From Lama guanicoe (lineage: Eukaryota): DNA of 64,000 nucleotides. How positions within the stretch are numbered: the stretch's first letter is position 1; every line of letters begins with the position of its first letter. A program made the position numbers and the translations under genes. The DNA lies in the NCBI GenBank assembly GCA_013239625.1, contig MU053513.1, positions 1,476,927 through 1,540,926 on the forward strand, in the 5' to 3' direction. The notes under the pieces were generated by a model. That model was not told where the DNA came from. It ran no database searches and saw nothing but the letters and a program-made list of their open reading frames with translations. This document shows, one piece after another, positions 1 through 64,000 of this stretch.

Positions 1-655
1 TTAGAATTGTGATGCGTCGTGTAGCACTTAGAATCATAAGCTTAACAAAGCACGATACTGAGACTGAGAGTGGCATTTCCATATTTATTAGAACTTCTAC
101 TCATACGAAAACAAGAACCCATTTGAAGAAGAGACAGATTTCTGGCAAAGGTCAGTGTCTTCTGATATTAAGTCTATGTGCTGATATTCTTATTCCAAAT
201 TTTAAGAAACTTGATCATTGATCCAGAAATTTCAAATCTGAAAAATCTTTATGGATGAGCTTTATTTCATTACATATTCAATACATGAAAAACTGAAATT
301 TTGGAGAAAAAAGTAACTACTTATCTTCTTTATGGAAAGATCACCGTCAGAAGCTTCAGGAATAAACTCCTGACGGAGGCAAGGTGCACTGCCAGAATGA
401 CTGAACTCATACAGACGCTATAGAACTAACAGTTCCCAGGATGTTGATCCACAACTGGCTGAGGATAACTACTTTCTATTTCTAGGCGTTACCATTGGCC
501 ACTGACAAATGGAATACTCTTTAAAAAACTTTTTATGGATTATTCAATGATGTTTTTATAAAAGTCTTTAAGCAATGGATATTGAACAATTGCTAGTAAA
601 CAATGCCTTCCAAAAATGCCCTTAGCCACTCTTTCTGTTAAGAAAATTACCAAAT

Positions 656-3115
656 ACCAAAACCAGGCAAAGACACTACAAAAAAAGAGGATTATAGGCC
701 AATATCACTGATGAACATAGACGCCAAAATCCTCACCAAAATTTTAGCAAATAGAATCCAACAACACATAAAAAAGATTATACATCATGACCAAGTGGGG
801 TTCATCCCAGGGACACAAGGCTGGTTCAACATACGCAAATCAATCAATGTAATACATCACATCAACAAGAGAAAGGACAAAAATCACATGATCATCTCAA
901 TCGATGCAGAAAAAGCATTTGATAAAATTCAACACCCATTTATGATAAAAACTCTCACCAAAGTGGGTATAGAGGGAACATATCTCAACGTAATAAAAGC
1001 TATATATGACAAACCTATAGCCAGCATAGTTCTCAACGGTGAAAAACTCAAAAGCTTCCCACTAAAATCTGGGACAAGACAAGGATGCCCACTATCACCA
1101 CTCCTATTCAACATAGTCCTGGAAGTCCTAGCCACAGCAATCAGGCAAGAGAAAGAAATAAAAGGGATCCAAATTGGAAAAGAAGAGGTAAAAGTGTCAT
1201 TATATGCTGACGACATGTTACTATATATAGAAAACCCTAAAAGGTCCACAAAAAAGCTACTAGAGCTGATCGAAGAATTCAGCAAGGTAGCAAAATTAAT
1301 GTTCAAAAATCAGTTGCCTTTCTTTACACTAACGATAAATCAACAGAAAAAGAAAGTAAAGAAACAATCCCCTTTAAAATAGCACCCAAAGTAATAAAAT
1401 ATCTGGGAATAAATCTAACCAAGGAGGCGAAAGAATTATACACAGAAAACTATAAACCATTGATGAAGGAAATTAAAGAAGACTTTAAAAAATGGAAAGA
1501 TATTCCATGCTCTTGGATTGGAAGAATCAATATTGTTAAAATGGTCACACTGCCCAAGGCAATCTACAGATTTAATGCAATCCCTATCCAATTACCCAGG
1601 ACATATTTCACAGAACTAGAACAAATCATAATAAAATTTATATGGAACCATCAAAGACCTAGAATTGCTAAAGCATTACTGAAGAGAAAGAAAGAGGCTG
1701 GAGGAATAACTCTCCCAGACTTCAGACAATACTATAGAGCTACAGTCATCAAGACAGCATGGTATTGGTACCAAAACAGACATATAGACCAATGGAACAG
1801 AATAGAGAGCCCAGAAATGAACCCACAAACTTTTGGTCAACTCATCTTCGACAAAGGAGGCAAGAATATACAATGGAATAAAGACAGTCTCTTCAGCAAA
1901 TGGTGTTGGGAAAACTGGACAGCAGCATGTAAAACAATGAAGCTAGAACACACCCTTACACCATATACAAAAATCAACTCAAAATGGATTAAAGACTTAA
2001 ACATAAGACAAGATACAATAAACCTCCTAGAGGAAAACATAGGCAAAACATTATCTGACATACATTTCAAAAATTTTCTCCTAGAAGAAATAAAAGCAAG
2101 AATAAACAAATGGGACCTAATGAAACTTACAAGCTTCTGCAGAGCAAAGGAAACCAGAAATAAAACAAGAAGAAAACCTACGGAATGGGAGAAAATTTTT
2201 GCAAGTGAAACCGACAAAGGCTTGATCTCCAAAATATATAAGCAGCTCATACGACTCAATAAGAAAAAAATAAACAACCCAATCCAAAAATGGGCAGAAG
2301 ACCTAAACAAGCAATTCTCCAAGGAAGACATACAAATGATCAAAAAGCACATGAAAAAATGTTCAATATCACTAATTATCAGAGAAATGCAAATCAAAAC
2401 TACAATGAGGTATCACCTCACACCAGTCAGAATGGCCGTCATTCAAAAATCCAAAAATGACAAATGCTGGAGAGGCTGTGGAGAAAGGGGAACCCTCCTA
2501 CACTGCTGGTGGGAATGCAGTTTGGTGCAGCCACTATGGAAAACAGTGTGGAGATTCCTCAAAAGACTAGGAATAGACTTACCATATGACCCAGGAATCC
2601 CACTCCTGGGCTTGTATCCAGAAGGAAATCTACTTCAGGATGACACCTGCACCCCAATGTTCATAGCAGCACTATTTACAATAGCCAAAACATGGAAACA
2701 GCCTAAATGTCCATCAACAGGTGACTGGATAAAGAAGAGGTGGTATATTTATACAATGGAATACTACTCAGCCATAAAAACCGACAACATAATGCCATTT
2801 GCAGCAACATGGATGCTCCTAGAGAATGTCATTCTAAGTGAAGTAAGCCAGAAAGAGAAAGAAAAATACCATATGAGATCGCTCATATGTGGAATCTAAA
2901 AAACAAAAACAAACAAACAAACAAAAACAAAGCATAAATACAGGACAGAAATAGACTCATGGACAGAGAATACAGACTTGTGGTTACCAGGGGGGTAGAG
3001 GGTGGGAAGGGATAGACTGGGATTTCAAAATTGTAGAATAGATAAACAAGATTACACTGTATAGCACAGGGAAATATACACAAAATGTTATGATAAATCA
3101 CAGAGAAAAAAAAAA
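656..3115 (+). mobile_element. Young LINE-1, 5'-truncated (ORF2 RT and C-terminal domains plus partial 3'UTR), with 16-bp TSD
   Basis: ORFs 711-1382 and 1460-2899 are L1 ORF2 ([33 protein letters not shown]). TSD AAGAAAATTACCAAAT at 640-655 and 3116-3131, preceded by TT (L1 endonuclease TT/AAGA site). A-tail at 3106-3117. Confidence 0.97.
711..2899 (+). pseudogene. L1 ORF2 fragment with one frameshift near 1292
   Basis: Frame shifts after ...FSKVA. The downstream frame reads [13 protein letters not shown]...[11 protein letters not shown], consistent with loss of ~7 bp from the conserved SKVAGYKIN motif (inferred). Endonuclease domain absent. Confidence 0.9.
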
Positions 3116-4397
3116 AAGAAAATTACCAAATCACTAAATTCCAAAACTCTAGAATTCCTGCTGTTACGCGTTCTCCCCAAATCTACTGTCCATCATGTTT
3201 ATATTTCTCTATAAAGTATAACAATGCCTGTTAGAGCCCTCATCATGCACCACCATTCATTAATTCAATTAAACATCTTTAGGATTCTGCTGACAAACAT
3301 TCTTAAGAACTCAGTCTGTGCTACACGTAGAGCGCAGGATAAAAGCAAGTAGAACAGTTCCCACCCTCAAGGAAAACGTGGTCCAGAGCTTATGGTCTAG
3401 CAGGGGAGATAGTCCATGGCTTACATAGTGGAGGATAGACAAGTAACAAAAAAAGAGAACTTACTGTGATATAATCAAGCACTGACTGCTGAGGCAGCCC
3501 AAGGGAGCAGCCACTAACTGAGGCTGAGGGTATCAGAGAAGGCTTCCAGGAGGAGGTGATGAGTCACTAAGTCCTAGAGAATGAGCAGGTTTTAGGGGAA
3601 GAAAACACAACAGTAATTCAGACACATGCAAAGGCACAGAGGCAGGAGGGGTCTCAGCATGGAGACCTACTATAAGGAGTTCAGTTTAGCTGAAGCATGG
3701 AGTTGGGACGGACGACAGTGAGAGACTGCACTGCAGAAGGAATATTCCTTCTTAACATTTCAATGACTGATGACAAAACTTGATGAGGAAAGGACTATTC
3801 TTACCCTCTTCCCTCATTTCACAGTTAAAGAAACAAGCCCAGCGAGATTAAGTGACTTGCCCAAGGTCATATATTCACAAATGACCAAGATAAAATTCCA
3901 GTTTAGAAATGCTGATTCCAGAGCTTCGGCTCATCTGCTAGTGGATTTTATGCTGTGCTAAGCAGTTAAAATTTTACCTTGATGGTCAGGGGAGGCCAAG
4001 GATCTTAGACAGAAGAATGGCACGGCCAGTTTTGCCTTTTAAAAGGATAGTTCAAGTTACTGGGCGGAAGAAATGGGGCTACATCTGAGATGGAACAACT
4101 ACATACAGTTCGGCATGTTGCAGCCTGTACCACAGGGGCGGGCAGGCATTAAATGTGGTCTGTGAATGGCGCCCCTGGAGTGGTGCAGTGCCCAACCTAC
4201 AAGGCCAGATTTAGTGTACGTGCAAGTGAGGAGGCTAATAAGTAATTCAGACATAAGACAGAGGAAGGGTTGAACTAAAGAAGGACAATGGTAGAAAAGG
4301 GAAGAGGTCACCATGCAGAACTAATGGTGTAGCCTCAACAGAAGTCAGAAGCTAGCCGGATAAAGATGGTGACACAGAGAGAACAGTCAAAGAGAAA

Positions 4398-4880
4398 GTG
4401 CTTCTATTTTGCATCAGCCTGGCTCAGTTGGAACTGCATTTTAGAACCCCCTGCCCTATGTGGTTCTGGGTCAGAAACTTGCACAAGACTTGGAAAGTGA
4501 AAGGAAGCAGTGGCCCTTATGCTCTGAAGGTCGTCATGGTTAGAGGTGAGGAGAGACAGGCACAGAGCAGCCGGCAGGTGCCAGTCTGTGCTCTCCCTCC
4601 TGCCCTGCTCTGCGGCCTCTTCCACCTCCGGGTCCAGCTCTTCTTCCTGTCTGCCTGCCCTGCTGGCCAGTAGTGACCCACGACCAGATGCTAGAATGCA
4701 AACTCCCAGAGGCCATCGCAAGGACCAATCGCAGCCTTCCACAGCCCTCTTCACCCCCTCAGCAGACTGCCCTCCAGCTCTGGCCCGTCCACCCTGCCAG
4801 CGCTTTGACGGGACTGCTTAGTGATTCCCGACTCACACGCTCTCCTTCCTGGACCCCTGCTTCTCCAGCTTCACTTCCTG
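4398..4880. mobile_element. Old ERVL-class LTR-like fragment (LTR16/LTR33-like)
   Basis: Motif 'actgcattttagaaccccctgccctatgtggttctgggtcag' resembles LTR16/33-type elements; recognised by eye only. Confidence 0.35.
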
Positions 4881-4914
4881 ATCCCAGCAGGCTCTTCTGC
4901 AGCAATTTGAAAAA

Positions 4915-5035
4915 AAATGAGTCTAAAATTCAGGTAGATCTGCAAAAGGACATGTAATAGTCAAAACAGATTTGAAAAAGGACAAAATCGGAAGACTTAA
5001 CCCTATTTGATTTCAAGACTCATTACAAAGAAATC
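4915..5035 (+). mobile_element. Old L1 ORF2 fragment
   Basis: 'aatagtcaaaacagatttgaaaaag...gatttcaagactcattacaaag' resembles the RIAK..LKK..GG.TLPDFK.YYKA segment, compare 1661-1740. Confidence 0.6.
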
Positions 5036-6009
5036 TATAACAGAGCTGAAAAGAGGGGCACCCAAATTATAAACAGGGGCAGAACATGTGGTAAAATTAT
5101 TGTCTGAGATAACTTGGAAAGCAGGCCCCATGCCTACTGAGACCGTAGCTCTGCAGGGAGCGGTGGGGAAGAGAATTACTGTGTGTTTGCTTTCTTTGTG
5201 CTGCAGGTGTTAGCGCACAGAGAGACCTCCAACTGGAGAAACCACCAAACAGGTGGGCAAGTCCCCCTCAAACCTATGGGTCCTTGCCTGCCAACTGAGA
5301 AAGAGTTCTCAGTAGATGCACACGGATAAAGGGGCGGGGGAGAACTGCTTTATTGCTCAGAGAGAGCAGGGGAAAAAAAGCTAAAAGAAAACACCGGAGC
5401 AGGGAGCCATCAGCCAGCAGCTGGTCGAGACAGCTCCAGCCCCCGACCCCGCTGCAGGGTCTTTTATTGGAAAGCTCTGCCATCATTATTTTCATTTTAG
5501 TGGCCAATCACCTTCTATTACTGGGTCCTTCCTCCCACAGAGCTCAGCCCTAAAACAGAAACTTCGGCAGGGAAAAAGAGAAGAAAGAAAGAGATACTGG
5601 GGTCTGTCCTTGGCATTGCTGTGGCAGATGTGGGACATAAGATGTCCCGTTGTATGGTGATGTCCTGTTGTATGGCTATGTCTTTGGAACAAAGGAGCCA
5701 GCTGTGGGATAAGAGAAACAACCTGTTTTTTTTACAGCCTGGAACTTTCTTTCTGTGTTTGTTAATCAGCCAGGACCAGCAGTCCTGCCTAATCACCTGT
5801 CTCACCAGCAGTGAGCTCAGGAGATAATGGCCAGTTGGCAAGCAGAAATTGAGGGTCCAGAAACTCCCCAGTTTCTAGTCAGGGGGCCTGACTAGAAAAG
5901 CTGTATGAAAACTTAAGACCCCAAATTTTAAAAGACAGTTTCAGAAAATGCTTGAACACAAAAGCCTGTTGAAACCCAGCTTTGCCGCTGCCCCTGGGCT
6001 GACCAGAGT

Positions 6010-7107
6010 CATTTGTGCTGGACTTTGAGGGTGATGGCCCTGACCGAAGGGGTGTGACAGTGTCTCCCGCTGTCCTTGACACCACTGTGAGGCCTCCTTC
6101 CACTCGGGATCATGAGAGGAAACACAGTCCTGATGCTAATAAATTTGGATCAGTAAAAAAGCATCCCAGGGCCAGGCCAGTCCTCAGAGAACCGCAGACC
6201 GTGCGTCTGCCTCGGCGTCCCAAGCGCCCGCCGCCACTGGACAGACGGTAGAAGGGCCCTGCCTTCATTCTAGTAATGTTCGCATCCAGAAAAACTCCAT
6301 GCCTGAAGGATGTGCTGAAAATCCAAGCTCCAGAAATAATGTGGAATTTCTCTACAACTGGACATCTAACAACTTTCAAGAGTCCAAATAAAAGCCTTGT
6401 AAATCAGGCTTTTCTAAGAAAACAGTGCTCGAAGATTCAGGAAGCTTGGTTACTAGCAGCCTTAGCAAGATCGTCTGTCCTCTTTCATTTGCAGTCACTT
6501 TATTACAACTTAATCTTTTCAAATCCTACTTTGGAACATCCGAGCTTCTCGGAAGTACATTGGATTATTGGAATTACAGGCTTCATTTTGAAATTCCTTT
6601 TCCTAGGCTTAAAAAGCCGTATTATAGTGGTGCCTTCTTTCATCACACGTCTTCAGTCCAAGGGTTCCTGGTATAGGCTCTTAGAAGAATTATGTTCATT
6701 TTACTGAATTTCGTCCCCTCATAAGCTCTGGTTTCATTATCTTATTTGCCACAGGGAATTTAGTAACACAACTAGATAGATTCTTGGGATGTGACTGGCT
6801 TTATTCTACCTCACTTTAAAGCTTTGGGGGTTTTTTGAAATCTGAGAACTTTCAGATAGGTTTTGTGAATATTTTTTTAGCACAACCAAGTTTCAGAGTG
6901 ACTTGTTCAGATGTGGATGATATTTGTTCAGTATGTCAAGCTGAATTTCAGAAAATTCTTCTTCCCATCTGTCAGCATATATTTTCTAAAGAGTACATTA
7001 CCTTTTGGTTTTGCAGAGAGAAAATATGTCCACGGTGCAGAAATGTGATTTCAGATCCTTTAAACAAACGGAGAGAGGGGGCTGCCTCATCACAGCTTCA
7101 AATGTAA
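6010..7107 (+). pseudogene. RNFT1P: Processed pseudogene of RNFT1 (RING finger, transmembrane 1)
   Basis: Intronless mosaic of frames matching RNFT1 as recalled: PPSTRDHERKHSPDANKFGSVKK (N-terminus), EGPCLHSSNVRIQKNSMPEGCAENPSSRN, TTFKSPNKSLVNQAFLR...LLEELC (TM region), CSDVDDICSVCQAEFQK...CQHIF...CPRCRNVISD...SSQLQM (RING, C-terminus). Many stops and frameshifts, no ATG, two RING cysteines lost (CQHIFSKEY). The AT-rich sequence to ~7655 is probably retrocopied 3'UTR. Confidence 0.92.
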
Positions 7108-7659
7108 TTAAGTCCCATAAGCCGTTAAAACCACAAAATACTAATTACACTTGGTTACGGTAATTAATGGTAAGGGCATTAGGTTGGATTTCAGTGTTAG
7201 AAATTAAGAAAAATACTTTCAAACGTTTTTAGAACATTAGAATAAGATTTAAAGTTGTTCTTTAACTTTTTAATTTAAATGAGTGAAAGAACACTGTTTT
7301 TGGAAAATATAAGTAATGGTCAACCTAATGTGTATGTCAACAATATTTCTTCAATCCTAATTACGTGACATAAGATTGCAATATAAAATTGTAAATGTGT
7401 TTTCTTGTTCATTTTACCAAAAAATAGCAACTGGATAACTAACTAGAACTAGTTGTTTTAGAGGAATTCGGGTATTCTTTTCTGACATTGTTTCAGAGTA
7501 AAGAATATTTTTCATTGTATTTCAGGATATAGCCTTACCCGAATTCTCAAAATTCTTTAAACTTTCATAAAATTTGTATTTTAAAATTAAAGTTATATAT
7601 GCTATATTTTACCTGTAACCATTTGATTTTCTAAGTGCGTATTTATTTACTGAAGATGA

Positions 7660-8200
7660 TTTTTTTCAGATGGGTAACATAATATATTGTAAAATGATCA
7701 CAAGTCTAGTTATCATTCCTCACCATACATACTTACAAAATTTTTTGCAATGAGAACTTTTTAAGATCTACTCTGTTAGCGACTTTGAAATCGACAGTGT
7801 GGTTACATTACATCCCTATGACTTATTTATTTTATAACTGGAAGTTTGTACCTTTTGGCTTCCTTCACCCATTTCATCCACCTCCACCTTCAGCCTCCAG
7901 CAACCGCCGATCTGTTCCCGTGTATTAATTCACATTTTTGTTTTTAGTTTTTTAGATTCCACATATGAGTGAGAGCATATAAGATTTGTCTTTTTCCGTC
8001 TGACTTTTCCACTTAACATAATACCCTTAAGGTCAAAATTCATATTGTTGCAAATGGCAAGATTCCTCCTTTTTATGGCTGAATAGTACTCCATTGTTCA
8101 CATATACACACATTTTCTTTATTCATCTATCGATAGACCCTTAGATTATTATCATATCTAGGCTATTGTAAATCATGCAGCAGTGAACATGGGGGTGCAC
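7660..8200 (-). mobile_element. Older L1 3' end
   Basis: Typical antisense L1 3'UTR/ORF2-end motifs ('ttttagattccacatatgagtgag', 'ttttatggctgaatagtactccattg'). Confidence 0.85.
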
Positions 8201-8568
8201 GTGGAAGGTGACATATCTTAATATTGTATTACTCTTTGTAATATGACTTGCAGTCAATAAGAATCAATCATTTAAATTATTTTAAAACCTCAGTGTTGTT
8301 ACAAAGGTTACATTAATGGTGTGGCCACCCCACAAATCTACTGTTCTCAAGGTAACCATCGTTAAATTGAGAAAGAAGGGCATGGGGGCAAAGAAGCAGA
8401 TAAATAAGACTGCAGCATGGCATCTGGCAGAGCTTTGAATATATTTACTGTTACATAGAACTGACTAGAGGCTAACAGATCAAAAACCTTCTAAATTTCT
8501 GGGCGCACTGTGTTGCTAAATAACTTGTAATTGCTGAATGTCCTCCATCCTTTTATTTTCCAACAGGG

Positions 8569-8935
8569 TTTTTTTAATTGAAGTATAGTTGATTTATAAT
8601 GCATCAGCTGTACAGAAAAGTGATTCAGTTATATATATAATATATATATATGTATGTATTCTTTTTCAGGCTCTTTTCCATTATAGGTTATTACAAGATA
8701 TCAAATATAGTTCCCTGTGCTATACAGTAGGTGCTTTTTGTTCATCTGTTTTATATACAGTAGTGTGTATCTGTTAAGCCCAAACTCCTAATGTATCCCT
8801 CCCTACCCCTTTCCCCCTTTGGTAACCATAAGTTTTTTTCCTATGTCTGTGAGTGTATTTTTGTTTTGTAAATAATTTCATTTGTATCCTTTTTTTTTTC
8901 CTAGATTCCACATATAAACAATATCATATGATATT
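8569..8935 (-). mobile_element. L1 3'UTR fragment
   Basis: 'tttaattgaagtatagttgattta...atagttccctgtgctatacagtagg...tagattccacatataa'. Confidence 0.85.
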
Positions 8936-9202
8936 CGTCCCAAGAGAGTTTTTGTTGTAGCTATCCCATCTCTGATCCACCATCATATACTGAGAGGAAG
9001 AAGGGATGAACAGCTTCACCTTTTTATTCACAGATCTCCACAAGGAGCCCCATCCAGACGCTATGCATGTCATCTGAAGATTCTGAACTTTGTACTGCTG
9101 CACTGACTCCATGCATCTTGGGGTTGCCTCCTGTGGGAAAATAATGTGTTCTATGAAAGGAAGAGAGAATGGAACAGATGATATGTGACCAAAAGGAAAG
9201 AC

Positions 9203-9625
9203 TGTGGAGGACACTGGTTAGCAAGTCACCAAAAACAATTTCCTTTTTCTCCTGGGCACATTGCTAAATTATGCTTCCCAGTCTCCCTTGTGGCTAGACA
9301 TGGCCATGTGTCAGTTTTGACCCATGAAATGTGGGCAGAAGTGACATCTGTTACTTCCAGGTCTGGTCCATTTAGCCCTTGACCCTCCATGCCCTTTCCC
9401 TTCCAGCTGGTTAGACTAGAAATGACTAGGATGACCTTGGGAATCATGGTGTGAAGATAGAGCAGCCACGGGATAGAGGAAACCTGGGTCCCTGAAACAC
9501 ATGGAGAAATGCCACCCGTCGGTGATTGTATTCCATCATTATCTGAGCACAAATAAGTATGCTTTAATCATACTTAGCCCCTGAGGTTTGGGAGTTGATC
9601 TGTTACAGTCACTAATGTATACACA
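9203..9625 (+). mobile_element. MaLR LTR (MLT1-like)
   Basis: 'cttcccagtctcccttgtggctag..catgtg..gaaatgtgggcagaagtgac' and 3' 'agcccctgaggtttgggagttgatctgttacag' are MLT1-type motifs. Confidence 0.65.
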
Positions 9626-9838
9626 GTGGAGGGAACAGCACAGGCAAAGATAGGAGGCTTGAAATAGACAGCATAGCCCAAGGAAGGGGAGAAGTTCTCC
9701 CTGCTGAAATGTGGACACCAGGGGAGAGCTGCAGAAGACGAGCTGAGAAGGTTCCTTGGGGCAAACTGCTATGGGTCTTAAATGCCGTGCAAAAATTTGG
9801 ACTTTATTCTGTAGAAAATGGAGACCATCAAAATCTAC

Positions 9839-9841
<3 letters not shown>

Positions 9842-9872
<31 letters not shown>
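9842..9872. repeat. (TG)n microsatellite
   Basis: About 15 TG units seen directly. Confidence 0.95.
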
Positions 9873-9876
<4 letters not shown>

Positions 9877-10365
9877 ATGGAGATACATAGATATCTGTAG
9901 CTATAGGTATCTTTCATTTAAATTGTAGAGTAAATGCCGCCAGTAATCTGCCTTTTCTGAGGCAACTGAGAATCCCAATCTTTCACACTCTGTTGCCCCC
10001 CAAAATTGAAAACATGAAATGTGACCACAGAGCTGATGACAGCTTTCACAATCTGTTAAAGCTGAAGCTCATACCAAAATGGATCCGGAATTCAGTAAGA
10101 AGATCAAGAATCAATAACCTTGAGAGGAAAAAGACAGCCTTTAAAATCTGCTTCTTTATGAAACTGTGTATGTGTGCACGTGTGTGTGGTGTGTTTTCAG
10201 GTAATGAACGATGTCCATACAACAAAACAACAAAACCTGAGACAGGCTTCAGTTAGTGCCACATTTCCCAAGCTTCCACATCGTGGGAGATGTGGCACAG
10301 GTGTCTGTGGTAGGAAGATAAATAAATGACTTACCAGGACTTGGAATCCCTCACAGAATAGTATG

Positions 10366-10418
10366 TGGCATTGGCATTGGCATTGGCATTAGTATTGGTA
10401 TTGGTATTGGTATTGGTA
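10366..10418. repeat. Compound hexamer repeat (TGGCAT)4-TAGTAT-(TGGTAT)3+
   Basis: Seen directly. Confidence 0.9.
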
Positions 10419-11196
10419 GGCACGTAAACAGATTAGCCAGGACACATGAGGGCACATGCTGTTATAAAATTAGGACCTGCTAGAACTACAGGGAGTTGGG
10501 GAAGAATCAGGGGCAACTGAGGCTCCTTAGCCTGACACTGACGATGCTGACCAGACCAAACCGACCTGTGCAAGCTGAAATTTCACTGCTTTGCTTCACC
10601 CAACTACTTGCTCTCATAACCATCCTCCACTTTTCAATCTGTGCCTCAGATTCTCTCCGACCCGTTGCTGGCCGCTGTTTAAGGTGCTACTAAAATCCCT
10701 CCTGTGAAATCATCCCTGGTCCCAGTGGGGTGAACTCCCCCTTTCTCTGAGTTCCCATCAGCTCCCTCTGCCCCTCGGGAAGTCACCACTCCCTGCCGTG
10801 TGTCGTAACTGTCTTCTGACTTGCCGATCTTGTCTGTGGAGACTCTAACTGCAAGCTCCCTGAGGACCAGGAACATTTCTGTCCCTTTTTTGTATTCCCT
10901 GTACCAGGTATAGCACTTTGCATGTACATAGTGGATGTTCAATAGACATTTTCTGAATATTAGAATTTTAAACCAAAACCTCTCTCCCTGGGGATGTTGA
11001 CTCTGCCCACACCAGTAGTCACTGTTCTCTTTGGTCCAGAGCATAACTGTTGGGTGATATATGACGTTTTCTCCTGGGAGGAGGGCAACTTTGTGTAAAA
11101 GGATTCAGTGATAATGAAGAGGAAAGTAAAAACAGTGCTACACCCCCAGCCGGGTTCCAAATAGCGCCTGGTTGTTTTACAAAAACTGACAGTCCA

Positions 11197-11390
11197 GAAC
11201 AGATGGACAAGGTTGTACTGTGTAGCACAGGGAAATACATACAACATCTTGTGGAGGCTCACAGCGAAAACAAGTGTGACAATGAATACATGTATGTTCA
11301 CGTATAACTGAAAAATTGTGCTCTACACTGGAATTTGACACAACATTGTAAAATGACTATAACTCAATTAAAAAAAAAGTTTTAAAAAAA
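11197..11390 (+). mobile_element. Short L1 3'UTR end with TSD (relative of the young L1 family)
   Basis: Similar to 38690-38870; A-tail present; TSD core TGACAGTCCA at 11187-11196 and 11393-11402. Confidence 0.88.
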
Positions 11391-13312
11391 TTTGACAGTC
11401 CAATAGATACTATCTTAGTTTACTGATTAGAAAAGATTGAAATCCCCAAGTTTTCTTTACCACAAAACAACCTTTTCTAGAAGACTCTTGATTAACTTTT
11501 AAAATACCACGTCAGTATTTTCTCTTTAATAATCAGAGAGGAAGAAATGGGCAGCTGCCTCCCTTTTGAATATCAGTACCATTAGCGGCTGGTATTGGCC
11601 TCAGGGTGAGTGGATGAGGGGGAAATACTGGCTATAAAGTTCCCACAATGGTGTCCTGAGAGAGCTGGAAGCTAAAACGTGAGGCCAAAACAGGGTTGTT
11701 CGGTACAGAATGGTCAAAGCCAAAAGCATGCACGATCAATGTCTATAAAATATTGAAGTGTAATTGAATGTGGTCAGTAAGATGTGGAATTTAATAAAGG
11801 AGATATATGCTTAAAGTTTAAGTGGGGAAAATTTAGGGTAAATGGAAATATGTACAAGTTCTTTTTTTTAACTGGGGTAAAATTGAGGTTTTTGTTAACT
11901 TAAGAGACAAGAGCAGACAAGAATTAAATCCGTAGGCAATGCCTCCATAAGGTTTATTGGCAGTAGAGAGATTTTTGTGGAAGCAGTCCTCAATCTGTTG
12001 GGTTCTGGGTTCTGGGTCCCCTCGACCATTGCATTATAAGGAGACCCTAAATACACACACACAGAGCAAGCCTTGCCTGTGGATCTTATGAAAAATATGC
12101 CTAACACATGGGTACTACCGTTTGACACAAACACTTAGATGATTGGCTGATGAGTAACAGAACGTAAGACAGGTTGGAGAAGCCAGGCAGGCTGAACTAG
12201 GGTCTCACATGGGGAGAGCTGTCAGAGGAGACTCTAATCATGGGGGGCTGGGGAGTGGCACATAACTAAGGGGAGGGGTCACAGCAGGAGCCTGGATGTG
12301 AAAGGCCCCCCTCCCCCGAGCAGAAAAGAGAGGGGTCGAGTCAGCACGATGGCCTAGGCTGCATGGTGAAAGATGGGACCTCAGCGATTCAGGACAACTA
12401 CCACACTCATAAAACTCTGTATATGGGTAATTTTTTGTGGGAAATGGTTAAGGAGCTTCTGACCCAGGGCTTGGCCCAGGGCTCATCCCAAACAGCAAAA
12501 ACAAAACCAAAAGAATGTGGAAGTAAAGGGAAGCACGAGGAGTTAAAGAGGGGGAAACTGTAGGAAAGGCAGGGAGCACTTGGCCTGCTACAGGCCCTGG
12601 AAGTGGAGCTCCAGCCTGATTCAACCTGTTCCCGAGGGACATGGGGGCCTTGGGCAGTATCTGAGTCTCTTCTACAAATTTACTTTAAAGTCCCCCCGAA
12701 GCCTTAGAAGTTTTTGTCATTGTGTTCCCTCAATTGATGGAATAATGAAAAGGCTTCACATTAAAAAAAAAATCAATCTTCATACTACAAGAGTTCAGAA
12801 GCAGTATTTTCAGAGCAATGACCAGCTATGATTGATGGGAAGAGAAACATGAAGTTGTCAGCTTCGTCAGAGAGGGAAGGCTGAACTGGCCAATCGCACA
12901 ACTTCGAAATCCACATAGGGCACTGTCCTTACTGAAAGCACCCGCAGACCAACCACATCCTGGCCCCCTGCGCGTTGGGCAAGTAGGAATACTGGTTTCC
13001 AGGAAGGGCCAGACTGGCTGTCAGTGGTCAGAGTGTTCATCATTTATGCTTTCCTTTTCTGCCTCTGTCTCATTTAATCCTCACACCAAACCCTGTGTGA
13101 TAGTTACTATTATTATCCCGATGTTAAAGATGGAGAAAATGAGGCCCAGAACTGACCGCGGTCACGCAGCTCACAGGGCCAGAGTCCAGAACCATCTGAC
13201 TGTGAAACCTAGGAGCACAGTGATTAATAAATCAATTAATCAACTACTTATTGAGCCTCTACACTGTGCGAAGCATTAAAATAAGCAGATTATGAGCAAA
13301 TGTCACATACAT

Positions 13313-13767
13313 TACTATGTTAGCATTCTCCAAAGAAACAGACCCCGCACGATATGTATAGAAAGAGACTTATTATAAGAGTTGGCTCATGTAAGAATGA
13401 GGCTGGCAAGTCCAAATCTGCAGTGTGGATTGGTAGCCTGGAAACCCAGGGGAAATGATGGTGCCGTTCTAGTCTGAAGGCCATCCGGCGCAGGCCCGGG
13501 AAAGCTGATGGCAACAGATGAAGTCGAAGGCAGTCTGCTGGGGACTTTTTCTCTTACTTGGGAGAGGGTAGGCCTTTTCTGTTCTATTCAGGCCTTCAAC
13601 TGATTGGATGGTTCCCACTCACATTTTAGAGAGCAGTCTGCTTTATTTTGCCCATTCAAATGCTAATCTCAACCAAAAACACCCTCACACAAACGCCCCA
13701 AATATTTGACCAAATATCTGGGCAGCCAGCAGCCCAGTCAAGTTGACTCATAAAATTAACCATCACA
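13313..13767 (-). mobile_element. ERVL LTR (MLT2-like)
   Basis: 'ttctccaaagaaacaga...gaggctggcaagtccaaatctgcag...gcccagtcaagttgactcataaaattaaccatcaca' is the MLT2 signature. Confidence 0.85.
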
Positions 13768-14671
13768 ATTACATTTAAAACGCGCCTTTCTCTCAACCCT
13801 TTCTTAGGCGTATAGTAACTTTATAATCTTTGTACTTTACTAGTCTGGAATTTAATAGAAGTGCTTTTTTTAGTCTCAAATACTTAAGAACCCACAATTC
13901 CCTTTATAGCAATTGGGGATCTCTTAGCAAAGGATACATTTGTATCTCTTATTTTTAAACTTTAAATTAGATTTTAAATGTAGAGTTTCAATTACTGTGT
14001 CCTCAGGGAATCGTGAACGTACTAAGACATAAATTTGAAATTAATACTGTCAGGATTAAGCCCCTATCTGATAAAAAAAAATTTTACTTAAGTGAAACAT
14101 TATTTTTTCACATTATTATATAAAGATGAGAAAAAATGTCCCAGTCAGGGAAATGAGTACTGAGAGGCAAAAAGGACAACTTAAATCAGGTTATGAGAAA
14201 TATTAATAAAATTACAGACAGCAGTTAACAGAATGGTGAAAAAGAAAGCAAGCTTTCGAGCTATGAGAATGAAGTCTAGCACAGACAGTGAGGGCCTCTC
14301 CTCCTGTCCAGAGCTAAGGGTTGGTGCTAGAGTTAGGACTGGGTCTTAGTGTTAAGGCCCCTGAGGGCAGGAATCACATCTTTATGTCCCCTGCTTGTGG
14401 TATAATACAAGCCTTACATGGTAGGGGCTCAATAATTTTTTAAAGTTAAAAAAAATGGATATTTGGAGAAAAGTAATCTAGCGGAAGGGAACAGAAGAAA
14501 AAGAAAGGCATGGGATGTTCAGGTATGTGGCATGGCTTGGTTACCGCCCTGCTAGGTACAGAGTCTGGGATTCCGAGACCTCACTGGATTGTCAGAGGAG
14601 GAGGGTTTACGGGAAGGCAAGTTCCCAAAGCCTGATACGCTTTCTTAGTTCAAGAACTACTTACATTCCTT

Positions 14672-14835
14672 GGGAGGGTACAGCTCAGTGGCAGAGCACA
14701 TGCATGGGTGAGGTCCTGGGTTCAATCCCCAGTACCTCCATTTAAAAAATAAATAATTAGATAAATAAACCTAATTACTCTCCCCCCTCCAAAAAAAAGA
14801 AAACTAAAAGAAAGACAAGAAAGAAAAAAAAAAAG
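14672..14835 (+). mobile_element. tRNA-derived SINE (camelid Vic-1 type)
   Basis: A-box 'agctcagtgg', B-box 'ggttcaatccc', tail 'aacctaattac..cccc' and A-rich end. Confidence 0.9.
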
Positions 14836-16813
14836 AAATAGATTCTTCTCTTCGGCAATAGAACATATCAAAAATGAGTTTTGTAAGAATCCCTCTGTAC
14901 CATCTGCCCACCTGGCTTTTTCTTTTCTTTTCTTTTCTTCTCTTTTCCTAAAAAGCTAGCAAGTTTTCTAGGCTAATTAGGGAGAGAGAATGTTCATTTT
15001 CAATTTTCCTTTTCTATTCTTTATTTCTATCACCTTCAAATACGTGGGCTTTGTTTTTCAGCTTGAAAAATCTTTTCTGAAACATGCGCACATCTAATCT
15101 CCCTGCTAGTGAGACATGAAGACCAGCTCCACTTTGTGTGTAGCATTGTGGGAGCTCTGATGCAGTCAGAGCTCCGACACTCCTTCAGAGCCGCACGAGT
15201 TCTCCCGTGCAGATACAGATAAAACTCAAAACCTTTTCACTTCATAAAGTACATTTTCTGGGAAGAAATCCAGTGTTTCACAATCAATATACGTAAGGCA
15301 CCAATTAAACAAAGCTATCATTTCAAAGCTTTCAGAGCAAAAGCAGAACTTCTGACCTAGGACGTAGGGTCCAGACCTTTCCGTATGAGAAAAGTGCCTT
15401 GAGATCCTTCAAGCTCCAACATCCCGTCTGAAAGAGTAAGCACAGCCAGCTGTGTGGACACAGTCAGCTCACTAGAAAGCAGACAGAGAAGGAGAGGTTT
15501 CATTAGGATTGAGGCGTGGTCAGAGAAGGATGGAAATCATTAACTCCAGGGTTAGAAGTCACCTCGTAACTGTCCAGTCTTACAAATGAAATCATAAAAA
15601 TAACAGAATCTTGGAATTGGAGGAGGGGTTAACAAAACTCTGCATCAGATACCATCACTGTCCATAATTTGTTCATTAATTTTTCATGTTTAATAAAATA
15701 TATTCGGAGGCAAGCAGTGGGAAGGGAGACCCTGAACTCAGTATTTTTTAAGTTACTGGCAATTTTACTTCCAGTTTGACTGAAAAAAACAAAAAACAAA
15801 AACAAAAAATGACTTGCCAAAAACCAATGAAATACAGACATTTAGGAAGATAGTTATTTGGAAACTTCTGTTACGTGGTTTTTCTTTTAATGTTTCAGCC
15901 CCTCTTTTGAGGCTGATTTTAGACAACAGAGAAAAGAAAAGATCCCATGGACACGACTTCTCTATCAAATGTGAAAACCACAGTCGCAACACACGTCCCT
16001 GCGGGTCCTAGTGCCACTGGGTCCCACTGACCCAGGTCAGCAGCCTGATCCCTCAAACCCGCCCTGGTAAGGCCAACAGAGACGGGTACGTTCTCATAAC
16101 ATTTCTTCATTTCGTTGTAACAGCTACATTTCAAACGATGCCTCCCTTTTCCCCTGGAGTCCAAGACTTGGTTTAAATAAGTAGGTCATAGATGCTTAAT
16201 GCTCTAATGCTTCCCAAGCTTATTTCCACTAGTCGGTTACTTGGTTACTGTCTAAGCCCTTTCAATTAACAGTGCGCAGAAATGGCCGTGATGAGGTTGA
16301 TCTGGAGAGTAATGCGCTGTTTGCCTGGCAAAACTGGCTTTAAAAATCACGTCCTCCTTTAGCTCTGAAAGTTTATCGCTCATGTCTGTGAGATAAAGCA
16401 AAGCACGAAACAAAACACAAATGTCCTCCACCCAACCTTCATTTTTCTGGGATAGCCCAAATTTCATGTATTAAAATATAGTATTAAGTACCAAGCAGTA
16501 GAGGTTTGGTTAAATAAGCTGTAATATATTATATGACGGGCAACTCTACAGCCCTTTAGGAGACGTGAGGAAGAATATGAAATGGAAAATGTAACATGTG
16601 TTTAGGTTAGAAGCCAGCTTGTAAAACACTGTTAGAGAATAATCCTGCTTTTGTAGAGAAGGAGAAAGGATTGGAAAATGTACACCAAAATAGCAGTTAT
16701 AGTTATATTGAAGTGGTAAAATTATATGTGATTTTTATTCTTTCTTTAACCTTTTCCATATTTGTTAACATTTCTATACAATGTGACTTTTTAATAGATT
16801 AAAAATAATTGTA

Positions 16814-17785
16814 CAGGGACCTAAATAGACATTTTTCCAAAGAAGACATACAGACGGCTAACAGAACCAAGAAAAGGTGCTCAACATCACTCATCATCTG
16901 TGAAATACAAATCAAAATCAAAATGAGATACCACGTCACACCTGTCAGAATGGCTGTCTTCCGAAAGACACAAATAACAAGTGTTGATGAATATGTGGGA
17001 AAAAGGGAAACTTGTGCACTGCTGGTGGAATGTAAGTTGGTACAGCCACTATGGAAAACAGTCTAAGATTTCTCAAAAAATTAAAAATAGAACTACCATA
17101 TGATAGAGCAATTCCACTTCTGGGGATTTTTCCAAAGAAAAGAAAACACTAATTTGAAGAGATATATGCACCCCTATGTTTGCTGCAGCATTATTTACAA
17201 CAGTCAAAATACAGAAGCACCCACAGATAGATGAATAGATAAAGAAGATATGGTGTATATATACATATAATGGAATATTATTCAGCCATAAAAATGAAAT
17301 CCTGACATTTGCAACAACATGGTTGGATCTACAGGGTATTATGCTAAGTGAACTAAGTCAGACAGAGGAAGATAAACATTCTGTGCCTTCACATACATGG
17401 AATCTAAAAAACAAAACAAACAAAACAAAGTAAAAACAGACTCACAGATGCAGAGAACGGGTAGCTGCCAGAGGGGAGGGTGAAATAAGTGAAGGGATTA
17501 AGAGGGACGAAGTTCCAGTTATAAAATAAATGAACCATGGGGATGTAACATACAGCATAAGGAATGAAGTCAATAATATTGCAATAACTTTGTGTGGCTA
17601 ACAGACTCATTGTAGTGATCATTTCATAATGTATGGAAATCATTATGCAGTAAACCTGAAACTAACATAATATTGTACATCAACTCTATTTCCATTTTAA
17701 AATGTCAATTAAAAATGAATAAATGAAATAAAATAAAACACAGCATCGGGATGTAATCAGCAGAAAAAAATTAAAAATAAAAAAA
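16814..17785 (+). mobile_element. Older L1 3' portion (ORF2 end plus 3'UTR)
   Basis: ORF 16809-17066 ([12 protein letters not shown]...QPLWKTV); A-rich tail; candidate TSD AAAA(A/T)TAATTGTA at 16801-16813 and 17782-17794. Confidence 0.9.
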
Positions 17786-17841
17786 TTAATTGTAAAAATA
17801 AAATTCAGTCACTATTACTCATTCAGCAAAAGATACCTAAA

Positions 17842-17945
17842 GGGGTGGGGTATAACCCGGTGGTAGAGTGCATGCTTAGAATGTGTGAGGTCCTGGGTTC
17901 AATTCCCAGTACCTCCACTGAAAAAAAAAAAAAAACTAAAAAAGT
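17842..17945 (+). mobile_element. tRNA-derived SINE
   Basis: 'tggtagagtgcatgcttag...aggtcctgggttcaattcccagtacctcc' plus poly(A). Confidence 0.9.
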
Positions 17946-18031
17946 AAAAGCTGCTATGTTTCCTATGATCTTCAGTATAAGTCTCTTTTCCATGATCTTT
18001 GAATCCATTCTTGCCCCTTCTTTCTTACCAA

Positions 18032-18580
18032 ATGTGCATTCCGTCCTACTTCTGCATGACAATGATCCCCAAAACTCAGCTGAAAACAACACACATTTTG
18101 ATCTCACGGTCTCACAGGTCATGACTCTGGGCGCAGCTGACCGGGACCTCCTGCTTCGTGGTCTCTCAGTCAAAGAGTTAGTCCGGGCTGTATAATCTCA
18201 TCCGAAGGTTCAACGCGGGAAGGACTGACTTCCCACGCTCACTGCTCAGGGGCAGCATTCTCACAGGCTATTGGGCTAAAGACCTCACTTCCTCGCTGGC
18301 CTGTTGGCAGGAGGTTTCGCTCATCTCCTGGCCACGTGTGCCTCTCCCACACAGCAGCTTGCTTCACCAAAGCATGCGAGCCAAGTAGACAACAGAGAGG
18401 AGCTGCTAGCGAACACAGAAGCCACAGGATCTTTCAACTCTGTCAGAGAAGTGGCCGCCAGTCTATTGTCTAGGACTAAGTCATTAAGTCCAACCCACAC
18501 TTCAGAAGAGAAGATCACACCAGGGCACGAATCCCAGTAGGTAGGATCACTGGGAACCGTCTTGGAAGTCTGCCTACCAC
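18032..18580 (-). mobile_element. MaLR LTR (MLT1-like)
   Basis: 'ccccaaaactcagctgaaaacaacac..atctcacggtc' start and 'gtctgcctaccaca' end. Confidence 0.7.
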
Positions 18581-21500
18581 ACTATTCTTTCCAGTTAGTC
18601 TTTCTGTAGTTTCTCTGCTGTACCTTAGAATCAGTTCTCCTTTATATCCCTCAAATCTCTTCCTTCAGTCTATACATTTATAAAAATAAATATCTAAAAA
18701 TAAATATCACACAAATCAAGTTTTGTTTTACGCTTTGTTTTTAGATAAAATCAATAATTTTAACATCATACTTTCCTAATGATAAATTGAAGGATTTTTT
18801 GTTATATCCTTAAGGAAATTGGTATTCCTTTAATGAGAAATAGAAAAGTTCAATCACCGTGTTATTTATAATACCAGCAACCTATTTGAAAGATCTAAAT
18901 TTTCACTGTATATAAATTGACACAGTCATCAGAGGCAATAATACTTAATCACTAAAATCATGTTATAGAAGAATATTTACAATACCAGAAACACCTATAT
19001 TGTTAAATTTTTTTAAAAATCAAGATTTTGGGGGTATTAAAATCTGAGGTGTTTTTTGCCCTTCACAATAATTTCAGAATCTGAATATTGTATTAATATA
19101 TTAGGAATATATTATTATTATATTTATTATTTATAAATAATCACAGGGTTTTCTTCTTTTCTCTCAGCCAAGCAATAGCTAAAATTAATATATTTATTAC
19201 TAATATTTAATGAATACATTTTGAAACTCAAGTAATATAAATGGATTTTTTAAAGTGTAGAATATTGAGAAGTTATAATGATCTTACGTAGTGAAGAGAA
19301 TATTATGTTAAGGGAGAATGAATACTCTAGAATCCATCCAGGTAAAATCTCTTTGGAGAATGAGATAAGTGGGATATAAATTAATAAAATTTTCAAACAA
19401 AAATTTTTTCATGTACTATTCAAGCACCTACTGTGTGCAGACAGCTACCTCTATGGTTCTAAATTCAGTTTGTTAGTTTGGACACATAAAATCCAAGTTA
19501 GCATATAAAATTTTCTTGTTTGCCATATTAAACTATTTTTGTGTGTCTAACGGTATTTTCTGATTAATTTATTGAATTCATATGTACCTACCTTAAACTT
19601 TTGATAAAAGTTATTTTCTATTGAATTTTCAGTAAACCAGCCTTCTTCATTTTTGTCACATTATGGCAAGCAAACAAAAAATTTAAAACAGAAATCCCAT
19701 CAACATGAAAACGTCACCTAGAGAACCCTGTGTATTCCAAATTAGGCTTCTCCACAGCTTCTAGTACATAAAAGTCATGTGCTAAAAAAAATTTTTTTAA
19801 TTTTTAAGGGATAAAATAGAAAATGAAGAAAAGAAAAATTAGAGGAGAAACCTCTCAAAGCTTTCCAAGGACAACTTTAGCCATGCGAAATTGCTTAACA
19901 ATTCTTTTTTCATAAACATTATCAATTTTATTATGTCCTTCATGCCTATATTTTGATATAGTCACTGTTTTCATTTAGAATAACATTCTTTTTCTAAGTA
20001 TAGAAATACTACATAATCATTGTAGAGAACTTGGAAAATAAACAAAGGCCCAAAGAAGAAAGCAAAAGTGACCCACAATGTACTACCCAGATTTTACTAT
20101 TGATAATATTTATATTATTAGCTTTCTTTTATATTTTTGCTAACAAAAAGGATCCTGCTGAGTATAAAGTTATGTCTTCCCTTTTTAGTTACATTACACA
20201 CTTTCTCATAATATTAAATGTCTTTGAATAAGTTATTTTAATAATATTCAATCATGGCATCATCTCTGCATTGAAATCTCTGTTCAAGTATTCAAAAATT
20301 TTATCAAGTTTTATATCAGCACTATACTACTCTTATAAATTAATTGATAAAATTTTAGCATGATGTCTTTATGCTCTGCAACAGTTTCTATAAAATACGA
20401 ATTATCTTTTTCCAAAAGTTGAAAAACTCACCTTTTATAACTCTCTGCACAAGGAGTCATTTGGTGAGTGAGGAGCATTTCTCCATGGTTACTGAAATAG
20501 TCAGATTTTCCACTCCCATTAAATCAAGTTAGGTAATTTTCTCCAGAAAATTATATATCTTTCCTATGGTGGGAAGTCCTTCCCAAGTAAGGCAGATTGT
20601 TGCTGAATATCAGTTTTCCATATTCTTCAAGATTTCTTAAATGGGAAGGTAGAAGAAAACCAAATCAGGCACTTGGAGCTCCCTCCTATCATATACAAAA
20701 ACCTCTCCACCAGCTTTTGAAAACTCAGTGTCTGCCTGGAAGTGTATCAACCATAATAATAAATAAATCTATTAATTATTTACTCTGTTCCAGATAGCAT
20801 GCTAAGTGCTTTGGTTATATTATCTAATATAATCCTTACAACGACCTCACAACAAGTAAGTATTATTATTCCCATGTAAGAGATAAGGAAATGAATATTG
20901 GAGAAGTTAAGTAATTTATCCAGCCTGTAGGTGGTGGAGCTAGTCCAGCACCCACATCTAATGACTCCAACCCATTTCCTTAACCATTATGTAATGTTGT
21001 CTCCCATCGTGAGCCATTTTTCTCTACTGTTTTTTAATGTATTACTTTATTTTGATCTGTGTGCGTACATTAATTATTTCTCACCCATTAGAGGTTAAAG
21101 AATCTAACTGAAAAGGAAGGAAAAGGAATCTGACACTATTGGATATTAAGACTTTACCACCATGTTGTAAGAGGGATTGGCATAGAAAATCCCAGGCTTT
21201 TCCAAAAACTGAAAATGTTGTACACTTCCTTGCCAAAGTGGAATTCAAAGTGCAAGGCTTGTTCTGCAGTACATTAAATGATACAACAATGATATTTTCA
21301 TTCACCTTTATATCTTAGAGCCAAGAGATTTGCAGCAGCATGAATTTCTCAGTGAATGGGACATTTAAAACGTTAATTATCCACAATTTTTAAAGCAAAA
21401 GTGAAAATGCCTATTATGAGAATTGCTGAACCAGTGCCCCAACAATCAAACAAGCAGGGATGGAATTATACTAATCAAGAGTCAGTGACTAAAATAATTA

Positions 21501-22369
21501 AAGGAGAATAAGCATTCACTTAGATCAGTTCTTCAGACAAATAAAGGAAAATATCACTACCATTTAGCATTGCTTATAAAATCCAACTTGGAAAGTCAAT
21601 ATGTCATTCATTGAGAAGATGCTTCAGCATGAACAAGAGGGAGGCAAAAAAAAAGCCACTTATTCGTTTAGATCAATTAGAAACCGATTAGTTCCTTAAT
21701 ATGATTTGTCTATATCCTTTGCACTAAGATAGTCTATAATAATAAAATGAGCCTAATGAGAGTCTTCTAATTAAACCACCTTTTCAATAGGAACAAAGGA
21801 ATTTTTTAAAGGAAAGGTAAGAATACTAGAACGTTTCAAAAACCCAACGAGTAAAATACAAATGAAACAAAAACATAGGGGATGGTTGCCCCTTCACTGA
21901 GTCCCAAATGAAAAGAAGCCCTGATACGTCTCACGTTATAAAAGAGAAACGCAGAGAAGGGAGTGTACCAGCAAGTCGCCTCCCACCACACAACTCAACA
22001 ATTAATCTACGAAGCTCACTTTTACTTCGTATCTTCAAGAATAGAATCCTCTAACGTAGATGATGTTGTCTTAATGTGATGGCATCTGCTTGGGAGATAC
22101 TGTTTTATCCTATGTTACATATTTCACCAACTTTCACAGAAGTCTCTACAAAAGATGTTAGCTATTTCTTATTCATTAAACTAATGATTTTGTTTAAAAG
22201 TAGAAACATGACAGCAGAGATACAGGGAAAACAGTGTACCAATCTATATAAATACATCTGGCTACCTGCTTCCTATACATCATGCCAAAAAAAGTCTGGA
22301 TGGATTTTTACCAATTAGGGGAATAAGTTGGGTTGATCTGACTTAAATATAGACTCTTGGTAGCAGCAA

Positions 22370-23010
22370 ATATTGTAGCTCAGCAATGTCCAACATCTGC
22401 TCCGATCTCCTTGTGCTAGCCTCCTGATACTGCAGTGACCAAAGAGCTTTCAGTTTCCCCAGGCTGCCTTACAGCTACGAGTTCTGGATGTGATTTAAGT
22501 TCTGCTGATCACAGGCACTTATGACCTGAATGTAGAACCAACTGAACTGCGAGAAAGGCCAGACACGTGGCACCTTTCGTGCTAGAGCAGGTAGAGCAGA
22601 GGTGGGATGGCCCCAGGCTTGGCACTGCTTTAGCAGAAGCAGCATCCTGACCATGTGGCAGTGGCTCCTTTAGCATACCAGTCCAGCAGCAAGGCTTTGA
22701 GAATTCATCCTAGTGTCTGCCTCCTCACCTTAGACACGTCCCAGTGTCTTCTCTTGAGTCCTTCTAACAATTTGGGGGCCTATTTTTTATTCTTCTTTGT
22801 TTTGGGGGGGTGATTAGGTTTATTTATTTATCTTGTAGTGGAGGTACTGGGGATTGAACCCAGGACTTTGTGCATGTTAAGCCCAAACTCTACCATTGAG
22901 CTAGACCCTCTCTCTTTCTGTAGCCAATTTAATAACCTACAAAGCATCCCTTTCTGCTTAAAACAGCTGCAGGAGATTCTGTTCTCTATAACTGAATCTA
23001 ATAGGATAAT
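22370..23010 (+). mobile_element. Old ERVL-class LTR (LTR33-like) interrupted by a SINE
   Basis: 'gtttccccaggctgccttacagctacgagttctggatgtg' and 'ccctttctgcttaaaacagct...attctgttctctataact'. Confidence 0.45.
22784..22912 (-). mobile_element. tRNA-derived SINE
   Basis: Reverse complement of the SINE consensus ('ggaggtactggggattgaacccaggac...tgagctagaccctc'). Confidence 0.9.
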
Positions 23011-24478
23011 TTAGATAAAATTCAGCTTAGAGGAGCCCAGGGACAATGAGAGGCCCCAGATCGTCAATCAGGAGAGGCACATTCCTTCCAGGGCAACTGA
23101 GACTCATGCTGGAAGTGGAGATGGTTTATGTCCTCCAAGGGATGAGCCATAATCCTCCAGATCCCAGACAAATGAGGCACAGGATGCTGACTCCTGGGAT
23201 TGTCAATCAGGGAACATGGTCCCTCACAAGCTACTCAAATTCGAGTCCAATGTTTGGTTGGGCTATTTGGTTCCAACAAAGAGGAACATGCCATACCTAA
23301 TAAAACACTGTGGACAGAGAAAACAAACACTGATGCAAAAATGGGCCCCAATTCAGCTGTGTTAAGGAATCTAACAATAGTTTAATGTCCAACATCTACC
23401 ACCTAAGTGTCCCTGCTATTCCCAGAACCAGTTACTAAACTCCAGAGATGATGAAATCTTTATTATCAAAGCAACATGAAGAATTTGGACATGTAAAATA
23501 AGACCAAGGCTTACAGCAGAGCTTTTCAGTAGGTCTCTAGTAAAGGGAAAGGGAAATTCCATAGGAGCCACTGATTCAATGTCCCATTTGCTTTCACATC
23601 TCTGCCGTTCCCTATGAGCCTCTGTTAACCGTGACCAGTCACACAGCCCAGAGAAAACATTTTGAATTGAGGGCGTGGATTTGTGATCCAGCTGCTTCTC
23701 TCCTGGGCACCTCATACAGCAGCAGGAAATCATTCATCCACACCTAGCACCTGAACTGACAGATGAGATCTATAAGAAAGCAGTTCTATATTATTATTTT
23801 GAAAGGAAACTATTACAACTCCAACTTTTAAACCTTTTGTTTCTAACAAGTGCCATTTAGCTACAGCTAATAAGTCTCCCAAGGAACATGAGGTGACAAT
23901 AGAGCTAACATACAATAAATAAGGGGGCAATATCCTATGATAAGTACAGAAGTACGTGACGTACCTCAAAGGCCTTGGCAAGTCATTTAAATGTGAAAAA
24001 CATCTGCGAGAAGAAAAGCTAGTTCAAGTGATGGCTGTTGTAACAGTACCATGTGAATCAGTATCTGGCCAGAATTCTATCTGAATGGAAACAAGGTTTT
24101 CAGCGATCTGAATCATCCATGTGATGTTATTTACCAAATGCAAAGAAGCTCAACTTGCTTTATTTATTTAGGCAAAGGACAAATAAATTCACAATCAACT
24201 GCTTGCTTGAAACTTATTTAAAAGTTTTGAAGTCATGAATGAGGTCTTAAAGTTTGTAATGTACCTGTTTAAGTTTATGCTTGGTATGAATCCGTCTATA
24301 ACTTTCACAGGGTATTAACCATAATTACCTCTGCAGCACTTCAGTGCTCAGTCATTTCTCCTCCTCTCAGGTCTGGAGGAACCTTGGTTGGTTTTGTAGA
24401 GTGAGTCATTCGCTCTGAATACTCTCTGAAACCACATGATATAATCCTCAAGTTTCCAAGGAGAAGCTATCTGGGCGT

Positions 24479-24984
24479 CGTCAACTGAAATGAACTCACA
24501 CAGCATGAGAGTTGTGGGTCAAGTTTGATTTGCGGCAAAATGAGGACCATAGCCCAGGAGACAGCATCTCAGCTCTGAGAAACTGCTCCAAAGAGGCAGG
24601 GGGAGAACTCGGTATTACGTGTGGTTTCCGTGAAGGGGGGACGTGCAGTCAAGCACACATTTAGGCTTGTTAGCTTGCTGCTAGTCACGAGGAGATGTCA
24701 CTCTTAGTGATTTTAGTGCTTTTCTAGATATGAGGAGATGCGAGAATGTGGGCTCATAAAATATTCTCCTGAAAAGATCGCACTGTATGTTCTGCCAGTT
24801 TTCCCAGAGCACAGAGCGCCCCGTTCCTGACCTCCACCCTAAACTCTCTGAACTCCTTTCAGGGTGGGCTGGAGGTCAGCGGCTGCAGGGGCTTGTGATT
24901 TAATCCAAGCAGAGGTAGATGGCAAGTGCCAACATGATCCAGTCCTTCCAGAGGCAGATGGCAAGTGCCAGTTTTTAGTTAGCA
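24479..24984 (-). mobile_element. Solo ERV1-type LTR
   Basis: Ends (C/T)G...CA; 4-bp TSD GCGT (24475-24478) / GTGT (24985-24988); internal 21-bp direct repeat agaggYagatggcaagtgcca at 24911-24931 and 24950-24970; resembles cetartiodactyl ERV1 LTRs. Confidence 0.75.
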
Positions 24985-26519
24985 GTGTCAAAGGCCCTTT
25001 AGCTGTCAAGGGGCTGTCCTCAGTGGGATCACAGATGAGCTCAAAAATCAGACTGGACAAGTCAGAACAGATACAACAACAACAACAACAAATAAAACAC
25101 TTGACTTGCTATTCAGGTTCACATAAGAGGAAGATAGACTTGTGGGAGCAGCCAGGGCAGGCGATGCCACCTGCTGGACAGTCAGGGTACATTTTTTAAA
25201 TTGTCGAGTGAGTTCTGCCATATTGGACAAGGAGATGGAGAGTTTCCGACCAGTGAAATAAGCATTAGATCACCTGGAGGAATCTTTCTGGAAGCTAATT
25301 AATTTCTTTTTAAAGCTTAAAGCCAGGTTATTAACAATGTTTATCAAGAAAGTCAAAAAGGAGGGCTACAGACAAACTCCTAGGAATTTTAGATCACTCT
25401 TGCAAACACCCACCCATCTCTGTTTAGTCAGTATGCCTTCTTACTTCAGAATTCCCTTGGACGTCATTTCAATAGAAATTCAATAAACATGTCCAAGTAC
25501 AAATGAATATTTCATCCCCTGGAAAGGAACATGATTGATTTCATTTTTTAAAATCACCACAGTTACCAATAGTCTTACTTTCAGTTTAATATTGAGGGGA
25601 GCCTCACAGATATTCCCAGCTCATCAACTCATAAGTTAATATGTTGAAATTGACCGCTCGTGTATAGAAAAGAATCAAGTAGGGAATATATCCAGGGAAT
25701 GTATAATCATCTCTACAAACTCACCTCTTTGGCATATAAATTAAGAGTTTCAGTCCAGAAATAAGCCTTCTGAAGCAATATAACTTCCCAATTCATTTCT
25801 CAGAACTCAACTTATCTTAGAGCCTTAAAAATGGTTAACGACAAGATTCTATGCTCCATGAAACCTCAAATGCTAATGATATTTTCAAACAGCAAATGAC
25901 ACACAGAGCATTTGACAACGAACTGCCACTTTCTTTTAATGTGTTTCATTCTTTTAAAAACACGCCTGAAGAAGTCAGCAATCACCCCTTAATAGTTTAT
26001 GAAAACATAAGCAATAATGACTCCAGAAGCAAAATACCCACAGTCCAAGTCAGAGTCACTAACCCATCAAATCGCTCTCATCGGAAGAAGCTTTGAAGGT
26101 TTCTAAGGCCAGTCTTCATTCTCCAAAAAATGGTGGGGATATTTTTTCCCCCTTAATCTTTTTTTTTAAGTCAAACTAGCAAGAACTTATTATTCCAATG
26201 ATTACAATGCTTTAAAAAAGATCCAGACTTATTACTACAATGCTTTAAAAAAAATCCAGGCAAAATTATAATTTTTAACCTAAAGAGCCATTAAAATCCT
26301 TCACCATAGGGTTTCTAACCTAAAAATCTGTCACTTAGCCATTTAAGTCTGCTTCTGGGTCTGACCTCTGTGTTGCTGCCCCCTTACTCAGGCCAAAGAG
26401 AGCAGTTAACTGACCCTACAACCGTGCTCTACAAGTTTTGATCCCCTCCACGACTTTCTTCAGTTGAGTGACTCAGAACACCGCTCTGGTAAAGTATTAA
26501 CAGGAACAGTTTTGCAGAG

Positions 26520-26740
26520 AGCTCAGGACATCAAACTCAAAACTAGGTTCAAATCCTGCCTTTGCCACTAATCAAGTATGTGCCCCAGAGCAAGTTATTT
26601 CATTGCTTTGGACCTGTTTCTTCATCTTTAAAACGGGGGATAATCATTACCCACCTCGGGGCTCGCTGAGGATGCAGTGAGCTGATCCATTTTCTGTGAC
26701 TAGACGCACAGTAGGCACTCAACACATTTGCTGAAGTTCC
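26520..26740 (+). mobile_element. MIR SINE
   Basis: 'ctaggttcaaatcctgcctttgccact...caagttatt...ctgtttcttcatctttaaaacggggataat' MIR core. Confidence 0.7.
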
Positions 26741-27778
26741 TCATCACGAATTAATTTTTAGTGCTTAATGTATACCAGGCTCCATGCCAAGTGCTGGGAC
26801 ACACGATGAGAAGGACATAAACAGTCCCACCCCCAAAAAGTTGATATTCAAGTAAGGAACCTAGACTAAAAGCAAACTGATAAAATAACTACAAATCACG
26901 GTGCTTTGTGATGGAAACAAACAAGGGCTAAAATCAAGAATACAGAGAAAAAGGGAAAAGAGAAGGTCAAAAAAGACTTTTCCAAAAAAGTGGCACTTAA
27001 ACAAACAACAGAAAGATGACAAGGACCTAGCTATGCAAATAGGAGGAAGGGTGTTCAAAGCAGAGAAAACAGCAAGTGAAAAAGGTCTGAGAAAGATAAG
27101 CACTTGGAAGGCAAAGGAAAGTTCCATGTAACCAGAGCACAGAGCTAGGGGGAGCATGGCAAGGAGGAGGGTGAGGCTTTGGAGGCCACTGTAAAGAGCT
27201 TGAAAGGGACTGATGGGGTCCCATTTAACGTGAAGCAGAGAGGGTCATCTGCTGGTGTCCCAACCAGGGGTCTTGTTCTAATGCAGGCCAGCCTCCCAAG
27301 TATGGAGGCAAGGGATCCCCACGCACCAGCAGGTATCCAAGAGACCTCTTTTCTAAAGCTTATGTGATTGCAAAAAATACAGCCTAGGAGTCAGGCAGCC
27401 ACAGGGATAAGCCAGAGGTTCCAGCTGATGAGGTGACACTCCTGCTGGACAACCACAGGCAAGACTGCTGACAAACAAAATCCTCACTCAACGGGGATGA
27501 TGGAAAAAAACGGGGGATCAGATGTGCTGGTTCTGCAAAGGCTGGTGCTCTCTGGTCAATGACGCACGCTTTCTCACGGGTCTTGGGTGCTCAGGCACCA
27601 CCAGTTACTGTGGGTCTCACTCCCTGTGTGCCACTAGGAGAGATAAGGGGTCTTTTGAAGACTCTCGTTCCTGTTGGTCTAAACACTCCATCTAGCTGTA
27701 ATGTGCCTGCAAGGAGACAAGGGACCACCTTCCTCTGAGCCTTTAAAGACATCTCTCTCCCTCTCTCTGCCCTTCCTC

Positions 27779-27784
<6 letters not shown>

Positions 27785-27812
<28 letters not shown>

Positions 27813-27845
27813 AGCACACGCACGCGCAAGCGCGTGCACACACAC
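27785..27845. repeat. (CA)n / (CG,CA) alternating purine-pyrimidine tract
   Basis: Seen directly. Confidence 0.9.
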
Positions 27846-28412
27846 TTTAGCCTTCTTACTTCAGAATTGGCCTCCAGTCTACACCTGGGCAAGTCCTTTA
27901 TCTTGCCTCCTTCCTCCTCGTTCTTTCTCAGTAGACTCTGGGCTTCTTAGTAGAAGCTGAATCATCCAAAAAGTAGTGCCCCTTCCCCCGGGGACAGAAA
28001 GGAGCTGAAAACCAAAGAACCACTCCAAAGAAGCAAAAAGTGAGGCACTGACATTTTCATTTTAAAGAAAGCTGAACACTTACGTCCTGCGGTAGATATT
28101 TTTAGGGCGCTCTCATTACGGGGCAGCACAGAGCCTGTTGGAGCAGCCACAGGAGAAATGACGTGAGGGTGCAACAGGTGACAGGGAAACTGAAGAAGTG
28201 GATGTACTTGGGAGGCATTTTTGGAAATACAATGAAAAGGACTTGCTGTGAATTAGACGCAGCAGGTTAAAGAGCAGTAATGTGAAATAATGATGCCATT
28301 TCCTGTCAAAGAAAGGTGAGGAAAATGGGACTTTTAAGAAAAATTTAACATTTCATCCTTAGACATGTTAAGGTTTTGACACACCAACTAGAGATGTCAA
28401 GAGAGCAGTTGT

Positions 28413-28535
28413 GGGGGGCTGGTGTATAGCTCATGGTAAAGTGTGTGCTTAGCATGCATGACATCCTGGGTTCAATCCCCAGCACCTCTGTTTAAATAAA
28501 CAAACAAACTTAATTACCTCCCCCCAACCCCCAAA
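28413..28535 (+). mobile_element. tRNA-derived SINE
   Basis: SINE head and tail; imperfect TSD aagagagcagttg / aagggagcaattg. Confidence 0.88.
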
Positions 28536-31500
28536 GAAGGGAGCAATTGAATATCTGAGTATAGAGTTCAGAACAGAGGCCCAAACTGGTGATAGAGATT
28601 TGGTGGCTGAAACTATAAAGATGTTTAAAGCACAGGAAAGGATGAGTCACCCAAGAAGAGCGGACCTGAGGGGCAGGCACCCAGGTCCGAGGCCTGAGGA
28701 ACACCAGGGATGGAGCTTACGCAGAGAAGAAAGAGCCAGGCACGGCAGGAGTGGTGAAGAGGGCAGGACGTTGCAGGAAGGTGGCCACATTGTCCCCATT
28801 AGCCCATTACCCTAAAGCAGCCCACCGATCTTCCTCCATCCCTTAAATCTGCAAGATATTATTTCCTCATTTTTTCCCAGTGCCACTGCAGAAGAGGAAG
28901 TTTCCTTCTCGTTGTATAGGGAAGAAAGTCTTCGGTTTATTTCATTTTTACAGTTGTTTCCTTTTCACAGGAAAGCTGTTAAAATAAAATTAAGACAAAT
29001 CAAATTATTTTTACAACCTATCTGAACAAGCGGGTAGAAATTCTAACTTCCAGGAAAACTGCTTTTCCAAAGCTAATTCATCGGAGCTATAATTTTTTAA
29101 ATCATAAACATTATTTCCCACATATTTTTAGATGACACGTAAGATAATGAAGCACGAATCACGTTCTGCTCACTCCCCTCTGCAGGAAGGGACCTTGATA
29201 AGAGAAAAATCTATACAAGGAGAATTCAAGTTGCATTTTTACAAGCTTAGCTTTTCCATAATCAGTTGCTCCCACTGAGAAGTCAATCTTCTTATCACAC
29301 ATGTCAATTCCATTCTCCTAAAAGCAAAAGTGATCTTTAGAAGCCATTGTTTCAGAGGATCCTTACCTACAAAACTATAAGAGGATAAAAACCTAATAAG
29401 GGCTTACTCATATCAAACACCGCATCAAACACCGCATGCAAACTGAGGCGAAATCATCACAGGGGTTAACCCATCGTTTGCCACTTCGGGAGTCTGTTTC
29501 TCTAAGACAACAAATTCTTTTAGCAATACCAAGTTACACTTAGAAAATCACCCATTTAACGAAATTAAAAGAAATCCTACTCTCATATGTGGCTTTTTCC
29601 CATACTACGTCACATGCACGTCCGCACTTATCTAACTGTATGAGAGAGCTCTTTCATGTCTCTGTTTACCGTGATAGATCCTGAGTGCTGGAAGTCATAT
29701 CTACTGCTCCGCCCCTGCGCTCCGCCGGGAGCTCCTGAGAGCAAGCAGGAAAAGGTCCGTGATTCACTTCCACTAGAATCACCGAGAGGAGGGGTCAAAA
29801 TGCAGACTCCTGGGCCCCGCCTCCAAATATATGGAATTAGCTCATTTGTAAGGATTTCTAACAGCTCTGATGGGGCCTTCGAACTTTATCAAGGAGATAC
29901 TGAATCCAAAAGGCATAACTACCTAAGACCTCCAGGGTGATATTTCTTCTACTTACTCACACAATTGTTTGGAAATTACTGCCACAAAATCAGTTGAATA
30001 AAGGAGAAAGTGTCACCCTGGATAAACCTCAGGATAACAGAAACAGCTTATGACTGTTCTGTCTCACAGTATTGTGGTCATGTGTATCTCATGTGTTTTT
30101 ACTGAATCGAAGCAAATAATTTGGGGATTTTCAAACTAAGAGACCTTAGAGGTTATACCTTGTTACAAAATACGTTGTGAAAAAAATATACCAAAGACAC
30201 GTTAAAAACATAAAGGCCTGAACAATCACATGTATTACTCCCATCATTTATTTATACAAAACTAGAAGTCTGACATTTAAAACCCCAAATCTTTATTGTT
30301 TTCAGGATAAAAAACATTCATCACTTTTTTCATGAAAAGGTTTTTATTTGAGGAGTTATATTTTACATATAAGAAATATTATAAAGTTATTAAAGCTTTA
30401 CAAATAATTTACCTTTTGATCAATACATGAAGAGTTATACATCTGTAAGCAGAAATACAGTAAATACTACATTTTTAAATAATAAAATATAATTTATAAT
30501 TTCACATATTAATGGATTTCCAACATTCAATCTCACAAAACATTTCAAAGTATATGCTATAATTTTTATAAAAGAGAAAATACTTTCTTTTCAAAACAGC
30601 GTTTTACCTGTATGTTGTCAATACTATACTACATACATGACACAAACAGTTCGAAATATAGAATGTTTACTAAAAACTGTCCTACAGAAATTTTTCTAAT
30701 TTCTCCTTTTTGTTCCTATCGCTTGAAAATATTCATGGCTGAACTTCAGTCTTATAGAGACGTAATGTCTCCAGTTGAAATAAAGACATTCTCCTCAGCT
30801 TCTGCTTGCCCTCCTAGCAGACAATAACCATGAGTCATTTCTCAGAACTAGGTTTTCAGGTAACAGGTAGGGACAGGCTGTACCATTTGTACACTTCACA
30901 ATCTTAGAAACATTGTATACCCAGGACATGTGTAAGCACTTGGAATTACTCTGATACCACTTTCGATCTGCATCAAGAACATAATAAATGTGCATTTTAC
31001 ACAGAGCACTGGTACTTGGGACTGTGAGCTGAATAGCATCTCCCTCTTTATTCACTCATTGCAAGGGTAATTCAACTGTCCTTTTAACCTATCACTTCCG
31101 CCAGAGTAATAGGGTGCTGTTGGTCCCGTATATTTTTACACGTACCGCAGAGTGGAAGGGTAAGCATCTGACCACTCTTCTACATCTTTGGCGGATACCG
31201 GCGCTCTGTTTAGAAGAACCATTATTTTGAAAACTCCATTTGCAGATAGAATTCATTTTGCTGCTATGCTAGGGAGGCAGTGATAACTGAAAGAACCCAG
31301 GAAGGTGCTCTCTACACTTGCTGGAGGCCAGGCAATAACATGGACCCAGGCAAAATGTGCTTTACTTGGAAAATATCTATTCATTAAATTTATGGGGGAA
31401 AATATTGCAAATTAAACATCCTTTGGAAAAATTTAATTACCTCTATTTAGCTAATTATCTGTCACATTATAATACAGGATACAGCAGCCCCAAACAGAGG

Positions 31501-32582
31501 TTAACTAATGACAGCCTTTATAATTGAATTCTTAAAGGGTTTCACATGGTATAATTACATAACTATATTTTTGAAACATCATAGAAACCAAAAACGCACC
31601 CATCAGTAATCATCTGAATGTCAGACTTGATCAGAGCCAAGCTACGTACAAGCCCCCATTGAACCCAACTTTTAATCATCCTTTGCGTTCTCTCCAGAAA
31701 AAAAAAAACAGAGTGTGCTCTTGGTGGCCACTGAAAGATGCTGCTCTGCATGAAAGGGAATCGAGAAGAAAATAATCAAAAGAAGAAAAAAAGGAATAAA
31801 GCAATCATCCTGCACTGGGGGAAAAAAAATTCTTACAGAACAAGAGAAAACAATACAGGCCTTCTGAAAATGTTTAGTGGTGCCAATGAAATGGCACTTT
31901 TTTTTTTAATGACTTCATCTCCTTGTACCAGCAGAAGGTAGCCTCCCCTTGTCAACTGTGACAACTAAAAAGAAACCCTGTTCCTTTTGTGCCCTGAGAG
32001 TTTTACCAAAAGGCACAAAGTTCACAGAGAGATGTATTTTCAGGTAAGAGAACCAAATGACATAAAGAAACTGACCTAGTTATCAGTTTAGCAACAGAGG
32101 TGAGAGAAAAAGATATTTCAAGGAAAAACTTATCAATATTAAAGCACCTGTGCCCAGCTGACACCCTTAATGATAACTGCCCACTTAATGCTCACAAACA
32201 AGTTACAACTGCAGCTGTACATGGCCATCCAAACCTTACGCACCAAAATTCTAGAAGGATCATGGTGAGCACAACCACTTGGTCAATATGAGGTTCCACA
32301 AATCACAGGGAATCTGCACCCAGTGTCACTCTTCGTGCCCAAAAGGGAAGAAGAATCGACAGCCAGTAATAATAAACAATGACTCATCACTTCAACTCTA
32401 ACATCTGGTGCCAAGAAATTTATTTTTTGTTTAAATGTTTCTGTGAGCCTTCTAAGTCATCCAATAGCTTTCCCATCAATAAGAACATCGGCTCTTTTTT
32501 TGTACGTCCTTCTACGAGAAGCGGATTAAGAAGCAGTAGGTATTTGGGGACCTTCAAAAAAAAAAGAATTAACAAGTAGCAA

Positions 32583-32765
32583 CTATAAACAAAAAGGTCC
32601 TACAGGATAGCACGGGGAACTATAATTAATACCTTGTAATAACCTACAATGGAAAAGAATATGTGTGTGTGTCTGTGTGTGTGTGTGTGCACGCGACTGA
32701 ATCACTATGCTGTACACCAGAAATTAACACAACATTGTAAATCAACTAGACATCATTTCTTCTTT
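32583..32765 (+). mobile_element. L1 3'UTR fragment with internal (TG)n
   Basis: 'aggtcctacaggatagcacggggaactata...gactgaatcactatgctgtacaccagaaattaacacaacattgtaaatcaacta'. Confidence 0.85.
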
Positions 32766-34187
32766 AAAGTAGCAATAAATTACTACCACCTGGGCTGGAT
32801 CCTATTTCCAAACGATGGGCAAGGGCAATAAGACAATCCACATTCTATAAACCGTTCTCGTTACATATTAATGACTAAAACAATTTCTGTGCAGGTTTCA
32901 GGTTAATGGGACAAAGAATATCAGCTTCATGGCATTAAATCTATGTGAAAAGGGAGTGAAAGGCAGTAAAAGTGAAGTTGCACCAGGAAACAAGAGAGTT
33001 ATCTGAGCATTAGCCCAGCATGAAAAGGGACCGGCTTCTGATTTCCTGGAACACAGCCCGCACAGGTTATGATTTCTGATTACCAGGGCAGCAGGCAGCA
33101 TTTTCCAGCTAACACTTTAGAAGAATGCTTGGTCACACCATGCTCTGCCTTCTTAAATGATCTATGTTGAAACCATTCATTTCCATCTCTCTTACATCAG
33201 TAAAATGTCAAGTAAGACTGATAAGATGGGCATTTACCCTCAATTTTCTCAATAATGTAAGGTTTTAGAGAGAGTGCATTAGAACTCTGAAATAATAGGC
33301 TAATATATTTTCTCAATTTTCCCTTCCCCTTTCATTTCCCCTAGGGGGCCTCTATTTCTGATAGTATCTCCTCTAAAGTTTAGGGGGCCTAAAAGCATTG
33401 CTCTTTAACCCCAAAAATAAAAAAGTTCTCAAACATAGTTATTTTCTGAGTAAATATCTTTCAAAAGAAAACTTCTACAAAGACAATAAACCTTCCCTGC
33501 ACTGCTTATAAAGGGTAACATAACAGTGGGGATGGGTGGAAAGGAAATAATGCTGTAAGAACTGCTAAAAAAAAAAAAAAATCAAATAGAAATGGTTTCT
33601 ACCTTTTCTGCCTCTTTTTCACCTTCTTCTCCACTTGCAAATGCATACACAACACAATAGATTTCAGCAAGTTTAAGAAGCAAGAAAGCAATTACAAAGA
33701 TGCAAATAACAAAATTCAATCAATCCTTGTTTTACAAAAAGAGACAGCCGGACATCAGGAGGCTGTCGGAATCTTCCTCCCCTTATTCAGTAGATTTTTT
33801 TTTAATGTTTCTAGACCTCTAGTCAGCATAATTCACATTTCATGTCCTGAACATATCCTGTTCAAACTCATAGTAGAACAAAATGAAGATGTTATAAGGG
33901 AAATTATATACTCTAGTCCTAGTTTTCACTGCATTGAGATTATATGTGGTAAACAAAACATGGCTGTCAATGGGGAACAAAATCATCTATCTAGAAATAC
34001 TCCAGAAAAACAACTTTGAAAAAGCTCTCGAATGAATGTTAAAATTGATCACATTTTAGGCAATTTATTTCAAGCATACTACATATGCATTAAAAAGTGC
34101 CCAGAAATCAAAATTATATTTCAAAGAATATATTCTATACACATAATATCAAACCGGAGTCCATAACAGTGTCTAAAAGATCTTACT

Positions 34188-34193
34188 TTTATT
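34188..34193 (-). terminator. GIPC2: Candidate proximal polyadenylation signal (AATAAA) of GIPC2
   Basis: TTTATT on the + strand about 50 nt past the stop codon; usage unverified and more distal AATAAA motifs exist. Confidence 0.35.
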
Positions 34194-34244
34194 TTTTAAA
34201 GCAACAGTGGTTCATTCCTCCAGAGACAACTGTTCACATCATGG

Positions 34245-34390
34245 TCATTCTCGTTTGGCATCACCAATGACGCCCCACACATCAAAGACAAATTCATCCG
34301 GGAACGCAAAGTCTCCAAGAGTCTCATCAAGCGCCACAGCGAACTCATCCGGATTACCTTTGTCCTTTCCAGCTTCAAACATTGTGGTGG
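34245..34390 (-). CDS. GIPC2: GIPC2 last coding exon (GH2 domain C-terminus)
   Basis: Acceptor tctttttgatAG; translates (A)TTMFEAGKDKGNPDEFAVALDETLGDFAFPDEFVFDVWGVIGDAKRE*, the GIPC2-type C-terminus; phase matches the previous exon. Confidence 0.97.
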
Positions 34391-35779
34391 CTATCAAAAA
34401 GAATTTTTTTTAAATTAATGATACATGAAACAGCATCAGAGGGCTGATTAAAAAATGGCACTATATTTCTAGTACAAATTAAAACAATAAGATACTCTGC
34501 ATCAATCACGTATCAGCGCAGGAAAAAAATTTTTTTTTTAATCAACCTGTCCGCTGCACCCAGGTCTGCAGCTACTACCCCCGCCCTCTCCTCCATCGTG
34601 GAGCCCCTTAGTTGGGAACTTCTGGTGTTCCCGTGTATAGAACAAGGGCTCCTGAAAGGAAATCTGCTGGCTAACCCCAACAGAAGATTCAGAGCACATC
34701 CCTTCCCCACCTCCCCACAGGCACTGGCTCTCTCTGCGCTCCTTGCCAGACCCCCACCCCCAACCACAAAAAAAAGACAAAGGGTAACAGTTTGCAATGG
34801 GACCATCAAGCTAGGGAAAAGGAGGAGAAGATAGCTGTCTACTCATGGAATCAAAGTAACTTTTTTTGAGCCTCTTTCCAGTTCAGGATAGAAAGTGAAG
34901 GCGGTGCCCTTGCTCTGTTTTTCTAATAAGTTGCCTGAACCCCAGATTTTATGCCTGGGGATCCAGCATCTTCAGGATTCCCATGGGACCTGCCCCACCT
35001 AGCTGGGATCCCATCAGGCTCACTGGTTTTTTTTCTCAGCCCCCTATAAGCACCAGCTGCCAAGAAGAGGCAGTGTGGATGTGATTCAGGACTTGGGTGA
35101 AGAACCCCCAGATAAAAGGGAACCATCAAAGCGCAGCCTCTCTTTTCCTTTCAGGTTCACGTTGAACAAATCAAAAGTTGTATGATTTCTCTGAATGAGC
35201 CGAGAGGTCTGGTCTTTCAGCTAAAATTCACTAGGGCTCCTGAGAGTATTTATTCTTCATCTCAAACAGCTCAGTCCTAACACAGGTAGGCGAGGGGAAG
35301 GGAGGAGATATGGTCCATAGAAGGAAAGGCACCTCAATCAGAGGAAAGGTGGGGTGTGGATGGGGCGACCTGGGGCAGGGATCAAAGCCCTAGTTAAGGT
35401 GAAGAGGGCTTCCATGTGACTGGATAGCCTGGTGCAGGGCGCAGAGTCCAGGTGCAGTGGGGAGGGGGAAGGGGCAAGGAGGACAGCAGCCCGCTGATGA
35501 GAGGCTGGTCGCACACATAGAGACGGATCACATAAGAGTATATATATTGAGTCATGGGAACCACATTTTTTCACTGTCAGAGAAAGGTAAATAAGAGAAG
35601 GGAGAAAGGTAGAATAAAGACTGCAGAATTAGAAATGTAGAGATCAGTGAAATATTTTTTTTCAAAAGATTAAAAACTGTAAAGGTAAAGACATGAACAC
35701 ACACATTCCTCAGTCCACTATGGGGGCCTGGGAGCAGCGACACCCCAACAGCAAAGAGCATACAAAACACCCAGATCTT

Positions 35780-35868
35780 GTTTTTCTTTTTAACAGAGAT
35801 ACCAGGGATTGCACCCAGGATCTCATGCATGCTAAGCACGCACTCTACAATTGAGCTATAACCTCCCC
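35780..35868 (-). mobile_element. tRNA-derived SINE
   Basis: Antisense SINE flanked by AGATCTTG direct repeats. Confidence 0.88.
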
Positions 35869-36714
35869 GAAGATCTTGGTTCTTAAATATCATTCTCCAC
35901 TAAAAAAAAATCAGATTTCCTCAAAGAAACGGCTGATTCCAGGTCTGGAGCAGGCATAGTACAAAATGAACCAAGAATATCTTCTGCCAGAAAGTTAAGA
36001 AAGTATCTAAAAAAAAATGGGAACATTGTGAAAAAGACACAGAAATCAGAGTGTAAGAACTCCCACTGACCACATGAGGGACAATTTGAGCATCAAAATA
36101 AGTGGTAAGGGTAATAGATTATAATTCCATTGAACGAAACAAGAAACTATGAATCCATAATGAAATGAGAGGCTGATTGACAAAGAGGTGAATGGATGGA
36201 ATATTTGGTTGGTTGATTCATGGGAAATGGGATATTTACATAGCTTCAGAATCTCCCTCCACCAAATGCTTATTACAGAGAGAACAACCTTACGGCGAAG
36301 AAGCTTAGCAAACACCACCTTAAACGAGTCATCAGCATAATTGAATCTCTTCTCTTCGGCATCACCCCCCTGTCTCCCACCTTGCCCCAGGCTTCAGCCA
36401 TGGCCCAACAGGTTCTCCATTCACCACCAACACAGAAGCAAACACTTCAAAAGGGAGAGGTCCTCAACTGCAGCTGGACCCTCTGCTCCAGCCCAAGGGC
36501 CCAGTCAAGTTCATTAAAATTTTCACGTATACATTTTTAACTATATGCCAAGGCTGGCCGGGATACAGTAAAGCAAACACTCAAATACACCATTTGACTT
36601 TGTAGATACGGCTTCTGAAAAACAATTTGGCAGCAAGTATCAATCTTTAAAAATGTTCACATCTTTTGACCTGCTAATATTTTCACTTCTGGGAATCTAT
36701 ACTGCTTTTTTTCT

Positions 36715-37400
36715 GGTTTTATTATGATATAACTGATATAAATCGCCACATAAGTTAAAGGAATGCAGCATGATGATTTGACCGAAGTACATCATGAAGT
36801 GATTACCACAATAAGTTTAGTTAACATCCATCATCTCCGAGAGATACCAAAAATAGATATTTTCCCTTGTAATAAGAACTCAGGATTTACTCTCTTAACA
36901 ACTTTCAAATATATCACACAGCAGGGTTAACTATAGTCACCATGCTATGCCTTGCACCCCTGGTACTCATTTATCTTAGAACTGGAAGTTTGTATCTTTT
37001 GACCACCCTAACCAGCTCCCTCTCCTCCACCCCCAACCTCTGGTAACCACAGATCTGTTCTTTTTTTCTAAGAGTTTGGTTTTGGGTTGGGTCCCCCCCA
37101 CCTCACCTGCTTTGTTTTGTTTTTAGATTCCACAGGTAAGTGAGATTTCACAGTATTTGTCTCTCTCTGACTTATTTCACTTAGCATAATGCCCTCAAGT
37201 CTCATCCATGTTGTCACAAATGGCAAGATTTCCTCCTTTTGTGGCTGAAGAATATCCCATTGTATGTATATCTCAACTTCTTTGTTCATTCACCTGCCCA
37301 TAGGCACTTAGGTTATTTCCACTTCTTGGCTATTGTGAATAATGCTGCTACAAACAAAGGGGTGCAGATACCTCTTCAATATAATGTCTTCATTTCCTTC
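36715..37400 (-). mobile_element. Older L1 3' end
   Basis: Antisense L1 3'UTR and ORF2 end (ORF 37068-37289: EILPFVTTWMRLEGIMLSEISQRE). Confidence 0.88.
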
Positions 37401-37484
37401 ACATTTAAGGGAATCTATACTTTTTTTCAAAAAACCTTAGAAACAGAAAAGAATTTAGCATAAAATTTTTATAGAAAAACCTAA

Positions 37485-37588
37485 GGAGGGTGTAGCTCAG
37501 TAGTACATAGTGTGTGCTTGGCATGCATGAGGTCCTGGGTTCAATCCCCAGTACCTACTTTATGAAAAAAAAAAAAGAAATTTTTTTT
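37485..37588 (+). mobile_element. tRNA-derived SINE
   Basis: SINE body, poly(A), TSD AAAAACCTAAG on both sides. Confidence 0.9.
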
Positions 37589-38207
37589 AAAAACCTAAGA
37601 GGCAGGGTTTTTTTAATAAGCTGTAGGACCATTAAGCTACCTCTAGTATGATGAAATATAGTGGATAAAATATTTGATAAAATATTTCAAAATAATTTTA
37701 AACCATACTTACGACGAACTTTGCAATAACTTGGGGAAATCTGTTTCTATATTTACTGAAAAAATAGTACATAAATTTTATATTACAATCACAACTGTTT
37801 TTACAAAAATCTCTACACAGGACAGGTAAAGGGAGAAGTGTATGTTAACACAATTATAATAAAATATTTACGGCAGAATTTAGGTGCAAGGTATAGAAGT
37901 GCTCACTAAGAAGCCTTTCAACTGTGCTGCATGTTTGAAAATCATAATAAAATATTAGGGAGAGGAATCTCTACACAGACAATGGAAGAAAACGTAAAAC
38001 ATAGTAGATACATTCAAGTTGGAGAGAAAGTTTTTGGGGTTTTTTAGGTTTTTTTGGTTTGGGGGGGAGATTTTGTTTTGTTTTGTTTTTTGTTTTTTAC
38101 CTCGGGCTTGTTTAATGCAGTAAAACTATGCTTGAATTATAAACTCTGTAAGCTCATGGGTAACAGCTATATTTTGGAAATTATTTCCTAAGCCATTAAG
38201 AAACACT

Positions 38208-38884
38208 AGGGAAACAGTGTGGAGATTCCTCAAGGGACTGGGAATGGACTTGCCATGTGACCCAGGAATCCCACTCCTGGGCTTGTACCCAGAAGGAAAT
38301 CTACTTCAGGATGACATCTGCACCCCAGTGTTCATAGCAGCACTGTTTACAATAGCCAAAACATGGAGACAGCCTGGATGTCCATCGACAGGTGACTGGA
38401 TAAAGAAGATATGGTATATCTGTACAATGGAATACTACTCAGCCATAAAAACTGACAACATAATGCCATTTGCAGCAACATGGATGCTCCTGGAGAGTGT
38501 CGTTCTGGGTGGAGTGGGCCAGAGAGAGAAAGAAAAATACCATATGAGATCGCTCATATGTGGAATCTAAAAAACAAAAACAAACAAACAAACAAAAACA
38601 AAGCATAAATACGGGACAGAGATAGACTCATGGACAGAGAGTGCAGACTTGTGGTTACCAGTGGGGGGTAGACTGGGATTTCAAAATTGTAGAATAGATG
38701 AACAAGATTGCACTGTATAGCACAGGGAAATATACACAAAATGTTATGATAAATCACAGAGAAAAAAATGTGACAATGAGTGTGTATATGTCCATGAATG
38801 ACTGAAGAATTGTGCTGAACACTGGAATTTGACACAACACTGTAAAATGATTATGAATCAATAAAAAATGAAAAAAAAAAAAAA
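38208..38884 (+). mobile_element. Young L1 3' end (ORF2 C-terminus plus full 3'UTR), A>G hypermutated
   Basis: Aligns with 2541-3105; AATAAA and poly(A) present; TSD AAGAAACACT at 38198-38207 and 38885-38894. Confidence 0.96.
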
Positions 38885-38897
38885 AAGAAACACTCTA

Positions 38898-39066
38898 GGG
38901 GAGAGGGTATAGCTCAGCGGCAGAGCGTGCGCTTAGCATACACCAGGTCCCGGGTTCAATCCCCAGTACCATCATTAAAAAATTAAATAAAATAAAATAA
39001 AATAAGCAAAACCTAATTACCTTCCCCAACAAATTTTAAAATGTGCAAAAAAAATTTTATAAAATC
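38898..39066 (+). mobile_element. tRNA-derived SINE
   Basis: Full head and tail; TSD AAGAAACACTCTA at 38885-38897 and 39067-39079. Confidence 0.93.
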
Positions 39067-40051
39067 AAGAAACACTCTAATGTCTTCAGCTCTTTGAACA
39101 GTCATAGTATTATAGTCAAGAAAGGAGGAAAGCTGCCCTTGGAGCGCGTTTCCCCAGTGAGAGGAGAAACCAAGTGCTCAGGAAACAGGACTTCACTGAT
39201 AGTCCCCACATACCTGGAGGCTGTGTGTCCCCCTCGCCTTAGGCGGTCTTGCTTGGAGATCTTAGCCCCAGCCCCATCTGAACCACGCCTCGCTGCAGAG
39301 AAGTCCCAAACCTTTGCTTCCATCCCTGAATTCTCTCACAAGTTCCAGGAAGAGGGGACAAGTCTTCTAGCTTGTGTTCTGTTAGCATCTCAACCAGCAT
39401 GTCCAGGAACCAAACACCACGTTCCCTTTTGAAGAAATTGCTACTCCTTCGCCCACTGTCACCACTGCCATTAGTGATGCGATCACTCTCCCTGTTCCTT
39501 TCTCTTCCTGCCTGGGTACCAAATGCTGCCTCCCCTTGATTCTACCTTTGCAATCTCTCTAATCCACTCCTTTTCATTTCCTCCTCACTGCCCCCATGTT
39601 GTTTCCTTCATCTCCAAGTCTAGTCAGCAAACTCTCCCCCAAAGGCACATGGGGTTTCTCTTCCTAAAGCCCAGCTCTGATCCTATTGGGTAGTGAGACA
39701 AGAGGACCAGGAAGCTCCCTTCCATTCTCTGAGACTGCCTGTGTCATTCCCATATGTGAAAATACTCCCTGGGTCACCAGTGCATCTCTTAAAAACTCTA
39801 AACCCTAGTCTGGCATTCTGATTCGAAGTACCCCTGGTGCCCAGATGGCTGTACTTCTCTGCACTAACACTGTGCCCTCATAAATCTAACCACTCACAAT
39901 GCCATCTTTCCTCCTTCCTACCTTTGCCCAGGATAATTTCCTCCTAATCACCAGCTCCACCATCTAAATCTCCCTCCGTCCAGGCTCCTCCCTCCATGAA
40001 ACCCTGTGCCCCCAAGCGGAAGCGGTACCTCCACTCCCCAGAGCCTCCTGC

Positions 40052-40203
40052 CAGTGCTCTCCACACTTGAATGTGCGAACAATCGCCTGGGATCTTGGTA
40101 AATGCAGATTCTGGCTCAGCAGCCCTGCAGCAAGGTCTGAGAGTCTGCGTTTCCAACAGCCCCCAGGCAACGCTAGCCCCGGACCACACCGTGAGGAATA
40201 AGG
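40052..40203. mobile_element. MER5A-like hAT DNA transposon
   Basis: 'cagtgctctccacactt...aatcgcctgggatcttggtaaatgcagattctg...tctgcgtttccaacagcccccagg...ggaccacac'. Confidence 0.75.
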
Positions 40204-41914
40204 TCTCACGGTGCCTGTTCAACATTGCTCTGCATTGTCATTACTTCCATCTACATGTTTTCTCTATTAGAGAATAAATTCCCAACATGGTTTGAACAGC
40301 TTACTCAGTCCCTTACGCCCAGGGGACCCAGCTGAGTGTCTGACGTGTAACGAATGCTGGTACATGGATTGGTACAGGAAGTCTCTGTAATCACTTAAAT
40401 ACTTTCTGCCCCCGCACAGTTTGCACGCACTCAGAGTGAAGCCCAGGACTCTGAATCTGTAGCCAGGATGGGAAAGAGGAGTAGCCACAACTTAAAATGC
40501 TTGAAAAGTAGGCCTCAAGTTCAGAATTTTGCTTAGTCTACAATTCTAAATATTTCTCACGGGGCCTACAGACAGCATTTATTGAGACAGTTACCTACAG
40601 ACTATACTGACATATGGGTGATATACAATCTCACTGAGGAAGAAATAAGATACACATAGATTAAAAAATACAAGAAAACCTACAGGCTATTCAGAAGCGG
40701 AAATTAAATGCTCTTAAATGCTAGAGGGAACAATGACAGGGACCAGACGTTCACTGATGGACACTGAGTCAACCAATCTCTCATTCACACACACAAACAC
40801 ACACACACACACGCATTTGGCTAAAAGAAACGACTTGGTACACAGTGTTCTGGCCCCTCGGCAAGGTCAGCAGCATTGTCTAGAGCGCTGAGCCCAGGAA
40901 AAGTGCATCCTGGACCTGCCTACCCTGGCATGCACCCTCTGCTCTGGGTTCCTTAGTCACCAGATGAGAAAAAGGGTGGCATACGTCACCCATACGATGA
41001 TCTCACAGTCCGAACTGTACAATTTCACTCATGCTCTTGTGCTGACACAGCAGAAAATTGAGGAAAAACTCCCACACCAAAGGCAGTCCCAGAGCTGGTC
41101 AGACCTCCCACACGTTCGACCACTGTCACTAGTGATAACTGCCAGTGACCCTTGCTAAGGATGATGACAGCCATACCTGTTATTCATGACGTGACAAACT
41201 TTATACATGTTATTTAATTTAATGCCTTGGCAACTCAATAAGGCTGTTTCTGTCAAACCCCTTTTACAAAGATATGGAAAGTAAGGTTCATAGTTTCATA
41301 ATTTGCCCGAGGGCTAAAGCTTCAAAAATGACCTTAGGACTCAGCCTTCCTGTGAATTCACTATTTTTGAGTCTCTCAACAGACATTCACCAAGTATTTA
41401 CTCTGGGAGAGGTGCTGTGGTAGGAGGTGGGATTAAAAACTGAGTAAGTTATCTGCCTTCAAGGAACCTCTGGTCTTGTAGAAGCAACGAAAATACCAAG
41501 TTAAGCAGCTTCACACTTGTGCTGAAAATGCTGTATGTAGCACACTGCTCTCCATACATCTTCTCAAAGCCAGGAATTTGCTTATATTATTTTAAAAGAA
41601 ATTAAGAAAGGAACATGCTCCGAACATGTTAGGAATTTTTGCTAATGCAAATAAACTGGTATAATTATATTCTTTTTGATAAAAAATTGAGTCTGATTTA
41701 AGAGAAAAGGAAAAGAAACTTTAGCAAATGAGATACTTTTTAGAAAGTTTTATTATATTAATATAATGATAGCTACTAAAATACTTTTAATCTGTTAACT
41801 ATAATAGATCTGCAATATGCTGCAATAATATTTAGCACCTGAATACAACCTGGCAAAACAAAATTCTGCTGAAAGAGAATTGTTGCACTTACATATTGTT
41901 ATATAGCAGCTAAG

Positions 41915-41933
41915 TGCTGACCTCTAGTGGCTA
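41915..41933 (-). promoter_or_regulatory. Candidate CTCF binding site
   Basis: Minus strand reads TAGCCACTAGAGGTCAGCA, one mismatch from the core CCASYAGRKGGCRS, within unique AT-rich intronic DNA. Confidence 0.55.
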
Positions 41934-41985
41934 TATTGAGAATATCTTTATATCATTACCCACTACTGAACAACTTCTACATCGT

Positions 41986-42010
41986 TATATATATATATAT
42001 ATATATATAT
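41986..42010. repeat. (TA)n microsatellite
   Basis: Seen directly. Confidence 0.95.
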
Positions 42011-45000
42011 GTATACTTATTTTGCTCAATCTATATTTTCCACTAAGTTTTTAAGTACTTAAACATAAGTTTTAGATATAAGATGCTACTATAAGTGAAA
42101 AATCTTGATATGAAAGTCCCAGAATTGGATCTCAGCCTTTAACTTGTTAGCTGACTTCAGACAAGTTACCAAACTTCTCTGAATCTGTTCTCAAATCTAT
42201 TAAATAGCAAATAATACGATTTAGATAAAGATTAGTTACCACCATTGCTAATTTAACCATTAAATCTGTAACTGTATCTCTTTCTATGTAAGGTCTTCAG
42301 CACTTACTCTCCTTAAGACTTTTTCATAAATATCAACCCATTTCAAGCAACTCACACGAGTCAAACATCAAAAAATACAGCCAATGTAGAATTTTTTTTA
42401 ATGCAAATCTACTTCCAAAACTTCATTGGCTTTACATGATAAGGATGACTTTCTATGGCATTGATTGTTTTGAATCCACTAAAAAAAGAAAACCACCCTA
42501 GGAAGAAATGTAATTATCTCTAAATAACACTGTCATATACTTTTAAAAGAGCTATAAATGATTTTATAGGAAAAAATTACTCAGAAGCTATCATTCAAAC
42601 TTCCTTTCCACACATTTCTGGATCTCTTTATAAAGAAGAAATCCTAAAATTCTGAAATTTCTAGTATAATCTCCAAACTCATAAATTGGTATCATCAAAA
42701 AATATTGTAGTTTTATATACAATTTACACAATTGCCTTAAATATTCATTAAGAAGCTTATCTGACACAGCCTTTCATTAAGTTAGGTCAATTCCACATAA
42801 GGTCTTATTGGAGTTGAAGTCTTCCAGAAACCACTTTCCCCCATGGATAACATTCCAAGGCAAGCCACGTTGGCTGGCTGTGGGTTGTCTGTGGACTAGT
42901 TCATGACTGTACACCCAAACAAATCACCATCACCTCCAAAGCTCCTTCTGCATAAACTCATTGGAATTGTTTTCCATTTTCAAACGGTAAATACATCTCA
43001 AAGCTTTTTTTGATGATAGTGTTTTCAGTTTGTCATTTTATTGCCATATTACTCTTTTAAATTTTTAACAAAACTTACATTAACAACTCCAAAATAACAT
43101 GATGTCAGTTTAATTAAGACTTAACATTCCTGAAAGCCAAGAAACACTGGAAATACAAACAAGTAAATATATTCATTTGCTGAATCAATGTCACATTTGC
43201 GATTCATATTTCATGCTAATCAGATCTGAATAATGAGAGAAATTCCTAATTTAACAATGGCTGACGTTCTCCAAATAATTACTTTCCTTAAACTTTACCT
43301 CCCTAGGTGACTAATCACATTGCTAATCATGTATATAATGATAATGAGTTTTTATGCCATTGGAGGAATTTGCAACAGTTGATTAATTAACTTTGTAAAG
43401 GGATTACTAGTTAATTTACAAGGAATTTATGAAGAATGTTTAGTGCCCTGAATTTGTCAGAGTGAAAGAAAATTGATCCTCAAAGAACTGTTTCTTAATT
43501 CATTTATAATTACTTGTACCACTGCCCAAAACTCTTTCCTGTATATTTTTCATAACAAAAGATTTAGTATTAAATATAATTTATTTAACTATGCCCAATT
43601 TATACTTCAGTAGCTATAAGATCTATGCCCAAAATTCAGTTCCAAGGTTGAGCACTGCTTTAAGTGCTCACCTTCAGAAAATGTGGTTCTCCTAAACATT
43701 CAGCAACTGACAGGCTAGTTCCTGCATCTTATGCTACTTATACGGGATACAATTTGAAAACTTCTCAACTGAATAGATACATTATTCTACCAACAAATAC
43801 TACCTGAGTTTAAGAGCACTGCCATCGCTAAACCCCCTTTACACTCATTTGCATGCTCATCTGCATAACTGTCACAGGCCCACATCATTTATGCAAATCT
43901 CTATATTTTTCCACATACAAAAGGACTGGGAGAAGCATTTTAAACCATTTGCTTTCTATAGGATTGTCTCAGCTTTGACCTCACATCTGTGTGTAGCGAG
44001 GATCTATTATTGCAAATTTTATATTTCTCTTTAAGGAGCTAGAAAAGAGTATGACTTTTGTTTTTCCATGGCAGACATCTTCTTGTACAGCCAACACAGA
44101 AATTTTATTTTTAAAGTTAAGGCAGGCAAGAAAAAAATAAACTCGGAAGGAAAAAGGAAGATGAGTGGAAGCAGAAAAGAAAGAACGGGTTTTAAATACT
44201 TCTAGCTGAGGTGGAGTAAAATACTTTACCTGGCAGCAAGTAATCAAAACAGTCCACGTCCTTGACTTTAAGAAATGTATTAAGCACCTGATACAAACAC
44301 ACAGAGACGCATGCAGGCACAAACCCGCCCACCGCTGCTGTGCAGACTCACTCTTGCCCCACCCAGCACACGCCTGCCCTTCTTCAGGGAATGTTTACCT
44401 TGCTTCTGCATGGAAGAGGCCAGGCCCTTCACCGTCTCAGCCCTTGTATTTCAGAGTCACTCTAGTCCATAAGTAGAACTTCTGACCCAGACCTACCCAC
44501 CTCCTGGGCCTCTGTGACTGGCTCACTTGAGACAATCAGAGACAATCCTGAGCGTTTTCTTTGAAAGACTCAGAAAGGCTTTCCCTCTCTCCCACTGTGT
44601 TTGCCACCAAGAAGATGCAGAGGGGGGGAGCCGTGGCTGTCATTTTGTCTCTGTGAGGTGAGGTGGGGGCCTGGGACTGCCAGGGGATACCATGAGGACC
44701 TGAAAGGAAGCCAGAATTGGGAGGAGAGAAACCACACCCTGATGACAGCATGAGAAATCCAAATCTAACCATTCTTGAAGCCAGGATCTACTTCTGGATT
44801 TTCAGCTGTAAGAACCAAAATATTTCTACCCCTCTTTTTTCCCTTAAGCCAGTTAGAATTGTTGAGTTTTGTTTCATTTGTTATTTGCAACGGAGAGAAT
44901 CTTAATGGATAAATCAAGGCTCTGACATCCTAATGATGACATAATACACAGAAATTCAACTGCTCAAATGCCCTTATTAGTCATATGCCAAGTGTGTCCA

Positions 45001-45294
45001 CATTCTTCATATTTGATTCAGTGTTCACAAGATTTCAGTAACCTTATTAAGTGTGGCACAACTTTATCATAATAAATACACAATTTGTCAATTAAATCTG
45101 ATGCATTAACTAATGATACTTTTCATACGTATCATTTACTAAACTTTTTCGTATATTTTTAATATATATATATACTGTGAAATAATTACCATAATATTCT
45201 AGTTAACATCCTTCATCATGTATGTTTTTTAAATCCATAAGGTAGCCTATGAAGGAAATATAATTTATACTTTATAGATAAAAACCTGAAGTTT

Positions 45295-46160
45295 AAAATA
45301 GCTCATACAATCCAATATCGAAAAAAGCAAACAACTCAATTAAAAGTGGGCAGAAGACCTAAATACACATTTCTCCAAAGAAGACATACAGATGCCAACA
45401 CATGAAAAAATACTGAACATCACTAATTATTAGAGAAATGCAAATTAAAACTACAGTGAGGTATCACCTCACACCGGTCAGAATGGCCATCATCAGAAAG
45501 TCTACAAATGATAAATGCTGTAGAGGATGTGGAGAAAAGGGAACCTTCCTACACTGTCAGCGGGAATGTAAATTGGTAGAGCCACTAAGGAGAATGGTAT
45601 GGAGGTTCCTTAAAAAACTAAAGACAGAGTTGCCATATGATCCAGCAATCCCACTCTTGGGCATATATCCAGAAAAGATGAAAACTCTAGTTCGAAAAGA
45701 TACGTGTACCCCAATGTTCAGAGTAGCATTATTTATAATAGCCAAGACATGGAAACAATCTGTCCATCAACAGATGACTGGATAAAGATGTAAGATTATA
45801 TATATATATGCAATGGAATATTAGCCATAAAAAAGAATGAAATCTTGCCATTTGCAGCAACATGGATGGACCTAGAAAATATCATACTAAGTGAAGTCGG
45901 ACAGAGAAAGACAAATTATTATATGATGTCACTTACACGCAAAATCTAAAGAAAATAATAATAATTTATTAAGAAACAGACTACAGACATAGAAAACAAA
46001 TTTATAGTCACCAAAAGAGAAAGGGGGGATAAATTAGGAGTATGGGATTAATAGATACACACTACTATATATAAAATAGATAATAAGGATTTAACTGTAC
46101 AGCACAGGGAACTACATTCAATATCTTGTAATAACATATAATGGAAAAGAATCTGAAAGT

Positions 46161-46195
<35 letters not shown>

Positions 46196-46298
46196 GGAAT
46201 CACTTTGCTGCACACCTGAAACTAACACAATATTGTAAATCAACTGTACTTTGATTTTAAAAAGTAGACAAAATAAACATTTTTCCTATTTTAAAAAA
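45295..46298 (+). mobile_element. Older L1 3' portion, contains (TA)n at ~46164-46193
   Basis: ORF 45438-45785 ([17 protein letters not shown]...[13 protein letters not shown]); L1 3'UTR; possible TSD core TGAAGTTT. Confidence 0.9.
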
Positions 46299-46532
46299 AA
46301 TGAAGTTTTGAAAAGTTGACTTGGCTTTGAGGCCTCACAACTAGTAAGAGGTAAAGGCCAGGTCTTCTTTTCATTTTTATTTATTATCTTTATTTTCATT
46401 ATACTTTTCATCACTCCACAATTACTTTCTATCTCGAAAAGCATAATTGGCTATAAATGCAAGGGAAACAGATAAGCATTACGTTCCATCAAATTAAGAA
46501 AGAGAAGACTTTTTTAAAGAGTATGATCTTAC

Positions 46533-46614
46533 CTAAATCGATATCTCGAATTCCTATGTACAATTCAAGAAGATCATCGACCTTTCCAATGGCCTTTGCT
46601 TTGGTTTCAGAGGG
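46533..46614 (-). CDS. GIPC2: GIPC2 penultimate coding exon (82 bp)
   Basis: ctctgatacAG|PSETKAKAIGKVDDLLELYIGIRDIDL(A)|GTAAGA; phases 0/1 are consistent with both neighbours. Confidence 0.97.
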
Positions 46615-47082
46615 CTGTATCAGAGAAGAGAGAAGTAAGGTTATATTTGTATCTTGAACGCCGAGGCATACACAGGGGGAAATCTGACATGGAGCCAGCT
46701 CTTGTACGCTTCAGCTAATTTGAATCTCTCTTGAAGTCCAGGAAGACTTCAGAAAGTGACTTAAGAACTGTGTTTCCAAAGATGAACTGGCATCAGATAA
46801 GCAGGACGAGGCACTGCAAGTAGAAGGCAATAGGTACACAGGGTCTGTGCGAGGTCCCAGGGTCTGATAAAACAGCACAGCACGTTAAAGAAACAGCAAG
46901 ACGTCCAGTGTGATGGGAAACACAGTGCCAGACGTGACTAGATCTTAGGAGCTCCTGTGTGCCGTGAAAAGGGCTTTGGTCTCTATCATGTGGGCCAGGG
47001 TTTCCAAACCTTGTAACAGCTCACCCCAAGAGTAAAACACTCTAAACACACACCCCTATTGTTTTTATTTAATTTTACTGTA

Positions 47083-47713
47083 TAGTAGTTCCCCCCATCT
47101 GCGGTTTTGCTTTCCTCGGCTTCAGTTACCTCAGTCATTTGAGGGCTGAAAATATTAACTGGAAAGTTTCAGAAATAAACAGTTCATAAGTTTTAAATTG
47201 TATGCCATTTTGAGTAGCGAGATATAATCTCACACCATTCGCTCGATCCCAGGATCCCCAACCATCTACATCACCTGCTCCTGACATCCAACCATCAACA
47301 TCATCAGGGCTGATGATCTGGGGTCACACGGAGCAGGTGCTCCTCCCTCTCACGTACAGTCAGGTCGATAGTAGCCTAACACTACATCACAATGCCTGCG
47401 TCACTCACCTCACTTCATCTCATCACACTGACATTTTATCATCTCACATCATCGCAAGAAGGGTGAGTACGTACAGTGAGATATAAGAGAGACCATGTTC
47501 ACACAAATTTTATTATAATATATTTTATAATTGTTCTATTTTATTATTAGTTATTGTTATTAATCTTTTACTGTGCCCAATTTATAAATTAAACTTTATC
47601 GTAAGTATGTATGTATAGGAAAAACAGTATATTTGGGTTCAGTACTATCCGCAGTTTCCAGCAGCCAATGGGGGTCCTGGAACGTGTCCCCAGAGGATAA
47701 GAGGGGACCACTG
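47083..47713. mobile_element. MER44/Tigger7-like Tc1-mariner DNA transposon
   Basis: Imperfect terminal inverted repeats (tagtagttccccccatctgcgg ... cagaggataagaggggaccactg) flanked by TA on both sides. Confidence 0.85.
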
Positions 47714-47963
47714 TATGCATTTTTAATCAATTGCACATGTGTTATCATACTGATGCATTGTGTACCTTATCAAAACACACAAACATGTGAATTTTATAAG
47801 GAGATGATGAGATAATATTTTTAAATAATTTTCATTTGATGTATTAATGGTACCAAAGCATTTTTGTTCTTCCTAAAATTATCATTAAAGTTTTTGCATT
47901 GAAATTATTAATTAATTAATTAAAGTGTTAAATTTCAATGCAAAACATGGTTAGATATATTTT

Positions 47964-48597
47964 TTTTTCATAGAGAATATATTTATCTATCTAAAGTGAG
48001 ATTTTAGAAAACTATTATTGACTAACAAATGTTTTTTCTCTTCTTTCACTTCACTAAAAAATAAATTTTTAAAGTGTCTTCAGTCAGATTATAGAGGGGT
48101 CACGTTAAGTGTAGACCCCAGATGCAGCCAGCTTTATTATTTCACAAATGATTTTTTTAACATTTTTTATTGATTTATAATCATTTTACAATGTTGTGTC
48201 CAATTCCAGTGTTCAGCACAATTTTTCAGTCATACATGGACATATACACACTCATTGTCACATTTTTTTCTCTGTGATTTATCATAACATTTTGTGTATA
48301 TTTCCCTGTGCTATACAGTGTAATCTTGATTATCTATTCTACAATTTTGAAATCCCAGTCTATCCCTTCCCACCCTCTACCCCCCTGGTAACCACAAGTC
48401 TGTATTCTCTGTCCATGAGTCTATTTCTGTCCTGTATTTATGCTTTGCTTTTGTTTGTTTGTTTTTGTTTTTTAGATTCCACATATAAGTGATCTCATAT
48501 GGTATTTTTCTTTCTCTTTCTGGATAACTTCACTTAGAATGACATTCTCTAGGAGCATCCATGTTGCTGCAAATGGCATTATGTTGTTGGTTTTTAT
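47964..48597 (-). mobile_element. Young L1 3' end (48152-48597) with 3'-transduced sequence (47969-48151)
   Basis: L1 part is nearly identical to the reverse complement of 2774-3105; 17-bp TSD ATGGTTAGATATATTTT at 47947-47963 and 48598-48614. Confidence 0.92.
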
Positions 48598-49177
48598 ATG
48601 GTTAGATATATTTTATTATTCTTTTAAAATCTTTTTTGGTAATATTTGGTAATCTGGTTCTACACTCAGTTTATTTCAATACCTGGTTATAAATGGCTTC
48701 ATACCTGAGAAAGAAATTGCCCAAAGATGTTAAATACTCAACTGCCAAATGTCCAACTCAAAATTACACTGCAAAAATGCATAATATTTTAGATACTGTG
48801 GTAAATGTATGTTGCTTTGTAGTCAAAACTTATTTAAAAATATACATTTTATTGCAAATAAATTTTTTTATTTCCTTGATATTATTGCAACTTTCTCATA
48901 TTTATATTTATATTTATATTAACTAAGCCTTTATGACAATAAGAGACACAATACACCACTCTTGCCTTCTTTACAGTGTATTCTGACCGGTCTGTGTAAA
49001 ACAACAGGCTGTGCAAGGTGTTTACCTTGGTAACCACCCGGCCACGTTGTAAGTTATTGTAACAAGTATCAGCATTTCTCGTACAAAAACGGCCACCGGT
49101 CTCTCACTTCTAAATAGATCTTGATCTCGTCACTCTTTTTCCATTCACATTCTGACCGTCTGTGTGCAGTCCTGATT

Positions 49178-49735
49178 CTTTTTAATTGAAATATAACTGA
49201 CATATACATTATCTCAGTTTCAGGTATATAACATAATGATCTGATATATGTACATATTAATTAAAAAATCACCACAATAAGTCTAGTCAACATCCATCAC
49301 TACACAGAGTTACCATTTTTTCCCTTGTGATGAGAACTTTTAAGATCTAGTCTCTTAGCAACACTCAGTCATATAACACAGTATTATCGACTGCAGTCAC
49401 CATGCTTTACAGTACAAATGTATACAGTAAGTATAAAAAAGTCCTGAGGAGGGCTTATTTACAACTGGAAGTTTATACCTTTTGAGCCCCTTCACCCGTT
49501 TCATGCACCACCCCCCAACCCCCTGCCTCTGGCAACAACTGATCTGCTCTGTTTCTCTATGACGCTGTTACTTCAGTTGGGTTTGGGGGGGGGGCAGTGT
49601 TAGAATCCACATGTAACTGAGGGCATCCAGTATTTGTCTTTCTCTGTCTTATTTCACTTAGCACAAAGCCCTCAAGGTCCATCCATGTTGTTGCAAACGG
49701 CAGGATTTTCTTCTTTTTTTATGGCTGAATAATAC
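49178..49735 (-). mobile_element. Older L1 3' end
   Basis: 'ttttttaattgaaatataactga...gagaacttttaagatct...ttttatggctgaataata'; same family as 7660-8200. Confidence 0.85.
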
Positions 49736-50912
49736 CCTCTCATCTTTTCTTATTTGCAAAAGTTTCCTCATGGGTCCCCCTGCCTGCAGTCTTCATCCTT
49801 CCAAATCCACTCTGCTCAACAGCCCATCCCCTAGAACCAAGGGATTTTTCAAAAACACAAAACTGACTGTGCTGCTCCCCTTGCAATTCTTAAATAGCAC
49901 CTCCACCCCTTCACATCCTGACCCCCTGACCCAGGCCTCCACCTCCAGTCTCACCACCCCCACCAGGTCCTTCCAGCGTCCACCCTCGGGCCCCTGGACA
50001 CTTACAAGGTCCCCACATCCACCGTCATCTCACGTCTAGAACACACTTCTCCCCATCTTTGACCAACTCAGTCATTTCTTCTGGAGGAAACTCCCTGACT
50101 CCCCTCTTCCTCCATCTCTAACTGCAGCTGATCAGCCCCTCCCTGGTGGCATTAACCTTACCCTTCTGGTTTGTCACAGCTTCCTTTCATGTCTCTCTCC
50201 CTCTAGAGGAAAAACAAGGTCTTTATTCCCCTTGGTATCACTAGCACCTGGACTGTGCCTGTCTCAACAAACACACGGTGAATCCATTATGAGGATGCAG
50301 GCAGAGTACCGTTCACAGTTTCCAGAATTTGTGCTAGGTTACGAGGGGCTGAGTTGTTCCAAATCTGTAAGTTCTTTAATGTCGGAAATTAAATTGTAAG
50401 TCATCTGTATCAAATCTAATACTAGCTCCAAATTAGTTGTTTCCCTTTACCGTGAGCTATTTGAATTGCCCTATTTAATGAAACAGGCTATGCAAACAGG
50501 AAGGGAGTTTAAGATGTTTATCTTTGAGAGAATCTTTCCTCCCCCCTCAGGCAGCTCTTCAGCTCTTCTTTTTGATTCCAGCACCTTATACAGAGCAGCT
50601 GCTCAACCCGTATTTACTACCCGCGTTCTTTCCGAAGTGACATGGAGTTTCTCCTGCCGCCCCCCGGCTCCCTGGTTGAACGTCTGTCCTCTTGTCCTCC
50701 CAGCCTCCCCTGGAAAGCACAGATCTTCCATCCTCTAATAGCTTCTTTCCTCCTACTGAGGTTTGTTCCTCTGCTCAATAAACATTCACCGGACTTTGGC
50801 AATTTGCCTGGCAGTGTGCTGGGCACCACAAAACTAAAGAGTGACCAGAACTCATCGCCCTGGTTTTTTTCCCACAAGCCTCATCCTATCTCACTTTCAA
50901 TATTCATTTGGC

Positions 50913-50967
50913 GGGAGAGGGGATAGCTCAGTGGTAGAGCCTCCCAAAAAAATAAAATAAAATAAAA
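50913..50967 (+). mobile_element. Internally deleted tRNA-derived SINE
   Basis: Head 'gggatagctcagtggtagagc' joined directly to 'ctccc' plus A-rich tail; TSD core CATTTGGC at 50905-50912 and 50970-50977. Confidence 0.8.
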
Positions 50968-51569
50968 TGCATTTGGCTCTCCCAGGCCTCTGGGCTGTCA
51001 TGGCCTCCGGGTCAATCTTTTCACTCCCCCAGGATGGAGGCACCTGACTCGGAATCCTCCTCTGGATTCCCCCACACTGATGATGCCCTGAGGGACTCAA
51101 ACACCCGCGAGCACAACCTTGGCCTCATGGTTCCTTGCATGTTGTTCCAACAAGCACCCCACCACTGACAGACCCTGACATTGTGTCCCACGAGCCCTGG
51201 ACCCCACTCTACAAGAACAGCCTCCTAGCCGCTCACATCTCACTCCTTCGCCCTTCAGACAGGTGGGCACCGAGGACGGCAGGCACACAGGGCCCGGCAG
51301 GAGCTCGGAGCCCGGGGCCTGCCTGCCCTCCCGTCCCCCACAGGGGCTCACCACCTGCCTTCCACCGCGTTGTGAGCGGCCCTGCCCCTGGCCACTGGAC
51401 GCCTTACCTCTGCCGCCCTCTCCCCTGCTGTCCCCTGCTTCTACCCTCCTTCCCCCCATTTGTCTCTTCCGCTGGTGGTTTTCCCACAAATACTGACCCT
51501 TAGAGAGACACCTCTGCACAGTCAGTCAGCAAAACCCTTACGCCTGCCAAGCGTAAGTGAGTCAATTAC

Positions 51570-52380
51570 TAATTCATTAATTCAGCCAAGATATGATCTC
51601 CTTTGAAGCATTAGATACTGTTCAACCTGCTGGGGATACAGCAGTGATCAGGACGTGTGAGGAAGGAGGGAGACGAGACACAACAAGGAAACAAAAACAA
51701 GGAGTCCCACTGCATTGGGCACCTTGAAGAAAACGGAGGGCCAGGAAGACTGGGCAGTGGGAGGGGAGGCGGAGGCTGCCATTTATGCAAGCGACTCAGA
51801 GGTGAGCTGGGGTGCGATGTGGACAGAAACTGAAGATGGCCAGGGAGTGAGCCATGCCCTTAAGCGGGCAGAGCATTCAGGGAGAGGTGACAGCAGCACA
51901 GAGACCCTGAGGTGGGGGTTTATCTGGAGTGTTTCGGGACAGCCAGGAGACTCCAGGAGCCGAAGCAGAGGGAGCCCCGAGGGGAATGGAGGGAGTGAGA
52001 CCAGGGAAGAAGCACAGAGTGGGGTCGTGCTGGTCACTCTGAGGATTTGCGCTTCTACTCTGGGTCACGTGGGAAGCCACTGGAGGGCTTTGAATAGACT
52101 GGTACCGAAAAGTAACAACCTCACTTGTGTTTTTAAAGGATAATTCTGGCTGCTGTGTGGGCACAGAGGGAAGGCGGGCAAGGGAGCGCCACCTAGGAAG
52201 AATGAATGGATGGCTGTAATATTCAAGAGGAGGTGTTGGTGCCCTGGGCCAGAGTGGTGGGGGCAGAGGTGGTGAGAAGTTGCTGGATTCTGGTTGGTTG
52301 TGGAGGTAGATCCACCAGGATTTGCTGATGGAAGGGATGGGGGACATGAAGGAGAGTCAAGATGACCGGAGTTCATACAC
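51570..52380. mobile_element. LINE-2 fragment
   Basis: 'gggaagccactggagggctttgaa...ttttaaaggataattctggctgctgtgtgg...agaagttgctggattctgg...ggatttgctgatgga' are L2 3' motifs. Similar L2 remnants lie near 3260-3720, 10700-10960, 26750-27200, 39450-39950 and 49760-50290. Confidence 0.75.
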
Positions 52381-52753
52381 ATCATCTTTCATCATCAAGA
52401 TCTGAAGTATGTCTACTGCTGCAGGTGGCTCAGCGACTTGTTCTTGGATCTCAGAGAGCTCTGGTTGAGTGTTTGAGCCAGATGTCTATTTACTCTAGAA
52501 GAACCCATCTGCAGGTAGCTGAGGATTGCTATTGCACAGTCTCTTCTCATGCGCTCAGTTTCTATATTTCCTTCTCAGATACCTTCAGTAACTTTCATAT
52601 TGTTTAAGCAAGCAATGGATTAAGGTCTATGCTTTTCATTAGAATGTATGGCATTTTATTTAACTTCATGATTTTACCTTTATTCCCAGCTCTAAGCAAC
52701 ATGAATGCCTATATGTTTCCAAGCAGAACAGGGATTAAATGAATACAACGTAC

Positions 52754-52860
52754 CACTTCCTCCACGATGGCAGGACCTTTCGGTCTCAGGCGAAGTGTCT
52801 CCCTTCCAGTACCAATGTTTCCTGTTGACGACTTTCCAGCTTTTGATCTTGGCTCTATTT
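52754..52860 (-). CDS. GIPC2: GIPC2 coding exon (107 bp, PDZ-GH2 linker)
   Basis: tgtttctAG|(E)IEPRSKAGKSSTGNIGTGRETLRLRPKGPAIVEEV|GTACGT; joins in frame to the 82-bp exon. Confidence 0.96.
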
Positions 52861-55104
52861 CTAGAAACATACAATGGATAGGGACAGGTACATATATTCA
52901 GAAAGAATTCCAACCAATTGCTATAAAAGCTAATGTAGTTTCCATCACAAATTTTTGTAGTTATTGCAGAGATGTGATAAAAGCTATGCCTTCTGATAGA
53001 ATTGCCCAGGACAAAATAAATCCACCCGTCACCCATTATTCTCATACGAGAGTCTCTACGAGAGGTCTGGCTATGAAAAGAAAAGCGGCTGTGTGAAATG
53101 TATACATAGGAAAGACAATGTTTTAAGGATTAAAGAAAAAACAGTTGGTTTTGTTCTAAGAGTAAATACGTGGCAGGAAAGCGGAGGTAGATGTTCAGCT
53201 GGACTTCATCAAGGTCATGAAGAAGGGAGTCATTTCTTGATAGAAGAGAGGGATGGAGGCATCATTACTTGAGTACCAACGTTTTGCGTGATGCTTTAAA
53301 TCCAAAATCCCATTTAATTCTCGAGTTAACCTATGAGGCAAGTTAGAGCTGCCATTTTCAAGAAAAGGAAATTGAACTGAGTAAGGATCAGAGCTGAGAT
53401 TCAAATCCAGCTCTCGTGATTCCAAAGTCTGTATGTTTTCCTCAATGACACTTCACCACCACACCTTTTGGAAGCACAAGGGATAAATTCAGAGGCAATG
53501 GACCAAAAGAAGCAGGGTCCTCGAGAAGCTGGGAACAGGTCCCAAGGAAGGAGGCCCCCTAGAAGGCAGGAGAGAGCAGAGAGCGGGAGTCCACAGGGAG
53601 CCGCATTCTCCTAAGCTTGTTTCCTACGTGTGTGTTTTATTTTGGTTTTTGTTTCTGCAGTATACCAAGAGTCACCTGCCAATACCAGACGGTCACATAA
53701 ACGAGGGAAAGTGTAGGGTGCGAACTGAGGATAATTCCAAGGAGGGCACCCTATCTAAGCTCCTCCAATAATTACCTGCCCTGTGGGAATGTAGACCCTG
53801 CAAGCCAGATCTTCTATTTGTTCGCAAAGAACACAGATACTCAAGAGTTTTACATGAATCTCCTGAGTTTCAACTTAAGGCAACTAAATCAAAGTTTTAA
53901 AAACAACGTGATGGCAAAGATAAAAGACTTGTGGTCAGATCCAGTCACAGGCCACCAATTCATAACTTCTGCAAACATCTCCCGAGTGTCCTTGACTGAG
54001 GACTCTGTGGCAGCAGTTTGGGGCAAGGATGGAGGTGGGAGAGGGGAGATGCGGCACCAAGACCTGGAGATAACTGAGCTCCCGTGCAGAATCACAGGGC
54101 AGGCTGGTGCGTGAAAGTGTACAGAGCTCTCAAGATGCGGACATCAGCAGACCTGTATGAATGCATCCTTCCTTAGAATCTAGGATAATTCCCGTCTTCA
54201 AGTTCTGCTTCGCTATTGGGAATCTACTCCAAGGGGACTGAGGATTTTTAACCTGCATTTGAGGACAGAATTGCCAAAACAAGCTTTCCTCCAAGAATGA
54301 AATTATTAAAAATTATCATGCTACAAATAGAGCAGTTCCCCTAAGCCTAAACCTCTGGATGGTGGCCAACGGAGCTTATGCTGATCATGATGAGCAGACA
54401 GATGCTCGGGAGACTAGAGCTGCATCAGCAAGTCTGCAGCATTCGCCTTGCCGGTCACACTGCGTCCCATCTGAGGGAAGAACACATTAATAGAAACAAG
54501 ATGCTCACTCAGCACAGAGTTTCCAAAAGAAAATCCAAAGAAAAAGATGAGGTCAGTCTGTCATCAGCACTGTCCAGGATTCTGCCCTGCCCAGCTTAGA
54601 GTCACGTGCAGACCTACAGTGGTCACAAGAGCCTCAGTTTAATGACGCTAACCTTCCAGGTAAACAACCTGACAACTCCCACCCCCGCCCACCACACACA
54701 CCACCCACTGTGATTTCTCCAAGCAGCCTGCTCCCTATAACTTGTCTTCCCGTGTACATTGCCTGCAGGGTGGGAAGCGAACTGCTCAGCCTGGTCCATC
54801 ACCGCGTGTGCATTGCTGATTGCAGAGTAACACACTGGCTCTGTGGCTTAGCAACAAGTCTTTTCTAAGTTTGTTAAGCATGATATAATCCTGGAAAATG
54901 GAACAAGTCCGGATACACTTAACAAAATAAAAAGCTTCTGGGATTTACAAGGCTGAGGACCCAGACGCTGGAACGTGGGAACTTCATGGAGGGGTCGTTG
55001 CCCAGGCTTGAGAAGTTCAGCCAGCCTCCCTAGACGACGCCTCTAGCTTGCCTTGCATTTACCTGCAACACCAGCAGCTAAAAGGGAAAATGTAATGGAG
55101 AATG

Positions 55105-55415
55105 GAAAAGTTTTCCTTTTAACAAGTTTTATTTTTTAAAGCAGTTTTCAGTTCACAGCAAAATTAAGAAGATAGACCTCCTGGAACCTGCATCACGTTC
55201 CCGCTATAGACGCCCCCACCACGGTGGCACACTGGTTACAGCCAACAGGCCTGGACGTCATCATCACCCGAAGTCCACAGTTCACATCAGGGTCCATGCT
55301 CAGTACTGTACATCCTATGGGTTTGGACAAATGAATGACATGGATCCACCATCACAGTAACATACAGAGTAGTTTCCTTGCCCTAAAAAACCTCTGTGCT
55401 CTGCCTATTCGCCTC
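55105..55415 (-). mobile_element. Old L1 (L1MC-like) 3' end
   Basis: 'tttattttttaaagcagttttcagttcacagcaaaatt...catcatcacccgaagtccacagttcacatcaggg...tatgggtttggacaaatg'. Confidence 0.75.
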
Positions 55416-56391
55416 AGATTTTTTTTTTTTCTTTATGTGTTTGTCATCTTCTCTTTGAGAGTGTTATCTCAAAACTAACCACTTGGTGGCATCAAAATAA
55501 AAGTTAAAATTTAAGTTCTGGCTTGGCCTGGCCTCCAGAAAGACAGCTTTTCAGGGCTAAAGGAACAGAAGCCATGTTCCTCTGAGATCCTGTGATTCTG
55601 GGACGTCAACCTTCCGGTTTATACAGGAAAACAGGCAGAAAGGACCTGTTCACCTGCAGGGGTAAAACATTTCACGTTTTTTTTTTGAAGATGGCAAATG
55701 ATTTTGGTCTGGCCTACTTTTTTTAGGGTGCTGGCCTGTCTAAGCGTGTCTAACCAATCAGGCCAAGCTCAGTCAGTCACTGCACTTCTCAAGAATGGAC
55801 ATGCATAAGGCCTCTCTTGGGGCTGAATAATGAGAGGTTTGCAGCTCTGACAGTAGACAGGTAGCCAGACTCGCTAGACTCAGGGCTCCCACTCCTGTGT
55901 CACTTGGGGCACAAGACGCTCACGGCCTGCAGGTGCACAGCTGCTCCCACAGCTGAGTCGGACGTCACCAAGGAGCAGTCACATTTCTTCCCAAACCCTT
56001 TTGTGGCTATTATATTTGTGACTCTAATTGTGTAATTGAATTTAGAAATGTGTGAGCTGATGAAATAAGCGTGAAACAAGGAGTTATTATTGCTAAGAAA
56101 ACTAGGTTAACTGCTTTGGAAAGATTCCATAAGGGCGAGTTGCTGAAAAAAAAAAAATACATGTGGGCAAGATGATGCTAGGAGATTAGGAGAAAAAAAG
56201 TCTTTAAACACCCAGCATTTCACACATCTGGCTTTTAGATATGAAACAGAACCCATAAATATGGATTAAGGTTGTGATTATATAAGACTTCACAGAACTC
56301 TAACTTGTGTCTTCTACTCCAAGAAGAATAAAGAATAGTAAAAGAATGCATATTTATATGCATATTTATATGTTTTAAAATAAAATGTTTA

Positions 56392-56498
56392 GAAGGGAGG
56401 GTATAGCTCAGTGGTAGAGTGCCTGCTTAGCATGCGCAAAGTCCTGGGTTCAATCCCCAGTACCTCCATTAAAAAGAAATAAAAAATAAAAAATGAAA
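56392..56498 (+). mobile_element. tRNA-derived SINE
   Basis: Near-consensus body; TSD core AAATGTTTA. Confidence 0.92.
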
Positions 56499-57404
56499 TG
56501 AAATGTTTATTTACACCCATATCGTTCTTTATGATACCCCATTTTAACTGGCATGTTCAATAAGCAGGCCAAGCCCCAGTCCCGGCTACGTCGTAAAGGG
56601 CAGTGGCGGCTTCACCGGAACGGAGAAGGCAGCAAGCTGTCTGTCTGTCTCCAGCCCCGCCCGGGGCCCTGGGGAAAGAAGGCGGCGGACAGCAGCCCAG
56701 CCTTCAGGAGGAGCCCATGCACCACAGCTGAGACCCCCACCTGACACAGGGTGACAGTGGTGAGGCGGGGTCTCCTGCTCCTGCGCAGAACGAGGCCTGG
56801 TTCTGGTCCCACGAGGGCCCCAGTTGGCCTGGAGTACAAATCACAGTTTAACAACAAGGATTGACTGTGTAGGGAACTCTATTATATTTACAGGGAACTA
56901 TATCCAATCTCTTGTTACAACCTATGATGGAAGAAACCAATCTTTAAATGATCACAGCGGGGCAGAGCTGTGATTTCCATGAGAGGGGAGCTCAGACGGA
57001 CACAGCTGTATCCAACAGCTGGATACCAGAGAACAGGAGATGGACCTTAGGATCCAAGACACTGAGTTAAAATCCCAACTCCTCCATTTGCAAATTGTGA
57101 GAACTTGAGAAATAAGTCCTTATGTGCATAGTAACACCTACAGACGGTGGGTTTGAAGCATTCAAAGGGCTGCCAGGTGAAGGGTGCTTTGCCCAGGGTC
57201 TGACTCAGAGAGCGGCTCTGTGCTGCTGCCGCTGCACCTGCTGGTGCTGATTCGGTCCAGCCTGCTCTTCCCACCGCCTTCCCATCAAAACCCTTTGCAC
57301 CGCTTTTCTCTCTGAGAAACATGCCAAGTCTCTCTTCACAACTCTGTTACCGGATAGGTACTACCAGTCTAATTTTACAATTAAAGTTACACTTGAGGCT
57401 TGGA

Positions 57405-57548
57405 GTTTTATATTTTTGTTTTGTTTTGGGGGGAGTGGTAATTAGGTTTACTTATCTATTTTATGTTTAGAGGAGGTACTGGGAATTGAACCCAGGACCT
57501 TGTGTATGCTAAGCATGCGCTCTACCACTTGAGCTGTATCCTCCCCCC
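57405..57548 (-). mobile_element. tRNA-derived SINE
   Basis: Antisense head and tail. Confidence 0.9.
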
Positions 57549-57599
57549 GCCCCCAGGCTTGGCGTTTTCACCAAGGTCATTGGTAGAACTGGCCCTGAT

Positions 57600-58160
57600 A
57601 CCCCCGAGCCACCACTTGACTTTGTATTCTGTTGATGAGTGTGAGCTGCTATTGGTAACAGACATTAGAAGACATGACTGTCTTCTAATGTCTGCATGTG
57701 GTCATTTGAGGATCATGGTGGTTCAGGGGAAGCTGACTGCTCCCAGTTTCAGGGATGGACACACGTATGGGCCAAGCTAACATCACAGTGATTGTTTCAG
57801 AGGTGGGCATGTAAGCAAAGAGAGTTATGTCAGAAAAAAACTAAGGACTTTGGCTAGAAATTCTGAGGCAAGGACACTCTCCTTTTCTGTTCCATGTGAA
57901 TAAAGAAGCACATGGTCCCAGCTATGGCTGACCACTGTCTTGGGACACCCTAAGATGATACATGAATGATGAAGCTCATGTGTCAGGCAGCGGAGCAGAA
58001 AGGAAGGGCAAGAAACAGGGTCCTGAGCTCATTGCATGGGGCCCTACCCAGAGCTTTGCTAATGCCTGCATCACTCATGGACCACCGTGGATCTTATAAA
58101 GATCCCCTTTTCTGCATAAATCCCCACTGTCTGCAACTGAAAGGCACCTCACAGATACAG
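57600..58160 (+). mobile_element. Old MaLR LTR (MLT1-like)
   Basis: 'cagggatggacacacgtatgggccaa..cagaggtgggcatgt..' and 'tgtctgcaactgaaaggcacctcacagataca' end; a similar remnant lies at ~44420-44910. Confidence 0.5.
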
Positions 58161-58272
58161 AATTGTGTCTGAGCAGTGAAGCAATCCTTCTAAAAAGACC
58201 TTTCAACGCCTGGACATATACAAATGGCACTGTCCATACACAGCTCACGCTCCCTTCCCAACCTCCACCCTC

Positions 58273-58273
<1 letters not shown>

Positions 58274-58303
<30 letters not shown>
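58274..58303. repeat. (CA)n microsatellite
   Basis: Seen directly. Confidence 0.95.
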
Positions 58304-58308
<5 letters not shown>

Positions 58309-59507
58309 TTCTGAATACTTGACATAGAATCTAGCTTTGGCCCAGAATTTAAAATTTTAACTGTACATTCCCTTTTTCTATGTGTCCTCCTCTCCCCAAC
58401 ATTTTTCAGACTTATTTATAGAGTAGCTATGGGGTTGTTTTTGTTTTGATTCAGCTGGTCGGCTGCTGGGGCAGATAAGAAGGAAAAGTAGGTAAGTGGA
58501 TGCCACGTGCACAAGGCATTTATCGGATCAAAAGGGTTGGCAACACGTGACCCAACCGACCCAAAAAAAAAAAAAAAGCCACACACACAAAGTTGTGCTT
58601 AACTGTTCCTTTGACAAGACTGAACAGTGCATGGCAAGTGTTGGACATGAAATAACTATGCCCAAAATCTTATTCTTTAAGTAAGATGTCATTTGAGAAA
58701 ACCTCAGCCGTATTTTCTTAACTCCCTGAAATCACAGGTGAAAGTTACCGTGGTCAAGGGTGGCGACTGAGTCTGTGGAGCTGCCCCAGGAGCCGAAGCT
58801 GTCACGTCCCCTCCACCCCCTCTCCCCACTGCACACAATCGAGGCCATTCGTACCATTAAAAAAAAAAGTTAATGTGCATCTCTGAGATAGTTTAAATCC
58901 AGAGGGGGCTGTGTTACAAAAAATACTATAAACCTCTATAGACACTAAAATAAAGACTTTTTTTTAAAAAAAGGATGGCTAAAACAATTTTACCCTTTAT
59001 ACTTGTTTTATTCCATCACATGATTTTACGGGAATTCAAAAATCAAAAATCGTTCACTATTATTAATGGTTTATTACACACATTTCTTTCCTCTAGCTTT
59101 TAAAAAGGTTACATACAAAAGCACCAATTCTGCCAATTTAAAAAGTTGACACAGTGTAATTTTCTACCGCATTTCTAGCATGGAACCAATTATAATAATA
59201 TTACAGGAAACTTTACAATGAGTATAATCATATAGTTAAAAATTATAAAGCCACTAAAAACAGAGTGATTCAGTTTCTCTACTTCCTAGCCTAGGAATGC
59301 TAGCCTTCTTTTTTTAAATAATTACTTTCTGGTTATAAAAGTTAATATTTTATATCTCAAATGTGAAAAACACAAAAGGCTTAAAGAAATAACTCATTCA
59401 TAAACTGACCACCTAAAGATAACTTTGAACATTTTCAATATATATATACTGCAAGTCATCTTTCTTCTATATTTGAAGATAGTTTTTACAAAAATGGGAC
59501 ATTACTG

Positions 59508-59840
59508 TGAGGCAGGAGGGAAGAGGGCAGGGCACAGCCATTAAAGGAATGACACAGCAATTGAAGATTCTCGACCCCCTGTAGACCTTGAGGCCCAAGA
59601 AGGCAGGAGACCTGACTTCCAGTGGACCTTGAGCTTCATTATATGCTCATTGTGATGCAGTAGCTGCTAAATGACACACCCACAAGCACCAGGACAGGGG
59701 CTGACCGGAAAAGGTCAAAAAGTGGGTGGTGGCCCAGTTCCTGGGAATCTCAGCCCCTTCCCCAGAGTAGTTGGAATAATCCTACTTGTCAGCATATGAA
59801 GTTACTGAGCCCATAAAAACTAACCACCGGCACCCCCCAG

Positions 59841-59886
<46 letters not shown>

Positions 59887-60100
59887 CCTCTCTCCCCCTC
59901 TCGCTGGCCTTCTGAGACGGCCCACACTCTGACTATGGAGTGTGCATCTCTCTAAATAAATCTACTTTTACCCATCTGTGGCCCGCTCTTGAATTCTTTC
60001 CTGAGTGAAGCCAAGGACCCTCACTTGGCCGGGCATGTCCCAGGGTCTCTCCTGGGACCTGGGACACAGTCATCCCCTTTCGCCCCATTTTCCTCTGTCA
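59508..60100 (+). mobile_element. Complete solo ERV1-type LTR (593 bp) with internal (CT)n
   Basis: TG...CA termini; perfect 4-bp TSD ACTG (59504-59507, 60101-60104); TATA-like 'cataaaa' at ~59812; AATAAA at 59955-59960. Confidence 0.88.
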
Positions 60101-60211
60101 ACTGTACATTGTTCTATAATCTGCCTTTTCACTTAACGTATCATTTTTCCACATATACAGGGAATTGTTTATCTGCTTAACTTTTTCTGAAGACACACTC
60201 TGACTACAATT

Positions 60212-60352
60212 CTTTTGTGAGGGGTAATTAGGTTTACTTATTTATTTTTAAATTAAGTTGTTGTTTTTTTTTTAGTGGAGGTACTGGGGATTGAACCCAG
60301 GACCTTGTGCATGCTAAGCCTGTGCTCTATCACTTGAGCTATACTCTCCCCC
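60212..60352 (-). mobile_element. tRNA-derived SINE
   Basis: Antisense; TSD tctgacYacaatt on both sides. Confidence 0.9.
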
Positions 60353-60621
60353 TTCTGACCACAATTTTGAGCATAATTTGTTAGGTCTGTTTTCCTACAA
60401 TTATATGACAACTCCCACTGTACAAATACTCTCTGGTAGAATATATATTATTGGTATAATTGCTATTTTTCTAATAAGGTACACTATCTTCATGCTGTTC
60501 TACCATATTAAGGAAGCCACTTACATTTTAGCATCATTTTTGACCCCTTCATCCTACATTGCTATTTTAATTATTAAGCTTAAAAACAGCTGAAAACTGT
60601 TATCTATGTTCCACTCATGGC

Positions 60622-61013
60622 TGTGAAACAGAGCAGGACCCTGTGGGGCCGTCCCTGGCACAAATTCTGTGTCCGTTTCTTATTTGTAGGAAACAGGCTT
60701 CAGTCAACCTCCTTGACCTTCCCTGAGTTCCAAACGGCAGATTCCAACAGTTGCTGACCAGGGAAGGGAGGGGATACAGAACAAAGGAGGAGCAGTCAAG
60801 AAGCAATAGTGCAGTGATGGGGGCAGGGTCCTGGTTCCTCCTCAAGGAATATACATAACAATTTCTTTGAGTGCTTCTGCAGGAACTAAGGCCCCCACCC
60901 AGGTGAAGGAGGGCAACTTCAGATCCAGCACAAGATCCTTGGAACACTGCCCTGTGACCTCACCACCAACCAGTCAGAAGAAAGTCACACACCCTGCACC
61001 CTCACCCCAAATG
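60622..61013 (+). mobile_element. ERV1-type LTR, apparently 3'-truncated
   Basis: Begins 'tgtgaaacagagcaggaccc'; body resembles laurasiatherian ERV1 LTRs; no AATAAA or CA end found. Confidence 0.65.
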
Positions 61014-62218
61014 TCAGTTATCCAATTTTCCCTTTTATCACAGGCTCCATTGGAGAGAGATCTGGGCTCACATTTGCTTCTTCCAAACCTTCTCTCCTCC
61101 CTCTTTTACCTGAAGAGCATCAACACATCCCCTACCCGATTTGTGCCTTTGCAATACTGCTCAGGCTTGTTTCTTTCCTTCAAATTCCCACTGCTGCTTC
61201 TAATCCCAGCCCTTCTCATTAACTTCTGAACTGCTACAGCGGCCTCTTCCATGTTTCTCCTCTAATCAAATGCAGCCACATTCTTCTTCTGGGCGTAATT
61301 CCCCAAAGTCTGTTTCATCATGTCATTCTTCAGTTCTAAACCTCTTATCCTCTAACACAAGTTCAGGTTCCCCACTAGCTTTCAGAGCTTTTTTTTTTTT
61401 TTGTATCAATTTAATTAGAGAAAGCTCATACGCAACACTGACATTACTAGACTTTTCTGGGTTCCTAGAGGTCACGGAAAACTGCATCTCTATCAGACAA
61501 GCAGATCTCGCTTTCTGAATGGGAGCCAGGAAGCAGGATTTTGCCTCTTCTCAGCTTGCCTTTGCTGAGCTACAACCATTTTCAATAGGAAGCTCCACTC
61601 GTTCTATCTAGTCTTTCCCTCTTTTGTCATGATTCACCCTGATTCCTTTGCTTTATTATCATTATTTTAACGTGATGCTAATTATTCACGACCCTTCATA
61701 TGGCATTTGAGAAGATGACAGCGTTCAAGACATAATTTCTATTGACTTTCCCTATTTGTAAGTACTTCCTGCCCCCTCTGCACTTCCACTGTTTCGCATT
61801 TTTACTTTTCTGGTGCACTTTTGTATTTTTGGTCTGATGTGTAACTTACATGTGTGTGCTTGTTTTGTCTTCTTTCTTTCCCTGAATGCACCATTCTGGT
61901 AACATAGCAAGAGCCATGATTCACCTCTTGTTATCCACACCCTTAGTCTCTTGTTTAGCATAATGTAAGGAGTCAGTGAACATTTACTGAAGTAACTCTT
62001 TACACTACCACAGAATGACATTGCGGAAAAATGCCACTTTTGCTTAGTATCTCTGAATACTTAATGTTACTTGAATGCTACCAAAATTATTGAATGTAGA
62101 GCACAGAGTAAACACCTCTGTGTTGGGTGTGTGTTTTTTGTTTTTAGTGTGGATTATGTTTTTCTCTCTCTAGGATTTAAGAAAGCCCAAAGTGGTTTCC
62201 AGGTATTTTCAACAGAGA

Positions 62219-63890
62219 CTAAACAACCTAACCTACTATCTAAAAGAATTCAAAAAAAAAAAAAAACAAACCTAAAGTCAGCAGAAGGAAGGAAATAAAG
62301 ATCAGAAAGGAAATAAAAGAGATTAATAATAGAAAAAAATCAATAAAGCCAACAGCTGTTTTTGTTTTTTTTTTTTTTTGAAATGATAAGCAAAAGCAAC
62401 AAGAAACTTCTGGCCAGGCTTACCAAGAAGAAAACAGAAAAGAACCAAATAAACAAAATAAGAAATGAAAGAAGAGAAATAATAACCAATACTGAAAAAT
62501 ACAAAACACCGTAAGAGAATACTATGAACAATTATATGCCAACAGACTGGACAACCTAGAAGAAATGGACAAGCTTCTGGAAATGTACAGTCCACCAAAA
62601 CTGAATCAAGCAGAAATAGATAATTTGAGCAGACCAGTAACTGCAAGTGAAATAGAAGCTAATTAAAATAACAACAAGCTTTCTGCAGACAAAGTTCAGA
62701 AGCCCAGGACTAGCCGGCTTCAGTGGGGGATTCTCCAAAAAAGAACTTATACCAGTCCTTCTCAAACTCTTCCAAAAGACTGAAGAGGAGAGAACACTCA
62801 CAGAGTCATTCTCTGAAACCACCATCATTCTGCTCTCAAACCAGACAAAGAACAACCTACAGAAAGGGAGACAATATTCGCAAACAATGTAACCAACAAA
62901 GACTTACTTTCTAAAATATACAAACGGCCCATACAACTCAGTATCAAAGAAAAACACAACCCAGTCAAAAAATGGGCAAAAGTTCTAAATAGACATTTCT
63001 CCAAAGAAGGCATACAGATGGCTAGCAGGCACAAGAAAAGATGCTTAACATCACTAATTATCAGAGAAATGCAAATCAAAACTATAATGACGTATCACCT
63101 CACACCAGTCAGAATGGCCATCATCAAAAAGTCCACAAACAATAAATGCTGGAGAGGGTGTGGAGAAAAGGGAACCCTCCTACACTATTGGTGGGAATGT
63201 AAATTGGTGCAGCCACTATGGAAAACAGTATGGAGGTTCCTTAAAAAAACTGAAAATAGAATTACCGTATGATCCAGCAGTCCCACTCCTGGACATATAT
63301 CCACAGAAAATTCTAATTTGAAAAGACACATGTACCCCAGTGTTCATAGTAGCGGTATTTACAATACCAAGAGATGGAAGCAACCTAAATGTCCATCAAC
63401 AGATAATTTGATAAAGAAGTTGTGGTGTATATATACACACAATAGAATACTACTCAGCCATAAAAAGAGAATGAAACAATGCTATCTGCAGGAACGTGGA
63501 TGGACATAGGGATTATCATACTAAATGAAGTAAGTCAGACAAAGACAACTATCATATGATATCACTTATATGTTGAATCTAAAATATGATACAAATGAAC
63601 TTATTTACAAAACAGAAACTGACTCACAGACATAGAAAACTTAGTTACCAAAGGGGAAAGAGGGTGGGGAGGGATAAATTAGGAATTTGGGATTAGCAGA
63701 CACAAACTACTATATATAAAAACAGATAAACAAGAAGTTTCCTAGCATAGGAAACTATATTCAACATCTTGCAATAACCTATAATGAAAAAGAATGTGAA
63801 AAAGAATACATGTACATGTAACTGAATCACTCTGCTGTACATCAGGAACTAACACTGTAAATCAACTATTCTTTAATTTTTAGGAAAAAA
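62219..63890 (+). mobile_element. L1 fragment with large internal deletion of the RT region
   Basis: Pre-RT ORF2 sequence ([20 protein letters not shown]) runs to ~62850, then post-RT sequence (QPTE..IFAN, REMQIKT, HYWWEC) and 3'UTR. Confidence 0.9.
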
Positions 63891-64000
63891 ATTTAAACTG
63901 TAGAAAATGGCATAAGACAATGACAAGTGAAACAGGCTACATTTTAGCAGAAAATGGCTTTTTTAAACATCCATAAAGCCAAAGTTCTTCTTAACATGGC

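Follow-up and report, generated by a model that had tools for sequence, protein, structure and literature searches.

An L1 fragment in the genome of Lama guanicoe raises the question of whether edits made in an RNA can become heritable DNA. The window analysed here is a stretch of 64,000 nucleotides from the assembly GCA_013239625.1 (contig MU053513.1, forward strand, positions 1,476,927 to 1,540,926), and the fragment, referred to as the focal copy, differs from its relatives mostly by A>G changes on the L1 sense strand. The original prediction for this locus held that an L1 RNA was hyper-edited by ADAR and then retrotransposed. Our analysis supports this proposal: its sequence-level predictions on spectrum and strand, derived Gs, 5' neighbours, clustering, boundaries, privacy of the Gs, and insertion hallmarks were borne out.

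Structure and insertion of the focal copy

The stretch from 38208 to 38884 on the plus strand is the 3' fragment of a 5'-truncated L1 (Table 1). Its start had been placed at 38208, which takes in three bases of the target-site duplication (TSD); the L1 itself runs from 38211. We found hallmarks of target-primed reverse transcription (TPRT) in this copy: a poly(A), a TSD, an endonuclease-like target (TT/AAGA), and 5' truncation. The TSD and the poly(A) had both been described as intact. This holds for the poly(A), which is 16 nt long and contains no G, but not fully for the TSD, which is present and imperfect. Its two copies of 13-14 bp, AAGAAACACT--AGG and AGAAACACTCTAGG, show a 2-bp CT difference.

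The motif AGAAACACT(CT)A was found three times, as the two TSD copies of the L1 and again at the 3' end of an adjoining tRNA-derived SINE (Table 1). The focal L1 and this SINE used one common endonuclease target, TT/AAGAAACACTCTA. Which of the two inserted first is ambiguous, since the GG that follows the 5' TSD of the L1 may derive from the head of the SINE or from the L1. About 100 bp on the 5' side of the insertion site, the window also holds a G/T-rich low-complexity tract (38020-38100, T runs with G).

An indel of about 15 bp relative to a sister copy in the window had been noted, and it proved to be a 15-bp deletion in the focal copy. One G>T (38662) and one A>G (38668) both fall on the deletion junction. 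The direct repeats at this junction, GGGGTAGA and GGGATAGA, are near-identical. Since an A>G in the second repeat would make the pair identical, slippage of the template on an edited RNA is conceivable.

Table 1 Features of the focal L1 copy and its surroundings, and further A>G-rich L1 copies. Positions without a contig name are those of the window.
Feature	Position	Strand	Basis and details
5' TSD copy, AAGAAACACTAGG	38198-38210	+	direct reading; TT in front (TT/AAGA, L1-endonuclease-like); without the CT of the 3' copy
L1 ORF2, C-terminal 119 codons, start inside ORF2	38211-38570	+	translation; open as far as the TAA at 38568-38570; 23 of the 31 A>G
A>G cluster 1, 6 sites	38234, 38235, 38240, 38246, 38252, 38257	+	panel comparison
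A>G cluster 2, 9 sites including 38516 and 38517	38492-38524	+	panel comparison
L1 3'UTR	38571-38870	+	8 A>G: 38613, 38621, 38641, 38643, 38668, 38700, 38710, 38807
15-bp deletion junction, private to the focal copy	38662-38668	+	alignment with all other family copies; direct repeats GGGGTAGA / GGGATAGA
Poly(A) tail, 16 A, zero G	38871-38886	+	direct reading
3' TSD copy, AGAAACACTCTAGG	38886-38899	+	direct reading
tRNA-derived SINE, flank control	38898-39066	+	directly 3' of the L1; compared with 14 family copies
Third copy of the target motif, AGAAACACTCTA, equal to the 3' TSD of the SINE	39068-39079	+	direct reading
Further copy L067	C12521:6165404-6166152	-	31 A>G, 2 T>C
Further copy L075	C1064:3419116	+	35 A>G, 4 T>C
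Further copy L062	C3031:6225434	+	30 A>G, 3 T>C
Further copy L065	C4172:1322888	-	32 A>G, 3 T>C
Further copy L095, young family	C3175:8491186-8491875	+	32 A>G in 37 differences
Further copy L094, young family	C55231:12671925-12672620	-	17 A>G in 22 differences

Substitution spectrum and polarity

We compared the focal copy with a family panel of 29 copies, comprising the best 27 genome copies (7 loci and 20 regions) and two copies from the window, and polarised the differences by the majority in each column. The focal copy differs from the panel majority at 37 positions. These are 31 A>G, 2 C>T, and one each of G>A, T>C, G>T, and T>A, so that A sites changed to G in 31 cases and never to T or C. 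The pooled spectrum of the 29 ordinary panel copies is balanced, and the share of A>G is 31/37 in the focal copy versus 11/68 in the pooled panel (Fisher p=1e-11). The changes are also asymmetric between strands, with 31 of 288 A sites changed versus 1 of 141 T sites (p=5e-5). The alignment is ambiguous at two of the A>G sites, one on the 5' junction (38211) and one on the junction of the deletion (38668), and at least 29 of the 31 are robust. The A>G hypermutation of the focal L1 is confirmed, far above chance, for the Gs as they are read in the assembly.

Against the sister copy (2541-3105), 28 A>G changes and 6 other substitutions had been reported. The skew stood, and the numbers shifted slightly: over 560 bases we counted 29 A>G and 7 others, the latter being 2 T>C, 2 C>T, 2 G>T, and 1 G>A.

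The panel has A at the positions where the focal copy has G. This was the case for every covering panel copy at 29 of the 31 sites (18/18 to 29/29) and for 28 of 29 copies at the other two, and G is therefore the derived state. The same polarity had been drawn from the third copy in the window (48152-48597, minus strand), which was said to have A at 14 of 15 such sites. In our recount it has A at 16 of 17 and T at 38516, and the derived state of the Gs holds.

Private changes number 0-5 per copy (0-0.7%) in the 27 genome copies and the sister, and 12 in the older third copy. With the A>G changes set aside, the focal copy diverges by 0.9% (6/674 positions). Judged by the sequences of its members, the L1 family of the focal copy is very young. 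Three of these members (L025, L026, and L028) show the same three private change types, C>T, G>A, and A>T, and may represent a minor sub-lineage within the family.

The spectrum bears on several processes known to produce directional changes. APOBEC3 editing, CpG decay, and GC-biased gene conversion had been argued not to fit, and we agree, given 1 G>A, 2 C>T, and 31 A>G versus 1 T>C. Clustered sense-strand G>A of the APOBEC3 type is absent from the focal copy, where G>A accounts for 1 of 37 differences. ADAR editing of the DNA strand in an RNA:cDNA hybrid was rejected as well, as it would give T>C on the sense strand, the opposite of the data; a paper on such editing in RNA:DNA hybrids appears among the references of PMC6035798.

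Search for copies sharing the G set

The Gs could instead have been inherited, with the focal copy belonging to an ordinary but unsampled L1 subfamily or being a product of gene conversion. Some of the sites do vary between older subfamilies, with G at 38807 in 25 of 29 older-panel copies and at 38508 in 13 of 25 pattern-selected copies. However, the focal copy differs from the young family at only 6 of 674 positions once A>G is left aside, whereas the older subfamilies are 71-90% identical and carry many transversions. The near-uniform A of the young panel at the 31 sites, detailed above, also argues against inheritance.

No copy with the focal G set was found among the best 39 other scored copies of 6957 genome candidates, all of which are about 92% identical to the focal copy, or in a search with the 37-mer of cluster 2. 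With up to three mismatches, this 37-mer matched only the focal copy and a copy at C12521:6165767, inside the span of L067 (Table 1). The latter is an older L1 of another subfamily, with 73-76% identity. Compared with 29 relatives of its own, it has 30 A>G and 4 T>C, against 3-12 A>G in those relatives. This excess makes it an independent case and no relative of the focal copy. An ordinary subfamily had been named beforehand as the outcome that would overturn the RNA-editing proposal; no copy with the focal G set turned up in these searches and the rest of the focal copy matches the young family, and we regard inheritance of the Gs as very improbable.

Neighbour context, clustering, and boundaries

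We then considered the bases next to the changed sites. In the ancestral state, the 5' neighbours of the 31 A>G sites are T 13, A 12, C 3, and G 3. Counts of 13, 11, 3, and 1 had been given for 28 sites, and the order is upheld. When the numbers of available A sites are taken into account, the focal edit rate by ancestral 5' base is 0.265 for T, 0.100 for A, 0.048 for C, and 0.053 for G (chi2 p=8e-4). The test of spectrum and 5' context against the family that had been proposed for this copy thus came out in the direction expected, with 31/37 A>G and the rates just given. In five hypermutated copies pooled, with the ascertainment region left out for four of them, the rates are T 0.207, A 0.147, C 0.085, and G 0.043 (p=1e-6). 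Pooling three young-family copies gave T 0.228, A 0.124, C 0.064, and G 0.064 (p=9e-5). On the 3' side, the rate is highest before G in all three sets (0.152, 0.163, and 0.138), a difference that is non-significant in each (p=0.46, 0.22, and 0.7). According to excerpts of two published sources, ADAR disfavours a 5' G, and hyper-editing sites are depleted of G upstream and enriched for G downstream (PMC8586724, PMC4365171). The 5' order of T>A>C~G in the focal copy matches the ADAR preference as described in those excerpts (PMC8586724, PMC4365171).

The changes are clustered. Gaps of 6 nt or less between changed sites were observed 14 times versus 7.6 expected (p=0.004), which agrees with the clustering described in the original prediction. 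The cluster quoted there, ctGgagaGtgtcGttctGGgtgGagtGGgccagaGag, lies at 38490-38526, and 9 of the 15 A sites in this interval changed. No A>G occurs after 38807, and the last 77 nt of the L1 are unedited.

The changes also appear to stop at the boundaries of the element. There is no A/G difference between the two TSD copies and no G in the 16-nt poly(A). A skew extending past the TSDs had been named as a sign against RNA editing, and we looked for it in the SINE next to the L1. This SINE differs at 15 positions from the majority of 14 copies of its family, never by A>G, a comparison of low power since it covers 97 positions.

Within the element, an A-rich (CAAA)n tract just past the ORF2 stop (38561-38605) is unedited in the focal copy. 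In the homologous columns of the five hypermutated copies, 2 of 113 A sites are edited, and both flanks are hot. It is possible that the tract forms a loop of variable length within the duplex.

Context and boundaries also bear on error-prone synthesis at or after insertion, either by pol eta-like mutagenesis at WA sites or by misincorporation by the L1 reverse transcriptase under dNTP imbalance. Such synthesis would share two properties with the data, in that 25 of 31 changed sites have a 5' T or A, versus 169 of 288 A sites overall, and in that the changes are limited to the newly synthesised element. Pol eta-dependent A:T mutagenesis in somatic hypermutation also gives substantial A>T and A>C. 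These are nearly absent here, the counts of A>G, A>T, and A>C being 31, 0, and 0 in the focal copy, 32, 1, and 0 in L095, and 17, 1, and 1 in L094. Dislocation-type errors of the reverse transcriptase would favour A beside G, yet A after a 5' G is the least edited in the five-copy pool. The dense clusters of sites separated by long unedited stretches also speak against it. We therefore consider error-prone synthesis unlikely, though it is the foremost of the alternatives to ADAR editing of the RNA.

Further L1 copies with A>G hypermutation

We searched the genome with two degenerate G-rich patterns and examined 35 further loci. A genome-wide scan for A>G-skewed copies had been proposed; run in part, it yielded six more copies, whose changed sites are mostly private with few shared hot spots. 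Six further L1 3' fragments from several subfamilies carry strong, independent A>G hypermutation on the sense strand (17-35 A>G versus 0-4 T>C; Table 1). With the focal copy included, the genome holds at least seven such L1 copies. The six were chosen via G-rich patterns and do not imply a population-level excess of A>G over T>C outliers. The older copies among those scored were polarised with their 7 nearest neighbours, which are 4-7% distant. Of the seven hypermutated copies, four are in plus and three in minus orientation on their contigs, and in each of them the A>G changes fall on the L1 sense strand. Among 56 copies picked by similarity alone, none has an A>G excess. We checked four of the other hypermutated copies for insertion marks. 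Three show a recognisable TSD together with an A-tail, and the fourth, L075, is unclear. One of the six shares its contig with the window, at a distance of about 1.9 Mb.

Several candidates were set aside. Weak or ordinary ones were L091 (11 A>G, 4 T>C, p=0.59), L093 (14 and 2, p=0.06), L092 (16 and 1, p=0.009), and L096 (5 A>G in 12 differences), and three more were weak with distant reference copies, namely L064 (13 A>G, 2 T>C), L063 (20 and 2), and L066 (17 and 1). In addition, three older-panel copies among the 56 picked by similarity show a mild sense-strand excess of T>C over A>G (L057, 10 versus 3; L056, 13 versus 8; L060, 7 versus 3; p=0.006-0.04, uncorrected for 86 tests). This excess is probably noise.

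We next asked how far the edited sites are shared. In five copies, 86 of 114 edited sites are private. Sites edited in at least two of the five copies show no excess (28 versus 26.5 expected, p=0.39), whereas sites edited in at least three do (9 versus 3.2 expected, p=0.002). Outside the ascertainment region the latter excess is borderline (5 versus 2.1 expected, p=0.05). Positions 38516, 38517, and 38621 are hot spots, with G in 5/5 hypermutated copies; at these positions, all but at most two copies in each of three ordinary groups have A. The edited segment varies by copy, spanning 38211-38710 in the focal copy and 38641-38845 in L095.

A matched test with patterns for a second region, searched with 1 mismatch, compared two hot sites with two control sites in copies that agree elsewhere over 35 nt. 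Single changes were more frequent for T>C at the control sites (24) than for A>G at the hot sites (5), while double changes were found twice for A>G and never for T>C. As doubles were seen for A>G only, the A>G changes come in linked sets. The second-region patterns searched with 0 mismatches gave 1 match (the focal copy) versus 0 for the control and were uninformative. An exact strand control (AA-to-GG 7/8862 versus TT-to-CC 0/2857) was discarded, given its unequal denominators, a non-significant difference, and about 8 doubles expected by chance.

These further copies help to weigh a process acting locally after insertion, such as a transcription-associated A>G asymmetry or RNA-templated repair from edited transcripts paired with nearby inverted L1s. 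The setting would allow it, as two inverted L1 fragments lie less than 10 kb away and cover focal positions 38316-38584 (70% identity) and 38445-38879 (89%). The distribution of the changes does not follow these fragments. The cluster at 38211-38257 (7 sites) is outside both inverted pieces, and the last 170 nt, which the 89% copy covers, hold 1 edit. The abutting SINE shows no A>G in its 15 differences, about 11% of the A sites changed versus 0.9% (6/674) for all other classes together, and the same footprint is found at six other loci, on both strands and always in the L1 sense. A local process is accordingly a very doubtful explanation.

An assembly or sequencing artefact might be suspected, because the assembly is fragmented (2.05 Gb in 55231 contigs). 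It would have to produce one substitution type on one strand, with a neighbour rule and a stop at the element boundary, and similar copies on both genomic strands with A>G always in the L1 sense. This is highly improbable. Of sampled words, 0.60-0.72 occur in 19 sequencing runs (8 studies, 6 organism codes), a share of which flanks and unedited L1 alone could give about 0.6, so that it does not discriminate between the bases at the G sites.

A proposed route from edited RNA to DNA

The best reading of the focal copy is ADAR hyper-editing of an L1 RNA followed by TPRT, to which we assign a probability of roughly 0.8 from sequence evidence. It draws on the spectrum, the strand, the derived state of the Gs, the 5' context, the clustering, the boundaries, the privacy of the Gs, the hallmarks of TPRT, and the recurrence in other copies. 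According to this model, the 3' part of a young-family L1 transcript would form double-stranded RNA. An ADAR enzyme, probably ADAR1 to judge by the signature, would then deaminate it promiscuously, at about 11% of adenosines and up to 60% in clusters. The RNA, edited before reverse transcription, would still serve as the TPRT template. Inosine would be read as G, giving a 5'-truncated copy at TT/AAGAAACACT with about 30 heritable A>G changes on the sense strand.

The duplex partner would most likely be antisense L1 RNA or an inverted L1 fragment within the same transcript. We found no support for an intramolecular duplex within the L1: the fold of its 3' RNA is like that of shuffled sequences (z=0.11), and a search for long internal inverted repeats gave longest arms of 16-17 nt. 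This leaves, as the probable partner, antisense L1 RNA or an inverted fragment that is part of a longer transcript. Either partner would account for the variation of the edited segment between copies. As a counterpoint, the cold A-rich tract (38561-38605) is not obviously predicted by a perfect sense-antisense duplex. The two inverted L1 fragments near the focal copy, at 37111-37369 (minus strand, 70% identical to parts of it) and 48152-48597 (minus strand, 89%), are those mentioned above. Transcripts across them could form double-stranded RNA with the focal copy today.

On balance, we lean slightly towards a wider claim, that ADAR hyper-editing of L1 RNA may be a recurrent source of heritable mutation in this mammalian germline and that the edited RNAs remain templates for retrotransposition.

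If the proposed route is correct, copies such as the focal one would show directly that L1 RNA encounters catalytically active ADAR in cells contributing to the germline, and that an L1 RNA edited by ADAR can sometimes still insert. RNA editing would pass into heritable DNA in a single step. Fixed L1 copies would then form a fossil record of ADAR activity in the germline or early embryo and of the duplex partners of L1 RNA, in which the hot spots at 38516, 38517, and 38621 and the differing edited segments would mark sites of duplex formation. Edits in the RNA of any retrotransposed transcript could reach the DNA by this route, which might also contribute to the divergence of L1 lineages. The footprint can easily be screened for in any genome, which would make its frequency, the lineages in which it occurs, and the L1 duplexes formed in vivo testable.

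Relation to known systems

A full-text literature search, in which subscription journals were thinly covered, found no ADAR-type footprint in fixed L1 copies, and a prior description is possible. The closest parallel is a different deaminase. Carmi et al. 2011 reportedly described DNA-editing footprints of APOBEC3 in retroelements. Footprints of this kind, seen as G>A, have been reported in the genomic retroelements of vertebrates (Knisbacher & Levanon, Mol Biol Evol 2016, PMC4866542). As far as excerpts of that paper show, the two systems are alike in that a host deaminase acts within one replication cycle, the element is still inserted into the germline genome, and transitions of one type form a dense cluster that is unidirectional and strand-specific (PMC4866542). 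They differ in substrate and signature: APOBEC3 converts C to U on first-strand cDNA and leaves G>A, whereas the focal L1 carries A>G that would have arisen on the RNA template with the ADAR neighbour rule. In the excerpted methods of the same paper, A-to-G is used merely as the reverse direction for exclusion (PMC4866542).

ADAR-linked A-to-G hypermutation is known from exogenous retroviruses, namely RAV-1, avian leukosis virus, and HTLV-2/STLV-3, according to excerpts of a review (PMC8586724). As described there, these cases resemble the focal copy in that an edited RNA is reverse-transcribed, inosine becomes G, the changes are clustered and strand-specific, and a 5' G is disfavoured (PMC8586724). 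The retroviruses, however, are infectious and were edited in somatic cells or culture, whereas the focal copy is an endogenous non-LTR L1 that would have inserted by TPRT, is part of a germline assembly, and has counterparts across L1 subfamilies. A further review, in the portion available, states that the role of ADAR in the evolution of retroelements 'has not yet been determined' (PMC4982230).

The hyper-edited RNA clusters of Porath et al. 2014 (PMC4365171), going by excerpts of that paper, are RNA-DNA differences in which the genome keeps A, whereas here the G is in the genome. In the cell-culture work of Orecchini et al., Sanger sequencing of ectopic L1 RNA detected no A-to-I editing, and the excerpted text attributes the restriction of L1 by ADAR1 and ADAR2 largely to editing-independent effects (PMC5224506, PMC8677026). 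Within what these excerpts cover, ADAR proteins meet L1 RNA in the L1 ribonucleoprotein, a point shared with the proposed route (PMC5224506, PMC8677026). Unlike those cell-culture experiments, the copies described here suggest that L1 RNA is edited in vivo and that this editing does not always block insertion.
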